From positions 10,694-74,693 of IMG/VR virus record IMGVR_UViG_2775506767_000005: a DNA stretch of 64,000 nucleotides; one strand, given 5' to 3'. Source of the stretch: a virus. Taxonomy: Duplodnaviria; Caudoviricetes. The notes under the pieces were generated by a model. It was given only the letters and a program-made list of their open reading frames with translations. It searched no databases and had not been told where the DNA came from. Position numbers and translations under genes: made by a program. Position 1 is the first letter of the stretch. Each line of letters starts with the position of its first letter. This document shows, piece after piece, positions 1 to 64,000 of this stretch.

Positions 1-1
1 C

Positions 2-142
2 GTCACAACGACAGACCAAGTCTTCGACGGTGGCGATTTCACTGCCGGCACCTCTGAGGCCACAGATGACCAAATCATCGAAGGCACAGATGTATCCAGC
101 CCCTACTTCGGGACAACTACTGGCCCTGAAAACTACGGCTAA
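2..142 (+). CDS. 3' end of a virion/fibre-like gene (partial)
   Basis: Open frame VTTTDQVFDGGDFTAG...PENYG* ends at TAA 140-142, directly before the late-promoter motif. Confidence 0.5.
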   Translation, partial: VTTTDQVFDGGDFTAGTSEATDDQIIEGTDVSSPYFGTTTGPENYG

Positions 143-177
143 CGGAACCCTTACACGACGAGCAAGTCTCGAAAATT

Positions 178-462
178 ATGCCAACCCCAACACCACGTAA
201 TCCGATCAGGCCGGCCCGCGGAAATTACGCGGACTTGCTGGCGAACATTCTCAGCCTTTATGAGGGCGAGCTTTGCTACGCGGTCGACCAGGACATCCTT
301 TACGCAGTGGAGCAAGGCGCTTTACAGCCAGTCAATGAATTAGCAGTCCCAGGCTCTGACCCCTTGCTGACCAATATTCAAAACGCACAGCCAGGCGATT
401 CCCTTAACTACAACGGCAGTCAGTGGGTCAGCGGGGGGCCTCAAGACGGCGGAAACTTTTAG
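178..462 (+). CDS. Short fibre-associated protein with Mtd_N/hyaluronidase-N-like start
   Basis: RG...L.EGELCY..D motif; C-terminal DGGNF; late promoter at 144. Confidence 0.65.
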   Translation: MPTPTPRNPIRPARGNYADLLANILSLYEGELCYAVDQDILYAVEQGALQPVNELAVPGSDPLLTNIQNAQPGDSLNYNGSQWVSGGPQDGGNF

Positions 463-516
463 GAAGGCTTTGAGCTGGAAGCCTGAAGGGACCTGATCGA
501 TCGGTCTCTTTTTTTT

Positions 517-2004
517 ATGGCTAACCAAATCCGAATAAAGCGCAGGGCGAGCTCGGGCTCGGCAGGCGCCCCTGCATCACTCCTAAACGCAGAACTCGCT
601 TACAACGAAGCTGACAACGTTCTGTATTACGGCTATGGCGACAACGGCTCAGGCGTTGCCACCTCCGTGGTCTCCGTTGCTGGCAACGGCAACAGCGTTT
701 CACTGGGTACGACCCAGACGATCACTGGAGACAAAACGTTCTCGGGCCTCCTAGACGCCACGGGCACCTTCAAAATCGACGGAGTAGAGGTCACCGCTTC
801 TGCTGCTGAAATCAACTATCTGGTCGGCGTAACGTCAGGCGTCCAGGCCCAGATTGACGGCAACGAAACTCATATAGACAACTTGGCCACCCTTTCTGGC
901 GTTGCCAAAGACGGGGTCGACCTTGGCGCGTTTACTGGATCGACAATTGCTGATGACCTAACTATCAAGTCAGCCTTCCAGGCCCTGGAGACAGCCCTCG
1001 AGGACGGCTCAGGCCAGGTAACCGCTGATAGCGGAACTGCTGAGTACGTCAGCGGCAACCTCAACATCAACGGCGGCACAGGCCTCAGCACGACCGGCGA
1101 CAACTCGCAGACATTGTCGATCGCTCTCGACAACACAGCCGTCACCGCTGCTGCCTATGGCACAGCCGATGCCGTCCCCTCCTACACAGTGGACGCACAG
1201 GGACGCTTAACCGCTGCCGCCGATGTCTCCATCGACATCGTCCACACACAGGTCTCCGACTTCGATGCAGGCGTACAGACCAACACCCTCGACAGCCTGG
1301 CTCAGCCTGTTGCTGCGGTTGTACTGAACGGACAGAAGATCACCGGCCTTGCCGACCCTGTGAACGCGCAGGACGCCGCAACGAAGGCCTACTGCGACGC
1401 CACTGCGAACGGCTTAGACGTCAAGGACTCCGTTCGTGCCGCTACGACCGCCAACGTCACTCTGAGCGGTACTCAGACCGTTGATGGCGTATCTCTGGCG
1501 TCTGGTGACCGCGTGCTGGTTAAAGACAACACAGACGCAAGCGAGAACGGTATCTATGACGTCGTTGACGGTGGCGCGTGGGTTCGTTCTGCGGACGCCG
1601 ACAACAACCCCGGATCTGAGGTCACCTCAGGGATGTTCACCTTCGTTGAAGAAGGCACCAACTACGCCGACGCTGGCTTTGTCCTGCAGACGACCGGCGC
1701 AATCGTCCTCGACACCACCGACCTGGCTTTTGTTCAGTTCTCCGGCGCTGGTCAGATCACCGCTGGGAACGGCCTCGCCAAGAGTGGCAACACACTCGAT
1801 GTGGGCACTGCTGACGCAACTCGCATCGTCGTCAACGCTAATGACGTCGACCTGGCCACTCATGGCACCGCCGGCACCTACAACGGCCTGACCGTTGACG
1901 CCTACGGACGTGCGAGCAGCTTTGTTCAGCCAACGACCATCGCTGCTTACGGGATCACCGACGGCCTGACGACAAGCTCCATCGTCGACGGCGGCACGTT
2001 CTGA
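517..2004 (+). CDS. Tail/head fibre protein
   Basis: N-terminal IRIKR...ELAYNE attachment motif, ADPVNAQDAATKAY fibre repeat, VRAATTANVTLSG..DGDRVLVK module, C-terminal DGGTF. Confidence 0.8.
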   Translation: MANQIRIKRRASSGSAGAPASLLNAELAYNEADNVLYYGYGDNGSGVATSVVSVAGNGNSVSLGTTQTITGDKTFSGLLDATGTFKIDGVEVTASAAEINYLVGVTSGVQAQIDGNETHIDNLATLSGVAKDGVDLGAFTGSTIADDLTIKSAFQALETALEDGSGQVTADSGTAEYVSGNLNINGGTGLSTTGDNSQTLSIALDNTAVTAAAYGTADAVPSYTVDAQGRLTAAADVSIDIVHTQVSDFDAGVQTNTLDSLAQPVAAVVLNGQKITGLADPVNAQDAATKAYCDATANGLDVKDSVRAATTANVTLSGTQTVDGVSLASGDRVLVKDNTDASENGIYDVVDGGAWVRSADADNNPGSEVTSGMFTFVEEGTNYADAGFVLQTTGAIVLDTTDLAFVQFSGAGQITAGNGLAKSGNTLDVGTADATRIVVNANDVDLATHGTAGTYNGLTVDAYGRASSFVQPTTIAAYGITDGLTTSSIVDGGTF

Positions 2005-2130
2005 TAGATCCGTGAACCGAGGAACCCTAGTGCTCGGGATGGATCGGCCCTCGCCACTGCGGGGGCTTTTTCTTTGCAACGGGAATCCTAGTTCGAACAG
2101 GCCTAGATAGGCCGCAACACTGACGCCAAA

Positions 2131-2445
2131 ATGGCCAACACTGTCAAGCTAAAGCGCTCTGCAGTAGCGGGAAAAGTCCCGTCGACAGGGGATCTTGCCC
2201 TGGGCGAATTAGCTCTCAATACGTTTGACGGCAAGGCATACATCAAAAAATCAGCCAACGGTACGGATGAGGTCATTGAGATCGGCTCAGCCAGTACGCC
2301 GATGGTGCTCACTACCAAGCGCGTGATCGACGAGAACGTGGTTGTGGCTAGCGGTGAAAATATTCTCAGCATCAACGACGTCACTGTCGCAAATGGATTC
2401 TCGGTTGAGGTCCCGACAGGTAGTACGTGGATCGTTGTGGGGTAG
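2131..2445 (+). CDS. Short fibre-associated protein (Mtd_N-like)
   Basis: MANTVKLKRSAVAGKVP..L.LGELALNT.DGK motif. Confidence 0.7.
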   Translation: MANTVKLKRSAVAGKVPSTGDLALGELALNTFDGKAYIKKSANGTDEVIEIGSASTPMVLTTKRVIDENVVVASGENILSINDVTVANGFSVEVPTGSTWIVVG

Positions 2446-2613
2446 TCCGGGTTCTGAAAGGAACAGGTAGACTAAAAACGTCCTTTACACAGTTCTTGTC
2501 TCCAAAACGGACGGTTTAAGTAACCCCTAGGGCGGCCTGAGAACCCGCTCTTTTTTTATCGTCTTTCGGAAGCCTTGGGCGACCGGGCAGATGCCCACCG
2601 CGAAAATCGCCTT

Positions 2614-5538
2614 ATGGCATTCGGGAAGATTTACGTCGACGAGGTTATCGACTCAAATGGAGACACTCTCGACATTTCAGAACTCACCTCCAACGAGGCG
2701 ACTAATGCAGCTAAGGGCTACTTATCAGCAGCAGACAAGGCCAAGCTTGATGGTGTTGCTGCAGGTGCAGAGGTCAACGCAGTCACAAGCGTTAACGGCT
2801 CGACGGGTGCCGTCACTGTTCAGGGCTTCTCAGGCGATTATGCAGACTTAACTAATAAGCCAACAATTCCAACAATTGACCCAAATACTGTTATCGACAG
2901 CGGCTATGTAGCAACTGACGAGAACTTCACAACGTCAGACCACAGCAAGCTGGATGGCATTGAGACTGCAGCAACAGCAGACCAAACCAAAGCAGATATT
3001 GATGCACTAAATATTGACGCCGATACCCTTGATGGACAGCATGGTTCTTATTATACTGGTTATACAGACACGGCAGTTGCGGGTCTCGTATATTCTTCCC
3101 CAGCCACTTTAGATACATTAAATGAATTAGCAGCAGCTTTAGGGGATGACCCTAATTTTGCCACTACAACTGCCAACAGTATTGGCACTAAGTTGTCAAA
3201 ATCTGGCGGTCAGATGACGGGGAATATAACGTTCTCTGGGTCACAAACTGTTGATGGTAGAGATTTATCTGCTGATGGGGCCAAGCTGGATGGCGTTGCC
3301 GCAGGTGCCCAGGTCAACGCGGTCACATCGGTGAACGGCGCAACTGGCGCTGTCACGGTCCAGGGCTTCTCTGGCGCGTACGCCGACCTAACAGGCAAGC
3401 CAACGTTAGGCACTGCAGCAGCTACAGCATCCAGTGCCTACGCCACATCGACCCAGGGTGCTACGGCCGACAGTGCTCTACAGCCAGGGGACGCCAACCC
3501 TGTGATGGTTTCTGCTGTTGGAGATCTCCCCAGCGCATCATCGAATCATGGAGCAGTGATTCATGTCCACAATGAGGGCGCGATGTACTTCGCTCACTCA
3601 GGCTCATGGCACAAGCTGCAGAACGAGTCCTCGGCTTTCTCTGGGTCATACAGCAACCTGAGCAATAAGCCGACGATCATTGCGAACACCTTCAGCACGT
3701 CAGCACCCTCATCACCTAGTACCGGTGATCTTTGGGTAGACACAACAGACACCCCTCCGGTCCTGAAGTCGTACAACGGCACAGCATGGGTTGCTGTTGG
3801 ATCTGCAGGTTCCTCAACGAGCGCACCTGTGATCAATGGCGTGACGTTGTCAGAAGTTGACAGCTCAGGTGATCGCTTCACTAGCGAGTCCTTCACTGTC
3901 GCGGTCAATATGCTCGACGATGGCTCTCCTATCAGTCAGAAGGGCGTCAAGGGCAAGGTCACCGCAACATTCGAGCAGTTCCCAGTAAGTAACGCTATTA
4001 CGGCTGGGACGGTATCTACTTCCCAGACTAGTGAGGGCAATACGACTAAAGATAGTTCAACCAACCTGACACACAACGAGAGTACGGGGGCAGTCTGTTT
4101 CAACGTCGTAGACACAAGCACTAATTCGGTTAGGTGCTTTATGTGGTATCCCGAGGGCAGCGGTAGTAGCTACGACGATATGTTAGAGAACAGCGGGAAA
4201 GATCTGTTAGCTTATACCAGCGTCGATAATGACTTTTACGGCACCGGTGAATACAAGCAGGGATTAGCCGGTGTGCAAAATAGATTGGGCACCTGGGTAA
4301 ATATTATGGGCAGGCACAACAATGTACAAGCGGCCTTCGAGGTGTCCGGGCTTCTGTCGGGCAACCCTGTAAGGTCAAACAAGAACGAAGTGTCGACAGA
4401 TGCCTATATATATGTTTCTAATGGAAGATCGTTTACTCGATATGATTTAAACCGACAAAATGGTATTAGTTTGTTTTTGGGAGGCGTTCCCTATAGCGGT
4501 GGTGGCGGCCCATACTTCATGGAAACCTTGAGCGATAGGATATTCATTGTCTCACAAAGTAGCACCAGCGGTTCTCTTTGGACTAAAGAGCTAACAGACG
4601 CTGCCAGTGCCAACTTGTCCAACGGCAACTACATTTACCAAGATAATAATCAATCGGGCTTCAACCGGTACGACATAACGGGCTGCATTTTTCACAAAGG
4701 AAAAGTATTAATAAGTAAGGGCATTAACGGGGGCGGTATTTACGCATTTACCCCAGGCACCTCAAGTCCTACGATTTCAGGCATACCAGCGGCACCTTCT
4801 GGTTATCAAAATACTTACGGTGCGATCTGGGAAGATCCCCTTGGCAATTTAATACTTAGGACAACACACTTTAGCACCGATTGGTCGACTCAAGCTGCTT
4901 TCTACTATTCGAGTAACAACAACGGCGCGACATGGGTTGCTAATCACTACCCATACGATTCAAACTTTAATTATGAGTATTGGACCCCAGACCTCTACCT
5001 ATACGGACGGCGTCAAAAGTCCAAAAGAATAAAAGGCAGCGGCTTATCTGCCACTGTGACAAAGCAGGTCTACACAATACGCTCTCAGACGCTCACCGTC
5101 ACAAATGGAGCAGATCTGAGTTCCCTGAACGTTGGAGACATCGTTAGACCGCCCGGCGAGACGGATCCACTTAAGTACTCAAAGATTGATTCAATCTCTT
5201 CGAATGGCAATGGGACGACAAACGTTGTAGTCAATGGCTTCAATGATTTCGCTGTAGGCGATGTAATTGAGTCCACCGCATCCACCGGATCTGCTACCTC
5301 GACGAGGTTCCTCGTGATCAATGCTCAGGGCGCCATTACGACCCATCAAGTCAGCGACCCTGGCTTTGTAACTCAAGGCCCTGGAGCGTCACACACGATC
5401 ACGTTCCCTGCGACGTTCCCTACAGGTAACTCTCCAGATGATGAGCTACCTAGTGGAACAACAATCCAGGTCGACGTCCAGGCCGTCAACTCTGAGGCCT
5501 CTGACACCTACGCATCCAACACCCTCACCCCTTCCTAA
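2614..5538 (+). CDS. Long tail fibre / receptor-binding protein A
   Basis: DKAKLDG and PATLDTLNELAAALGDDPNFATT fibre motifs; paralogous to 5621-8491; ATG 2614 chosen from the promoter position. Confidence 0.8.
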   Translation: MAFGKIYVDEVIDSNGDTLDISELTSNEATNAAKGYLSAADKAKLDGVAAGAEVNAVTSVNGSTGAVTVQGFSGDYADLTNKPTIPTIDPNTVIDSGYVATDENFTTSDHSKLDGIETAATADQTKADIDALNIDADTLDGQHGSYYTGYTDTAVAGLVYSSPATLDTLNELAAALGDDPNFATTTANSIGTKLSKSGGQMTGNITFSGSQTVDGRDLSADGAKLDGVAAGAQVNAVTSVNGATGAVTVQGFSGAYADLTGKPTLGTAAATASSAYATSTQGATADSALQPGDANPVMVSAVGDLPSASSNHGAVIHVHNEGAMYFAHSGSWHKLQNESSAFSGSYSNLSNKPTIIANTFSTSAPSSPSTGDLWVDTTDTPPVLKSYNGTAWVAVGSAGSSTSAPVINGVTLSEVDSSGDRFTSESFTVAVNMLDDGSPISQKGVKGKVTATFEQFPVSNAITAGTVSTSQTSEGNTTKDSSTNLTHNESTGAVCFNVVDTSTNSVRCFMWYPEGSGSSYDDMLENSGKDLLAYTSVDNDFYGTGEYKQGLAGVQNRLGTWVNIMGRHNNVQAAFEVSGLLSGNPVRSNKNEVSTDAYIYVSNGRSFTRYDLNRQNGISLFLGGVPYSGGGGPYFMETLSDRIFIVSQSSTSGSLWTKELTDAASANLSNGNYIYQDNNQSGFNRYDITGCIFHKGKVLISKGINGGGIYAFTPGTSSPTISGIPAAPSGYQNTYGAIWEDPLGNLILRTTHFSTDWSTQAAFYYSSNNNGATWVANHYPYDSNFNYEYWTPDLYLYGRRQKSKRIKGSGLSATVTKQVYTIRSQTLTVTNGADLSSLNVGDIVRPPGETDPLKYSKIDSISSNGNGTTNVVVNGFNDFAVGDVIESTASTGSATSTRFLVINAQGAITTHQVSDPGFVTQGPGASHTITFPATFPTGNSPDDELPSGTTIQVDVQAVNSEASDTYASNTLTPS

Positions 5539-5620
5539 GACATCAGGGGCTTCGGCCCCTTTTTTATTGCTTATTCGGAAGCCTTTTGCGACCGGGCAGA
5601 TGCCCACAGCTCACCCGCAA

Positions 5621-8491
5621 ATGTCGGATTCCTACGGAAAAATAAAAGTCGACGAGATCGAAAATTCAGACGGAACTCTGCTCGATCTAACGACAGCAGT
5701 GACGACAGAAGCGACGACCTCAACGAAGGGCTACTTATCCGCAGCAGACAAGGCCAAGCTCGACGGTATCGAGGCCGGCGCTGAAGTCAATGGGGTGACT
5801 TCTGTCAACGGCTCGACCGGGGCCGTGACCATTCAGGGCTTCTCTACAGCAAACAATGCCAAGCTCGACGGGATCGAAACAGGGGCTACGGCAGATCAAA
5901 CTAAAGCAGATATTGATGCGCTGAACGTTGACGCAGATACCCTTGACGGTCAACACGGCTCTTATTACACAGGCTATGCGGATACAGCAGTTGCAAGCCT
6001 TGTAGATTCGTCTCCTAGCACTCTTGATACGCTTAATGAGCTTGCCGCGGCACTTGGTGATGACCCTAACTTTGCGACTACGGTAACCAATAGTATTGGC
6101 ACTAAGTTACCACTTGCTGGTGGTCAGATGACGGGAAACATAGCGTTTTCCGGGTCACAAACTGTTGATGGTAGAGATTTATCTGCTGATGGTTCTAAAC
6201 TTGATGGAATCTCTGCAGGTGCAGAGGTCAACGCAGTCACAAGCGTTAATGGTGCGACGGGTGCCGTCACTGTTCAAGGATTTTCAGGCGATTACGACGA
6301 CTTGACTAATAAGCCAGACGGCTCAGGTTCAGGATTAGATGCTGACAAGGTTGATGGTCTTGAAGCAACTAGTTTCTTAAGATCTGATGCTAATGCTACT
6401 TATAACGGTGGTATGCTGACCATCAGGTCAAATAGTAACGTCGGAAATTACTGGGCAACAGGTATAGAATATGACAGTGGATGGAAGCATACAAACGCAA
6501 ATAGTTGGGGATTTGCTTTTAGGAATAATGGAACCAATGGTTTGCAAATTAAAGTCGCTTCTGAAGCAGGAACAAACCAAAGTGCTGCAACTTACAGGGT
6601 GCTGGATATTGGTGGCGCTACTCAGAGATTAAAATATGACAACTATGATGTTTGGCACGCAGGAAATTCGACCCCCATTGAGAATGCTTTTGGGTCTTCA
6701 GCGCCCTCATCACCTAGTACCGGCGACTTCTGGGTAGACACCACAGACGACCCCCCGGAGCTCAAGTCATACGATGGTACGGCCTGGGTCCCCATGGGCT
6801 CCTCAGCTCCAACCGTTAGCGCTCCAATCATCAACGGCGTCACGCTGGCAGAAGACAACACGTCCGGCGCTCGCTTCACGAGCAAAGGATTTACGGCAAC
6901 GATCAACATGCTCAACGACGGCGCCCCTATTAGCCAAAAAGCTGTAAAGGGCAAGGTCACCGCAGCATTTGAAACGTTCCCAGCTATGCCCGCTGCGTCC
7001 TCCAACAGCAGCTCGAGTTATGCGAACGGATCTTCTCTTACCGTTCTCAACCGCTGGCAGGTCGACGCCGACGGTGTTCGGATACCAGTCAACGAGCCAG
7101 GTCGCAGAGGCTTTCTGACCCTTTACAGATACGCAGCCAATAATTCGACGGCGCAATCTTTCTACTTCTCCGACGACATGGATATGGAATGGTATAACAG
7201 TGGCACCCTGCTTCTCAGTGATTTCGGAAACCAAACCACGAAGCCGACATACACAAACATCGTACATCCGACTAACAATAACGCGATAACCCTATACAAC
7301 GCCTACACTAAGGACAGGGCTTATGTGATGTACTGGGACGCGAATGGTGCCTTCCAGGTTGCCAATCAATTAGGCGGCCAGGTACTCACTGATCCAGACA
7401 ATCCGAACAGCGAATATTTTCAATGGAGCAGCCAGACTAATGGGAGCATGAAAAGAATGGACAAGTATCCCAGCCCAACTACGACCACCACTTCTAACGG
7501 CGCCAAAAACTCACTCGGTTTGTATAACGTTGATGATACGTTTGCTGTAGGGAATGGCATCATTGTTGCCGCAGGACGCAGCTCGGGTGGTAACAATTAT
7601 CGACCCACTATCTTCACCCGCCCCGTCAACTTCGGCCAAAACTCCGGCCCTACTAGCTACTTTTTCGGGGCATCGTCAAACAGGAACATTAACTTCATTA
7701 AGTACGTGAAGGGCTACTTCTGGCTTGTCGATAATTCAGAATTGTTCCGGTCATCCACGGGAGCACAGAGCAGTTGGACGTCTATTAATACTAGCTATAA
7801 CGGAAATGGTCAAAAGCTTAAGGACATAACAGTCGACCAGAACGGGCACCTGGTCGGCGTGTTCGTCCAAAACAGCAACGGCTCCTCCCGGATGATGAAA
7901 TCCAATAACTTTGGAGCTACCTGGGTCTTGTACGGCAGCCTGTCGAACCCTCCTACGAGCGAATATCAGTCCGTTTTCGTTGCAAACAACAGGATTTACG
8001 CCTCGGTTCACACCCATTCTGCGACGATAAACTGGGCCAAGGTAAACACTCAGACAGTCACAGTCTCATCGACTGGCGGTGATTACAACGAATTCAACGT
8101 GGGTGACCTTGTCAAGCCTCAAGGCTCAACCGACTCAGGCGACGTCGGCAAGATCGAGTCAATCTCCGGCACAAGTATTGGCCTCGACTCCCAGTATCTC
8201 TACCAAGTGGGAGATGTAATTGAGGCGACCAACTCAACAGGAACCGCCACCGCGACCCGGTATCTCGTGATTAGCGGGACCGGTGCTATCTCGACCCATC
8301 AGGCGAGCGACCCTGGATACGTGACTCTCAACGCTGGCACCTCCCAGACGATCACCTTCCCCGCAACATTCCCGACAGGCGAAACACCTGACGATGAACT
8401 GCCCAGCGGAACGACCATCCAGGTCGACATCCAGGCGACCAACTCCCAGGCCTCCGACACCTATCCATCCAACACCCTCACCCCTTCCTGA
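5621..8491 (+). CDS. Long tail fibre / receptor-binding protein B
   Basis: Same N- and C-terminal blocks as fibre A with a different central domain; real start ATG 5621, downstream of a terminator and promoter. Confidence 0.8.
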   Translation: MSDSYGKIKVDEIENSDGTLLDLTTAVTTEATTSTKGYLSAADKAKLDGIEAGAEVNGVTSVNGSTGAVTIQGFSTANNAKLDGIETGATADQTKADIDALNVDADTLDGQHGSYYTGYADTAVASLVDSSPSTLDTLNELAAALGDDPNFATTVTNSIGTKLPLAGGQMTGNIAFSGSQTVDGRDLSADGSKLDGISAGAEVNAVTSVNGATGAVTVQGFSGDYDDLTNKPDGSGSGLDADKVDGLEATSFLRSDANATYNGGMLTIRSNSNVGNYWATGIEYDSGWKHTNANSWGFAFRNNGTNGLQIKVASEAGTNQSAATYRVLDIGGATQRLKYDNYDVWHAGNSTPIENAFGSSAPSSPSTGDFWVDTTDDPPELKSYDGTAWVPMGSSAPTVSAPIINGVTLAEDNTSGARFTSKGFTATINMLNDGAPISQKAVKGKVTAAFETFPAMPAASSNSSSSYANGSSLTVLNRWQVDADGVRIPVNEPGRRGFLTLYRYAANNSTAQSFYFSDDMDMEWYNSGTLLLSDFGNQTTKPTYTNIVHPTNNNAITLYNAYTKDRAYVMYWDANGAFQVANQLGGQVLTDPDNPNSEYFQWSSQTNGSMKRMDKYPSPTTTTTSNGAKNSLGLYNVDDTFAVGNGIIVAAGRSSGGNNYRPTIFTRPVNFGQNSGPTSYFFGASSNRNINFIKYVKGYFWLVDNSELFRSSTGAQSSWTSINTSYNGNGQKLKDITVDQNGHLVGVFVQNSNGSSRMMKSNNFGATWVLYGSLSNPPTSEYQSVFVANNRIYASVHTHSATINWAKVNTQTVTVSSTGGDYNEFNVGDLVKPQGSTDSGDVGKIESISGTSIGLDSQYLYQVGDVIEATNSTGTATATRYLVISGTGAISTHQASDPGYVTLNAGTSQTITFPATFPTGETPDDELPSGTTIQVDIQATNSQASDTYPSNTLTPS

Positions 8492-8493
8492 TC

Positions 8494-8775
8494 ATGAACG
8501 AACAACAGCAAAAAGCAGCGCAGGCTCTATTCGAGACCTACGACCAAAGAGTTCAAGACACGTCCTTAACTGTCGAGGCCGCATGGTCTAACAAGTTGGC
8601 AGGCGAGGCCGTGATCAAGAGACAAGGCCTTCTCCAGGCCTCTGACTGGACACAACTACCAGACGTTCCGGTAGACAAGCCAGCGTGGGCCACCTACAGG
8701 CAGGCGCTAAGGGACATAACGGAACAACAGGACTATCCGTTGCTGATCGACTGGCCAGAGGCTCCCTCCGCCTAG
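8494..8775 (+). CDS. Tail fibre assembly chaperone
   Basis: LL.ASDWTQLPD.P....W.TYRQALRDI..Q..P..I.WP motif; directly after the fibre gene. Confidence 0.85.
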   Translation: MNEQQQKAAQALFETYDQRVQDTSLTVEAAWSNKLAGEAVIKRQGLLQASDWTQLPDVPVDKPAWATYRQALRDITEQQDYPLLIDWPEAPSA

Positions 8776-8842
8776 TAATACCGGCCCCTTCGGGGGCTTT
8801 TTTGTTGCCCCTTCGGAACCCTGACGCAGCAGCGGTTCCCGA

Positions 8843-11800
8843 GTGTCTGAAGCAAAGAAACTCGACGCTCGGATGCTCCAGTGGCAGGACCAGTTAAGCG
8901 GCCTGACTGAGACAAACAGGGAGCAAGTAACACGCACATTGGCGCGTTCAATCAGCGGGACAGTGGCCGATCTGAAAGTTGCCTACAGCAAGTTCAACGC
9001 ATCAGAAGGAACGAGCAACCGATACACCATCGAAAGCCAGACGGTGAGATTCAGAGAGCTCACCAAAGCAGCCGAGGGGTTGATAGGCCCAGGAGCGCTA
9101 AAGAACATCAAGGCGATCTATGAAAACGATCTAAACGACGCCTACTCGCTCGGGACGTCTGCAAGCAGAGATCTCACCAAGATCGTTGATGGCGCGGACA
9201 CAAGCGCACAAGCAATGATCTCGAAGATGCCTGTAGCTGCGCAGGCAGCAGCAGGTCAGAACTTGATGCAGTTCTGGGACAAAGAAAAAGCAGCCTTAAC
9301 CAACAAAGTCAGAGAAGCGACCCTCTCCGCATTGCAGCGCGGCAAAGGATGGGCATCAGCTCAAAAAGACATCGCACAGGCCCTTCGCTCAAGTGGCCAG
9401 ACAATCCTGAGGGGTAGAGACGAGCTCAGCGTCACGGCCCGCGGCGGAATCGTGATGAACCTCGAGCAGCGGGCTGATCTGATCGCAAAGACGGAGATGG
9501 CTAACGCTTACATCCAGGGCCAGATATCGCAGTACAAACAAAACGGATACACACACGGCAGATGGTCGGCCACGGGTGAAAGAACTTGCCCGTTTTGTGT
9601 GAGTCGTGAGGGCAACATCTATACCCTCGACGAGCTCGAAGGCGCGATCCCTGCGCATCCTCGCTGTCGTTGCACGATCGCCCCTGTCCTTGAGGAGAAC
9701 GTCAAGAACGTCCAGAACGCAAGGGACCAGGGAGCGTCGGCGGCCCTGAACCTTGACGACGCTGGATGGACGGCAATACGTCAACAACGATTCAACGAAT
9801 ACCAGAAGTTCACCGGCAAGCCATTAGCTGATCCATCTAGGTGGATGAATGCGCCTACCAGTCGCCAAAAATTTCTAAACCCCAGGGCACAAGGAGACAA
9901 GCCCGCGTGGATGCCGTCGGGGAATGTTGTGCCAAACCTCGAGGGCGCACAGGCCGCCGCGATCAGAGCAAAGGATCTCGAGGCCGCTTCGAAAGAAGAC
10001 CAGAAGGATCTGGATGCACAGAACAAAGAGATCGAAAAGCAGAAGCAAGCCGCGAAGCTGGTGAAAGAGCGCAAGGGCGAGGAGTTCACCTTTAAGCGCT
10101 TTAGCGACGCTACCGGCGACGAACCAGGTCCGGACACGAACTGGACTTCCGAGAGGCAGAAGCTGCACGACAAAATTGTTCAGAACTTCCTGAAGGACGG
10201 CAAGAAAAGCGCGACTCCAACTTTCACCATGTCTGGCGGCGGCCCGGCTTCAGGGAAGGGCTTCATGCTGAAGAAGACCGGCCTAGATCAACCCGGCAAG
10301 GTAGTGATTGATGCCGATGAGATCAAAAAGCTCATCCCTGAGTACGCCAAAGCCCAGAAGAAAGGCGGCGATGCACAGCAAGCTGCGGCGGGCGTTGTTC
10401 ACGAGGAGTCGAGCTATCTCGCCAAGCGAATCATGGGCGAAGCTTCCAAGCGTGGTTTTGACATCGTTCTCGACGGCACTGGAGATAGCGGCATCAAGTC
10501 GCTAACCAAAAAGGTTCAGAAGATGCGCGATGAGGGGTATCGAGTTGAGGGGAAATATGTCAGCGCAGATACGGAGACCGCTGCACAGCGCAACTGGGAT
10601 CGCTTCCTCAAAACTGGCCGGCTCCCACCCGAGTGGATGCTCCGCAATGTTCACGCCGACGTCTCGCGCACTTTGCCTAAGGCAATGCAGGACGGCCTGT
10701 TCGATGAGATCGAGCTTTATGACACGAACAAGTCAGGGGAGCTGCGCAAGGTAGCCAGCCAGAAGGGCAAAAATAATCCAAAGATCCACGACAGCAAACT
10801 TTGGGACGACTTCAAGCGCAAGGGTGAGGCTGGACTTGTCACAAAAGAGCAGGGCGAGCGGCTAATCGAAGCCCGCAAACTGAAGGTGGACGTTAAAGCC
10901 AAGAGCAGCCACGGCAAGCACAGCAATGCTCGCGCCGAAGGGGCCGAGCCTGGCCCCGATACCGTGTGGACCCTTGACCGCCAGAAGCTCCATAAGGAGA
11001 TTGTCGACAAGTTCCTCGCCAACGGTGCCAAGTCGGCTAACCCGACGTTCACCATGAGCGGAGGCGGCCCCGCTTCAGGTAAAGGCTTCATGCTGAAAGC
11101 CACTGGACTCGACAAGCCCGGAAAGGTCGTTATTGACGCAGACGAGATCAAAAAGCTGATTCCCGAGTATGCGGATGCCCAGAAGAAAGGTGGCAAAGCC
11201 CAACAGCAGGCAGCCGGATATGTCCACGAAGAATCGAGCTACCTGGCCAAGCGGATCATGGCCGAAGCTGCGAAGCGCAGTTATGACGTCGTACTTGATG
11301 GCACAGGCGATAGCGGGATCAATTCGCTATCCAAAAAAGTGCAAAAAATGCGTGACCAGGGCTATCGCGTTGAGGCGAAATACGTCAGTGCTGACACCGA
11401 GCTGGCTGCGCAAAGGAATTGGGATCGCTTCCTGAAAACAGGACGCCTACCGCCCGAGTGGATGCTTCGGAACGTTCATGCCGATGTGTCTCGGACACTT
11501 CCCGAGGCAATGAAGAAAGGCCTATTCGACGCGGTGGAGCTGTTTGACACCAATCTGAGCGGCCAACTGCGCAAGGTCGTCAGCCAGAAAGGCAAAAGCA
11601 AGCCCGAGATTCTCGACAAGCAGTTATGGAACGACTTCCAGAACAAGGGAAAAGCCAAGCAGGTCACGCCCGAGGAAGGCGAGGCAATGATCGCCAAGCG
11701 AAAGGCCGAGACCGAGGACCTCTCAAAGACAAGATCTGCAGGCACAGGCAAAACACCCGCAAAGACAAAGCCTTCCCCCACTAAGGCAAAGGAGAGCGAC

Positions 11801-14047
11801 ATGGTTGACCGGGCGACGCGAATGAAGACCAGCGACGTCTTGGCTGATCCCTCCCGCTTCCAGTACAAGGTCAACTCGAACAGCAAGACAGGGGAGGTCG
11901 GCTCACTGTCCGGGGTCAAGACTTGGAACGAGGATTTGGCAGGCGTTCTTTCGGTCTGGAAGGACCCGGCCAACGGGAAGACCTACGTCATCAACGGACA
12001 CAACAGGCTTGCGCTAGCAAAGAAGCTCGGCGCCAAAGAGCTCCCCGTTGTTGTCATTAACGCCAAAGACGCCAAGGCGGCAAGGTCGATCGGCGCGAAA
12101 CAAAACATCGCGAACGGTGATGGAACCGCAATTGATGCGGCCAAGTTCATGCGCGACACCAACACAACAGCGCGAAGCCTGAAGGCCCAGGGCCTGAATT
12201 TGAAAGGATCTATCGCTTCAGATGGCGCTGCCCTGGCGAACCTGCCCGACCATATTTTTAGGGCCGCTCTTGAGGGCCGGCTGTCGATCAGTCGAGCAGC
12301 CGCAATTGGTCGAAGTGGCCTGTCATCCGGGCAGATGAACAGCGCTTACAACGTGTTGAAGACAAAGCCTTCGATGTCTGTGGGCACTCTCGACGAGGTG
12401 CTTTCGAATGCCAGAGCTTCAGTAACACGCACCACAAGCGAAGAGACACTGTTCGGGACAACTACTACTCAGACTTCGACCCTGGTCGAGCGGGCCGATT
12501 TGGCCGCGAAGTTAAAGGCTGATATGGGCAAAGAGGTGAGGATCCTCGACAAGGCTGCAGGCCGTGCCGATGTATTGAACAGCAAAGGAAACCGGATTGA
12601 TGCGGGCAAGGCTCAGGTGAAGGCGGCTGAAGCGCAGGCACGCCTCGAGGTTTTTGAGCTGACAAAAAACAGTCAGGGTTCGAACCTGAACAAGACGCTG
12701 AACGAGGCCGCTTCTGCAATCCAGGATGCCGGTGGACGCTCGGCCAAGGCTCAGGCCACCAAGACCGGGAGAACAGCCGTCGATCAGGCCCTCGACGCAG
12801 AAATTGCAGCAATGAAGAAAAACAGCAGCGGCTTACTTCGAAGCATCGCTGACCTCAAAGCCGTGGAGGCCGGCAAGGTCGCCCGCCCGCCCGAGCTCGC
12901 ACTTGCTGCGGAAGCTCCAGACTTGACTATCGACAAACGGCCCACGCGGTTGCTCGATCCGAAGACTGCGAAGGCAGGGTCAATCGGAGCTTTAAGGGTT
13001 AATCAAATCAAAGCCGACCCGAAGCGCTTCCAATACAAAGCCGCAACCGTCGCCGCCACTGGTGAGGTGGGTTCACTCGATGGAGTCCAGCGGTTCGACC
13101 CCAATCTCGCCGGAGTTATCAGCGTGTGGAAGGACCCAGCCAATGGGCAGACATACGTTATCAACGGCCACAACCGCCTAGCCGCGGCGAAGCGATTAGG
13201 GGCCGACGATATCGCTGTCAGATATCTCAAAGCCGACAGGGCTGAGGATGCACGCTCTATCGGAGCACTGGCCAACATTGCCGAGGGCCACGGAACGGCG
13301 CTTGACGCCGCGAAGTTCATGAGAGCTAAGGGCTACTCCGGCACTGACATGAGGGCGCGGGGAATTGCCATGAAAAAAGATGTTGCCCGTGATGGCGCCG
13401 CTCTGGCCAACCTCCCCGAAGAAATCTTTGGGGATGTGGTGAACGAGAACATCTCAATAGAGAAAGCGTCTGCAATTGGATCCGGCGGACTGGACCGAAA
13501 GGGGATGGAGGCCGTCTACAGAAATCTGAGAACCCGGCCGGCGGCATCCGTGAAAACGGTGACCGAGCTTGTCGCGGCTGAAAAGATGTCGATGGAGATG
13601 GGGAGCACCGGCTCGCTATTTGCTGAATCCGCCGATGATCTGGCCTATCAGATGAACCGGGCCGACTTGACCGGCAAGGTTCGCGACGACTTGTTAAAAG
13701 AAAAATCACTCTTTAAGGCGGTAAGCACAAGCCGGGCGGCTCGTGATCTTGAGAAGGCAGGCTCGACTCTTGACCTGGCAGCCAACAGCAAGGCTGCGGC
13801 TCAGGCCGAGACGATCCTTTCCGTGTTTGATCAACTGAAAAACAGCAGCGGCCCTGTGGCCTCCGCCCTTAGCAGTGGCGCCCGAGATCTCGCTGTCGCC
13901 AAAACTGCTGCTGAGAAGAATGTTGTCCGCCGCAGAGTGATGGATGACATCTCTAAGGCCGTCGATCAGGAACTTGGCGGAAACCTCGGCAGTGTGGAAG
14001 AACCACCTTCGGAGGCTCCCGGCCAGGAATCCCTGTTCGGGTTTTAA
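8843..14047 (+). CDS. MuF minor head protein fused to 2 zeta-toxin-like P-loop kinase and 2 ParB-like domains (polyvalent protein)
   Basis: MuF motif RA.LIA.TE...CPFC...HPRCRC; twice GGGPASGKG..IDADEIK..VHEESS..DGTG; twice RFQYK..GEVGSL..VW.DPANG.TYVINGHNRLA. Confidence 0.85.
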   Translation: MSEAKKLDARMLQWQDQLSGLTETNREQVTRTLARSISGTVADLKVAYSKFNASEGTSNRYTIESQTVRFRELTKAAEGLIGPGALKNIKAIYENDLNDAYSLGTSASRDLTKIVDGADTSAQAMISKMPVAAQAAAGQNLMQFWDKEKAALTNKVREATLSALQRGKGWASAQKDIAQALRSSGQTILRGRDELSVTARGGIVMNLEQRADLIAKTEMANAYIQGQISQYKQNGYTHGRWSATGERTCPFCVSREGNIYTLDELEGAIPAHPRCRCTIAPVLEENVKNVQNARDQGASAALNLDDAGWTAIRQQRFNEYQKFTGKPLADPSRWMNAPTSRQKFLNPRAQGDKPAWMPSGNVVPNLEGAQAAAIRAKDLEAASKEDQKDLDAQNKEIEKQKQAAKLVKERKGEEFTFKRFSDATGDEPGPDTNWTSERQKLHDKIVQNFLKDGKKSATPTFTMSGGGPASGKGFMLKKTGLDQPGKVVIDADEIKKLIPEYAKAQKKGGDAQQAAAGVVHEESSYLAKRIMGEASKRGFDIVLDGTGDSGIKSLTKKVQKMRDEGYRVEGKYVSADTETAAQRNWDRFLKTGRLPPEWMLRNVHADVSRTLPKAMQDGLFDEIELYDTNKSGELRKVASQKGKNNPKIHDSKLWDDFKRKGEAGLVTKEQGERLIEARKLKVDVKAKSSHGKHSNARAEGAEPGPDTVWTLDRQKLHKEIVDKFLANGAKSANPTFTMSGGGPASGKGFMLKATGLDKPGKVVIDADEIKKLIPEYADAQKKGGKAQQQAAGYVHEESSYLAKRIMAEAAKRSYDVVLDGTGDSGINSLSKKVQKMRDQGYRVEAKYVSADTELAAQRNWDRFLKTGRLPPEWMLRNVHADVSRTLPEAMKKGLFDAVELFDTNLSGQLRKVVSQKGKSKPEILDKQLWNDFQNKGKAKQVTPEEGEAMIAKRKAETEDLSKTRSAGTGKTPAKTKPSPTKAKESDMVDRATRMKTSDVLADPSRFQYKVNSNSKTGEVGSLSGVKTWNEDLAGVLSVWKDPANGKTYVINGHNRLALAKKLGAKELPVVVINAKDAKAARSIGAKQNIANGDGTAIDAAKFMRDTNTTARSLKAQGLNLKGSIASDGAALANLPDHIFRAALEGRLSISRAAAIGRSGLSSGQMNSAYNVLKTKPSMSVGTLDEVLSNARASVTRTTSEETLFGTTTTQTSTLVERADLAAKLKADMGKEVRILDKAAGRADVLNSKGNRIDAGKAQVKAAEAQARLEVFELTKNSQGSNLNKTLNEAASAIQDAGGRSAKAQATKTGRTAVDQALDAEIAAMKKNSSGLLRSIADLKAVEAGKVARPPELALAAEAPDLTIDKRPTRLLDPKTAKAGSIGALRVNQIKADPKRFQYKAATVAATGEVGSLDGVQRFDPNLAGVISVWKDPANGQTYVINGHNRLAAAKRLGADDIAVRYLKADRAEDARSIGALANIAEGHGTALDAAKFMRAKGYSGTDMRARGIAMKKDVARDGAALANLPEEIFGDVVNENISIEKASAIGSGGLDRKGMEAVYRNLRTRPAASVKTVTELVAAEKMSMEMGSTGSLFAESADDLAYQMNRADLTGKVRDDLLKEKSLFKAVSTSRAARDLEKAGSTLDLAANSKAAAQAETILSVFDQLKNSSGPVASALSSGARDLAVAKTAAEKNVVRRRVMDDISKAVDQELGGNLGSVEEPPSEAPGQESLFGF

Positions 14048-14062
14048 AAAGTAAACTGAACC

Positions 14063-14302
14063 ATGATCGATCTCAGTAATCAAGCGATTCGCGAAAGTTT
14101 CGATGCCATGCTCGAAGCCGTGTCAGAAGTGATTTCACCGGAGGAGCTAGTGATCTGGCATCACCGGATCGAAAACTGTGACAACCTCAGCCAGGCTGCA
14201 GAGGTGACCACCCAGATGATCGGCCGGCCGATGTCAGACGAGGAGCGACAGGAGGCTGACGAGGTCCGCCAGTCGCTAATCCTGTACGGAGAGGATCTTT
14301 GA
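14063..14302 (+). CDS. Small acidic protein, candidate immunity protein
   Basis: 79 aa, acidic, immediately downstream of the MuF toxin gene. Confidence 0.6.
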   Translation: MIDLSNQAIRESFDAMLEAVSEVISPEELVIWHHRIENCDNLSQAAEVTTQMIGRPMSDEERQEADEVRQSLILYGEDL

Positions 14303-14329
14303 TGAGGGCCGTTAGTACCGGTTCGAACC

Positions 14330-14358
14330 TTGACAGGTCCGGTCCGGAAAGGTAAGTT
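14330..14358 (+). promoter_or_regulatory. Host sigma70-type promoter for 14388
   Basis: TTGACA-17 bp-TAAGTT, preceded by the GTTCGAAC palindrome; AGGAGG SD before the ATG. Confidence 0.65.
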
Positions 14359-14387
14359 ATGCACGACGCCCTCAGGAGGCAAAACCA

Positions 14388-14588
14388 ATGGCTCTCTATG
14401 CCGACGAGATGGAGAAGATTGTCACCCAAGTAGCTCGCGGTGAAGAGCCACAGGTCCGCGAATCGAAAGATGCGGCGGAATTCCGTGAGGGGGTCACCAA
14501 CGAAATCGAAGAAGCCCGCAAGATCGCAGAAGAGCGCGGCCTCGACTTCATGGTCGAGATCATTAACGAGACTCCAGAGATGTGGTGA
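14388..14588 (+). CDS. Small acidic protein, candidate zeta antitoxin
   Basis: 66 aa, own promoter and strong SD, downstream of the zeta-domain gene. Confidence 0.65.
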   Translation: MALYADEMEKIVTQVARGEEPQVRESKDAAEFREGVTNEIEEARKIAEERGLDFMVEIINETPEMW

Positions 14589-14659
14589 TTGGCCTGAGAA
14601 GTCAATGCCTGAGTGAGCTTTTCATCTGACGGAACACTCAGGCAGTACCAAACTGACCA

Positions 14660-14905
14660 GTGACTCAGTCCGTAAACATCCTGCGAATCGTTTTTAATTC
14701 CGGCCGAGTCGTCGAAGAGCGTGGCGGAGAGGACATGATCATTGCTCTGTTTGCGCGAGACATTGAGGGCTTGATCGATTACATCATGGCTATCGATATG
14801 AGTGATGGGAAAGTGAATATCTACTGCGACGAAGACGACCAGCGATTTAATAACACTGAGGTCTTGATGTCGACGGATGTCCTCAGGTGGAACCGCCGGA
14901 GCTGA
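14660..14905 (+). CDS. Hypothetical protein (late promoter)
   Basis: GGAACACT at 14631, GTG 29 nt later. Confidence 0.6.
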   Translation: MTQSVNILRIVFNSGRVVEERGGEDMIIALFARDIEGLIDYIMAIDMSDGKVNIYCDEDDQRFNNTEVLMSTDVLRWNRRS

Positions 14906-15038
14906 TTGTTACGAAACGCGACAAGCTGGGGTAGAATGAAGCGCAGATGGTCCTCTTCGGGCATAATGAGCGCAGATCAGTTGAGCATCTCTTCGAGCTC
15001 CTGGTCGAAATCAATTCGTCCATCTACAGATTTTTCTC

Positions 15039-15230
15039 ATGGCTACAGCCACCTGCATTGCAGCGACCCTGCTCGCTGTCCTATCGGTCCCATTTGCTGT
15101 TGTTCTCTGGCTAACCGAGAGCAAGTATCAGAAGGCGCGTCGCTGGCACAAGGCCGGCGCGACCTACAAGTTGATCGGAGAGCGTCTCGGATGTCACGCA
15201 ACGACTGCTAAGCGCTGGAGCCTTGCTTAA
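15039..15230 (+). CDS. Small membrane-anchored HTH-like protein
   Basis: Hydrophobic N-terminus, then GATYKLIGERLGCHATTAKRW HTH-like segment; GGGGTAGAAT promoter at 14928. Confidence 0.55.
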   Translation: MATATCIAATLLAVLSVPFAVVLWLTESKYQKARRWHKAGATYKLIGERLGCHATTAKRWSLA

Positions 15231-15321
15231 CTGCTCTGAAGGGGCAACGGTTGCAAGCGATCCGGGTAGAATGACTTATCAGCATTAGAACCTTGATCAT
15301 CTTCGTCTTGCAGAACTTGAT

Positions 15322-15714
15322 GTGAAAATCGAACCCTCCCTGCAGATCATTCCTGGAGGCTCTGCCTTCAAGTCTCACGGCGGTCGGTTTGGCTATCGCG
15401 TCATCGGCCCTGTCTGCAGGCTCTACGACCGAAACGAGCTGCCCTGGCCATCCTGCAGCCTGAGTTGGAGAGGCAAGCAGCCAAGCTGGAACCGGGTCGG
15501 AAAGCGCTTGATTCCAGACATGGCGGCGGCGAGATGTCCCAGCTACCAGGTCGAGGGTGTCGACGCTTACGGCAACACCTGGACACAGTCAATGACCCTT
15601 TACGAGGAGAAGCTCGTCAGTGATCTCAAACATTGGTGGATCACAAGGAAGCCTCAGAGTCAGGGCTATCCCGAACTTCCGCCCCAATCGCTCGGAGACT
15701 CCGATCATGTTTGA
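15322..15714 (+). CDS. Conserved cyanophage-type hypothetical protein
   Basis: 130-aa ORF, promoter GGGTAGAAT at 15264. Confidence 0.6.
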   Translation: MKIEPSLQIIPGGSAFKSHGGRFGYRVIGPVCRLYDRNELPWPSCSLSWRGKQPSWNRVGKRLIPDMAAARCPSYQVEGVDAYGNTWTQSMTLYEEKLVSDLKHWWITRKPQSQGYPELPPQSLGDSDHV

Positions 15715-15979
15715 CGACTTGACCGATCATGGTTCGAATAGTTATAAAGATTTCATCGAGGCAATTTTGCTCGATACAAGCCACGACCTGCCTGCCGGCT
15801 CAGAAGCAATGTCCCTCAAAGAACTCAACATTCAGATCGATTGCGAGCTTCTTGAGGAGGCCCTGAGCGACTTCCTTCAAATTCCACTAGCCCGCCGCTC
15901 TGCCGCTATTGCTGATTTCGCAGAAGCTGACCCAGCCCTCGCGAAGAAGCTACACCTCGAGCTTCTTTTTCAGTCTTGA
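15707..15979 (+). CDS. Hypothetical protein
   Basis: ATG 15707 overlaps the previous gene; coupled to the next gene. Confidence 0.55.
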   Translation: MFDDLTDHGSNSYKDFIEAILLDTSHDLPAGSEAMSLKELNIQIDCELLEEALSDFLQIPLARRSAAIADFAEADPALAKKLHLELLFQS

Positions 15980-16170
15980 CTGATCAGCATTCGAACAAGT
16001 ACAGGGCCATGAGTCAAATCGCCAGCCGCAATCCAGTCGTCCATCTATTGAGCGAACAGCTCGATACAGCTCTTGACGCTTACGGCCAAGACCAAAGCGA
16101 GGTCAACCGGTATCAGGTAGCCGTCGCCTCACAGCGTCTCATGAGCGCTGCTCGTGAGCTGGGGGTTTGA
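15976..16170 (+). CDS. Hypothetical protein
   Basis: 4-bp overlaps with both neighbours. Confidence 0.55.
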   Translation: MTDQHSNKYRAMSQIASRNPVVHLLSEQLDTALDAYGQDQSEVNRYQVAVASQRLMSAARELGV

Positions 16171-16853
16171 TGTTCCGCTCCCTGGTCGGGGCCTCCGCCT
16201 GCTTTGCCTGCCTAGCCCCCCTGCCTCACAGTTCCCCGCCTGTCCAGCCGCCACCGCCAGGGGCAATCAGGACCATGTCATTTCAGCAGCTTACGGAGAG
16301 CGAACAAACAGCAATAGTGGCCCGCGCTCTCAGCCCACTCCTCGATGCAATCGCCGATGTAGAGGGTGGCTCTCAGAGTCTCAACGCTGCAAATAGGGGC
16401 CGCGCTGGCGACACCCCCGGCGGATGCCTCAGCGTCCTCGGGCGCAACTGCACCGACATGACCGTGGGCGAAGTGATCCAGGCTCAGCGCTGGTCAATCT
16501 TTGCCGTCGGCGCTTATCAATTCGTCCCCTGCACGCTCAAATCGTTGATCGCTAAAAGCGGATTTAATTCTGCGCGTCGTTTTGACAAGGTCACTCAGCA
16601 AGAGCTAGCCGTTTTAAACATTAAATACATGAGGCCGCAGGTCTGGGCCTATGTCCTGGGCGAGCCCGTAAGTGCTTACCGTGCGGCTCTCGAGATGGCC
16701 AAGGAGTGGGCATCGGTCGGACACCCTTCCGACAATCGGTCTTATTACGCGGGTGGCCGCGGCGGCAACAAAGCCAAGATCTCGACCTCGTTTGTCAGCC
16801 AAACATTGAGGGACGTTCGCGGAACACTGTCTCGGCCTCAGGTGATCCGATGA
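16167..16853 (+). CDS. Lysozyme-like muramidase/transglycosylase with N-terminal signal-like segment
   Basis: LLDAIADVEGG, MTVGEVIQAQ, FAVGAYQF..TL, RFDKVTQQELA, LAKEWAS-like motifs of lambda-lysozyme-like proteins. Confidence 0.75.
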   Translation: MMFRSLVGASACFACLAPLPHSSPPVQPPPPGAIRTMSFQQLTESEQTAIVARALSPLLDAIADVEGGSQSLNAANRGRAGDTPGGCLSVLGRNCTDMTVGEVIQAQRWSIFAVGAYQFVPCTLKSLIAKSGFNSARRFDKVTQQELAVLNIKYMRPQVWAYVLGEPVSAYRAALEMAKEWASVGHPSDNRSYYAGGRGGNKAKISTSFVSQTLRDVRGTLSRPQVIR

Positions 16854-17125
16854 GACTTGATGATGAGTTCGGGCGCTTCCTGGCCTTTGCCATCGCCATA
16901 CGTCGCCGTGACGAGGTAGCGGTCAAACAGTTCGCGACCAAGATGGCCACAGAGTTGGTCGAAGATTTTGAGATACAAGAGGCTTTAAAGAACACCACAA
17001 TCAGAAACGCTGAGGGGCGCCGCCGCCAGGAAGAGAAACTTGAAACCGAGATGACTCAATACATGAAGCAGCTCGGCTCGTTAGTTGATGAAGATGGAAT
17101 GGACTGGCTGAGAGAGCAGATCTGA
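16850..17125 (+). CDS. Hypothetical protein
   Basis: ATG overlaps the lysozyme stop (ATGA). Confidence 0.55.
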   Translation: MRLDDEFGRFLAFAIAIRRRDEVAVKQFATKMATELVEDFEIQEALKNTTIRNAEGRRRQEEKLETEMTQYMKQLGSLVDEDGMDWLREQI

Positions 17126-17161
17126 TATTCGGAACCCTTGAGGGATTCCAGACGTGCTCCT

Positions 17162-17620
17162 GTGACCTACTACGAAACCAGCGCGGTCCCTGACATCTCA
17201 ACGGTCTGGGGCGAAAATGCAGCTCCCCTAAGCCAGACCAGAGAAGAGACAAGAGAGGACCTGCGCCGCATCCTGAATATCCCAGTAAGTCTTGAGGGCC
17301 TAGGCAATCTGACCCGTCAAATGAACGCAACCGCTGAGCTTTCTGGCTCCGCCGCTGCAGGCATCGAAGCAAATATCGGGGAGTACAAAACGCTCGAAAC
17401 CAGCCGAACCGCGATCCAGAACAAAGCTTCGTGGGATGGGAGCGCACCACTGAAAAAAGCAGACGTCGTGGAGTACGACACAAGCCTTCTCGCCAGACCT
17501 GACGCGATCATCGCCCAGACGCAGGGGATCAACGCCCGCATGGGCCAGCTCGAAATGGAGATTCGCGTCTCATTAGGTCTGACGCCTGGACATGGCACCG
17601 CTCGCCTGTATCGCAGCTAA
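17162..17620 (+). CDS. Putative head-tail adaptor
   Basis: Position and size; late promoter at 17131 puts the start at GTG 17162. Confidence 0.5.
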   Translation: MTYYETSAVPDISTVWGENAAPLSQTREETREDLRRILNIPVSLEGLGNLTRQMNATAELSGSAAAGIEANIGEYKTLETSRTAIQNKASWDGSAPLKKADVVEYDTSLLARPDAIIAQTQGINARMGQLEMEIRVSLGLTPGHGTARLYRS

Positions 17621-18093
17621 TGGCATCCCCACTCGCACAATTCGCTAACGCTCGAATCCTCTTCAAAGCCTCAGGCGCTCGCACTAACGGCCGAGACGGA
17701 TTCAAGGTTGCGGAGGGTCAGTCTTATTTGATCCAAGCCTTTTTGAAACGCAGGTCCACCCCAGGACTGCTCGACGACCGACTAGGCCTCCCGGCAGTCG
17801 ATGGAATGCCACTGCAATGGCAGGGGTATGTCATCAACTTTGCGCCAGTCAGCAGCGCAGAGTCCGCCGTCTTTCACTCGATCGACTTGGCAGGCTTGGC
17901 CTTCGACGAGTCGATGGCTCTTCCCGCAGAAGTACGAAGAGACTCGAAGGGCACTCTGCATGTTCCGGGTCATGAGCTGATTGAGATCAGATTCACCGAC
18001 AAGGCCGGAAAGTTTGGAAGCGAGGGCATTGGCGGGATCATCCGAGGCGTTCTTGGCGACTCGCTATTCCTCGAAGGGGGACAAATCGGATGA
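17620..18093 (+). CDS. Putative head closure protein
   Basis: Position in the head-tail joining cluster; translationally coupled. Confidence 0.45.
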   Translation: MASPLAQFANARILFKASGARTNGRDGFKVAEGQSYLIQAFLKRRSTPGLLDDRLGLPAVDGMPLQWQGYVINFAPVSSAESAVFHSIDLAGLAFDESMALPAEVRRDSKGTLHVPGHELIEIRFTDKAGKFGSEGIGGIIRGVLGDSLFLEGGQIG

Positions 18094-18635
18094 CCAATAT
18101 TCGCGCAACAATTGGGTTCGAAGTCACGTCCGACATCGAGGGAAAGCTGCGCCTAGCAACAGAACAAGCGTTTGCTCAGGTTGCTGGTGAGCTGACTGGA
18201 CGCCTTGATGCGGCCGTGTCAGGTGACCATTGGCCATGGCCTGACGCAACACCTCGCTTCGGCGGCTCCAGGGATCTTCAATCTGCTGCTGATAACTGGA
18301 ACACGTACCTGACAGGCAATGGCATGGGTCAGCGGCCAAAATCCGTGGCGGGCTCTCCTCGTTCGATTGTCGACAGCGGCAACCTCAAGCAATCCAGAGA
18401 CTTCAGCCTGAATCGCGCCACCTTGCAAGCCGAATGGAACTGGAACGCCGACTATGCGGCTGCGGTTCATGAAGGCGCATATATCCACCCGTTTGGCAAC
18501 CGAAATAAAATCGTGCAAATACCAGCGAGGCCCTGGACTCAGGCCGTGATCGAAGGCAACACGGTCGCCACGGGTATTCCGGTTTATCCCATAGCTGCAA
18601 ACCTCAGGAAGTACATCAAGCAAAGGGTCGGCTGA
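18090..18635 (+). CDS. Tail completion protein (HK97 gp10-like)
   Basis: IVDSGNLKQS, YAAAVHEG, PARPWT motifs. Confidence 0.7.
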   Translation: MTNIRATIGFEVTSDIEGKLRLATEQAFAQVAGELTGRLDAAVSGDHWPWPDATPRFGGSRDLQSAADNWNTYLTGNGMGQRPKSVAGSPRSIVDSGNLKQSRDFSLNRATLQAEWNWNADYAAAVHEGAYIHPFGNRNKIVQIPARPWTQAVIEGNTVATGIPVYPIAANLRKYIKQRVG

Positions 18636-18668
18636 CCTCGGAACACTGGGCCAGTTCCCGGCTAACCC

Positions 18669-19217
18669 ATGGCAAAGCTGCCCTTTAAGACTGAGCCCAA
18701 GACCGAAACTCGAGAGATTGGGAATGAGGATATCGGGATTCTCGAGTTCCCTGTCCTCAACGATCTGACGGTACGTGAGCAGGCTTTCATCACCGACAAA
18801 CTGACGGCTAACTCCACATTTTTGGAGATTGCGCGAATCGCTAACAAGATTTCCAGGGCCACGAAGATGCAGCCCATTGCTGCTCATGCGTTCGTCACTA
18901 GGTGCGTCACCTTCCAGATGCTCGGCAAGGGGACTTTTGACGAGAGGGACGAGAACATGAGAATTAAATATGCTCGCGAATTGGAAGAGCTGGGCGCATA
19001 CCTGCTTAAGTCGCAGTGGGAGCGTCAAGTGGTGACGGCAGCCGCTTTGATTCGATACCGCCTGAAGGGGATGGAGGAGTTCAGCGCTGAGGATGCACGG
19101 GACCTGAGCCAGACCTTGCTAACTGAGATTTACGCTTTCTCGCTGATAGAGACCGGCCAAGCAAGCGACCCAGAAGAGGAGCTGGAATCAGACGTGGCAA
19201 CTGCCCTGGGAAAGTAG
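18669..19217 (+). CDS. Tail assembly chaperone (gpG-like)
   Basis: Ends ..ALGK* with slippery GGGAAAG at 19208-19214. Confidence 0.75.
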   Translation: MAKLPFKTEPKTETREIGNEDIGILEFPVLNDLTVREQAFITDKLTANSTFLEIARIANKISRATKMQPIAAHAFVTRCVTFQMLGKGTFDERDENMRIKYARELEELGAYLLKSQWERQVVTAAALIRYRLKGMEEFSAEDARDLSQTLLTEIYAFSLIETGQASDPEEELESDVATALGK

Positions 19218-19849
19218 AAGACGGCAGCTATACGGAGCCAGAGCCTCTGAGCTGGGGAGATCTATTCTGGAGGGCAAAGCGCCTCTGGCCAGGCGACCCT
19301 CAGTTCTCAACCGAGAATTTTGGTGAGCTTCCGTCGCAATACGTTCTCCGAGCAATTGAAAAAGGCCAAGAGCTTCGGCGGCGCGAGTTGCATGAGGCGG
19401 AAATTGGTGTGGCCAACCTCACGGCCCTGACTGCCAACCTGAATCGCGACACAAAAAAGAGCAGGACCCCTTACAAGGCGGCTGACTTCTGCTTCTTTGC
19501 CAACAGTGCGGAGCGCAATGATCCGGATGAGATCAACGCTGCGGCATATTTCGCATTACTTGAAAGCAAGCAGCTTCCGACCTGGGCTCTATTCATTTAC
19601 TCAGAGATGAAAAAAATAAATACATCCATGGAGCCTCCGGAGCCTTTAGCGGCCATTGGAGATGGATTCCTGCTACTTGCACCTGAGCAGGTTAATGGTG
19701 GCATAGAGGGTCTTCTGATTGCGGAGAAGAGAGTCTCGGGTCAGGTTGTAGAGGTTAAAATAGGCCGCATAAAAGCTAAAATTACATGTCCAGAATTTGA
19801 GGAAATGCTGCTAGCTCGCGAGCACGTTTTTGTCAGTATTGATCGGTAG
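19208..19849 (+). CDS. -1 frame extension of the tail assembly chaperone (gpGT-like)
   Basis: -1 frame is open from the slippery site through ORF 19388-19849 with no stop. Confidence 0.7.
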   Translation, partial: GKVEDGSYTEPEPLSWGDLFWRAKRLWPGDPQFSTENFGELPSQYVLRAIEKGQELRRRELHEAEIGVANLTALTANLNRDTKKSRTPYKAADFCFFANSAERNDPDEINAAAYFALLESKQLPTWALFIYSEMKKINTSMEPPEPLAAIGDGFLLLAPEQVNGGIEGLLIAEKRVSGQVVEVKIGRIKAKITCPEFEEMLLAREHVFVSIDR

Positions 19850-20215
19850 CTGGCGTAATACTTGTCCAGTACTTAGCCAATGCCGGATCTCTATTTCGCG
19901 CCAATCTGAGTGAAAATCCTGTTCACGAAACCATGAAATCCAGTCCCGTGATCCCTTGTTAGCGTTGCAATGTCGACAGGCTGGGATGCAATTACTTGTC
20001 ATGTCCTTGCCGCCGTGGGCCTTAGGTTTCACATGATCAATAGTGAGCGATTTATCATCGATAGGTGTGGCATTGCAGTAGGCGCAGCGGTCACCCCAAG
20101 CGGCTTTGATTGCACGTCGCCAGAGTCGACGCGCTTCGGCGGATGTCATGGCTTCTAAGTGGTAAAGGTGTTCAGACGGTGACTCCCTAAGCGGGAGATT
20201 TTGCTGTGCAATCAC
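19811..20215 (-). CDS. HNH endonuclease
   Basis: CAYC..LTIDHVKPKAHGG...NCIPACRHCNANKG. Confidence 0.9.
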   Translation of the reverse strand: MIAQQNLPLRESPSEHLYHLEAMTSAEARRLWRRAIKAAWGDRCAYCNATPIDDKSLTIDHVKPKAHGGKDMTSNCIPACRHCNANKGSRDWISWFREQDFHSDWREIEIRHWLSTGQVLRQLPINTDKNVLAS

Positions 20216-20354
20216 TTAGAAGTTCGAGCCTTAACCGTTGACAGATGCTTGAAAAACATGTGGACCCTCTGGGCTGTCTGCCCAAGGATTCCGGGCGTCA
20301 TCAGTGATACAAAATCATTCAATCGGAAGCCTGTTGAGACGTGATAAAAGACCC

Positions 20355-20777
20355 ATGGCATTCGTTGAAATCGATTCCGCGGAAATCATTTATGACGTCC
20401 TGGCGTCTGATTCAGCCTTCTCGGCTTTGATCGGTTCGCTTGAATTCGAAGATGGGAATCAAGACGCTCTCTTAGTCGCTTTGGCCTCAAAACCTCTCGA
20501 AGGTATTGACGGCGCGTCTGGGCTGCTAGTTGTTATCGATAAAGATCCTCAAGTGACATCAAAGCGATTGCTTACTACTCAAGTAGTGATCGATCGAATG
20601 TTCACGATCCGTCTGATCCAGTTCCCGAGCGTCTCCCGCAACCTGCGGGCCGCTACTGAGCGACTCCTCCACATCTTCCCTGGCGCAACAGCGATTCCTC
20701 TTGCTGGCCCTGACCTGCTGTCTGGCGACGGCCAATCAGTCATAAAGCTGCCATCAAATCCTGTTGCACAGACCTAG
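20355..20777 (+). CDS. Putative tail terminator
   Basis: Directly upstream of the tail tube gene; late promoter at 20325. Confidence 0.5.
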   Translation: MAFVEIDSAEIIYDVLASDSAFSALIGSLEFEDGNQDALLVALASKPLEGIDGASGLLVVIDKDPQVTSKRLLTTQVVIDRMFTIRLIQFPSVSRNLRAATERLLHIFPGATAIPLAGPDLLSGDGQSVIKLPSNPVAQT

Positions 20778-20853
20778 TCACGGTTCGAACTGTGACTACT
20801 CCGGAACCCTGAAAGGACCGGGGAATTGATCACCCTTTTACTCACTCATTGCA

Positions 20854-21438
20854 ATGGCAAATTTTTCATCCGCGTTCGGCTTCAAGGTCTACTTAGTCCC
20901 TTGCCTGGCCACAGCGGTCAACGTAAGCAGCGTGACTGGCGGTGTTGGCGCAACTGGATTCATCGCCCTGGGCGCATCAGAAGCCAACGTTGTGGCAACT
21001 GATGCCGTGGTCACCGAGGGCACAGTGACCGAAATCAATGTCGGCGGTTCTGACATCGTTGCAGGCGCTGTGACCCCAGTCGAACTGCTCGGATTGACAG
21101 ACGCTTCTCTGTCTACCGACACCTCGTCCGAAGAAGTTGTGACCTACTCCGACGACTCCGGCTACGGCCAGAGCGTTGCGACTTCCAAGAGCTGGTCAAT
21201 CAGCCTTTCTGGAGTGACCGACTTCAATGATGCCGGCTATCAGGTCATGCGTCTCGCAGAGAAGAACAACGTGGCCGGCGGCATTCGCGTCAAGATCGGC
21301 CGAACGACTCCTGCAGGCGAGCAAATTTACGGCTACGCAACTCTTCAGAGCTTCTCCGAAAGTGTCGAGGCTGGCTCGATTGTGACCTACACAATCGAAG
21401 CCGCTGGTTACGGCGCACTGGGTCTCGGCCTTGCTTAG
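20854..21438 (+). CDS. Major tail (tube) protein
   Basis: SLSTDTSSEEVVTY..KSWSISLSG..SFSESVEAGSIVTYTIEAAGYG tube-like motifs; upstream of the tape measure gene. Confidence 0.8.
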   Translation: MANFSSAFGFKVYLVPCLATAVNVSSVTGGVGATGFIALGASEANVVATDAVVTEGTVTEINVGGSDIVAGAVTPVELLGLTDASLSTDTSSEEVVTYSDDSGYGQSVATSKSWSISLSGVTDFNDAGYQVMRLAEKNNVAGGIRVKIGRTTPAGEQIYGYATLQSFSESVEAGSIVTYTIEAAGYGALGLGLA

Positions 21439-22002
21439 CTGACTGGAGGGGCTGAAGGTGCGCTGAGAACCCTCAACGGTTCAAGCGTCACCACCTCCAC
21501 CGGTTTCGCCAATCAGGACACCAATGGTGTTCTGGTTGACATCACCGGCCCTAACGGGGCTATCGGAACCGCTGACATCGTTACAGGCGGCGACCTCATG
21601 ACAAACCTTGAGGTCATTCGCATCTCTAACGACAAATTCAGAGTTGGTGACACCATCACCTTCACTGAAAACGGCGGAACCGGTGTTGCAACTGCAATCG
21701 TCTCCGCTATTCATGAAGGTCAAAAAATTGGCGTCATCTCTGGCGCCGTGGCCTTCAACACCGACAACCCGTTCACCGCTGCTGACACCTCTGGTGTTGC
21801 TGTCACCTTCATTCCTTCGGCTGGCGTCAGCGGCCAGCTTGGAGCCGGCCTAGCCGGAACAGTTACAACCTCAGGCCCAACGCTGCTCGACAGCGTTCAG
21901 CTCACAGATGGCGGCTACGGATTCATGATCGACGACATCATCGAGGTCAACGAAGTTGGCGGACAAGGTGAAGGCCACTTCCGCGTTACTTCTCTCGCTT
22001 AA
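21439..22002 (+). CDS. In-frame C-terminal extension of the major tail protein (candidate amber readthrough), two repeat domains
   Basis: 53 sense codons join TAG 21436-38 to ATG 21598 in the same frame. Confidence 0.6.
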   Translation: MTGGAEGALRTLNGSSVTTSTGFANQDTNGVLVDITGPNGAIGTADIVTGGDLMTNLEVIRISNDKFRVGDTITFTENGGTGVATAIVSAIHEGQKIGVISGAVAFNTDNPFTAADTSGVAVTFIPSAGVSGQLGAGLAGTVTTSGPTLLDSVQLTDGGYGFMIDDIIEVNEVGGQGEGHFRVTSLA

Positions 22003-22105
22003 ACTACCTAACCTCAGCCCTTAGGAAGAACTACGGCATACTCAAGGCTCGCCAATTGGCGGGCCATTTTTATTGGAACCCTAGTCGGAATCTAGGGGCC
22101 TACGA

Positions 22106-26338
<4,233 letters not shown>

Positions 26339-26372
26339 TCGGAATGCTGAGGGGTCGAGAGGCCCCTTTTCA

Positions 26373-26720
26373 ATGTTTGATTTCTCATCCCCTGAGTCCT
26401 CGCTGCAAATGCTGCAAGACGCAAGACGGGCGAGCCCTGGAGGTGGTCCTGGTATTAGCGAACTGCCGCTAGACGAGCAGTCGGAGTATGAGCTGAAGTG
26501 TTCGCTCGCCTACGCATATTCCGTTGCTCGGGTGGCCCTTAACGAATACGGGGAGGATGTGGCGATGTTGGCTAAGGCTGAGTTTGACCGGGTTTGGTTA
26601 GCGCTGATTGATGTCGATGAAGAGTTTAAAAAGAACGTGATATCGGGAACTGCGCGGCCTCCTATTGGAGCGGCCAAGCCTTACCAGGACTTCGCCAAGG
26701 GCAAAACTTCGGAACTCTAG
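26373..26720 (+). CDS. Hypothetical protein between tape measure and distal tail genes
   Basis: Own late promoter at 26341. Confidence 0.6.
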   Translation: MFDFSSPESSLQMLQDARRASPGGGPGISELPLDEQSEYELKCSLAYAYSVARVALNEYGEDVAMLAKAEFDRVWLALIDVDEEFKKNVISGTARPPIGAAKPYQDFAKGKTSEL

Positions 26721-26739
26721 GGGCAGTAGTCAGCCCCTC

Positions 26740-27141
26740 ATGTCAGCGATCGGCGTAGCTTATGCCTCACAATCAGGCGGCGGGACTTACAACGTCGTCA
26801 TAGATCTATTTAGCGGCGGAGAGGTAGCGAGGGCCTATGAATCCACCGCTCAGTTCTCTAGGGGCGTATCTGGGCAGCAAATAATCACAGGCCGCCCAGG
26901 TCGCCAAAAATTCATCTGGGCCATCTCTGGCCTTCTCGCGGAAGCCGACGCCAAAGAGCTCGACGACATGTTTAAGGCGTGGGATACAGACAGAAGCGCA
27001 GGCCTTGCGGCAGCCGTAGGCATTACGGACGAAACCCTGTTCGACACGTTGACTTCGAGCGCAGTTTTCTCTACGCCTCCCTCGTTCATCAGAACAGGGC
27101 CAAACCACCTAACAGCCTCCTTTGGATTGGCGGAGGTTTGA
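26740..27141 (+). CDS. Putative distal tail protein
   Basis: Position after the tape measure gene; ATG 26740 set by the promoter at 26711. Confidence 0.5.
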   Translation: MSAIGVAYASQSGGGTYNVVIDLFSGGEVARAYESTAQFSRGVSGQQIITGRPGRQKFIWAISGLLAEADAKELDDMFKAWDTDRSAGLAAAVGITDETLFDTLTSSAVFSTPPSFIRTGPNHLTASFGLAEV

Positions 27142-27143
27142 CC

Positions 27144-29462
27144 ATGAGTTATTTAATTAATGCAACTCGCCCAGCATCACTAAAGCTAAACGACGCCGAA
27201 TACATCGACCAGCTTGAATCTTTTCAAGTGTCTGATACGTCGTCATACAGAAACGGAATTGTGACCACGACAGGGACAATCCTTCTCGGCACCGTCGGAG
27301 GCTCAGACCTGCAGGATTATGAGCGGGATGATTTTCAACGTGGGTCCACTGTTCGATTTGAGGTGACATACCCAAGCGGCAACACTGCACTACATCCAAG
27401 GGGCCGGCTAAATGTCATCAGCTCTGCATACGATCCAGAGCTCGAACGGATCACCCTTGAGGTCGGTTGCGACTTGGTCGTGGCAAAAATGCTTGATAAC
27501 GACTCTGTAGTGCTTCCATTCGAAGCGGTCCCCCTAGACGAAACATCGAAAACCTTTGAGGGCATTGCGTCAAGTCTTGCGGCTGTAGGCGGCCTGATAT
27601 GGCAGGCAAACGATGGCTCTATTCAACAGACAACGTTCTTTGACGGCGATTCCTATGGCAATTATCAGCAGGGATCGTTCGTCTCGGTTCGCGGCGTCAC
27701 AGCTCTGACCGTTCAACCCTTAGCAGCGACTGAAGCAATACCGGATCAAATCGAGCTGAGCTACCAGTTCCCGACCGACGAAAGGGCAAAGAACAATCAA
27801 GGCAAAGTTGACACTGTGACAACAGAGTCTGACTACTTCATCAAATATCCGGCCACGGTTTTCGAGCGGATTAAGGGCGCAACTGTAGATATCAAAGTCA
27901 TCGTGGGAGGCGGGCCGGTCACCATTCCTGCGATAACGACTCCGGAAATCCAGACGGGCTGCGGAAACGCTCCCATTCCTCCTCAGTTCAGACCTTCTGA
28001 AACGATCAATATTCCCGGCTCGGAGCAAACAAAACAGATTCCTGCTCCATGCAGCGTTGGCTATGAGACAAAGTCTGTTCCTCAGTACATCCCAGCGAAA
28101 CGGAAAGAGGTTCGAACGACTACCTACGACGGCCCGGCAGCTCAAACGTCGATGACAGAGAGCCAGATTGAAGGCCCTGTGATTGAGCTGAATTCTCAAT
28201 ATTTTGCTGACAAATTCGCTTATTGCGGAGCAACTTACGCGAACAGATGTCTGCCATCTCCATGCGCTTTGTTCGGCACCTACACAGTCGTTCTGGGCAA
28301 GCAGCAGACCCAATACATCTACGGCAAATCAGCAGAGGTAAGAAAGACAATCACCACAACTTGGAGGCCCAAGCTCGCGGCGGCGCAACCTGACGACTGG
28401 AGGTCGGGAGTTGTTAGAGGTGTCGCGCAAGACTTCAATCAAGGCCTGGCAATTACAGCCATCGGCCTTTACAGGCATCAGATCGTCATCAGAGAATTCC
28501 GAAAGGAGAAAAACGCCAATATCCAGGAGACAACTACGTTTACCTCCGCAGTTTCTCGAGGGGGCGGCATTGGCGCAGCAATCGACGCCAAGAAAGGGAT
28601 CAAGACATCTGAAATCAGGCGCTCAGTGACGTCGGTAGCGGCTGAGATTCGCCCTGACTCGCTCAATGCTGCAACCACTTCTGTCACAACAGAAAAGACG
28701 ACCGTCGAGATGCACGGCCAGGTTGGCGGCTATGTCAATGGCGCAGGCCCCTACATCCTCAAAGAGGACATCCCCGTTCCTCTGCTTTACAACTCCTCAA
28801 ATAGCGTTAAACACGCGGCGAATTTTTACGGCGATTACTTGGCCAGATTTATTGAGGGTGATGCGCGAGGCCTGTCAATCGGAGAAGCCCTAAGTGAATC
28901 CTGGGCTGCGAGCTGGACGCCAAATATGCCCTTCAGGTATTACGACCCTAAAAGCCAAAAATTAATGGCGCTTAGGGCTGACGCCTGCTCGTGGGGCGCT
29001 GATTCAGGTGGTTGTGTGGTTGTCATGAATGGGATCTGGGTTGCCGACATGTCTGGAACTGTGACCATTCCTTCGAACCTTCGAGGCAACGCCACGCCTG
29101 ACATGACCGCGGACGATCCGATAGCTCCAACACCTCCGCCGGTTGATGAGCCGTCAGTTATCGGCGACGTCGTCATAAACAAGCGGTTCAACTTCCACGT
29201 CGACGTCTACATCACGTCAAAGATGCTTTGCAATCCTTCAGGGAATGATGGCGTCAGGGTCCCAACTCCTGGCCCCCAGAGCGTCACTCTCGGGATGACG
29301 TGGGTGGTTTTCTGCAGGGGTCGCATCGTTCGGCCTGGTGCTCTCATAGCGCTCGAAAACGATGGATCAATTCCGGTGACGCATCACTACAACGTGGTCG
29401 TTGATGAAGCGCTTGTCGTTATCGATGACGACGTCCTGTTCCCGGACATTGTTCAGCCGTAG
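27144..29462 (+). CDS. Putative baseplate hub / tail tip protein
   Basis: About 770 aa, follows the Dit-like gene. Confidence 0.5.
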   Translation: MSYLINATRPASLKLNDAEYIDQLESFQVSDTSSYRNGIVTTTGTILLGTVGGSDLQDYERDDFQRGSTVRFEVTYPSGNTALHPRGRLNVISSAYDPELERITLEVGCDLVVAKMLDNDSVVLPFEAVPLDETSKTFEGIASSLAAVGGLIWQANDGSIQQTTFFDGDSYGNYQQGSFVSVRGVTALTVQPLAATEAIPDQIELSYQFPTDERAKNNQGKVDTVTTESDYFIKYPATVFERIKGATVDIKVIVGGGPVTIPAITTPEIQTGCGNAPIPPQFRPSETINIPGSEQTKQIPAPCSVGYETKSVPQYIPAKRKEVRTTTYDGPAAQTSMTESQIEGPVIELNSQYFADKFAYCGATYANRCLPSPCALFGTYTVVLGKQQTQYIYGKSAEVRKTITTTWRPKLAAAQPDDWRSGVVRGVAQDFNQGLAITAIGLYRHQIVIREFRKEKNANIQETTTFTSAVSRGGGIGAAIDAKKGIKTSEIRRSVTSVAAEIRPDSLNAATTSVTTEKTTVEMHGQVGGYVNGAGPYILKEDIPVPLLYNSSNSVKHAANFYGDYLARFIEGDARGLSIGEALSESWAASWTPNMPFRYYDPKSQKLMALRADACSWGADSGGCVVVMNGIWVADMSGTVTIPSNLRGNATPDMTADDPIAPTPPPVDEPSVIGDVVINKRFNFHVDVYITSKMLCNPSGNDGVRVPTPGPQSVTLGMTWVVFCRGRIVRPGALIALENDGSIPVTHHYNVVVDEALVVIDDDVLFPDIVQP

Positions 29463-29498
29463 GCCGGAACACTACAGCGACAGAAAAGCTGCTAACCC

Positions 29499-30212
29499 AT
29501 GGCAATCACTGCAAAAATATCCGCAGCAGAGATCTCGGCACAAGTTGATCAGCGCTTCGTCAACAAGTACGTCGAGGGGATCCTTATCGACGCGAACGGG
29601 GTCACTTACAGCCCTGGGACGACTGTCGACTCAACCTTTCTCGGCTTCGAGGTGGCGGAGGCCAACGGCTACGAAAGACAAGTGCTTGTCTTCCAAGGGC
29701 AGGATCAGACCGCTTACACAGATGACGGCGTCGGCTTAGCCACTAAGGGCACGGTTTTCACTCATGACGGAAGTGCCAACGCAATCACTTTCACTCATGC
29801 CGCTCTGGTTTGGGGCACAGGAAATGTGGCCGCTCTTGACGCTGCTACTACTGACCCTGCTGTCGGAGTCGATGGGGTCTATACCGATCTTCCTACCGTC
29901 ACGGATGGTTCGGGGACAGGCCTAACAGTTGACCTCACGGTCGCCAACAACGTGTTTGTTTTCTCGCCGTCCCGTTTTGGCCGGAACTACCAGACAGGCG
30001 ACTCGGTCACCATTCTCGAAACCACGATGGAGCAGGCGGGCGCTGTTGCGGCCGGAGCAGGGCTGGCTCAGATGTTGGTTGGCACTGTGAGCAGCAACAC
30101 AGAGGCAGGGCAGTTAATCACCGTTGCGCCTGTCGACACTCAGGTCACCTTGGACGCCGGCAATGAGGCGGCCTTCTATTGGGACTTCAAGCTTTTTGGA
30201 TTCGCTGACTAA
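29499..30212 (+). CDS. Tail tip structural protein
   Basis: GSGTGLTVDLTV..NYQTGDSVTI repeat resembles the tail-tube extension. Confidence 0.55.
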   Translation: MAITAKISAAEISAQVDQRFVNKYVEGILIDANGVTYSPGTTVDSTFLGFEVAEANGYERQVLVFQGQDQTAYTDDGVGLATKGTVFTHDGSANAITFTHAALVWGTGNVAALDAATTDPAVGVDGVYTDLPTVTDGSGTGLTVDLTVANNVFVFSPSRFGRNYQTGDSVTILETTMEQAGAVAAGAGLAQMLVGTVSSNTEAGQLITVAPVDTQVTLDAGNEAAFYWDFKLFGFAD

Positions 30213-30475
30213 TGGATTTACTTCAAAAAACAATTAAGACCGCCGAAACCGCTCGACTGATCGAGCTTGAAAGAAGGCTTGAGGGGTCAGCTCCTCGCGG
30301 AGACTTTGAAGGCAGCGTGACCGGCTACTGGAACAAGCTCGATGATTTAGGGGTGGGGATTGTTGATTACAAGGGCAAGCAGTACAAAACCAGATCCATC
30401 GGCTTTATGTCGCTGCCTAAGGGGACAGAAGTCGAGCTCACTTACGCCCAAGGCGTCTATTACGCAAAGTTCTAG
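30212..30475 (+). CDS. Small tail-associated protein
   Basis: Translationally coupled in the tail operon. Confidence 0.55.
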   Translation: MDLLQKTIKTAETARLIELERRLEGSAPRGDFEGSVTGYWNKLDDLGVGIVDYKGKQYKTRSIGFMSLPKGTEVELTYAQGVYYAKF

Positions 30476-30477
30476 CC

Positions 30478-30690
30478 ATGCCAATCAATTCAACGTCATT
30501 CGGCTCAGTTCCGATCCAGCAAACTGGCAGAGTTGTCCTGGCGCTGGTTTCTGCGCGGCCAGATCCGACAGAGGCACTTAATCCGCCGAGAACCCCTGGG
30601 GAGTTGATTGGTTACTACAACCCTGGCACCGACAAAGTAGAGCTCTGGACGGCTTCTGCCGGGGGCACTTTCTGGCGAGAGGTCGGCTGA
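30478..30690 (+). CDS. Small tail-associated protein
   Basis: Translationally coupled in the tail operon. Confidence 0.55.
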   Translation: MPINSTSFGSVPIQQTGRVVLALVSARPDPTEALNPPRTPGELIGYYNPGTDKVELWTASAGGTFWREVG

Positions 30691-31016
30691 TGCCAGACCC
30701 TCGCGAGACACTCGCTCACGGCACGTTGACGCACGTCTATACCAAGCCTTTGAGCGAGGTGGTCGGTCTATACCCGCGCTCTACTAAGACCCCTTTAAAT
30801 GAGAATCGACTGGTGAGAGTTGAGGGGCTATTTCAGCCGCAGAGCCAGGACCCGATCGCTGAGGGCGAGATGATCGTTTTATTTAGCGAAGAGTTTGGAG
30901 TCAAAATTGCTCAGATATTTGTCGCGGTCGATATCAGCGGGACTCTGGAGTGGAAAACAATTCAGCACAGAACTGGGATCAGCAACTCTCAGACCGGCGG
31001 ACCCTGGAACCCATAA
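30690..31016 (+). CDS. Small tail-associated protein
   Basis: Translationally coupled in the tail operon. Confidence 0.55.
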   Translation: MPDPRETLAHGTLTHVYTKPLSEVVGLYPRSTKTPLNENRLVRVEGLFQPQSQDPIAEGEMIVLFSEEFGVKIAQIFVAVDISGTLEWKTIQHRTGISNSQTGGPWNP

Positions 31017-31055
31017 CCGTCGGCACCCTAGGCGGACCTGATCGCGTCTTAGGCA

Positions 31056-32579
31056 ATGGTGTGGGGGCAAAATGGAGGGTTAAGAGAATTCTTCGACAAG
31101 AACCAAAGGTTAGAAAGCGACGCTCGCGATCGCCGCCTCAGCTACGAGAGGCTCACCGATTCGGGCAGCCTAGAAAGTACGGGATATGAGGGAAATTCTT
31201 TCGAGACCGAGACCGGCTCTTTCAACTGCCAGACGGCATCAGATTGCGGCGCTGATCACAGTTGTTCCGGCGGGCAATGCGTGCCCAACAATTCGACCAG
31301 CACTACGGCCGCAGGTGACGGCGCCTCTCCAGGCGGGTCGTCAAGCGGCGGCGGATCGCCAAGCGCGGGCTGCAGTGGTGACATCCCTGGAGACGACTGC
31401 ATAGAAAAGGGGTGCGCCACTGGGCCTACATGTGGAGACGGAGGAGAGGAGCCCTTTGGCTGCTGCGGAACGCCTATCTACAGATGCCATGGCGCAGGCC
31501 AAACCGGAGAGCCGCAATGCGAGCCGTGCGAGTTCGAAGAAAAAGAGTGCAATGACTTCTGTGATTCGTGGTTTAAGTCACACGGTTCACTGGCCCCTAA
31601 CTGCACAAGCGGAGCTACTGGCCGACCCCTGACGTGTGGCGATTGCAGTGAATGCTTTGCCAGCCTGTGCCGCGAGGCTGACGACGGCCCTTGCTGGTGC
31701 AAGCCAGGGAATACTGGCTGCCCTGACTGCGAAGAATGTCAAAGACCATCCGGCGACTGCAAGGCTGGTGTCGGGGTGTGCAATGACGAGTGCAACTGCT
31801 TCGTCACCTGCCCCTGCGGAACTCAATACCAAGGCTTCCACACGCAGGAGCATTACGCCACCGGGCTTGCCTGCCCATCTGCGTGCCGCGCCGCCACTTA
31901 TCAAAAATATTGCGTCGAGGGAAAAGATAAATCCTGCCCACCCCAGAAAGACTCCTGCAAGGCGGATCCCGGAAATAAGTGCGAGCTCGATTGTTACTGC
32001 ACCTCTCAAAAGGTTTCATGCAACGGGACCCACACCTGCCCTGACGGCTACCGCTGCCAAGTCACGGGAACGCTGAACGCCTCACTTGGCGGTCAATGCG
32101 AGGACGGAACCGATCCCACAAACCTTTGGGCGACAGGTGGCAAAACCATCTTCCTGAGGATCTGCAAGATGGCAGACGACCCCGACTGTCAGGAGTGTGA
32201 TTGCAATTGTGAGAATGATTGCCCTGACTGCCACACCTGCGGGGCTGACGGAAGATGTGTTTATGACGAAGGCTGCGACACCCCTTGCGACAATCCCTGC
32301 AATGGCGCTTGTTGCGGGCCGGGCCAGAAATGCGTCCCCGCAGTTCTTTGGCAAGTCATCGACGCCTGCCACTTCCAGGGCGCGACTTTCGCGGCTCCTC
32401 AAGGTGTCACCCCTGCGCTAGTCCATACAACGGACGTCACAAAAGAAGATGCCGTCTGCGATCGCTGGCACACTCACTGCGCTGTCACGGTTCAAGGGGG
32501 TCAGGTCGCTCAGCACTTGGACTGCCAGAAAGGTCTCAAGCGCATTGGGCCGGCTGGATACAACATCTGCAGCGACTGA
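31056..32579 (+). CDS. Cysteine-rich virion protein
   Basis: Roughly 60 Cys in 507 aa in CxxC and CxC clusters. Confidence 0.7.
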   Translation: MVWGQNGGLREFFDKNQRLESDARDRRLSYERLTDSGSLESTGYEGNSFETETGSFNCQTASDCGADHSCSGGQCVPNNSTSTTAAGDGASPGGSSSGGGSPSAGCSGDIPGDDCIEKGCATGPTCGDGGEEPFGCCGTPIYRCHGAGQTGEPQCEPCEFEEKECNDFCDSWFKSHGSLAPNCTSGATGRPLTCGDCSECFASLCREADDGPCWCKPGNTGCPDCEECQRPSGDCKAGVGVCNDECNCFVTCPCGTQYQGFHTQEHYATGLACPSACRAATYQKYCVEGKDKSCPPQKDSCKADPGNKCELDCYCTSQKVSCNGTHTCPDGYRCQVTGTLNASLGGQCEDGTDPTNLWATGGKTIFLRICKMADDPDCQECDCNCENDCPDCHTCGADGRCVYDEGCDTPCDNPCNGACCGPGQKCVPAVLWQVIDACHFQGATFAAPQGVTPALVHTTDVTKEDAVCDRWHTHCAVTVQGGQVAQHLDCQKGLKRIGPAGYNICSD

Positions 32580-32615
32580 AGATCGGAAAGATAAGGCAGC
32601 TTGTGAATAGTTTCT

Positions 32616-35600
32616 GTGGCTGTTTTTCCTGATCGTATTGTCCAGAAAAACAGCACAGATCCTGCCGGTTCGGTAAGAACTGCTGTCGATCCCGTGATCG
32701 GTTCAGACCCAATCATCGGCGGTGAACTTGTAGTTCAAAGATCTATTGGCAGCGCTCAACTACTCACTCTTGATGCTAATAATACTCCAGTAGTTGTAGG
32801 CGTTTCGGCAAATGTTGGAGCGACCACTCCATCGATCAAGCTGAATTTTGAGGAAGATGGCACCGATACGCCGTATGAATATGTTGTCGGCGGATATCCT
32901 TTCGACCCCAGCGGCAAGTTTGGCAACTGTTATAAACACATTGCCGGCAGCACTTCCCCACGAATCAATCCCCTGAGAATCCAGGCCGAGAATGTGCCTG
33001 TCCTAGGGAGCGAAACTTGGACATTTAACTTCTGGTTTAAAAGCGATTTTACTTTTGACTTTTACAGCCACTTCGACCCCGCCCCAAACAGCCTGCTAGT
33101 TGTTTCGGCGAGAGACTATGTCCATGGACCTGGAGCTTTCACTGTCACGATTGATGGTGGCACAACTGACACGGGCGGGATCGGCACGGACACAAGTCGC
33201 ACGGCGGACCTGGCTAAGGGCGCGATCGTGTTTGGCCTGGGTGGCATGTACGGCGCGACAGAAAGCACCATCCCTCAGATCCCCTCCACAGGCGAGATCG
33301 TCACTTCTGCTGCGACTGGTGTCTGTGACAACAACTGGCACTACATCACCTTCATGCACGAGGGCAGCGGGGTTTACTCCTGTTTCATTGACGGCGAACT
33401 GAAAGAAAGAAACATCCTCGACAGCCCCGTCAATTACGGCGACTCAGGAACTTCAGGGATCTTGATGCCCTCGGGTCTCGAGTTCGGTGGAGCTCTTCAG
33501 ATCAATGACAACGACGTATTTCCTGGATCAGAGTTTTTCGGATTCAACGGCAGGCTTGATGGTGTCACGTTGTATGCCGGCAACGCCATTTTTCGGGGAT
33601 TGCGTCAGTTCACAGTCCCCACCTCTGCTCCAAACGACGACCCAGTACAGCAACCCCTAGACACGCTCAGGACACTCCTCGACACGGGCATCGACGCAAT
33701 CCCAGGTAATGGCGAAACGCTTGTCTATAACGCCACGGAGGGCGCCTGGGAGAACTCACCAGCTCCAGCATTCAGCCTCACTGGCAACAACCTTGGAGAT
33801 ATTGGAGACGTCACCATCGCGGCAGTCGCCTCGCTGACTCAAGGCGAAACGATTACGTGGGATGTCGCGACCTCTAATTGGATCAACAGCCCGATCCTGA
33901 TCGAAAACACCGACGTCGATACGACCCTTACGGGCACGGGATATGTGATCCGCCACGACGGTTTGACCGGCTGGAAATCAGAGCGCCTCGATTACGCCGA
34001 TCTGAGCAATGCCCCTGCAGCTCTGAGCGACCTGACACAAGACCTGGATTTAAGTCTCTACAACGTCGTTGACCTGGCCGATGTTGTTGTTACCTCGATT
34101 CAACAGGGCGACGTCCTCGCATGGAACGACGCTAATAGTCAGTTCGAAAACATTGCTCAGCCACCGGCAAATATCAGCGGAAGCAATCTCGACGAACTTC
34201 TCAATGTCAAAACGTTCGCCGACGTAAGTCAAAGCGTTTTAAACACTTACACCTGGTTGGCATGGAATGCGATCGACGCCAAGTGGGAGCCGAGAACTCT
34301 TGAATACACTGAGGTGTTTGATGCACCTGCAGACCTAAGCGATTTCAACAACGACCTAACTCTAAATAGTTTCACCAATGACGCTGGTTATCTTTCAGCG
34401 GCAAACCTGTCGACGTTCTCTCTCAACTCTTTCGGCGATGTAACTATAACCAGCCCTGTCGAATCTCATGTCCTGGTTTACAGGTCCGGTCAGTGGCGCA
34501 ATGAGGTTGGCCCACCGGCAAACATCACGAGCAACTCAATCGGTGACCTTGCGGACGTCACTAAAACTCAGGCAGCCAATACCTTGCCGGCGGTGGTGAC
34601 CATGGAGGACATGGGCCACCTGGTCTTTGACAGCCCTCTGCTCGCGTCAAATATCACTTATCAGGTGATGTACGACCACGACCGATTAGGTCTTGGCCTT
34701 TCGGCTATTCGTGACTCTGACGACACGGGATCCGAGATCTTCGTTAGCCGTGGTGGTGGTGTTGACCTTCGCTCAGACGTCAACTTCTTCCGCCTACGCG
34801 GCAAGCCTGATGTAACAACCAACAGACCCGAACTCCGTTTCGAGACTGGTGATTCTTTCGCTACCCCTGCGACAGGTCACTACATCTCACTCAAGATGCC
34901 CTCCACGGTCCTTGAAGATCAGACCTATTACTTGCCCCAAGAAGATGGCGACGTCGGCGACGTGCTCGCTACTAACGGAACAGGTGAGCTGTCTTGGATT
35001 GCTCGCGCCTCGAACAATGATCTGGGCCAACTGAGCGACGTCGATCTGAGCACTCAGTTACCAGTCGACGGCAGCGCGTTAATTTACAACTCAGCGGCCT
35101 CGATGTGGGTTCCTGGAGCCAGCGTCACAGACCTGAGCACGTCAGTTTTGAATGACATCTCGGACGTCTCTTATGGAGGCACACCGGGGACAGGTCAGGC
35201 ATTGCTATGGAACGGCAGCGCCTGGGTGCCGAATGACATTGCGGTCTCGCTCGACGACCTGGCTGATGTCACCTTCTCAAACGGGGCGTTCACTGCCACT
35301 GGACTGCAGGCGATTGTCCTCGAGGACACGGCAGGCACTGGGTTCATTGGGTTCACCTCACCCGCGAACTACAACGCGACCGTTCTTTATACGCTCCCCG
35401 TTGACGACGGGGCAACAGGTGAGGTGCTCACCACTAACGGATCAGGGGTCCTCTCCTGGATCGAGCCCGGAGTTGATGAAGCATCCCCTGCGATTGTTTG
35501 GGACGTAACAAACGTTGGGGTCATTGCTTACGGGTTTACCGGCTCAGGCTTTTCGACTACGACAAGCAACCCGGCCCTTTACGTGGTGCGCGGTCAAAAG

Positions 35601-36362
35601 TACACGTTTAATAAGACAATCTCTGGCCATCCGTTCGAATTGGTCGAGGCCGATGGTGTTACCCAGTACACCGCCGGAGCTGTAGAGAGTCAGCCCCTGG
35701 CCCTGGGCGAATTGAACTGGACGGTGCCGATGGATGCACCCTCAACCCTTGGCTACCGATGCACGGCTCACCCGTTGATGAAGGGGATCATCTATGTCTT
35801 AAACGCTGGCGTCGACCTGGCCTCGTCGAACATCGAAGAGCTCGCCAATGTCTCGTCAACCGCCCCAACCGCGGGCCAGGCTCTTGTGTGGAACGGCACG
35901 GAGTGGGTCCCTGGGTCCGTCCTCAGCTCTGGCAGCGCTACCGGATCAGCGATCAGCCAGTCCGTAACTGAGACACAGGTATCCGATGCGAATGGTTTCT
36001 TGACCTTCATCGACCTGGGCACCTCTGGAACGTTGATCGATATACAGGCAGGCGCTGAAGCGTGGGTGACTATCTATTCATCAGTAGCGACAAGGGCCGC
36101 GGACGCCGCAAGAAGCCTCGAGGAAGATCCTGCACAAGGGTCGGGAGTCCTTGCGGAGTTCGTTATCCCCGCATCGACAACAGTGCTGACAACGCCGAGC
36201 ACCAACTACTTCAATTCGGAGGGACTCATCTCCGAGTCGATCTATGCAGTGGTTCGCAACCCCTCGACAGCAGCCGCGCTCAATAACGTCTCAGTGACTG
36301 TCAGGGCGTTCGCGATCAGCGGTTACACCGCAGTCTCTGGAGGCACTTTCGGCAGCGGTTGA
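32616..36362 (+). CDS. Multidomain tail fibre (LamG/ConA-like, fibre repeats, cupredoxin-like, C-terminal repeat domain)
   Basis: WHYITF..YSCFIDG (LamG); L.DL.DV...GQAL.WNG..W repeats; GHPF..CTAHPLM. Confidence 0.75.
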   Translation: MAVFPDRIVQKNSTDPAGSVRTAVDPVIGSDPIIGGELVVQRSIGSAQLLTLDANNTPVVVGVSANVGATTPSIKLNFEEDGTDTPYEYVVGGYPFDPSGKFGNCYKHIAGSTSPRINPLRIQAENVPVLGSETWTFNFWFKSDFTFDFYSHFDPAPNSLLVVSARDYVHGPGAFTVTIDGGTTDTGGIGTDTSRTADLAKGAIVFGLGGMYGATESTIPQIPSTGEIVTSAATGVCDNNWHYITFMHEGSGVYSCFIDGELKERNILDSPVNYGDSGTSGILMPSGLEFGGALQINDNDVFPGSEFFGFNGRLDGVTLYAGNAIFRGLRQFTVPTSAPNDDPVQQPLDTLRTLLDTGIDAIPGNGETLVYNATEGAWENSPAPAFSLTGNNLGDIGDVTIAAVASLTQGETITWDVATSNWINSPILIENTDVDTTLTGTGYVIRHDGLTGWKSERLDYADLSNAPAALSDLTQDLDLSLYNVVDLADVVVTSIQQGDVLAWNDANSQFENIAQPPANISGSNLDELLNVKTFADVSQSVLNTYTWLAWNAIDAKWEPRTLEYTEVFDAPADLSDFNNDLTLNSFTNDAGYLSAANLSTFSLNSFGDVTITSPVESHVLVYRSGQWRNEVGPPANITSNSIGDLADVTKTQAANTLPAVVTMEDMGHLVFDSPLLASNITYQVMYDHDRLGLGLSAIRDSDDTGSEIFVSRGGGVDLRSDVNFFRLRGKPDVTTNRPELRFETGDSFATPATGHYISLKMPSTVLEDQTYYLPQEDGDVGDVLATNGTGELSWIARASNNDLGQLSDVDLSTQLPVDGSALIYNSAASMWVPGASVTDLSTSVLNDISDVSYGGTPGTGQALLWNGSAWVPNDIAVSLDDLADVTFSNGAFTATGLQAIVLEDTAGTGFIGFTSPANYNATVLYTLPVDDGATGEVLTTNGSGVLSWIEPGVDEASPAIVWDVTNVGVIAYGFTGSGFSTTTSNPALYVVRGQKYTFNKTISGHPFELVEADGVTQYTAGAVESQPLALGELNWTVPMDAPSTLGYRCTAHPLMKGIIYVLNAGVDLASSNIEELANVSSTAPTAGQALVWNGTEWVPGSVLSSGSATGSAISQSVTETQVSDANGFLTFIDLGTSGTLIDIQAGAEAWVTIYSSVATRAADAARSLEEDPAQGSGVLAEFVIPASTTVLTTPSTNYFNSEGLISESIYAVVRNPSTAAALNNVSVTVRAFAISGYTAVSGGTFGSG

Positions 36363-36392
36363 CCGGAACCCTAGCCCGAGATTGACGGGCTT

Positions 36393-37556
36393 ATGGCGGA
36401 CTTCATCGCACGGATCAAACCAAAAAAGAGCTCCGTATCAGGTGAAGTCCCCACGGCCTCAGACCTCGAAGTCTCCGAGATTTCAGTTAACACCGCCGAC
36501 GGCAAGCTGTTCGTCAAGCACACCGACGGCAGCATCAAAGAGATCAGTGGATCGAGTGGCGCCAGTGACGGATCAGTCAGAACAAGTGATCCACAAATCA
36601 CCACAGCAGCGCTCGCTCAGTACGCATCAGAAGACGCCACCTTTGGTCAGACCGGCAGGGCTGGGCAGTTCCTGAAAATCGAGGCAAGCTGCGCCTCATG
36701 GGTCGTCTTCTATTCGAGCAGGGCTGCGCGCACTGCTGACGCAGCAAGAGCATCAGACGAGAACCCAGCCCAGGGCGTCGGCGTACTGATGGAGGTTTTC
36801 ACCGATCAGGCTGAGACCGTTCTGATCACGCCGTCTGTTCTCTACTTCAACGACGACGTCAACGAAGGCGCCGAGGTCTACGCAAAAGTCGTCAACCAAG
36901 ACGCGACAACTCAAGCGGTCACCGTCACGGCCACCGTGGTCCCTATCGAAGGACGCTCCCTATACGAAGCAGAGGGGACAGCTCGGATCAAGGGCCTAAG
37001 TGTCGAGTCGGCATCGCTGGCCACGAACGCATCAGAGTTTTTAACGCTTAAGCAGACCGCACGATCTGGCCAGTTCACAAAGATCTCGACCTCAGCAGCG
37101 GCCCGCGTAATTTTTTACAGCACGACAGCAGCGAGAACAGCCGACTCGTCAAGGCAGCAAGGTTCGACTCCCTTGGCTAGCTCCGGCGTGTTGATGGAGG
37201 TGGTCACCGCAGGCGCTGAGACGTTAGAGATCACTCCAGCAATTCTCTATCAAAACTCTGAGCCAGGCGCAGCCGGCGAGCTCTACGTGAGCGTGACGAA
37301 CCTGGAGACAATTGCAACCGCAATCACTGTCACCGTTGACGTCGTACCCATCGAGGGACGCGGTGCATATCTGAGTGAGCTGAATGAACTACTCGATGTC
37401 GACACTACGGGCGTAGCTAATGGTGACGCGATCGTCTACGACGCAGCAGCATCGAAGTGGGTTCCTGATCAGCTCATCAGCCTGAGCAGCTTGAAAACTG
37501 AGGTGGCGGCTGCTTCTGATTTCGCCGACTTTCAGTCGAGGATCGCGGCGCTCTGA
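36393..37556 (+). CDS. Fibre-associated protein with Mtd_N-like start and a duplicated domain
   Basis: RIKPKKSSVSGEVPT...EISVNTADGKLF; two copies of G..LKI..S.A..V.FYS..AAR.AD..R. Confidence 0.7.
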   Translation: MADFIARIKPKKSSVSGEVPTASDLEVSEISVNTADGKLFVKHTDGSIKEISGSSGASDGSVRTSDPQITTAALAQYASEDATFGQTGRAGQFLKIEASCASWVVFYSSRAARTADAARASDENPAQGVGVLMEVFTDQAETVLITPSVLYFNDDVNEGAEVYAKVVNQDATTQAVTVTATVVPIEGRSLYEAEGTARIKGLSVESASLATNASEFLTLKQTARSGQFTKISTSAAARVIFYSTTAARTADSSRQQGSTPLASSGVLMEVVTAGAETLEITPAILYQNSEPGAAGELYVSVTNLETIATAITVTVDVVPIEGRGAYLSELNELLDVDTTGVANGDAIVYDAAASKWVPDQLISLSSLKTEVAAASDFADFQSRIAAL

Positions 37557-37590
37557 TCGGAACCATAGGCCGACAGATCAAGCCGGCTTA

Positions 37591-37959
37591 ATGATCAACT
37601 CCGTCGAGGACCTGAGAAGCGCTGGCGTGTTGCCTACTGGTCCTGTTTCTGCTTGGCCGAAACAGCGCAATGTGGCCGGGCCAGGGATGAGGGGCGCCAA
37701 GGAACACAAGGCCGATCCCAAGATCAAGGCAACGGTGGCAGGCCTGGCGAGAGGTCTGGGTAAGACCGCGCTGCAGGGAATCCTCAACGGCAAGGTCAGC
37801 CGTGAGGTCAGAGAGGAGCGGTATGACATTTGTAAGGCTTGCTCGGCATTTCGCAAGCAAGACAAGCGCTGTAGTGAGTGCGGTTGCTTTATGGAGGCCA
37901 AGACGTTTATTGCTGGCGACCCCGACATGCTCTGTCCCCTCAAAAAATGGAGCCGCTGA
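37591..37959 (+). CDS. Zn-finger-like protein
   Basis: CKAC...CSECGC..K...CPLKKW. Confidence 0.7.
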   Translation: MINSVEDLRSAGVLPTGPVSAWPKQRNVAGPGMRGAKEHKADPKIKATVAGLARGLGKTALQGILNGKVSREVREERYDICKACSAFRKQDKRCSECGCFMEAKTFIAGDPDMLCPLKKWSR

Positions 37960-37962
37960 TCG

Positions 37963-38385
37963 ATGGCTATCAACCCCGCGCCAATGGATCAATGTCTGGT
38001 CAAGGCTCGCTGCCTGACTGGACCTAATGAGGGGCTGGCATACGACCTCAAGCAGCCCTGCCCGACCGGTCAGCAGTTCGTGCCGGAAGTGTGCGACTGC
38101 TTCCCTATAGATACGCCTTGCCCTGCCGGCATTGGCGGGACCTTGACGTCACGCCTCAGCAGTCGGCTAGGGAACGCAACGGTAACGACTTTCTACCCCA
38201 CAATTCAAGGCGGAGTGGCTGGCGGCGGCTCTCGCGTCATCGATGATCAGATACAGGTATTTGATGGGACGGCCTTTGTCGCGGCAGGCGTTACCCCTTA
38301 CAGCGTTGGCGACGAATACGGCGGCCAGATCTTGACCAGTGTCGTTCACTCGTTCGCTTTGGCTAGTACGTGTGATCCGACTTGA
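37963..38385 (+). CDS. Hypothetical protein with Cys-rich N-terminus
   Basis: Coupled to the previous gene. Confidence 0.6.
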   Translation: MAINPAPMDQCLVKARCLTGPNEGLAYDLKQPCPTGQQFVPEVCDCFPIDTPCPAGIGGTLTSRLSSRLGNATVTTFYPTIQGGVAGGGSRVIDDQIQVFDGTAFVAAGVTPYSVGDEYGGQILTSVVHSFALASTCDPT

Positions 38386-38457
38386 TCAGGGTTCGCACTC
38401 TAACTGGCCGGAACCATAGGGGGCAACTTTCTGCCGGGGGTGATCCCCGTCTGCACC

Positions 38458-39198
38458 ATGCCCGAAGAGAATCTCAATCTCGACGTCAACGCTGGCGTTG
38501 AAACCGCCGAAACAGTCGACGCATCCCCCTCCACTGAACAAGACAGCTATTCAAAGGAGGAGGTCTCGAAACTGCTAAAGGCTTTACATACCGAGCGCGA
38601 CGCTCGCAAAGCACAAGAGAAAGCCCTCAAGGAATCAGCCACCAAGCTGCAATCCCTGGAAGGCATCGATAAGGCCACTTACGACAGGCTTCAGGAAGAA
38701 TCTGCACGCCGTGCGGAGGCTGAGGCCACTTTCGAAGCTCGTGAGCTCGATCGCCAAAAGGCCTTCGAGTCGATGCGTCAAGAGGCGGCCGTCCGTGAGC
38801 GCAAGCTCGAAGGGCAGATCAGCCACATGAATCGCCACCGGGCGTTCGAGGGACTCTTCTCCGCTGCAGGCGGTAAGGGCGGAAGATTCCTAGATACAGC
38901 GTTCGACGCTGTCGGCAAAAGCCTACGCCTAGAAGACAACGGCTCATTTACGGTCATCGACCCCAACGGCGACCCCTTGCTCGACGATGAGTCAGGCAAG
39001 CGCATCGACCCAAAAGAGTGGGTTAGCCAGTGGAAAAGCGATGACTTTCTCGGCTTCTGCTTTGAGCCCGAACAGGGCTACGGCACCGGGGCAACCAATC
39101 ACCCCTCACAGCGTCGCGACACAGGGACTATGGGTGATTTCAAAGGTCTAAGCACTAGCGAAATCTTCGCCCGTTCGTTCGGCAACAAGAAGGGCTAA
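38458..39198 (+). CDS. Capsid scaffolding protein
   Basis: Acidic N-terminus, coiled coil, just upstream of the capsid gene (alternative start GTG 38440). Confidence 0.75.
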   Translation: MPEENLNLDVNAGVETAETVDASPSTEQDSYSKEEVSKLLKALHTERDARKAQEKALKESATKLQSLEGIDKATYDRLQEESARRAEAEATFEARELDRQKAFESMRQEAAVRERKLEGQISHMNRHRAFEGLFSAAGGKGGRFLDTAFDAVGKSLRLEDNGSFTVIDPNGDPLLDDESGKRIDPKEWVSQWKSDDFLGFCFEPEQGYGTGATNHPSQRRDTGTMGDFKGLSTSEIFARSFGNKKG

Positions 39199-39414
39199 GC
39201 CCAAAAAACGAGTGAGTTCGGGAGTTGACGTGGGCCACTTGCGCCAACTTCGGCACTCTCTCGGAACCCTAATCACGAGATGGAAGATGCCCTGGTTCTG
39301 ATTCGGTGCGACGCCGATTCGGTGGCCTGGGCAGAACGGACCCCTTGAGGTGTGACGCCTCTGTTCCGAACTTCCCAGATCACCAACTCAATGTCACTCT
39401 GACAACTCAGAACA

Positions 39415-40338
39415 ATGTCTTTAACCCTGCTACAGCAAGGCCAGTTCGCCACAACAGGCGAGCAGCTTGCAATCATCTCCGAGCTCGCCGCTGGCGACCT
39501 CCTTTCAGTTCTTCCCTTCCGTTCAATCGAAGGGAACAGCATCCGCTTCCGGCGCGAAGAGGCTCTGCCTGACGTCGGCTTTCGCCACGTCAACGGAACT
39601 CTCACCGAGAGCTACGGCGAGATCTCGATGCAAAGCGAGGCTCTCCACCTGTATGGCGGCGACCTGCGCGTTGACAAGGCCATCCTGACCCTCGAAGGTC
39701 CTGAGGCCCGTGCATGGAACATCCAGGCCCGCGTGAGAGCAATGCGCCACAACTTCGAGAAAGTCTTTATCAAAGGATCCGAAGCTGCCTCTAACGGCCT
39801 CGAGTTCGATGGACTGCAGGCCCGTATCGCTGCAACCTCCAGCCAGTACATCGCCAATCAGTCCGGCAACTCCGGCGCCCTCAGCTTCGCAGCTTTGGAC
39901 GAGGCCCTCGACGCAGTCGACGCCACTGGCGGCCAAAAATACTTGGTCATGTCGAAGCAGATGCGTCGTGCCCTGACCGCCGGCTCCCGCGATTCTGGCG
40001 TCAACGGTGGCATACATATCAGTACCGACGAGCTTGGGAGACAGCGCACTATGTACGCTGATACCCCGGTGTTGATCGTGGACCGCGACGAGAAGAACGT
40101 TGACATCCTGGGCGCTACTGAAGCAAACAGCACTTCTTCCGTCTACATCGCGTCATTCGGCGACACCGCTCTGACCGGCATCCAGAACGGCGGCATCGAG
40201 GTCCGCGACCTCGGAGAAGCCACCGACCGCCCTCAGATGGTCACAAGAATGGAGTGGTATTGCGGACTAGCTCTGCTTCGTGGAAATGCTGTCGCACGCC
40301 TCGCCAAGGTTGACCCAACTCTGGCCGCTGTCGCCTGA
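39415..40338 (+). CDS. Major capsid protein (HK97 fold)
   Basis: LPFRSIEGNS.RF.RE..LP.VGFR.VN..ES.G, EFDGLQAR, RMEWYCGLAL motifs; 307 aa. Confidence 0.9.
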   Translation: MSLTLLQQGQFATTGEQLAIISELAAGDLLSVLPFRSIEGNSIRFRREEALPDVGFRHVNGTLTESYGEISMQSEALHLYGGDLRVDKAILTLEGPEARAWNIQARVRAMRHNFEKVFIKGSEAASNGLEFDGLQARIAATSSQYIANQSGNSGALSFAALDEALDAVDATGGQKYLVMSKQMRRALTAGSRDSGVNGGIHISTDELGRQRTMYADTPVLIVDRDEKNVDILGATEANSTSSVYIASFGDTALTGIQNGGIEVRDLGEATDRPQMVTRMEWYCGLALLRGNAVARLAKVDPTLAAVA

Positions 40339-40406
40339 TCACCTTCCTGATCCGTCCGGGGTAGACGTCACTACCCCATCCCTACATTCTTTCGCTAACC
40401 AAAAAA

Positions 40407-40730
40407 ATGGCAGCACAATCTACCGGCATGATGAAGCGGCAAGGCTTCCTTGTCGACGAGGCCACAATTCTCGCTAACGGAGTGGCCAAGTCTTTGACCG
40501 GCGGCGCTAAGGCACAAGGCCTGAACATCGGCGCTTATTTCTCCTCCGACGCTGCGGGATCCGTTTCCGTAGCCGATCAGGTCGGCACCGTTCTCGCCAC
40601 GATCGCCGCACCTTCAGGCGGCGGCAAAGTGATCGTTGAGCGTGGACGCTTTGAGGTCTACGACGCAACCTCTGTCGTCCTCGACACGACCAGTTTGAGC
40701 GCAGGTTCTGTGCAAGTTTCCTTGTACTGA
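40407..40730 (+). CDS. Putative head decoration protein
   Basis: Small beta-rich protein cotranscribed after the capsid gene, followed by a terminator. Confidence 0.55.
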   Translation: MAAQSTGMMKRQGFLVDEATILANGVAKSLTGGAKAQGLNIGAYFSSDAAGSVSVADQVGTVLATIAAPSGGGKVIVERGRFEVYDATSVVLDTTSLSAGSVQVSLY

Positions 40731-40748
40731 TCCGAACAACAACAACAA

Positions 40749-40776
40749 AAAGGCGCCTCTTCGGGGGCGCTTTTTT
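40749..40776 (+). terminator. Intrinsic terminator of the capsid operon
   Basis: GCGCCTC-TTCG-GGGGCGC-TTTTTT. Confidence 0.85.
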
Positions 40777-40810
40777 ATTGGGAATACTTCCCTGACTCCG
40801 TAGTTACCCG

Positions 40811-41050
40811 ATGGACTGTCAGAAGTGTAATAAGTGCGGGGCGACTTTTTTCCCAAACGGTGAGGGTGGCTACCACCTCAGGTGGGCAACCGGCAAAGTC
40901 GGGAGAGCTGAGGGCCTGGCCGGGTTGGTTTGCATTCCGTATGGGAACGACGAGTGCATCAACCCAATGCGCCACGTCGCGACGGGCGACACCTGGGCGA
41001 AGAGGCTGGCTGAACTCGAGCGCCTTGAGAAACGAAACGGTTTGAGTTGA
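40811..41050 (+). CDS. Cyanophage-type Cys/Zn hypothetical protein
   Basis: CNKCGA..W.TG..GLAGLVC...CINP; late promoter GGAATACT at 40781. Confidence 0.7.
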   Translation: MDCQKCNKCGATFFPNGEGGYHLRWATGKVGRAEGLAGLVCIPYGNDECINPMRHVATGDTWAKRLAELERLEKRNGLS

Positions 41051-41102
41051 CACTTTGGGGTAGGAACGTTTATAACTGAAACGTGTTCAGGGGGACAGCC
41101 CG

Positions 41103-41405
41103 ATGTTTATGCTCTCGACAGATACAGCCGACACTCGCATCTTGGGCTACACGCTGAACTGTTCGGTGGGTATGGAGGTGTTCAGCACCATGGAGGAGGT
41201 TCTCCTGAGAGTCCACGGCGTCCCTGCTGACCAGCTTTGCTGGGCCTCGCTGGCTGACGCTCTAATCGATCTGACCTGGAGACAGGAGCAGTGGGGGGAG
41301 GGCACCATCAGCCAGACCCTCGGATATTGGGGCGGCGACGGCGTCAAGCGGATCACCATCAACAATCCGATGGGTGTTCGCCTCGAATGGGATGACGTGC
41401 TTTGA
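41103..41405 (+). CDS. Early hypothetical protein
   Basis: Downstream of TTGACA at 41047. Confidence 0.55.
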   Translation: MFMLSTDTADTRILGYTLNCSVGMEVFSTMEEVLLRVHGVPADQLCWASLADALIDLTWRQEQWGEGTISQTLGYWGGDGVKRITINNPMGVRLEWDDVL

Positions 41406-41444
41406 GTTGCACGAGTTGACAAACGGGGCAACATGCCCCATACT
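41403..41444 (+). promoter_or_regulatory. Early sigma70 promoter cassette with spacer palindrome
   Basis: TGAGTTGCACGAG-TTGACA-17-CATACT with GGGGCA-ACA-TGCCCC. Confidence 0.85.
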
Positions 41445-41469
41445 TAAAAAGTCGAGATCAAGCGAACCA

Positions 41470-41655
41470 ATGGCCCAAACCATCACCAACAACAACGAAG
41501 CCCTAACGGAGGCCCTGACCCTAGCCATCAACGCCCCTACAGAGGAATTGAAAAATGAGCTAATTGGGATTGCTGAGGGGATAGCTCAGCAGCTCACGGA
41601 AGACGAAATCGAGGCTTGCAAGGCAGCAGCAAAAGCCAACAAAACCAACTTTTGA
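41470..41655 (+). CDS. Early hypothetical protein
   Basis: ATG about 25 nt after the -10 element. Confidence 0.65.
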   Translation: MAQTITNNNEALTEALTLAINAPTEELKNELIGIAEGIAQQLTEDEIEACKAAAKANKTNF

Positions 41656-41674
41656 TCTGGACGGACACAGACCG

Positions 41675-41863
41675 ATGCTTGACCTCTCCCAGATCGAACA
41701 AAGCTCCACCCGCTTCCGTTACGAGTCCAAGGCCAAAGCCGAGGCATTGCTAGCCATGGCAATCGAGACCGCTCTCGAGTCCGAAAGCTTCGACCTGTTC
41801 GACGACGGCTACGGCTTCCGTGTCCGCATGTTCGAAGATGGCGAGTTCTGCTGTTGCCTGTGA
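41675..41863 (+). CDS. Early hypothetical protein
   Basis: 62 aa, same operon. Confidence 0.55.
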   Translation: MLDLSQIEQSSTRFRYESKAKAEALLAMAIETALESESFDLFDDGYGFRVRMFEDGEFCCCL

Positions 41864-41864
41864 G

Positions 41865-42059
41865 CTAAGGCTCGAAGGTTTCGCCGAACTCGGTAAGGAT
41901 CGACATCTGATCCTCTCGGGGTTTTGGCTCCAGCTCTTTCGGTATATCAACGACAACATCCTCGAAGCGGGTTCGGCAGAAGTAGGGGACATCTCGACCT
42001 GAGCCAGAGGTCTCAAACCACAGTCGCCCCTTGAGTTCGCCCCTACTCAAATTTTTCAC
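41865..42059 (-). CDS. Hypothetical protein
   Basis: Overlaps the stop of the upstream minus-strand gene. Confidence 0.4.
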   Translation of the reverse strand: MKNLSRGELKGRLWFETSGSGRDVPYFCRTRFEDVVVDIPKELEPKPREDQMSILTEFGETFEP

Positions 42060-42279
42060 CTGCCCAGAAGTTCTGCACCTTACTCACTTTTAGCGTGAGT
42101 GAAAAGCTGAAGCCTATGGGCCGAACCCACCAACACAAGCCGTCAGATTCGACGCAGGTGGTGAGAATCGGCTCGGGAATATCCGCCCTCCTGCCCTGCT
42201 CATTCCGCTCTAGGCGGCCCAGGTCTGTGCAAATTATATCGTAACCGGCCAAACACTTGGGCGATATTCTTCGGGTCAT
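42043..42279 (-). CDS. Hypothetical protein (late promoter)
   Basis: GGAACACT at 42307-42300, ATG 28 nt later. Confidence 0.55.
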   Translation of the reverse strand: MTRRISPKCLAGYDIICTDLGRLERNEQGRRADIPEPILTTCVESDGLCWWVRPIGFSFSLTLKVSKVQNFWAGEKFE

Positions 42280-42313
42280 GGCCTGGCCAAGTTCTTCAGA
42301 GTGTTCCGACGGG

Positions 42314-43006
42314 TCAGCGGGCGATGATGCTCCACCCCGTCCCAGGTCCCTCGACCTGCCAGCGCCTTCCCCAGTTTTTCTCGCTGTATCGAACTGCTTG
42401 GCCTGCCGTGATCCAGGTATCGACGTAGCCACCCTCCACGAGGTTGGCTTCACCGAAGGGATCGTTCACAACCGCTGACTCGCCCTCAAGGCCAATCACA
42501 CAGGACCAGTGACCGCCGCCCGAAGGGGAGGAGACATGGCCTTTATGCAGCCAGCCACAGGGAACGGGGAAGCCCTGACGGATCTGATCCTCGAGCGTTT
42601 CCCAGCTTGCATCGGTGACGAATTCGACGTCTAATCCGTAAGAGCGGAGCGCTGAGATCTGAGCGCTCGAATCCGTTGTATCTCCGTAATGCTCGACGGT
42701 CTCCAGATATTCGAGATCGCCGTTAGGGCCGCTGAGAGTCCCTGGGCGCAGGTACTCGAGCAGCATCGCGCAAGTAGTTGTGAAGCATTGCCTATATCCA
42801 TGAGGCCCGTTGTCGAGCTGGATCATGTGGCGCACTTTCAGGACGCGATCGGATGACTCGAGACCGTTCCTATAGATACGTGCGAACTCATCCAACTCCT
42901 CGAGCGTTAGCAGGTCCTCGAGGTATTCGAAGGCCTGGACCTGATGGGGCTCACCCTTGTAATAGGTGGCCGCATTAACCAGAGAGATCGAGTTGTCGGC
43001 TGCCAT
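42314..43006 (-). CDS. Endolysin, C39-like cysteine peptidase
   Basis: Q.DN..GYRQCFTTTCAM, GGGHWS.VIG, VNDPFGE. Confidence 0.85.
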   Translation of the reverse strand: MAADNSISLVNAATYYKGEPHQVQAFEYLEDLLTLEELDEFARIYRNGLESSDRVLKVRHMIQLDNGPHGYRQCFTTTCAMLLEYLRPGTLSGPNGDLEYLETVEHYGDTTDSSAQISALRSYGLDVEFVTDASWETLEDQIRQGFPVPCGWLHKGHVSSPSGGGHWSCVIGLEGESAVVNDPFGEANLVEGGYVDTWITAGQAVRYSEKNWGRRWQVEGPGTGWSIIAR

Positions 43007-43052
43007 GGTCGTCTCCGAATCACGCCAGGGTTCCGATCAGATCGTCAGCCGC

Positions 43053-43367
43053 TTAACGCCACCTGCGGTCCTGCTGCTCTCGAAGTCTTCTCAGTTCGAC
43101 CGCTTGATCGTTTACGTGAAAATCCATCCGCTCTGATAAATATTTAACGTCTTTTTTAATCTCCGACATGCTGTCGAAGAGGCGATTCATTGCACCTTCA
43201 AAATCGTGCTTCGTGATGTAATCCTCAGCTACCTTAAGCTCAACAGAATCAATTTTTTGTAAGGCCGTTTCTGCGACCGCTCTGGCCTCCTCCGTTCTCT
43301 TAAATGTAAAAGCGCCCCAACCGAGAACACTAGAACAAACAGCAGCAATGACGAATTCAGGTAACAC
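43053..43367 (-). CDS. Holin-like membrane protein (TM plus coiled coil)
   Basis: Hydrophobic N-terminus; upstream of the endolysin; start GTG 43367 set by promoter GGAAACCT. Confidence 0.55.
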   Translation of the reverse strand: MLPEFVIAAVCSSVLGWGAFTFKRTEEARAVAETALQKIDSVELKVAEDYITKHDFEGAMNRLFDSMSEIKKDVKYLSERMDFHVNDQAVELRRLREQQDRRWR

Positions 43368-43572
43368 GGACTGAAGACAGTTAACCAAGGTTTCCGGCTT
43401 CAATTAATGAAAAAGGGGACTTAGCCCCCAATTTCTCGAATGAGTCTTTGCGCCTGTTTTTTGTCGATACCTTCGGGCGCATTTCGCAAGCATCGAATCA
43501 TTACTTCCTGATCGCTAATGGGCAGCCGCTTGACTCGCCCATTGCTGCCAATAGGGCTCTCTACTTTCTCCA

Positions 43573-43803
43573 CTACTCAGAAAAGCGACGGCGCGGGGCC
43601 TTCTTCTTGGGCGCCTCTTCGACCTGCTCAGCAGCAGGAGTTTCCTTCACTTCCTCGACGACTGGCTCTTCTTTCTTGGGGGCCTCATCGACGCCGTTTT
43701 TCTTGGTCGTGATAGCGCCGAGCTCTAAAGCCTCGAGGGCATCGGCTGGGTGGTAAAACTCGACGACGTTGCCGGCTAAGTCGTAGTAGGTGGGCTGGGC
43801 CAT
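43573..43803 (-). CDS. Small charged late protein
   Basis: Late promoter at 43837-43830; Glu/Lys-rich tail. Confidence 0.6.
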   Translation of the reverse strand: MAQPTYYDLAGNVVEFYHPADALEALELGAITTKKNGVDEAPKKEEPVVEEVKETPAAEQVEEAPKKKAPRRRFSE

Positions 43804-43977
43804 GGTGGGCTGTGAAATCACTTCGACTCAGTGTTCCGAGCCTCTCCGTTTTGACCTGGGAACCCTGTTATGTGAAGTCCTGTTGAGATGGGGAGGGGGA
43901 TAGTGTGTTGAGACTTATGGGGAGACTTTTAAAACTACCCCTAGTCTATGACTGGGATCTAAGCGAATCAAAGCCCT

Positions 43978-44019
43978 CTTTTAACCGGCTGGTCCTGAGT
44001 TCGAATCTCAGGCGACCCA
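43978..44019 (+). mobile_element. attP core = 3' half of a tRNA-Lys(UUU)
   Basis: CTTTTAA-CCGGC-TGGTC-CTGAG-TTCGAAT-CTCAG-GCGACCC-A: anticodon loop, T arm and 3' acceptor strand only; 200 bp upstream of the integrase and followed by a terminator. Confidence 0.85.
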
Positions 44020-44029
44020 TTCACCATGA

Positions 44030-44053
44030 CCCCCTGGAAATAGGGGGTTTTTT
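44030..44053 (+). terminator. Terminator after the att core
   Basis: CCCCCT-GGAAAT-AGGGGG-TTTTTT. Confidence 0.8.
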
Positions 44054-44216
44054 AATGCCTGACTGGCGGGTTCGGAAACGAATAGGGCCTCGCCTGCCTG
44101 TTCGAAGCCGTACAGATATGGCCTCGAAAACCCTGTTCCGGACAGTTTGGGGTGAACGAGTCACACCATTCTTCTCCCCACATCTCCGGTAAACTGAAAA
44201 AGCTGAAAGGCCACAG

Positions 44217-45710
44217 ATGGCAGCCTCAAAGAGACCGCTCGACCAAGCCAATGGGCAGCTTGCGGCCGTGGGATGCAGGTGGCGGATCCGAGAAGAGAGA
44301 CGAGTAAATCATTACTACGTCCGAGGCACGCGAGGCGATGACCGAGGTAAGTCTCGACCAGCTCGCAGTTTTCGCGTTGATGAGCCTGGCGACCTCGAGC
44401 GACTGACCACCGCCTTGCTGGGCTGGGAGAAACAAGCCCAAAAGAGACACAGCACTCTTCACCTGGCCAGCCTTGAGCTCGATCCCGATATTGCTCCCAA
44501 GGGAAGTCAGCAGACCTGGGGGTGGATCCTTGAGCTCTACAGGCCGCTCCTCGCCCCAGGCGGCAAGCTCTCGAAGCAACTTGGAGCGTTCGGCGTCATG
44601 GGAGAGGGCGGCTATTTCTCGAAGCGTTTCACTCCACAGACGGTGGTGCGGACAGAGCACCTCGAGCAATTTGGTCTTTACACGGTCGAGTCGCTAAAGC
44701 TGAACTACCTAAATCCGGCCGTACCGAAACAGGCGAGGGAGTACAGCCGATCGGGTTTCGCCGACGCCAAGCAAATTGTCTACGACATGAGCAAGCGGGG
44801 CATCGCCGCCGCGACGCCAGCGCTCAAAGCTCAGTTAAAACTGTTGCGCAGCGAGGCGGGGGTAGCTCCGGCAGCGCCTCGATTCATGCCTACCGATGAA
44901 GAGGCTGTCGATTGGATTGATCAGCTAATGGAACTCGATCCTTTTCGGGGAAAGTTTTTTGCTTTCGTCTACACCTTCGGCCTTCGCCCTCACGAGGTTT
45001 GGCACATTAATTCCTTCCCCGGCGAGGTGAATGTCGAAAACATTTGCACTCCCAATGTCATCGAAGTGGGGACATTTGAGGGAGATGAAGAGACGAAAAC
45101 AGGCTTTCGCTTCGCAGTCGCTTGTCCTGCTGAATTGATCGACCGATGGAAGTTAAGCGACCTGGAGGTGATCAAGGGGTGGCACGAAGAGCTTCTTGAT
45201 CGCCACAAGATTAAGACGATCGAGCTATCAGATGGCCAAACTATCTATGCGAACAATCGCGCCCTAGGTAGCAAAGTTGCTCACTGGCTAAATAATAAAA
45301 CCAAACCTGATATGGAGGTGCCCGTGAAACTGTTCGGACGGATCGACTTCACGATGAAGCGGGGCCAGACGCAGAAGGCTCCAAAAAAAGGACGGGTTCA
45401 GGCGTACACGATTCGTCACATGTGGGCGCTACGCGCTAAGCGGTTGACAGCTTGGAGTACCGCAGCGAAAGCCGAGGCGATGGGTCACAGCGAATCCGTT
45501 CATTCCAAGCGCTATCTCGTCGAGGAACGTAAAGCGGACAAACTGCGGTCTTTAATCGATGCAACCGCGCCACCTGTCGAAGTAATTCCTCAAGCACCGG
45601 CAGAAGACGACGGCATTGCCAAGCTCCGCAAAGCGAAGGGCCTGCTCGATCAAGGTTTGATCACTCAAGAAAAATTTGATCTGCTACAGGACAAAGTGCT
45701 TGGCCTTTAG
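44217..45710 (+). CDS. int: Tyrosine integrase (cyanobacterial type) with C-terminal SHOCT-like tail
   Basis: GLRPHE, TKTG, YTIRHMWA, MGHS..H...Y catalytic motifs. Confidence 0.9.
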   Translation: MAASKRPLDQANGQLAAVGCRWRIREERRVNHYYVRGTRGDDRGKSRPARSFRVDEPGDLERLTTALLGWEKQAQKRHSTLHLASLELDPDIAPKGSQQTWGWILELYRPLLAPGGKLSKQLGAFGVMGEGGYFSKRFTPQTVVRTEHLEQFGLYTVESLKLNYLNPAVPKQAREYSRSGFADAKQIVYDMSKRGIAAATPALKAQLKLLRSEAGVAPAAPRFMPTDEEAVDWIDQLMELDPFRGKFFAFVYTFGLRPHEVWHINSFPGEVNVENICTPNVIEVGTFEGDEETKTGFRFAVACPAELIDRWKLSDLEVIKGWHEELLDRHKIKTIELSDGQTIYANNRALGSKVAHWLNNKTKPDMEVPVKLFGRIDFTMKRGQTQKAPKKGRVQAYTIRHMWALRAKRLTAWSTAAKAEAMGHSESVHSKRYLVEERKADKLRSLIDATAPPVEVIPQAPAEDDGIAKLRKAKGLLDQGLITQEKFDLLQDKVLGL

Positions 45711-45901
45711 ATCAGGCCGAGACGTAATTCGACTCGCTGGATATGCCAAAGAAAGACGCCCCGGCTGCTGAAGGGGTTCTTCTTCCTGTAGTGAATGCCT
45801 TCGTCAAACATCCCGCTTGTCTTCATCCGGCGCAGAGTTTTTTCGTGGACTCCGAGCATTTCGGCCATCTGATTGGTCGAGATCCACATGGTTGCAGCCA
45901 T
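45707..45901 (-). CDS. xis: Excisionase-like winged HTH
   Basis: ISTNQMAEMLGVHEKTLRRM; convergent with the integrase. Confidence 0.7.
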   Translation of the reverse strand: MAATMWISTNQMAEMLGVHEKTLRRMKTSGMFDEGIHYRKKNPFSSRGVFLWHIQRVELRLGLI

Positions 45902-45903
45902 GC

Positions 45904-46428
45904 TCAGTCCCCCAGGCTGCGATCTTTATTCCCCTGAACGCCCATGTCGCCCTGATATCGACCTGTCTGCGAATAGTTCGAATCAGGTGCCGAGTCCAGG
46001 GCACGAACGCGCAACTGGCAGAGCTCGAGACCTGGATAGATCGGGAGCACCTGGAACCTCCTGACGTTTTGGAACTCGAGGGTGATGCGGCCTGACCAGC
46101 CCGGATCGATGTAGCCGGCCAGCGCGTGCTGCCAGCCGGCGCGAGCTGCAGAACTCCGGAGACAGACTTCGGCCTCCATCCTGTCGGTCAGCATGACGAC
46201 TTCCTGGGTATGGGTCAGGATCCACTCGCCTGGGTCGACCAGGAAAGGGTTGCCGACGTGAAGGCCTGAAATATCCACCTCGTAGGTGCCGCCGCCTGGC
46301 GATTCGACGACCAGGGCTGTTCCGATACGAAGGTTTACAGAAGCAGGGTTAACGAGCGCATAGTCAGCAGGGCTCAGCCCACCATTGCGCATCCATTCCC
46401 TGAGCTGGCGGTCTACGAGGGTTGCCAT
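45904..46428 (-). CDS. dcd: dCTP deaminase
   Basis: VNPASVNLRIG, LRSSAARAG, GYIDPGWSGRITLE, Y..GRYQG. Confidence 0.92.
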   Translation of the reverse strand: MATLVDRQLREWMRNGGLSPADYALVNPASVNLRIGTALVVESPGGGTYEVDISGLHVGNPFLVDPGEWILTHTQEVVMLTDRMEAEVCLRSSAARAGWQHALAGYIDPGWSGRITLEFQNVRRFQVLPIYPGLELCQLRVRALDSAPDSNYSQTGRYQGDMGVQGNKDRSLGD

Positions 46429-46522
46429 GGTGAACTCTTGATGGGCTCAGTATATCTCGGTTCGTATCAGCATCACGCAAGGGTTCGAACCCGCATAACC
46501 TAATCCTAGCTTTTCTCTGGCC

Positions 46523-46684
46523 ATGATTTACGACGTCTGCGTCACCTGTGACGGCCAAAGGTATGAAACCGTAATCGAAGCCAGGGACATGGATCAGGCC
46601 ATTGCAAGCGTTTGCAGCGCCTACGGGGAGTGCGAGATTTCGAGCATCGCCACCCATCTCCACTACGGATCCAAGCCCTCGTGA
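46523..46684 (+). CDS. Small early protein, not in the ORF track (53 aa)
   Basis: MIYDVCVTCDGQRYETVIEARD...; its stop is the TGA of the next promoter cassette. Confidence 0.55.
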   Translation: MIYDVCVTCDGQRYETVIEARDMDQAIASVCSAYGECEISSIATHLHYGSKPS

Positions 46685-46723
46685 GTTGCACCTGTTGACA
46701 GCCTAGGGTATTCACTGCATAAT
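46682..46723 (+). promoter_or_regulatory. Early sigma70 promoter cassette (no palindrome)
   Basis: TGAGTTGCACCTG-TTGACA-17-CATAAT. Confidence 0.85.
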
Positions 46724-46746
46724 TAAATCGACAGCGAACGAGACCA

Positions 46747-47568
46747 ATGACCGCTTTCACCACCCCCGCCGAAATCGTCTCCGCCCTCACTAATCGGATC
46801 CGCACCTGCCTGTTAGGTCAGGGCTACCGCCAGGCCGAGGCCGCTCAGCAGTACGTCGGGCTGAAGGAATATGAAGCCCGCCGGAAGCTTGGCCCCCTGG
46901 TTGCCGCCAGGATTGAGAACTACTTCGGCCACACGCTTAAATCTGCCGACATTGATTTCCGCACCATCCAGAAGATCACCGAGGCCACCGTCAAGAACGC
47001 CACCGTGCTCCTCGAAGATCGCGTCTGCCGCAACATCGGCGAAGGCGAGACCCTTACCGAGATCAGCCTCGAGCTAGGCCAGGAGAACCTGATCGAGGGC
47101 GTTGTCTGCGGAGAGACCGCCCAGGGCGAACGCTTTCACATCGATGTCCACATGCTGTGGAACTACCGCTACGGAGAGAACAGCGCTAACGGCGTTTTGA
47201 CCATCTATCCGCAGTTCAGAGGCACCCGCCAAGGCGTGCCCATGGCCGGGAAGCCTCAGCAGTCCATCGCAACCGCTGCAAAGGAAGCTGCCAAGGCCGA
47301 GCGCGAGGCTGCCAAGGCTGCGCGCCGCGCAGAGCTCCGGGCAAAATTCGCCAAGGCTCCCGAGCGCCTGGCTCGTGAAATGGAGAAGGACCTCAGAGAC
47401 TGGTCAGACACCCACCCCACCGCGCCGCAGTGGGCGTTCATCCGCGACGCCGCCCGCGCCCTGACCGCAGAGCAGCTCAGCGAATGGTTCGCCGCTGGTG
47501 CCCGAACCTCCGGCGACATTGAGTCGAAGCTCAAACGCCAGTTCCGAGACCGTGTTTTGATTGCCTGA
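46747..47568 (+). CDS. Early hypothetical protein
   Basis: 273 aa after the cassette promoter. Confidence 0.75.
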   Translation: MTAFTTPAEIVSALTNRIRTCLLGQGYRQAEAAQQYVGLKEYEARRKLGPLVAARIENYFGHTLKSADIDFRTIQKITEATVKNATVLLEDRVCRNIGEGETLTEISLELGQENLIEGVVCGETAQGERFHIDVHMLWNYRYGENSANGVLTIYPQFRGTRQGVPMAGKPQQSIATAAKEAAKAEREAAKAARRAELRAKFAKAPERLAREMEKDLRDWSDTHPTAPQWAFIRDAARALTAEQLSEWFAAGARTSGDIESKLKRQFRDRVLIA

Positions 47569-47608
47569 GTTGCACGACTTGACAGATGGGGCACCTTGCC
47601 CCCATACT
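47566..47608 (+). promoter_or_regulatory. Early sigma70 promoter cassette with palindrome
   Basis: TGAGTTGCACGAC-TTGACA-18-CATACT with GGGGCA-CCT-TGCCCC. Confidence 0.85.
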
Positions 47609-47632
47609 TAAGGAGTCCCCGAGAGAAGCCAA

Positions 47633-47962
47633 GTGAACACCACTAACACCACCACCATCGAGCAACTGACCAACGGCCAAGGCGTCAACGCCCTTTGTGC
47701 TCTTACCGGTGCGCAGATCGTTTACGACGACAACGCCAACAAAGTCACGATGGTTTTCAAAAAGCAGGCCGGCCCACGCGGTGCAAAGCTCACCCACCTA
47801 CAGATCGCCTACAACACAGGCACTGATCTTTACGACATCACCGCTTACAAGCTGAACAAAAAGACCTTCCAAATGCCCACCGTCAAAGAACTGGACGGTT
47901 GCTACGGCGACATGCTCAATGAGGTCTGCGAGCGCATCACTGACCTCTGCCTGCGCTTCTGA
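47633..47962 (+). CDS. Early hypothetical protein
   Basis: AAGGAG SD, GTG start; TDLYDI..Y.DML..TDL pattern seen in early phage proteins. Confidence 0.7.
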   Translation: MNTTNTTTIEQLTNGQGVNALCALTGAQIVYDDNANKVTMVFKKQAGPRGAKLTHLQIAYNTGTDLYDITAYKLNKKTFQMPTVKELDGCYGDMLNEVCERITDLCLRF

Positions 47963-48014
47963 TCAAACGGGTCCTTCTGGACCCCTCTCTTATCACTATT
48001 CGAACCCTGATCTA

Positions 48015-48179
48015 ATGGCTCTCATTTTTTACACCGCTGTTCACGTCTGCAAGGGCCAGCAAATTGTCCAGGCCGAGACCACATTGCAGGCAGCGCAGAA
48101 GGCGGCCGCGTATTGGCGCCTGAAGACCACGGCTGGCATTGACGTCTACCGCCACGACACCGAAATCGTTCTCACCTGA
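48015..48179 (+). CDS. Early hypothetical protein
   Basis: ATG 48015. Confidence 0.55.
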   Translation: MALIFYTAVHVCKGQQIVQAETTLQAAQKAAAYWRLKTTAGIDVYRHDTEIVLT

Positions 48180-48183
48180 TGCA

Positions 48184-48351
48184 ATGGCCAATTACAGCAC
48201 CTACGTCGCCCGCCTGCGCACCGAGAACTTGATCAAGCTGATCGAGGCCACGACCCGCCACCAGGCAGGTCTCAAGCTTCCCCTGACGCAGGCCCGCAAT
48301 ATCGAGCAGCTACAGGAACTGCAGGCCGAGCTCTTCCGCCGGATTGCTTGA
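48184..48351 (+). CDS. Early hypothetical protein
   Basis: ATG 48184; stop shared with the next cassette. Confidence 0.55.
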   Translation: MANYSTYVARLRTENLIKLIEATTRHQAGLKLPLTQARNIEQLQELQAELFRRIA

Positions 48352-48391
48352 GTTACACCTCTTGACAGATGGGGCACCTTGCCCCCACAAT
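48349..48391 (+). promoter_or_regulatory. Early sigma70 promoter cassette with palindrome
   Basis: TGAGTTACACCTC-TTGACA-18-CACAAT with GGGGCA-CCT-TGCCCC. Confidence 0.8.
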
Positions 48392-48413
48392 TGATTCAAC
48401 AGCAACCAACCCG

Positions 48414-48701
48414 ATGACACGCTCAACCCAACGCACCCCCGAAGAGCTCGCAGCATTCAAGGCCGCCAACCTCGCCAACTCAACCTGCAAGGGTGGCCCG
48501 GTCATCGTCGAACCTCGCAAGGCCCCGAAAAAGTTTACGGTCACTTGGACGACACCTGAAGGCCAGTTCGGTTGGATCACAGTTCATGCCGTCAAGACTG
48601 CCGAAGCTGCGGCCGAGACATTCTTCGCAGCCCGCAACCGTGGCCAGGTCCCGACCAACGCAGATATCGAGCTGATCAAGAGGGGAGGTCAGGAGATCTG
48701 A
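48414..48701 (+). CDS. Early hypothetical protein
   Basis: ATG 48414. Confidence 0.65.
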   Translation: MTRSTQRTPEELAAFKAANLANSTCKGGPVIVEPRKAPKKFTVTWTTPEGQFGWITVHAVKTAEAAAETFFAARNRGQVPTNADIELIKRGGQEI

Positions 48702-48740
48702 GTTGCACGAGTTGACAAATGGGGCAACATGCCCCATAAT
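48699..48740 (+). promoter_or_regulatory. Early sigma70 promoter cassette with palindrome
   Basis: TGAGTTGCACGAG-TTGACA-17-CATAAT with GGGGCA-ACA-TGCCCC. Confidence 0.85.
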
Positions 48741-48762
48741 TAATTCATACGCAACCAATCCG

Positions 48763-48951
48763 ATGACCTACGTCACTCAGCGCCAGTTCCACTCAGTCAC
48801 CAAGAACGGTGTTTCGATGGGCATGGTTTTCATCGACCGCGAGGCGGCTGACAAGAACGCCGAGAGCATGAACAAGATCTGGAAGGGACAGCACACCTGG
48901 GGCGTCATCTCCTGGAACGCCGACGACTGCTTCACCAACGAGAACGCTTGA
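48763..48951 (+). CDS. Early hypothetical protein
   Basis: ATG 48763; terminator GAGGTCC-TAGAA-GGGGCCTC-T6 follows. Confidence 0.65.
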   Translation: MTYVTQRQFHSVTKNGVSMGMVFIDREAADKNAESMNKIWKGQHTWGVISWNADDCFTNENA

Positions 48952-49026
48952 AACCTGACACACGCCCAGGAGGTCCTAGAAGGGGCCTCTTTTTTATGGG
49001 TGCTTGTTCTTACACGAACAACCCTC

Positions 49027-49347
49027 CTAAGGCTCTTCTCGGTCCATGTAGGGGGCTCTCAGCCTCATCTCTCCGCCAAGCAGGGTCGCGCCCTCTTTTT
49101 TCTCCGTGAATTTGAAGTCGGCCGATGTGTCATCAGCGTCCCATTGCATTCGAAGCTGTTCGGTCTGGTGATCCACGCCGCGCATGACTAGATCGGTGCG
49201 CCAATCGGCCCAAACGTCGAGCCAATTGCTGACGATCATTTTGAGCCATCTGTTGTTTTTGTATTTACCTGAATTCCACAGGCGCCAGATCGTTTCGACC
49301 GTCAGCGCCTGAAGCAGCTCCTGCCAGGTGAAGACCCGCGAGCTCAT
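49027..49347 (-). CDS. Hypothetical Trp-rich protein
   Basis: ATG overlaps the stop of the upstream small gene. Confidence 0.6.
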   Translation of the reverse strand: MSSRVFTWQELLQALTVETIWRLWNSGKYKNNRWLKMIVSNWLDVWADWRTDLVMRGVDHQTEQLRMQWDADDTSADFKFTEKKEGATLLGGEMRLRAPYMDREEP

Positions 49348-49490
49348 TTGTCGGTGTGGGATTTATGGGGGAATACCTCGCGAGCCATGGCCAAAACCTG
49401 CTCGACGATCCCGTTCCCTTTGAGCGGGGTATAGGGGAGGACCTCGCTCACGACGAGGAGGAGCAGTCCCAGAATTGCAGCGGTTTCCAT
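49344..49490 (-). CDS. 48-aa single-TM holin-like protein, not in the ORF track
   Basis: METAAILGLLLLVVSEVLPYTPLKGNGIVEQVL...; late promoter at 49522-49515. Confidence 0.65.
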   Translation of the reverse strand: METAAILGLLLLVVSEVLPYTPLKGNGIVEQVLAMAREVFPHKSHTDK

Positions 49491-49524
49491 GAAAAATGGA
49501 GCGATATTCGCGTCAGGGTTCCGA

Positions 49525-49812
49525 TCACTTGATCAGTCGGACGTCGTACACCCGAAAAACCTCGGCGACGATTCGATCGACGTCTTGAGGGCTGAGTCCC
49601 TCAGGTTCCAGATCGAGATAATCCCGAACAACCATCTCAGGGCTGAATGCGATTCCGGCGCCCAAAAACATCTGGTCAAGACGCTTGCAACAGGGGGCCA
49701 CGTAAAGGCTTAGCAAGTTTTGCCCGATCTTCCGGGCGACAGGTTCGACGATCGACTTGTTAATGACCAACGCCCCGAAGCCACCGAGGAGGCTGTAGAC
49801 AAAGCTCTTCAC
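49525..49812 (-). CDS. Hypothetical protein
   Basis: Coupled at the end of the replication operon. Confidence 0.6.
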   Translation of the reverse strand: MKSFVYSLLGGFGALVINKSIVEPVARKIGQNLLSLYVAPCCKRLDQMFLGAGIAFSPEMVVRDYLDLEPEGLSPQDVDRIVAEVFRVYDVRLIK

Positions 49813-50204
49813 TCCTCTTCCTCGTCCTCGAAAGTCACATCAACGGAGACACCAGCGCCTAGGACGAGGCTCCCGAACCACTCAGCAATATCGTCATTTT
49901 CCCAGCCGTGGTCCTCATAGAGCGCGTTTGCCGCGACCTCGAGAGCTGGCCCATGTGACTCATCGAATCCGCCGGTCTGCTCGGCTTCCGCCTTGACAGA
50001 AAGAGTTGACCTCAGCAGCTCGAGCTCCACGAGGTCATCCCACTGATCCCCAAGCGCAACATCAAAACGCAGCCTCTCAGGGTCGATCCTGGAGAGGATT
50101 GCACGCATCAACGATGAGAATTGTTCGGTGAATTTTTCAATATCTGCCAAGCCTTTTTCTGAGATCCAGATGGCCACCTGATAGGCCCTGCTCGGTTCGC
50201 TCAT
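49809..50204 (-). CDS. Hypothetical acidic protein
   Basis: Overlaps the primase stop. Confidence 0.6.
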   Translation of the reverse strand: MSEPSRAYQVAIWISEKGLADIEKFTEQFSSLMRAILSRIDPERLRFDVALGDQWDDLVELELLRSTLSVKAEAEQTGGFDESHGPALEVAANALYEDHGWENDDIAEWFGSLVLGAGVSVDVTFEDEEEE

Positions 50205-51742
50205 GGTGTAGCTCCTGCTGTTGGAGTCTTCCGAGAGAGCCGCTCAATGCTCTCGACGGTGTCGGATATTTCGCGCTCGGCATTGTTCCTGATATGAGAC
50301 AGCACCTCAGGCACTGGCGACAGCAAGGACCGCAGCTCATGGAACTCGTCCTCGGGTAGCGAACGAATAGCGGAGCCGAATACGGCCGAGACAAGGCCAG
50401 GCTCAACAGATGCCTCGAGGTAGAGGATCAGATTCCACGCCAGGTAGTACGGAGGAACCTCAAAAGTCATTCCACGCAGGCTGTCCCGCGACTGGGGCAA
50501 CAGCAGGTAACAACGAACCGCCCTCCTCTCAACCCACTTGCGGGCGTCACGCTCCTGCTTAGTGACCACGGGAGCGGCGGGCCTGACCTTGGGAGCTTGG
50601 CCCAGGATTTCAGCCGCTCGGCGCTCGACGTAGGCGCGTTGACCGCCGACAGGCAGGACTGAGAGAATGCGCTTAACGCCACGCTCCGCGACCTGGACCG
50701 ACTCGATGTCCTCGAGATTGACTTTGCCTAGCTCACGACCCAACCACCACTTCACCCAGTTAGGAGCCGAGGCGATCATCTCCTTCATGACGTCGACACC
50801 CTTCTCCTGGGTCACGCTGTCGGGGTCTTCACCCGCAGGCATGGACAAAATGCGAAGGGTGATCGTCTCCGATAAGACCATCTCCCTGAGTTTCTCGAGG
50901 GCCTTGTAGGCAGCCTTCTCTCCAGCAGCGTCACCGTCGAAACACAGGGTGACGACCTTTGCTCCACAACGCCGAACCAGGCTGTTGATCTGGTCATGGC
51001 TTAGTGCTGTGCCAGAACATGCGACCACGTTGGTCAGGCCTTCTTGATGCAGCTTGATGACGTCGAACTGGCCCTCTGTGATGACCACCTCGCGAGACTT
51101 GCGGATCGACTCAGCGGCATGATCAAGGCCAAAGATGAGCCTGGATTTGTCGTACAAAAGGTCGCTAGGAGAATTCTTGTATTTGGGCATCTGGCCAGCC
51201 AGGGCACGGCCGGTGAATGCGACGGTTCGGCCCTGGACATCACGCAGGGGCACCATCAACCGATCACCCGTGAAGCCGAGACCCCAAGCTTCCGCGGTTG
51301 CTTTGCTGATGCCACGCTCCTTCAGGTAAACGCAGGCGTCCCGATTGGCGAATAACTGATCAGCGAAGAGCTTCTCCTGCTGCTCACGCTTCACGTACAA
51401 GAGATGGCGCTGCTTCTGCTCTTCCTTGAATCGCTCAGAATTCTCGTCGTTCTCGTGCTCGATCTGGATGTTGTGCCGCGAAGCGATGCGCTCGATGGCC
51501 TCCTGAAAAGTCAGGCCCCGATCCTGCAGCCAGCCCAGGGCATCGACACCGTGCTGGCAGACGTGGCAGTAGGCGAAGTTTTTTTGTGGGCTGATCGATA
51601 GAGAGGGTTTGCGGTCCTCGTGCCAGGGGCAGTGGGTCACATACTCGCGGCCCATGCGAGTTAGCTCGACGCCCTCCATCGCGTCGACGATCGAGGCCTT
51701 TTCTTTGACGTGATCGATTGTTCGCTGGCTGATGCGTGGCAT
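50201..51742 (-). CDS. dnaG: DnaG-type DNA primase
   Basis: CHC2 finger CPWH.D..PS..CHVC, KYKNSP, TOPRIM ITEGQFDV..LCFDGDAAG. Confidence 0.95.
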   Translation of the reverse strand: MPRISQRTIDHVKEKASIVDAMEGVELTRMGREYVTHCPWHEDRKPSLSISPQKNFAYCHVCQHGVDALGWLQDRGLTFQEAIERIASRHNIQIEHENDENSERFKEEQKQRHLLYVKREQQEKLFADQLFANRDACVYLKERGISKATAEAWGLGFTGDRLMVPLRDVQGRTVAFTGRALAGQMPKYKNSPSDLLYDKSRLIFGLDHAAESIRKSREVVITEGQFDVIKLHQEGLTNVVACSGTALSHDQINSLVRRCGAKVVTLCFDGDAAGEKAAYKALEKLREMVLSETITLRILSMPAGEDPDSVTQEKGVDVMKEMIASAPNWVKWWLGRELGKVNLEDIESVQVAERGVKRILSVLPVGGQRAYVERRAAEILGQAPKVRPAAPVVTKQERDARKWVERRAVRCYLLLPQSRDSLRGMTFEVPPYYLAWNLILYLEASVEPGLVSAVFGSAIRSLPEDEFHELRSLLSPVPEVLSHIRNNAEREISDTVESIERLSRKTPTAGATP

Positions 51743-51790
51743 TGAGGGGCCGGGTTGTTTGAATTAGAATGCTGATCAACTAAGCTATGA

Positions 51791-53443
51791 CTACAAACAG
51801 ACCGGGCGATCGCTATCGATATAGCAGTGGTCACGGTTAAAGCTGAGGATCGATTCATTGACTGTGATCTGCTTGTCCTGGACTCGCTGACCGTTTCGAA
51901 CCTTCCCGTGGATCAGGTTCACCAGGCCCCGGTCGAACTTCTCGCCGGCTTCCAGGTCTGGCTTTTTGAACTCCATCAGCCACACAGCGGAGGCCAATTG
52001 GGCCAGGGCGTCGGTGCCGTTGATGTGGATGGCTTGAGGGCCTTTGGGATCGTCAGCAGCTCCACGGTTTAACTGGCAGAGCAGGAATAGATCGACCTCG
52101 CATTCCTTAGCGGCGCCGTGGAGGATCTGAGCCCTGACTTCCATCTCCTGACTGCGGTCGCGTGGCCCCTTGGCCGTAGGACGCAGGGCATGAAAATGGT
52201 CCAGAAAGACTGCGGAGATGGAGGGGTCTTTTGCTTTTGCGGCGCGGAGCACCTCGACGAAATCGTCAGCCTCAGCAAGAAATTGGCAGTAGCTCTGAAA
52301 GTTCCCGCCGCCGAGCAGTTTGTCCTCTTGCAGGCAGTTCATCAGATGTAGATAAGCGGCGCTGATCGTCTCTGTCATGCCGATTTTTCCGCGACCCTCG
52401 AGGCGCCACTGAGGCAGAAGGCGGACCATCTCCTCAGGCATCCGGCCGACGCTCTGCAGGTGGCGGGCGTAGTGAGCCAAGAACCTGGCCCCAATCTCTT
52501 TCTGATTCAGCTCGCAAGATAGAAATAAAACATCCGCGCCATTAGCGACCAGGCCGGCAGCGGCTGCAATCGCGAGCGTGGACTTACCCACGCCGGTCCT
52601 TGCTCCTATGAGGTGGAGCTTGCCCGCGTCGTTTTGCTTAACGCCTCCCTGAATGTCCATGTCGAGGGACATGATCCCGGTGCTAACTGGCTCGCAGTGC
52701 TCCTTGGTCATCTCCTGCTCGACTTGAAACCACGCATCCTCAGCCGAGGCGAATGCGTAGCTATTGCCGATCCGACCGGAGAAAATATCGCGGGCTTCTT
52801 GCAGCTCAGCGGTGCATTGTTCGAGAACCTCGGTCACGTCGACCTCACGCTTGACGCTGCGAATCAACGCCTCGCCTAAGCGGCTGACCTTTTGGCGACC
52901 CCAACGAGTGCGGAGAATCTCGGCAGAAATCCTGAAGTCAGAAGCCGGGACGCCATCGACCTCGAGCTCGATGCCCTGGACCGCACGGGCGAAGTCTTGA
53001 AGGGAGGCCGTTGAGATCTTGCTTTCGATCTGCTCTCGCAGGGATTCGATCAATGCGGCGCCATTGATCAGTTGAACGGAACGGCGGTTCCGGTAGGTGG
53101 CGTCGATCTCCTGAGCGACCCACTTCGCGTCCTTGTCAGTCCACAGGCTCGAAGGCAGTTCGTCGCTGTACTGCAGACCTAGGAGAGTTCTGAATTCACC
53201 CCACTGGTCTCTGTGGTCATGCTTGCCAGCGAGACAGAAACCTAGGACTAGACGTTCTTGATCTCCGGTACTAGATGCACCGGACTCCTCGCGGCGCTGT
53301 TGGCGGTCCTGTTCGAGATTGGCCTGGACCTCTGCGAGGTTCGCGACTGGCAGCCCTTGCTCGTTGAGTTCGAGGTTCCCCTCGGCGACCGCCTTGTCGA
53401 TCAGGTTGGCGGCCCAGTCGAACTGTTGTGGATTGAGTGTCAT
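51791..53443 (-). CDS. dnaB: DnaB-type replicative helicase
   Basis: Walker A GARTGVGKS, LSCEL, VFLDHFH, LLCQLNR, GKVRNG. Confidence 0.9.
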   Translation of the reverse strand: MTLNPQQFDWAANLIDKAVAEGNLELNEQGLPVANLAEVQANLEQDRQQRREESGASSTGDQERLVLGFCLAGKHDHRDQWGEFRTLLGLQYSDELPSSLWTDKDAKWVAQEIDATYRNRRSVQLINGAALIESLREQIESKISTASLQDFARAVQGIELEVDGVPASDFRISAEILRTRWGRQKVSRLGEALIRSVKREVDVTEVLEQCTAELQEARDIFSGRIGNSYAFASAEDAWFQVEQEMTKEHCEPVSTGIMSLDMDIQGGVKQNDAGKLHLIGARTGVGKSTLAIAAAAGLVANGADVLFLSCELNQKEIGARFLAHYARHLQSVGRMPEEMVRLLPQWRLEGRGKIGMTETISAAYLHLMNCLQEDKLLGGGNFQSYCQFLAEADDFVEVLRAAKAKDPSISAVFLDHFHALRPTAKGPRDRSQEMEVRAQILHGAAKECEVDLFLLCQLNRGAADDPKGPQAIHINGTDALAQLASAVWLMEFKKPDLEAGEKFDRGLVNLIHGKVRNGQRVQDKQITVNESILSFNRDHCYIDSDRPVCL

Positions 53444-53478
53444 GGAATGAGAAAATGCTGTCGAGATTCGAACAGTGA

Positions 53479-54345
53479 TCAGCTATTGACAGGCCCTAAG
53501 CCGGCGGCGATCAGACTGGCCTTGTGTTCGTCGAGGACCTCATCGGAGAGGTCCGGACGCTTATAGCTCCAACGTGTCCCCGTCCAGTGGAGAAATTCCT
53601 CGGAGGGATGCTGAATGCCGGGCGCCATCACCTCGGAGGCGTCCAGAAAGTCGGCCCACTCGAACATCCTCCAGCCGCTGACGCCGAGCTCCTTGTGACG
53701 TTTGTCGGCGGAGATTAGGCAGAGAATGCAGTCACTGACGGGACGCAGACCCGCACCCTGTCGCGGGTACTGGTTCCGGTAGAACTCGGGGACTTTGCTG
53801 AGCGCTGACGCAAATGTTCCGAGGAACTCATCAGGACCGCCCGCGTAGTTAATGCCCTCTTGGAGTCGCGTCCCCATTTTGGCGAGGTTCGAACGCCGGA
53901 CCAATTGGGGCCAGGTTTTAGGGGCACTCTGCTGATAGATGTCCTGCAGTTGAGACCAGATGCCGGCGAGGTCTGTGCTCTCAGGCTCCTCGATTACGGG
54001 CTGAGCGGTCCCCGTTTTTGTAGTGGGGTCTATAGCAGCGGGCTCGGCTTCCTCGACGGGACTGCACTGAGTGGCCACATAGGTCAGAAACTCAAAATAT
54101 CGCTTGTTTGGTAGTTCCGTTCGACCAATGCGAGGGCCGCCAGGCTTGCGCACTCCCCTCAGGAAGCTCTGGATGCTCCCAGCCTTTTCAGTCTGGCCGC
54201 GCACATAAACCCCATGCGCTTGGGCCATCAGGAGGACATCTTTGATGTCTGGCTTCTTAGCCTTGCCCTCAGCCTCGTAGATGGCGCTAACGAGCGCTTC
54301 CATCTCCGCGAGATACCCATCAGGGAAAAACCAACTCTCACTCAA
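53479..54345 (-). CDS. Putative replication initiator / helicase loader
   Basis: Sits between the iteron array and the helicase; no recognised motif. Confidence 0.45.
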   Translation of the reverse strand: MSESWFFPDGYLAEMEALVSAIYEAEGKAKKPDIKDVLLMAQAHGVYVRGQTEKAGSIQSFLRGVRKPGGPRIGRTELPNKRYFEFLTYVATQCSPVEEAEPAAIDPTTKTGTAQPVIEEPESTDLAGIWSQLQDIYQQSAPKTWPQLVRRSNLAKMGTRLQEGINYAGGPDEFLGTFASALSKVPEFYRNQYPRQGAGLRPVSDCILCLISADKRHKELGVSGWRMFEWADFLDASEVMAPGIQHPSEEFLHWTGTRWSYKRPDLSDEVLDEHKASLIAAGLGPVNS

Positions 54346-54385
54346 AGTTTCTGTTCGAATGCTTATAACCTACCCACGTTGTCCC

Positions 54386-54525
54386 TTTAGTTAATTGCTC
54401 TTTCTCTTCTATTCTCTCTTCTATTCTCTATACATATAAGTGTAAATGGACATTTCATCCACAATCGATGGATAAAACGTCCAAAACTTTGGACAAAACG
54501 GCCATGACTATGGACAAAATGTCCA
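54386..54525. repeat. Putative origin of replication: four iterons plus AT-rich tract
   Basis: TGGA(C/T)-N5-(G/A)(T/G)CCA at 54447, 54469, 54490, 54511 (21-22 bp period) next to a TTCTCTTCTATTCTC tract. Confidence 0.7.
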
Positions 54526-54546
54526 CGATTTATTGAGCAGAACAGC

Positions 54547-54708
54547 CTAGAGCCTGCCTTCCTTTTCCCATTTCTGAGCCAGTCGATAGAACGTTGATCG
54601 ACTGATCAATGGCGCGAGCTGTTTCGATATTTCGAGCAGGGTCGCACCCTCGGCCAGGGCCTCCCTGGTAACCCCGATAATTCGCTGTTCGTACCGCTCC
54701 CAGTCCAT
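54547..54708 (-). CDS. Cro-like HTH protein (53 aa), not in the ORF track
   Basis: MDWERYEQRIIGVTREALAEGATLLEISKQLAPLISRSTFYRLAQKWEKEGRL; divergent from the repressor-like gene. Confidence 0.65.
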   Translation of the reverse strand: MDWERYEQRIIGVTREALAEGATLLEISKQLAPLISRSTFYRLAQKWEKEGRL

Positions 54709-54745
54709 GCCTGTCTGTTTCGATCACAACCCCCATACCCTTCCT

Positions 54746-54783
54746 GTTCGAACGTTGACAATTGAGGAGCGCAGGGCTACGGT
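54746..54783 (+). promoter_or_regulatory. PRM-like promoter of the repressor-like gene
   Basis: GTTCGAAC-G-TTGACA-17-TACGGT. Confidence 0.6.
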
Positions 54784-54809
54784 CAAAACAAGCTTTTGTG
54801 GATCCCCCT

Positions 54810-55538
54810 ATGACAAACCACACAAATAACAACAGCATCGGCGACCAGCGCAGAGAGGTCGGCCGTAGCCATTTCACTCAAGTTTTGGGATTCATGCTGA
54901 AAGACGTCAGCCACCCTGAAATGGCGTTGCTGGCCGATTGGGCGACGAACGAGCCTGGCTGTCTCCACACATCACAGCTCTCACATTTGAGGAACGCCCG
55001 CATGAAAATGCTCGGGGTGAAAAGTCTGGACAGTTTGGGGCGAATCAATACGTCGATTCATGCACTGAAGACTGATCGGAAAGGCTCATTTCGAGCAATG
55101 GATACCGCAACCACCACGGCACGCATAGAAGAAATCGTCGAGCGTTTCGACCCGGTTCTGCACCCTCAGACAGGACTGCCTCTCGATGCTGGCGATTTGA
55201 TGATGGTTTATCTCGGCTATCTCGAGCTTCCTGAGTTGGTGCCGGCTGCTGCTGTCGGCGACCAGGCCATGGCGGAAGCTGCCTCAAAAATCGGTAGTTG
55301 GGTTGAAGAGCTGCTCAGCGAGCGCGGTCTCAAGTTCCGAGACGGCTTGCAGCTCATCAAAGACAAGTGGACAGGATCTGACGCGGGAAGGGATTTGTTT
55401 TGTCAGGTGGTGGCCGGGATGGCTGAATACACCACCGAACAGCTCAGGGTAGATCTAGAACCCATCGCAGCAACGATCTCGAGCCTCATCGATGAGGACA
55501 TTGTTGCGGCAGACATTGTGGAAATGGTTAACGCCTGA
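54810..55538 (+). CDS. Putative CI-like XRE repressor
   Basis: HTH-like LHTSQLSHLRNA; divergent from the cro-like gene. Confidence 0.5.
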   Translation: MTNHTNNNSIGDQRREVGRSHFTQVLGFMLKDVSHPEMALLADWATNEPGCLHTSQLSHLRNARMKMLGVKSLDSLGRINTSIHALKTDRKGSFRAMDTATTTARIEEIVERFDPVLHPQTGLPLDAGDLMMVYLGYLELPELVPAAAVGDQAMAEAASKIGSWVEELLSERGLKFRDGLQLIKDKWTGSDAGRDLFCQVVAGMAEYTTEQLRVDLEPIAATISSLIDEDIVAADIVEMVNA

Positions 55539-55580
55539 ACCGATGGGGTAGACTATGGGGAATCAAAACCGATTGCCCCT

Positions 55581-56507
55581 ATGACTGATTCCTGGTCAGA
55601 CAAGCAAAAAAAGCTGGTCTTCAACACGGTCGCCATTGGCCTCTCACCGGCTGATCAAGCTCTGTTCGAAGCCGTATGTCTCTCCTCCGGTTTAGACCCT
55701 CTCCGCAAAGAGGTCTACGCGGTAGTGAGGGGCGGCAAGATGTCCATCCAGACCGGAATCGACGGTTACCTGAAGTTGGCTAACCAGACGAAAGAGTTGA
55801 ACGGAATGGAGGTCTTGTTCTTCGATGAGAACGGCAGCGAGTCAGAGGTATGGGTCAAGAAGACTCCCCCTGCTGCTTGCTTGGTCCGTGTTTACCGCAA
55901 GGGCGCCGCCTATCCGTTCACCGCCTCGTGTCGGTTCGAGGCTTACAGCCAGAACAACAACATGTGGAGGAAGTTCCCCGAGACGATGCTGGCCAAGGCC
56001 ACGACGACGCTGGCCCTTCGCAGGGGGTTCGCTGATGTCATCTCAGGAATCGCTTCCTCAGACGAGCTCTCGCAGGCTGGTTTAGCGGCTCCTGAACTGT
56101 TAACCCAGGGCACACCTGAAGAGCGCCCCCTCGCACCAACGATCACAGCCCCAAAGCCTGGGACTCCATCGAAGCGCCCGCCTATAGCAAAGAAGGTCCC
56201 TGCTGCGGCGGCTGCCAAGGCGTCTGAGCCAAACATCGACGCAGCAGCAGAGAGCCTGGCCAAAAGCACGGGCGGCACCGTTGTCAATGCTTCAATCAAT
56301 GAGAAGCCAAAGACTCCAGGCAGGGACGACCTTCAAGCCGTCGCAGAAGAGTGCGGACTAACTGCATCAGCAATCGAAGGGATTCTCGGCCTGATCAGAA
56401 ATGACTTCGCTTCAGGGATTGCAACGATCCAGCAAAAATCCGTCGACGAGATCGCCGCGTTGAACAAAAGGTTCGCTCCTGCATCGGCCAGCCTTGAGAA
56501 TTGGTAA
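55581..56507 (+). CDS. bet: Bet-like single-strand annealing protein
   Basis: LDPLRKEVY, MSIQTGIDGYLKLA, WRKFPETMLAK...LRRGF. Confidence 0.9.
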   Translation: MTDSWSDKQKKLVFNTVAIGLSPADQALFEAVCLSSGLDPLRKEVYAVVRGGKMSIQTGIDGYLKLANQTKELNGMEVLFFDENGSESEVWVKKTPPAACLVRVYRKGAAYPFTASCRFEAYSQNNNMWRKFPETMLAKATTTLALRRGFADVISGIASSDELSQAGLAAPELLTQGTPEERPLAPTITAPKPGTPSKRPPIAKKVPAAAAAKASEPNIDAAAESLAKSTGGTVVNASINEKPKTPGRDDLQAVAEECGLTASAIEGILGLIRNDFASGIATIQQKSVDEIAALNKRFAPASASLENW

Positions 56508-56533
56508 CGCCTGTCGAGTTACGAACACACACT

Positions 56534-56558
56534 GCCCAGGACTTGCCTGGGCTTTTTT
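56534..56558 (+). terminator. Terminator after bet
   Basis: GCCCAGG-ACTTG-CCTGGGC-TTTTTT. Confidence 0.8.
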
Positions 56559-56691
56559 GTTGCTATGAGTGTGTTTTGGGCGACTTAAGTACACCGCTGG
56601 GAATAAAAGATACACCCCCCTTGCACGCCTTGACTGCAGGGGGCATCATCAGCGAGTTGAGGAATTATCTATCACCTCACCAGCAACCTCG

Positions 56692-56910
56692 ATGAACCAT
56701 GCCGACCTGTTGTTTTTCCTTGTCGGGAATTTGCCCTCTGGGCTCGACCCCGTCACGGCTCAATCAATCAGCAGCAGCAACGTCTTTGACGCTGATGATG
56801 CGCTAGGCATTAGCTGGGAGATGCTGCACTACAGCACTCAGGAGGAGATCGCCAGCGATGTCTCTCACCTCCTAAACGGGATGGATGAGCTGCTTGGTTT
56901 TTTGGCTTAG
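56692..56910 (+). CDS. Hypothetical protein
   Basis: ATG 56692. Confidence 0.5.
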   Translation: MNHADLLFFLVGNLPSGLDPVTAQSISSSNVFDADDALGISWEMLHYSTQEEIASDVSHLLNGMDELLGFLA

Positions 56911-56948
56911 TCCAATTACGATTCGAACAATTACTACCCAGAAATCAA

Positions 56949-57845
56949 ATGACTAAAACTAAGCTTCATGTCCCAAGTTCGGTCGATCAATTTTTCAACT
57001 CGATGGGCCGCTATAAAGTCCTGGAGCCTGCTCTGGTTATCGAGCTTGCCCGGAAGGTCCAGGCTTGGAGGCAGCACCCGGACGGCCCTGACGATTGTCC
57101 GCTAGTCGTTAAACGTCTGGGCTTGGCAGCGCGAAATAAGTTGGTCGCCCACAACCTTCGTTTAGTCGTAAGGATTTGGCGGGACTGTTACGCCATGCGC
57201 GTGACAGCAAAAGATCCCGGTCTCGCTGATATGTTTCAGCTCTCTGCACAGCAGTTGGTTCGGGCCGCTGAGTTATTCGATCCACTTAAGGGGCGCACTT
57301 TTTCAACTTATGCCTCAACGTGGATCCATAAAGGAATGAAAGAATTTATAGGTGGGCAGCGCCGAACGGTTCGAATCCCGTTGAGTCATTATTTCATTAT
57401 CAAGGCGGCTCTACTTATCCAGAGCAATCGCTCTGCGGCCGGCTTGCCTAAATTGTCCATGACAGAGCTAGTGGATGAGATGTCGCAAACTCGGCAGGTT
57501 ATGCCGACGCCAGAGCAGCTCGGCGATTGGATTCGGTGCCACGATCTCACTGATCTCAGGTCGTTTTCCGAACGCATCGGGGATGAGAAAACTGAGCTAG
57601 GTGATTTGATTGCCAGCCGTCAGACCGAGGGCGATGACGCCAACGACGCGGTCCAGCGTGCTCGTGATGCCATGGCCGATCTCACGACCATTGAGCGTCG
57701 CGTTGTCGAGAAGATGCACCTGCGGGGCCGTGGTTCGATCGGGTATCGAAGCTGCGCCAAAGTGCTAAAGATCTCTGAGCTTCAGGTCCGCGCTGCAGAG
57801 GCCAGGGCTTTCGATCAGATCAAACTCTCAATCTCGGTAGACTGA
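56949..57845 (+). CDS. Phage-encoded sigma70-family (RpoD-like) sigma factor
   Basis: Region 1.2 DQFFNSMGRYKVL, region 2 HNLRLVV..FDPLKGRTFSTYA.TWI, region 4 HTH. Confidence 0.9.
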   Translation: MTKTKLHVPSSVDQFFNSMGRYKVLEPALVIELARKVQAWRQHPDGPDDCPLVVKRLGLAARNKLVAHNLRLVVRIWRDCYAMRVTAKDPGLADMFQLSAQQLVRAAELFDPLKGRTFSTYASTWIHKGMKEFIGGQRRTVRIPLSHYFIIKAALLIQSNRSAAGLPKLSMTELVDEMSQTRQVMPTPEQLGDWIRCHDLTDLRSFSERIGDEKTELGDLIASRQTEGDDANDAVQRARDAMADLTTIERRVVEKMHLRGRGSIGYRSCAKVLKISELQVRAAEARAFDQIKLSISVD

Positions 57846-57895
57846 TGCTGTCCGGATTCGAACCGGCATAAATTAACACCCGATTCAAAAACAGC

Positions 57896-58249
57896 ATGGC
57901 CAACATCTCAATAACTGGGAACATCGGTCGCGATCCTGAACTGCGTCAAGCAGGCACTAGCCAGGTCCTCAAATTCTCTGTCGCCGACTCCGAGTACATC
58001 TACAGCAAGGGGGAGGACGCTCCAGGCCAATGGTATTCGGCAGAGGTCTGGGGAAAACAGGCCGAGCGCCTCGCCGGAATGCTTGCCAAAGGAACCAAGG
58101 TCACTGTCTACGGGCAGCTCGTTCAGCGCCCCTACACCAGCAAGGCAGGGAAAGAAGGCATCTCGATGGACATCAAAGACGGGCGCGTTTCGATCGTGAG
58201 CCCCAAGGGCTCACCCGCGGCTTCTTTTTCTGACTCTGCCCCCTTCTGA
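57896..58249 (+). CDS. ssb: Single-stranded DNA-binding protein
   Basis: ITGNIGRDPELR, WGKQAE..KGTKVTV.G, C-terminal DSAPF. Confidence 0.93.
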   Translation: MANISITGNIGRDPELRQAGTSQVLKFSVADSEYIYSKGEDAPGQWYSAEVWGKQAERLAGMLAKGTKVTVYGQLVQRPYTSKAGKEGISMDIKDGRVSIVSPKGSPAASFSDSAPF

Positions 58250-58276
58250 TCTGCCTGCCCTGTCTGCATTCGAACC

Positions 58277-58708
58277 ATGACTATCGAGCTGATCGATGAG
58301 AGCGACGACCTCAACGCCATTGGCGGAATGATTGGCTCTCTCACGTTGTTCGAAGTCACGCCCCGGATCAATGCGGCCAGGGTTCGCCCTTTCGTTTGGT
58401 CCGTTCTGCTCCTCCGCAGCGCCGTTCGCATTGAGGAAATTGTTTCCTCGATCTCCCCTCATGCTCACCCTGACGACCTGCGGAGCTGGGAGCAGGAAGA
58501 GGCGACGCTGAACCACACAGTCAGGGCAACGCTTGACGAGATGGTTCAGCAAAACATTTTAAGAGTCGGCCGAGAAGGGCTTTACGTCCTGAGCAACACG
58601 CCGGAAGCCTCGCGCAGGGCGATCTCTGTGACGTCAACCGTTAATGGTCAGCTCCCTGATCACATGCTGGCCGAGATGGGCCGCACTCACTTCGAATTGA
58701 ACTCATGA
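58277..58708 (+). CDS. Hypothetical protein
   Basis: 143 aa ORF in operon. Confidence 0.65.
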   Translation: MTIELIDESDDLNAIGGMIGSLTLFEVTPRINAARVRPFVWSVLLLRSAVRIEEIVSSISPHAHPDDLRSWEQEEATLNHTVRATLDEMVQQNILRVGREGLYVLSNTPEASRRAISVTSTVNGQLPDHMLAEMGRTHFELNS

Positions 58709-59268
58709 CTTACGACCACATCAACCCGAATCACTACAAAGGCGGGCGGCGTTTCGAGCCGATCGACGTGATCGAGGACTGGGGTCTCAACTACCACCTG
58801 GGGAATGCCTTGAAATACATCTCGAGGAACGGCAGGAAGCCCGGCGAGGACCCGCGAGAGGGATTGAGCAAAGCAATTTGGTATCTCGAGCGCCTGCAGG
58901 ATCAACTCGACTGCTGCGACTGCAACCCCTGCGAGGAGTCGTGCCCGTGCGATCCCTGCGACGAGTGCCCGTCATCTACTCAGGAAGAGGCCGAGTTCAA
59001 GGCCCTGGGCGATATCCCTAATTCAGTTTTATTTGGGGCTGACGATGACATTCTTACCTCGACAATTCCCCAAAAAAACTGGGGGAAGGATTTATCTAAA
59101 TTCTCCGACGATTCCGAAATTATTTATCAGTCCTATGAGGGCGGCTATGTGTTTGGCCATTTAAAAAATGGAGACGTTCGGATCGTGGGAAAGCGTGGCG
59201 CACCCGTCACGACGTTTGACGGGGACAATGCTCCATCAGAGCATGAACCACTGCTGCATGATTGTTGA
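58705..59268 (+). CDS. DUF3310 (SaV-like) protein with Cys-rich insert
   Basis: INPNHY..EPIDVI..GNALKYISR.GRK..L.KAIWYLER. Confidence 0.85.
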   Translation: MTYDHINPNHYKGGRRFEPIDVIEDWGLNYHLGNALKYISRNGRKPGEDPREGLSKAIWYLERLQDQLDCCDCNPCEESCPCDPCDECPSSTQEEAEFKALGDIPNSVLFGADDDILTSTIPQKNWGKDLSKFSDDSEIIYQSYEGGYVFGHLKNGDVRIVGKRGAPVTTFDGDNAPSEHEPLLHDC

Positions 59269-59319
59269 TTGTGGTTAGAATGAGAACCGGAACCCTCGGC
59301 CGCAACGCCGGGGTTTTTC

Positions 59320-59700
59320 ATGCGCGAGATCAGATTCAGGCTGGATCTTCCGTTGATGTCAAAAGCCCGCCCAAGGTTCGGCAAGGGGCGCAGCTACTTG
59401 CCGGCCCCGTATCGGGAATGGAAGGACAAGGCACGCCGTCTGTTGAGATATTTCTGGGAAACAAACGAGCTCGAGACCTTGACTCAGTTCGAGCTCCATG
59501 TCGAGGCCCATGGCCCTGGGCGCTGCGATCCCGATAACCTAATCGGCAGTCTCTTGGACGCGGGCATACCACACAAGCAGACTGCTTGGTCCGGAGCTTG
59601 GAAGGACGACCGAGTGACGGTCGTCCCGTACATCTCCTTTAGATGGGTCAGAGATAAAAAACAATTCTGGGATATTTGCATCCAGATCAAAGAAGAATAA
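59320..59700 (+). CDS. rusA: RusA-like Holliday junction resolvase
   Basis: SKARPRF, DPDNL...LD, WKDDRV; late promoter GGAACCCT at 59289. Confidence 0.8.
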   Translation: MREIRFRLDLPLMSKARPRFGKGRSYLPAPYREWKDKARRLLRYFWETNELETLTQFELHVEAHGPGRCDPDNLIGSLLDAGIPHKQTAWSGAWKDDRVTVVPYISFRWVRDKKQFWDICIQIKEE

Positions 59701-59743
59701 ACAGCATGGGGTAGACTCCTCAAAGTCCGTCAAACTCCCCCGC

Positions 59744-60691
59744 ATGATCGAAACAGCAAGCGGAACAGAGATCAGGTTCAATCAGCCTGACTCCGCCTAT
59801 CGAAAGGCTGAGGGCATTAGCCAGTCAGAGCTCAAGGAGGTCCTGAGATCACCTGCTCACTGGGCCGCCCGCTACGGCCCCGATGCTTCGCCTACATTCC
59901 CGTCGATCGCCATGATTATCGGGATTGCCCTGCATTGTAAACTCCTCGAGCCTGAGATCTTCGACTCTCAGTTTGTCGATCGAAGTTCTTTGGATAAAGA
60001 GCTCAATGTCGCAGAGTTGAAGGCGGCCCTGGATGACGAAGGCATCGAGTACAAAAAGAGCTCCAAAAAGCCAGAGCTCGAAGCCCTGCTCTACCCAGAG
60101 GGCAAGCCCATCGACAAGCGCACGAGCCTCAGTGGTGACGATTTCGCAATCGTCCAGGGCATGGCAGAAGCCACCCGCGCCCATCCCATCGCCGGCAACT
60201 GGTTTGACCCAGGCCGTAAAAATTTTCGCAGAGGGAATGAGCTCTCGATGTATGTCGAGCCATCGGCTGACACCTATGGCCTACCAATCAAGGGCCGCCT
60301 CGATCGCCTGGAGAAGACGGCCGACGGTTGGATGATCTTGGATCTAAAAACGACCGACGACGCCAGCCCCAGCGTTTTTCAGAAGAAGTCCTTCTCTATG
60401 GGCTACCACATACAGGCTGCGTTCTATACGGACCTGGTCAAGAAGGTTCTCGACGCCGACAACGTTGAATTTATTTTTTGTGCCATGGAGCGCCGCAGGC
60501 CTCACGGCATCGCGCTTTACAAAGCCAGCGAGGACATGATCGAAATCGGTCGGACTCAATATAAAAAAGCTCTAAAAGAACTGGCTTTTTGCAAGTCCAG
60601 GGACTTGTTCCCCGGCTACGATTCGAATATCATCGACCTGTCTCTTCCCGGCTGGGCTAGCAATCTTGCGCATGAATCGCCGCTCTTTTAA
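59744..60691 (+). CDS. RecE/exonuclease VIII-like PD-(D/E)XK nuclease (DUF3799)
   Basis: GISQSELK..SPAH, G.ALHC.LLEP, KGRLDRL..ILDLKTT, YHIQAAFY. Confidence 0.88.
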   Translation: MIETASGTEIRFNQPDSAYRKAEGISQSELKEVLRSPAHWAARYGPDASPTFPSIAMIIGIALHCKLLEPEIFDSQFVDRSSLDKELNVAELKAALDDEGIEYKKSSKKPELEALLYPEGKPIDKRTSLSGDDFAIVQGMAEATRAHPIAGNWFDPGRKNFRRGNELSMYVEPSADTYGLPIKGRLDRLEKTADGWMILDLKTTDDASPSVFQKKSFSMGYHIQAAFYTDLVKKVLDADNVEFIFCAMERRRPHGIALYKASEDMIEIGRTQYKKALKELAFCKSRDLFPGYDSNIIDLSLPGWASNLAHESPLF

Positions 60692-61224
60692 TGCCCACTA
60701 GCGCTGCTGAGAGAATGGCCAAAACCCGAGCTCGGCGTCGAGGCGAGCTCGAGGCGGTTCGGAAATGCACTGTTTGCGGAAAAGTCCTGAAGCCCACCTC
60801 TATAGGAAGGGCGTACGAGCAAGGCCTCTGTTTCCAACACTGGGCAGAGACTGAGGAGGGTAAAAATTATTTAAAGCAACGCCGCAGTCAGCGGAGATTG
60901 GCAAAAACAGGGCCTCAGCCGTTTCGATATTTTGGATGTCCTCATGGCGAAGAAGGATGGCCCGAGGGTCCGTTCAACCGGATGCGCCTCGCCGTATCCA
61001 GTACATACGCAGGCAAGGGCAAGGCCCGCGGGACTTTGTTTATAGTTTGGTCAGATGACACTGTCACTGCTCACCATGGGATCAGGCAGTCGGATGTAGG
61101 GACGATCGAAAGGCGTGCCGGCGACGAGGTGGATCGTTCAGACCTTGCTTATTTGGCTAGATCCAGCGAGGCATTAACCGAACGGGTCAGGCATTACGGT
61201 CACACTGATGTCTATCTGGTTTGA
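60691..61224 (+). CDS. Hypothetical protein with Zn-finger-like N-terminus
   Basis: CTVCG...LCFQHW. Confidence 0.65.
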   Translation: MPTSAAERMAKTRARRRGELEAVRKCTVCGKVLKPTSIGRAYEQGLCFQHWAETEEGKNYLKQRRSQRRLAKTGPQPFRYFGCPHGEEGWPEGPFNRMRLAVSSTYAGKGKARGTLFIVWSDDTVTAHHGIRQSDVGTIERRAGDEVDRSDLAYLARSSEALTERVRHYGHTDVYLV

Positions 61225-61292
61225 GTTCGAACAACTTAGGTAGACTGGGCAATAAGCGCTAAATTTACTCAAAAAATTTAATCACCATTCTA

Positions 61293-61925
61293 ATGCACAC
61301 AGCCCGCCTGGTCTCAGTCACTCCTGACGCTGAGAAGCTCATCGCCTACTGCGCCCGAGTCTCCTCCAAAAATCAGGAGAACGAATCGATTGCCGGCCTG
61401 CTGCGCTTTTGTATGCGCGAGGGCCACTTCTCGATCTTCGAGCAGGCCCACATGACCGTCGAGGTCCTGACCACGCCCGAGATCTCGAGGCAGCTCCTCC
61501 GGCACCATGACATGCGGTTTCAGGAGTTTTCCCAGCGCTACCAGGACACCACTGAGCTCGGAAGCTGGGTGATCCCAAACCTTCGCCGGCAGGACCCGAA
61601 GAACCGGCAGTCGAGCCACGACACCCTCGACCCTGAGTTCAAAGACCTATTGGAGAAGAAGATCGACACCCTGTTCGCGCAGACTTTCGATCTCTACGAG
61701 TACATGCTTAGCCAGGGCGTGGCCAAGGAAACGGCACGGTCGATCCTCCCCATAGGTGGGACACGAACCAAGATTTACGCCACGACCAGCCTCAGGACCT
61801 GGATTTTTTACCTGAAGAACAGGACCGACAAGGCAACGCAGCTCGAGCATCGCCTGGTCGCCGAGTCGATTAAGGGAATCTTCGAGGAACAGTTCCCCGT
61901 CATCTATGAAGCTGCGTTCACCTGA
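61293..61925 (+). CDS. thyX: FAD-dependent thymidylate synthase
   Basis: IAYCARVS, EGH.SIFEQ, RQLLRHH..FQEFSQRY, KETAR.ILP, TQLEHR. Confidence 0.95.
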   Translation: MHTARLVSVTPDAEKLIAYCARVSSKNQENESIAGLLRFCMREGHFSIFEQAHMTVEVLTTPEISRQLLRHHDMRFQEFSQRYQDTTELGSWVIPNLRRQDPKNRQSSHDTLDPEFKDLLEKKIDTLFAQTFDLYEYMLSQGVAKETARSILPIGGTRTKIYATTSLRTWIFYLKNRTDKATQLEHRLVAESIKGIFEEQFPVIYEAAFT

Positions 61926-61939
61926 TCACGATTCTTATC

Positions 61940-62149
61940 ATGACTAGCGACCCACTCACGAGCCTGCCCATTCGGGTGATCGAGCACGAAAACAGCGATG
62001 AGATCACGATCGAGTGGGATGAAACCCATCCGCTTTCGGCCGAGCTCCGCCTAGACGAATGGACCTCTGATGAATGGCTGAAAGCCCTGGGGGGTGCTTT
62101 AGAGGAGGCGATTCGATTGGCCGACGAAGCAGAATCAAATGGGGATTAG
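61940..62149 (+). CDS. Hypothetical protein
   Basis: EITIEWDETHP..W cyanophage-type small protein. Confidence 0.6.
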   Translation: MTSDPLTSLPIRVIEHENSDEITIEWDETHPLSAELRLDEWTSDEWLKALGGALEEAIRLADEAESNGD

Positions 62150-62306
62150 GCGAGGCCAGGACTGGTCGGCGCTGCTTCAGGCTGCAGAGCTGGAGGCTCC
62201 GGGCTATGACGAAGCCGTCGCCAATACGAATGAGCTAGTGGCCAATAAACAACTGATCGAGCGAAACATCCAAGACGCCAAGTCGAAAGGAGGGCGGAAA
62301 AGGTAG
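62139..62306 (+). CDS. Small hypothetical protein, not in the ORF track
   Basis: MGIRRGQDWSALLQAAELEAPGYDEAV...RKR*. Confidence 0.5.
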   Translation: MGIRRGQDWSALLQAAELEAPGYDEAVANTNELVANKQLIERNIQDAKSKGGRKR

Positions 62307-62360
62307 AGGTTGCGCTCCTGAGCGTCGTGGGGTACGATTAATTCGACGGCAGGAAACCCG

Positions 62361-62669
62361 ATGATCACCACCACCAACGTCCAGGCCAACATCGCTGACT
62401 TCGTCGAGCGACTGAACGACAAGTTTCCCGAGCGCCGCTACGGCGTGATGGTTGGCAAAAAGAATGCCCGCATCTTCTGGCAGAACGTCTACAACGGCCA
62501 GGTTCGCGAGGGAGCGTCGGCCTTCTGTTTCGTCCGGCTGGAGGATGGCGCCATCCTTAAGTGTGATAGCTGGAAGGCCCCTGCTAAGGGCGTCCGCGCC
62601 TGGCTCGATCAGGTATTGGCCAACGACCTGCAGGAGGTCGACCAGTACACCGGCTGGCTCTACCGCTGA
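62361..62669 (+). CDS. Early hypothetical protein
   Basis: GAILKCDSWKAPAKGVR motif; promoter GGGGTACGAT upstream. Confidence 0.7.
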   Translation: MITTTNVQANIADFVERLNDKFPERRYGVMVGKKNARIFWQNVYNGQVREGASAFCFVRLEDGAILKCDSWKAPAKGVRAWLDQVLANDLQEVDQYTGWLYR

Positions 62670-62724
62670 CCGGCCGGCCTGTCATCCTTCTAACCAACAC
62701 TGACCTTTGTCGCAAGAAACGTCC

Positions 62725-62970
62725 ATGGCAAACGCAACTTTTGAGATCGGAACTGAATACGTCATGCTTTGGCCTGGCAATGCCGACGCCCGTACCGCCT
62801 GCAAGGTTCTAAAGCGAACAGCTAAATTCGTAGTCCTGAATATTGATGGATTCGGCCTCAAGCGTTGCACCGTTAGGGCTGCAGCGGATGGCGAATACGC
62901 CACCCCTCTTGGCACTGCTTACCTGGCTCCCACTGTGAGGGCTAGGCGCACTTATAAGTGGGCGGACTGA
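62725..62970 (+). CDS. Early hypothetical protein
   Basis: F.IG.EY..KRTAK..PLG..LAP pattern; terminator GCCC-TTCG-GGGC-T5 follows. Confidence 0.65.
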   Translation: MANATFEIGTEYVMLWPGNADARTACKVLKRTAKFVVLNIDGFGLKRCTVRAAADGEYATPLGTAYLAPTVRARRTYKWAD

Positions 62971-63040
62971 GCTCGAGCGCTTCGCCCTTCGGGGCTTTTT
63001 TAATGCCTTCGGAAGGCTAGGGGGCGTGATGCACTCAGCC

Positions 63041-63565
63041 GTGATGGCCGATTTACAGCCCTGGGATTTTCAGCAGCTCACTGCTGGAGGAACGAGAGAG
63101 ACGGCGAAGGCTTATCGGGTCTTTCGTGTTTATCTCGAGCTGGGCAGCAATCGGACGATCAAGACAGCCGCAGAGGTTGCAGGTGAGGATGTCGCAGTCA
63201 GTAAGCAATTTTCGAGTCGATATAACTGGCAGCAGCGCACAGCCTTATATGACGCCCACATGGTTTCGCTGTGGGGCAAGCAGGTACGGGAAGAGTTTGA
63301 AACGACTCATAAAAAGGAGCTAATGAAGTTCCGCAAGGACCAACAGAGGCGAGCGGAGAAGCTGGGCAAGGTCGCCGACCTGTTAATCGAAGTGACCTCG
63401 GGGACCCTCGAGGACATGGTCGCGTCTGGCGAACCAGTCGACCGCAATCAGTTAGCAGCAATCGCCAGCACAGCGGCGAAGCTCAGCGACGCAGCGATGA
63501 ACACAGCGGCAGCAGCTCTTGGAGTTGACGACCTGATGGAAGCCATCGCTCCCGATGTTGACTGA
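63041..63565 (+). CDS. terS: Terminase small subunit
   Basis: ET.KAY..FR.YLELG..RTI..AA..W..R..YD; late promoter at 63011; upstream of terL. Confidence 0.75.
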   Translation: MMADLQPWDFQQLTAGGTRETAKAYRVFRVYLELGSNRTIKTAAEVAGEDVAVSKQFSSRYNWQQRTALYDAHMVSLWGKQVREEFETTHKKELMKFRKDQQRRAEKLGKVADLLIEVTSGTLEDMVASGEPVDRNQLAAIASTAAKLSDAAMNTAAAALGVDDLMEAIAPDVD

Positions 63566-64000
63566 TGAAGAAATTAGGGGCCGCCTACATCCGCAAGGCC
63601 GCGCGGACGGATCAGCACGTCAGGGAGTCGCTGGATGCGATCAAATACGCACGATCCACGAGCGCGACCGAGATGGATTTTCGCGAGTTCATCAGACTCG
63701 TGATGCCTAATTTTGTTTTCTACAGGTGGACCGAGATCTTGATCGATCTGCTCGAGGAGGTGGTCGCTGGCAAGCTGCTCCGCCTCATCGTTCAAGTTCC
63801 GCCCCGTCACGGCAAATCTCAATTGATCAGCCGTTTGTTTCCGGCTTACTACCTGCTGAAGCATCAGGATCGCCAGGTCGCACTCACCTCCTATGGCGCA
63901 ACTCTGGCCGAGGGCTTCTCTCGCGCTGCTCGTGCTTTCTACGCCGATGCCGGCGGCAAGCTTGACCCTGCTAGCCAGTCGGTCAAAGCCTGGGGAACAG
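63565..64000 (+). CDS. terL: Terminase large subunit (5' part, runs off the window; not in the ORF track)
   Basis: ATG 63565 MKKLGAAYIRK...; Walker A VQVPPRHGKSQL. Confidence 0.9.
   Translation, partial: MKKLGAAYIRKAARTDQHVRESLDAIKYARSTSATEMDFREFIRLVMPNFVFYRWTEILIDLLEEVVAGKLLRLIVQVPPRHGKSQLISRLFPAYYLLKHQDRQVALTSYGATLAEGFSRAARAFYADAGGKLDPASQSVKAWGT

What the first reader, a model, noticed from the sequence alone, without database searches (positions are those of the whole stretch)
20854..22002. Candidate programmed amber readthrough producing an extended major tail protein
Seen: the tube gene ends GCT TAG CTG ACT GGA, and the same frame stays open for 188 more codons (including the stop at 22002). 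The first 53 codons (LTGGAEGALRTLNGSSVTTSTGFANQDTNGVLVDITGPNGAIGTADIVTGGDL) contain no start codon but have normal codon usage. They complete the first of two internal repeats (GVLVDI..F.VGDTITF.E.GG.G vs GVAVTF..F.IDDIIEV.E.GG.G), so the annotated ATG at 21598 falls mid-domain. There is no terminator and no canonical late promoter between the two parts. Known: tail tubes often gain accessory domains by frameshifting (SPP1 gp17.1*, Listeria phages); stop readthrough is known for the Qbeta coat but I do not recall it for a siphovirus tube. Inference: leaky UAG decorates a fraction of tube subunits. This phage would then use two recoding modes within 2.3 kb.
Basis: partly seen in the sequence, partly recalled or inferred. 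Interest (0 to 1): 0.82.

Follow-up and report, generated by a model that had tools for sequence, protein, structure and literature searches.

The report
Leaky amber stop extends phage tail tube
In this marine S-CBS2-like tailed phage and dozens of relatives, the tail-tube gene ends in the same TAG stop and 15-base signal, followed in frame by a folded add-on domain with no start codon of its own. Occasional read-through of the stop probably decorates a few tube subunits, a route not found described for DNA phages.

Summary
The tube gene (20854-21438) ends in TAG. The same frame stays open for 187 more codons, and the first 53 contain no ATG, GTG or TTG.

Comparative evidence supports programmed amber readthrough:
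- All 36 distinct junctions that carry an extension read U-UAG-YUG-AYU-GGA-GG.
- Among 56 distinct tube homologues, 24 of 25 that end in TAG carry an in-frame extension. None of the 31 that end in TGA or TAA does (Fisher p = 6e-15).
- The 53 start-less codons evolve as coding sequence (dN/dS 0.21, against 0.17 downstream). They build half of the first of two homologous beta-barrel domains.
- The annotated ATG at 21598 is not conserved. Some relatives have no canonical start anywhere in the extension.
- The cultured phage S-CBS2 has the same junction, and its extension (gp020) is annotated as a structural protein.
- TAG is an ordinary stop elsewhere in this phage, and no suppressor tRNA was found.

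The main rival is re-initiation at the CUG/UUG just after the stop. That model does not explain why the stop is always TAG or why AUG and GUG never occur there. No protein evidence exists yet. Earlier notes of this scan flagged similar candidates on other DNA. I found no published report.

The parts
20854..21435 (+). Major tail tube protein, 194 codons (the short, standard product).
   Evidence: phrog_38654 E 3e-53 and PF06199 Phage_tail_2 E 6.6e-11. It is 41-47% identical to the tail proteins of S-CBS2, S-CRES1-3 and PSS2.
21436..21438 (+). In-frame TAG (amber) stop, the proposed leaky stop.
   Evidence: TAG in 36 of 36 distinct extension-bearing junctions. Tube homologues without an extension end in TGA (29), TAA (2) or TAG (1).
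21435..21449 (+). Conserved junction signal T TAG CTG ACT GGA GG (consensus U UAG YUG AYU GGA GG). It encodes *-L-T/I-G-G.
   Evidence: Across 36 distinct junctions: U(-1) in 35; U+5, G+6, A+7, G+11 and G+14 in all 36; the codon after the stop is CTG in 31 and TTG in 5. By contrast, 0 of 33 four-fold sites with an invariant amino acid keep their third base.
21439..21597 (+). 53 codons with no canonical start codon; the N-terminal half of extension domain 1.
   Evidence: dN/dS 0.205; entropy at codon positions 1, 2 and 3 is 0.58, 0.45 and 1.32; indels come only in multiples of 3. The model places strands at E6-12, E18-21, E31-36 and E42-50 with pLDDT 77-95.
21448..21726 (+). Extension domain 1 (extension residues 4-96), a small beta-barrel.
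   Evidence: AF2 on alignment A3: mean pLDDT 85.7, pTM 0.79. Weak likeness to the EF-Tu domain 2/3-type barrel: Z 5.4, rmsd 2.9-3.4, 73-86 residues aligned.
21598..21600 (+). ATG used by gene callers as the start of a 134-aa ORF. It lies inside domain 1 and is not conserved.
   Evidence: Phe at this position in P0022-P0025, P0027, P0029 and P0032. The first canonical start sits anywhere from codon 9 to codon 57 in relatives.
21736..21999 (+). Extension domain 2 (extension residues 100-187), homologous to domain 1 and to the single-domain extension of S-CBS2.
   Evidence: hhalign of domain 1 against domain 2: probability 97%, E 7.5e-11. S-CBS2 extension against domain 2: E 2e-9; against domain 1: E 9e-5.
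22000..22002 (+). TAA, the real end of the extended frame.
   Evidence: This terminal stop varies among relatives (TAA 20, TGA 4), unlike the junction stop.
22046..22075 (+). Terminator-like hairpin with a T run, after the extension and before the tape measure gene.
   Evidence: It is the only terminator-like site in 20200-22200. Relatives without an extension (PSS2, S-CRES2) carry such a hairpin directly after the tube's TGA.
18669..19849 (+). Context: tail assembly chaperone pair G/GT with a -1 slippery heptamer G GGA AAG at 19207-19213. This shows that the ORF between the tube and tape measure genes is not the chaperone.
   Evidence: The -1 frame is open from 19127 to 19849 and overlaps the end of 18669..19217. 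The heptamer is read. The second part gives a weak PF06223 Phage_tail_T hit (E 0.011).
22106..26338 (+). Context: tape measure protein.
   Evidence: PF10145 E 2e-42 and many tape-measure PHROGs.

Best explanation
I propose programmed readthrough of the amber stop that ends the tail tube gene.

Most ribosomes terminate at UAG 21436-21438 and release the 194-aa tube subunit. A minority decode UAG with a host near-cognate tRNA and continue through a flexible Leu-Thr-Gly-Gly linker into two small beta-barrel domains. This gives a 382-aa tube-extension fusion that co-assembles into the tail and displays the barrels on its outside, probably as a weak adhesin or decoration.

The signal would be the local sequence U UAG YUG AYU GGA GG rather than a downstream RNA structure.

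Shown here: the anatomy, the conservation of TAG and its context, coding-type selection from the first codon after the stop, the lack of any conserved start, and the fold.

Inferred: that readthrough is the route of expression, that the level is low, the tRNA used, and the function of the domains.
For: 1. Stop identity tracks the extension. Of 56 distinct tube-homologue loci, 23 have TAG with an in-frame extension of at least 60 codons, plus 1 cut by a contig end. Another 29 have TGA and 2 have TAA with no extension, and 1 has TAG with no extension. None has TGA or TAA with an extension (Fisher p 5.7e-15). Near-identical tube C-termini (..ELDENAGN) end AAC TGA or AAC TAA when nothing follows, and AAT TAG CTG when an extension follows.

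2. The junction is constrained at the nucleotide level across 36 distinct junctions. Ordinary synonymous sites in the same sequences are not: 0 of 33 four-fold sites and 2 of 18 two-fold sites are invariant.

3. The codon after the stop is CUG (31) or UUG (5), never AUG or GUG. That is the reverse of start-codon preference and fits a Leu codon read in elongation.

4. The 53 start-less codons have dN/dS 0.205 against 0.174 downstream, and all indels are in frame.

5. No start codon is conserved. Its first position ranges from codon 9 to codon 57. Single-domain relatives L069 and L087 have none in 87 and 85 codons, and others have the first one only at codons 62-84.

6. The extension folds confidently only as a whole (pLDDT 85.7). 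Domain 1 spans residues 4-96. In the full-length model the stop lies in a low-confidence linker, residues 195-197.

7. Tube and extension have been shuffled (tube 44-96% and extension 59-84% identical to the window, uncorrelated), yet the junction is unchanged.

8. The cultured phage S-CBS2 has AAT TAG CTG ACT GGA GGT followed by 85 in-frame codons. These overlap gp020, which is annotated 'structural protein'.

9. TAG is an ordinary stop for 12 of about 65 genes on this contig, and no other TAG has a long in-frame tail.

10. No terminator lies between tube and extension; one follows the extension.
Against: - There is no protein-level evidence for the 382-aa form.
- No conserved RNA structure follows the stop (consensus energy -3.8 kcal/mol), so any stimulator is only the short linear context.
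- In E. coli a pyrimidine at +4 is a poor context for cognate amber suppressors; changing C to A raised supE suppression 10-fold (PMC6266110). The expected leakiness of UAG-C rests on weak release-factor action (Poole et al. 1995, from memory), not on anything tested here.
- YUG directly after the stop is also what a weak re-initiation codon would look like.
- The nucleotide conservation of the junction could partly reflect its use as a recombination linker for swapping modules, with TAG carried along by descent.
- The counts of loci are not phylogenetically independent.
Confidence: 0.78

Rival explanations
1. Termination followed by re-initiation. Ribosomes finish the tube protein at UAG and a fraction restart at the adjacent CUG/UUG codon. 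This would make a free-standing 187-aa protein that binds the tail non-covalently.
For: - The codon after the stop is always NUG (CUG 31, UUG 5).
- Gene callers accept the UUG as a start in L022 and L023.
- Adjacent stop and start codons are a known coupling arrangement in bacteria (general knowledge).
- S-CBS2 gp020 is annotated as a separate structural protein.
Against: - Any stop codon would serve this model, yet TAG is invariant and tied to the presence of the extension, while extension-less relatives use TGA or TAA.
- AUG and GUG never occur at the position, and the weakest start, CUG, dominates.
- The conserved U(-1), A(+7), U(+9) and GGAGG are left unexplained.
- There is no conserved Shine-Dalgarno sequence upstream, because the tube 3' ends vary.
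Confidence: 0.12
2. Suppressor-dependent decoding. UAG is read efficiently by a dedicated amber suppressor, pyrrolysine-type tRNA or altered code of the host or phage, so most or all tube subunits carry the extension.
For: The stop is specifically UAG, the codon reassigned in known phage and bacterial variant codes (general knowledge). The host of this contig is not identified. The assembly holding it is only 67.5% complete.
Against: - There are no tRNA genes in the window, on contig C78 or in the complete S-CBS2 genome.
- None of the 23 tRNAs found in the assembly has a CUA anticodon.
- TAG ends 12 of about 65 genes on the contig with only short in-frame tails, including the chaperone gene G.
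- Large ORFs are intact under table 11.
- If the fusion were meant to be constitutive, some lineage should have replaced TAG with a sense codon. None was found.
Confidence: 0.05
3. The TAG-linker block is mainly a recombination adaptor for exchanging downstream modules. The extension is then expressed by some other route, such as a non-canonical internal start, or is barely expressed.
For: The downstream modules are diverse (82-92, 184-188 and 191 codons, of several sequence types) behind one constant junction of about 15 nt. Tube and extension similarities are uncoupled.
Against: - Strong purifying selection acts from codon 1 of the extension.
- The folds need the start-less part.
- Some modules have no canonical start at all.
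- A pure adaptor would not need to keep TAG rather than TAA over saturated synonymous divergence (mean pS 0.62).
Confidence: 0.05

Closest known systems
Q-beta coat protein and A1 readthrough protein (ssRNA coliphage)
   Same: The major virion protein gene ends in a leaky stop. A minority of ribosomes read through into an in-frame C-terminal domain that is incorporated into the particle. No suppressor tRNA is needed (general knowledge).
   Different: Q-beta uses UGA in an RNA genome and extends a capsid protein. Here the stop is UAG in a dsDNA tailed phage, the protein is the tail tube, and a 15-nt conserved linear context follows the stop. Expression is not yet shown here.
SPP1 gp17.1/gp17.1* and Listeria phage A118/A500/PSA long tail-tube forms; lambda gpV C-terminal Ig-like domain
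   Same: A fraction (or all, in lambda) of siphovirus tube subunits carry a C-terminal accessory domain on the outside of the tail. The ratio is set by recoding at the end of the tube gene (Atkins et al. 2016, PMC5009743).
   Different: Those cases use +1 or -1 frameshifting or direct fusion, and the domains are Ig-like. Here the extension is in frame behind a stop, there is no slippery site, and the domains are EF-Tu-domain-2-like small barrels (Z about 5).
Type II viral readthrough contexts (UGA/UAG followed by CGG or CUA, as in alphaviruses and some plant viruses) and the human UGA-CUAG motif
   Same: A stop codon followed directly by C-U, with a short linear 3' context acting as the determinant (general knowledge; reviews listed).
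   Different: Those act on eukaryotic ribosomes with eRF1. Here the release factor would be bacterial RF1. The motif extends to +14 and includes a Shine-Dalgarno-like GGAGG.
Synechococcus phage S-CBS2 gp019 (tail protein) and gp020 (structural protein)
   Same: Same gene order, a tube homologue 44% identical by tblastn, the identical junction AAT TAG CTG ACT GGA GGT, and a homologous barrel domain (E 2e-9).
   Different: S-CBS2 has one domain (85 codons) rather than two. The record annotates gp020 as a separate gene starting at a GTG seven codons after the TAG.

Membership tests
Programmed stop-codon readthrough (Q-beta A1 type) | A single in-frame stop separates a complete gene from a downstream coding region. 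| tested here: met
   TAG at 21436-21438, with 187 open codons after it. The same holds in 60 loci.
Programmed stop-codon readthrough (Q-beta A1 type) | The stop codon identity and its context are conserved among diverged relatives. | tested here: met
   UAG in 36 of 36 junctions, with the context U UAG YUG AYU GGA GG. By contrast, 0 of 33 four-fold sites are invariant.
Programmed stop-codon readthrough (Q-beta A1 type) | The downstream region is under coding selection in the zero frame from the stop onward and has no start of its own. | tested here: met
   dN/dS 0.205 for codons 1-53. There is no conserved canonical start, and none at all in L069 and L087.
Programmed stop-codon readthrough (Q-beta A1 type) | The extended protein is made and incorporated into the virion. 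| not testable with these tools
   The only indirect hint is that S-CBS2 gp020 is annotated as a structural protein. The original proteome paper is not held.
Programmed stop-codon readthrough (Q-beta A1 type) | A stimulatory 3' element (a structure or a defined context). | tested here: inconclusive
   No conserved structure was found. A conserved linear motif is present, but its effect is untested.
Tube protein extended by frameshifting (SPP1 gp17.1*, Listeria Tsh long forms) | The extension lies in the +1 or -1 frame and is reached at a slippery site. | tested here: not met
   The extension is in frame 0. The codons before the stop vary (GCT, AAT, ATT, GTT, AGT, GAG, CCT), so no shift site is conserved.
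Tube protein extended by frameshifting (SPP1 gp17.1*, Listeria Tsh long forms) | The extension is an Ig-like (FN3 or Big_2) domain. | tested here: inconclusive
   No Pfam or PHROG hit. The best structural matches are EF-Tu-type barrels at Z 5.4, and Ig-like folds are not among the top rows.
Tail assembly chaperone G/GT (the usual occupant of the slot between tube and tape measure genes) | Two overlapping ORFs joined by a -1 slippery heptamer. | tested here: not met
   This locus has no such site. The G/GT pair, with G GGA AAG, lies upstream at 18669-19849.
TAG-reassigned genetic code (code 15-like phages) | In-frame TAG in many genes, TAG not used as a stop, and a suppressor tRNA. | tested here: not met
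   TAG ends 12 of about 65 genes. Only one TAG has a long in-frame tail. No tRNAs are present.
Phage_tail_2 (PF06199) major tail tube proteins | A match above the curated Pfam cut-off, and a position in the tail module before the tape measure gene. | tested here: met
   42.8 bits against a cut-off of 23.8. The tape measure gene is at 22106.

The most novel reading that the evidence does not exclude
The 15-nt block U UAG CUG AYU GGA GG is a self-contained, portable bacterial readthrough signal. It sets a fixed low level of amber readthrough by host near-cognate tRNAs without any RNA structure or suppressor. At the same time it serves as a universal adaptor, behind which marine siphoviruses swap tail-surface domains.
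Probability: 0.4. Interest if true: 0.85.

Novelty: new variant of a known kind. Interest (0 to 1): 0.74.

Why it matters
Stop-codon readthrough as a planned way of making a virion protein is textbook for RNA phages and eukaryotic viruses. For tailed DNA phages the known routes to a minor, extended structural protein are frameshifting or direct fusion. I found no report of readthrough for a tail tube.

Here the comparative signal is unusually clean, and it involves UAG, which is not the usual leaky stop in bacteria. If confirmed, it would do four things:
- Add a third recoding route to phage tail assembly.
- Define a short bacterial readthrough context that could be tested and reused.
- Correct the annotation of a whole group of marine siphovirus genomes, where the extension is called from arbitrary internal starts or missed.
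- Point to a modular, swappable tail-surface domain that is likely relevant to host adsorption in the ocean.

A cultured member (S-CBS2 on Synechococcus CB0204) makes it directly testable.

Tried and rejected
- Sequencing error or recent nonsense mutation: rejected. TAG is present in all 36 distinct junctions.
- Translation only from ATG 21598: rejected.
- The extension as the tail assembly chaperone: rejected. G/GT lies upstream, and the extension is all-beta.
- Global TAG reassignment or a phage suppressor tRNA: rejected.
- Frameshift or hop over the stop: rejected. The codons before the stop vary and no landing site matches.
- Downstream stimulatory RNA structure: none found. RNAalifold gives -3.8 kcal/mol and only a 4-bp stem.
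- Longer proteins carrying this domain (such as uninterrupted tube-extension fusions): none found among proteins of 329-2000 aa (weak evidence). The exhaustive representative search found only one other fusion, P0046, to an unrelated N-terminal domain.
- Function of the extension: Pfam, PHROGs, Foldseek PDB and the ESM Atlas feature search gave no informative family. BFVD gave only weak single-domain matches to cyanophage structural proteins. The atlas structure library was unavailable.
- tblastn of the extension against the phage collection found nothing, although S-CBS2 proved homologous on direct comparison.
- The S-CBS2 proteome paper is not held.
- Host identity: the assembly lacks phycobilisome and PSII genes at 67.5% completeness, so the bin does not confirm a cyanobacterial host.
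- Complex prediction was not used, because no claim of non-covalent binding is made.
Full report
**What is in the sequence.** The ORF 20854..21438 (194 codons) is a siphovirus tail tube protein (phrog_38654 E 3e-53; PF06199 Phage_tail_2, 42.8 bits against a cut-off of 23.8). It ends GCT TAG. The same frame continues CTG ACT GGA GGG ... for 187 sense codons to TAA at 22000-22002. The first 53 of these codons contain no ATG, GTG or TTG. Gene callers therefore start a 134-aa ORF at ATG 21598. The tape measure gene follows at 22106. The only terminator-like hairpin in 20200-22200 lies at 22046-22065, after the extension.

**The surroundings.** The slot between tube and tape measure genes usually holds the G/GT chaperone pair. 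Here that pair lies upstream. ORF 18669..19217 ends CTG GGA AAG TAG with the lambda-type heptamer G GGA AAG at 19207-19213, and the -1 frame is open from 19127 to 19849. An HNH endonuclease gene on the opposite strand (19811..20215) and a 157-aa ORF lie between it and the tube gene. The order of G, T, HNH(-), a gene of about 140 aa, tube, extension and tape measure recurs in S-CBS2 and in most of the metagenomic relatives examined; S-CRES2 has the same order without the extension. So the extension is not the chaperone.

The window is part of a 74.7-kb contig, the longest in a 2.72-Mb, 202-contig assembly. The contig has no tRNA gene, and none of the 23 tRNAs found in the assembly is an amber suppressor.

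**Relatives of the extension.** A protein search found 45 homologues. Their called lengths were 126-187 aa, because each was started at a different internal codon. The alignment shows amino-acid conservation right up to the residue after the stop, and Met54 is replaced by Phe in several. I fetched DNA for 35 loci holding 24 distinct extension sequences. In every one the tube gene is in the same frame and ends in TAG followed by CTG or TTG and then A. Indels in the start-less part are always multiples of three.

Pairwise Nei-Gojobori estimates for codons 1-53 are pS 0.62, pN 0.23 and dN/dS 0.205. For codons 54-187 the dN/dS is 0.174. Third-position entropy is 1.3 bits, against about 0.5 at positions 1 and 2. 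The 53 codons are therefore translated in this frame in all relatives. The first canonical start codon lies anywhere from codon 9 to codon 57, so no internal start can account for that.

**Relatives of the tube.** Scanning viral contigs with a tube alignment gave 79 analysable loci (80 returned), 56 of them distinct.

| Stop codon | In-frame extension of at least 60 codons | No extension |
|---|---|---|
| TAG | 23 (plus 1 cut by a contig end) | 1 |
| TGA | 0 | 29 |
| TAA | 0 | 2 |

Fisher's exact test gives p = 5.7e-15, not corrected for phylogeny. The isolates PSS2 and S-CRES2 belong to the class without an extension and have a terminator hairpin right after the TGA. Near-identical tube C-termini (..ELDENAGN) end AAC TGA or AAC TAA when nothing follows, and AAT TAG CTG when an extension follows.

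The extensions behind the junction are diverse. There are single domains of 82-92 codons of several sequence types, the two-domain module of 184-188 codons seen here, and a different module of 191 codons. Two single-domain modules (L069, L087) have no ATG, GTG or TTG anywhere. Several others have the first one only at codons 62-84.

**The junction.** Pooling both sets and S-CBS2 gives 60 extension-bearing loci with 36 distinct 33-nt junctions:
- UAG in 36 of 36.
- U at -1 in 35 of 36.
- The next codon is CUG in 31 and UUG in 5.
- A at +7 in 36 of 36, and U at +9 in 34.
- Then RGR (GGA in 29) and RGN.

The consensus is U UAG CUG AYU GGA GGU. For comparison, none of 33 four-fold-degenerate sites with an invariant amino acid has an invariant third base in the same sequences. 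Only 2 of 18 two-fold sites do. Other invariant Leu positions use four to six different codons. The stop that ends the extension varies (TAA 20, TGA 4). So the junction is constrained at the RNA or DNA level over about 15 nt.

RNAalifold finds no conserved structure after the stop (-3.8 kcal/mol). The motif includes a Shine-Dalgarno-like GGAGG, but no conserved start codon follows it.

**Fold.** AlphaFold2 on the 19-sequence alignment of the whole extension gives pLDDT 85.7 and pTM 0.79, all beta, in two domains. Structural matches cover residues 4-96 as one small barrel. They weakly resemble EF-Tu domain 2/3-type barrels (Z 5.4, rmsd about 3 A, 73-86 residues). A Z of this size may reflect only a common arrangement. 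BFVD gives weak single-domain matches to cyanophage virion proteins, including a 78-aa protein (TM 0.72).

A profile comparison of the two halves gives probability 97% and E 7.5e-11, with repeat 1 starting at extension residue 17.

The full-length model read through the stop (TAG=Q, used for modelling only) has a tube domain, a low-confidence linker at residues 195-197 that contains the stop position, and then the two confident barrels. A linker position would tolerate whichever residue is inserted.

**A cultured member.** In Synechococcus phage S-CBS2 the tail protein gp019 ends AAT TAG CTG ACT GGA GGT. It is followed by 85 in-frame codons homologous to the window's domains (E 2e-9 and 9e-5). 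The record annotates them as gp020, 'structural protein', starting at a GTG seven codons after the TAG. The complete S-CBS2 genome has no tRNA gene. The proteome paper is not held, so I could not see in which gel band gp020 was found.

**Which mechanism.** A sequencing error, a recent nonsense mutation and expression only from ATG 21598 are all excluded by the data above.

Global TAG reassignment is excluded. TAG ends 12 of about 65 genes on the contig, including chaperone gene G. No other TAG has a long in-frame tail, and the large ORFs are intact.

Frameshifting or hopping is excluded, because the extension is in frame 0 and the codons before the stop vary.

Two routes remain: readthrough of UAG, or re-initiation at the CUG/UUG next to the stop. 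I favour readthrough (0.78) over re-initiation (0.12) for four reasons:
- Re-initiation would work with any stop, yet TAG is invariant and strictly tied to the presence of an extension.
- AUG and GUG never occur at the adjacent codon, and the weakest start, CUG, dominates. This fits a Leu codon read in elongation.
- U(-1), A(+7), U(+9) and GGAGG are unexplained by re-initiation.
- C-terminal accessory domains added to a fraction of tube subunits by recoding are a known design (SPP1, Listeria phages; PMC5009743).

**Points against.** There is no protein evidence. There is no stimulatory structure. In E. coli a +4 pyrimidine is a poor context for cognate amber suppressors (PMC6266110). That +4 C gives weak RF1 termination is from my memory of Poole et al. 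1995 and was not tested here. Part of the nucleotide conservation might also reflect use of the junction as a crossover point for swapping modules. Tube and extension identities to the window are uncoupled (tube 44-96%, extension 59-84%).

**Comparison with what is known, and novelty.** Functionally this works like the Q-beta coat/A1 system (a leaky stop on the major structural protein) and like the SPP1 and Listeria tube extensions (a minor decorated tube subunit). It is not a member of the frameshift class, because the defining slippery site and frame change were tested and not met. Four literature searches found no description of stop-codon readthrough for a tail tube or other structural protein of a tailed DNA phage. 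Absence from that library is not proof.

Earlier notes of this scan report similar, untested candidates on other DNA: UGA on tube and capsid genes of E. coli prophages, and a TAG plus Gly-linker on a tube paralogue of uncultured marine phages. I did not check those, and they do not count as support.

I rate this a new variant of a known kind, with interest 0.74. The comparative case is strong and broad, the signal is short and testable, and a cultured phage is available. Expression itself remains inferred.

Noticed in passing
window 18669-19849 (slippery site 19207-19213): A lambda-type G/GT tail chaperone pair with G GGA AAG and an open -1 frame. It lies upstream of the tube gene instead of between the tube and tape measure genes.
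   Followed up: partly
window 19811-20215 (- strand); also L022, L025, L027, L029, L031-L033, L036, L038: An HNH endonuclease gene on the opposite strand, wedged between the chaperone and tube genes. It keeps this position in S-CBS2, S-CRES2 and most of the metagenomic relatives whose gene tables were examined. This is an unusually stable place for a homing-type nuclease.
   Followed up: no
whole assembly G000; contig C78: The 74.7-kb phage contig is the longest contig of a 2.72-Mb, 67.5%-complete assembly. That assembly has no phycobilisome or PSII genes and carries a tRNA-SeC, while the phage's closest isolates infect marine Synechococcus and Prochlorococcus. Either the contig is mis-binned or this lineage has a non-cyanobacterial host. 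The contig has no terminal repeat.
   Followed up: partly
L036 3613-3873 (S-CBS2 NC_015463, gp019/gp020): The annotated GTG start of S-CBS2 gp020 lies seven codons after the tube's TAG, inside the conserved in-frame linker. The gene boundary in the public record is probably wrong.
   Followed up: partly
L039/L040 4001-4666 (protein P0046): A 221-aa protein on marine phage contigs of about 80 kb carries a homologue of extension domain 1 (52% identity). It is fused without a stop to an unrelated 134-aa N-terminal domain, and sits next to an HNH_3 gene and near a sigma-70 gene. The barrel is a mobile module.
   Followed up: partly
L002-L035 compared with the window: Tube and extension similarities are uncoupled. 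For example, L003 has tube 50% and extension 84% identical to the window, while L007 has tube 90% and extension 71%. This indicates recombination at or near the conserved junction.
   Followed up: partly
L085, tube stop: This is the one tube homologue that ends in TAG without an extension (GCA TAG TCC TGA). It lacks the CTG-AYT-GGA-GG context and has A, not U, at -1.
   Followed up: no
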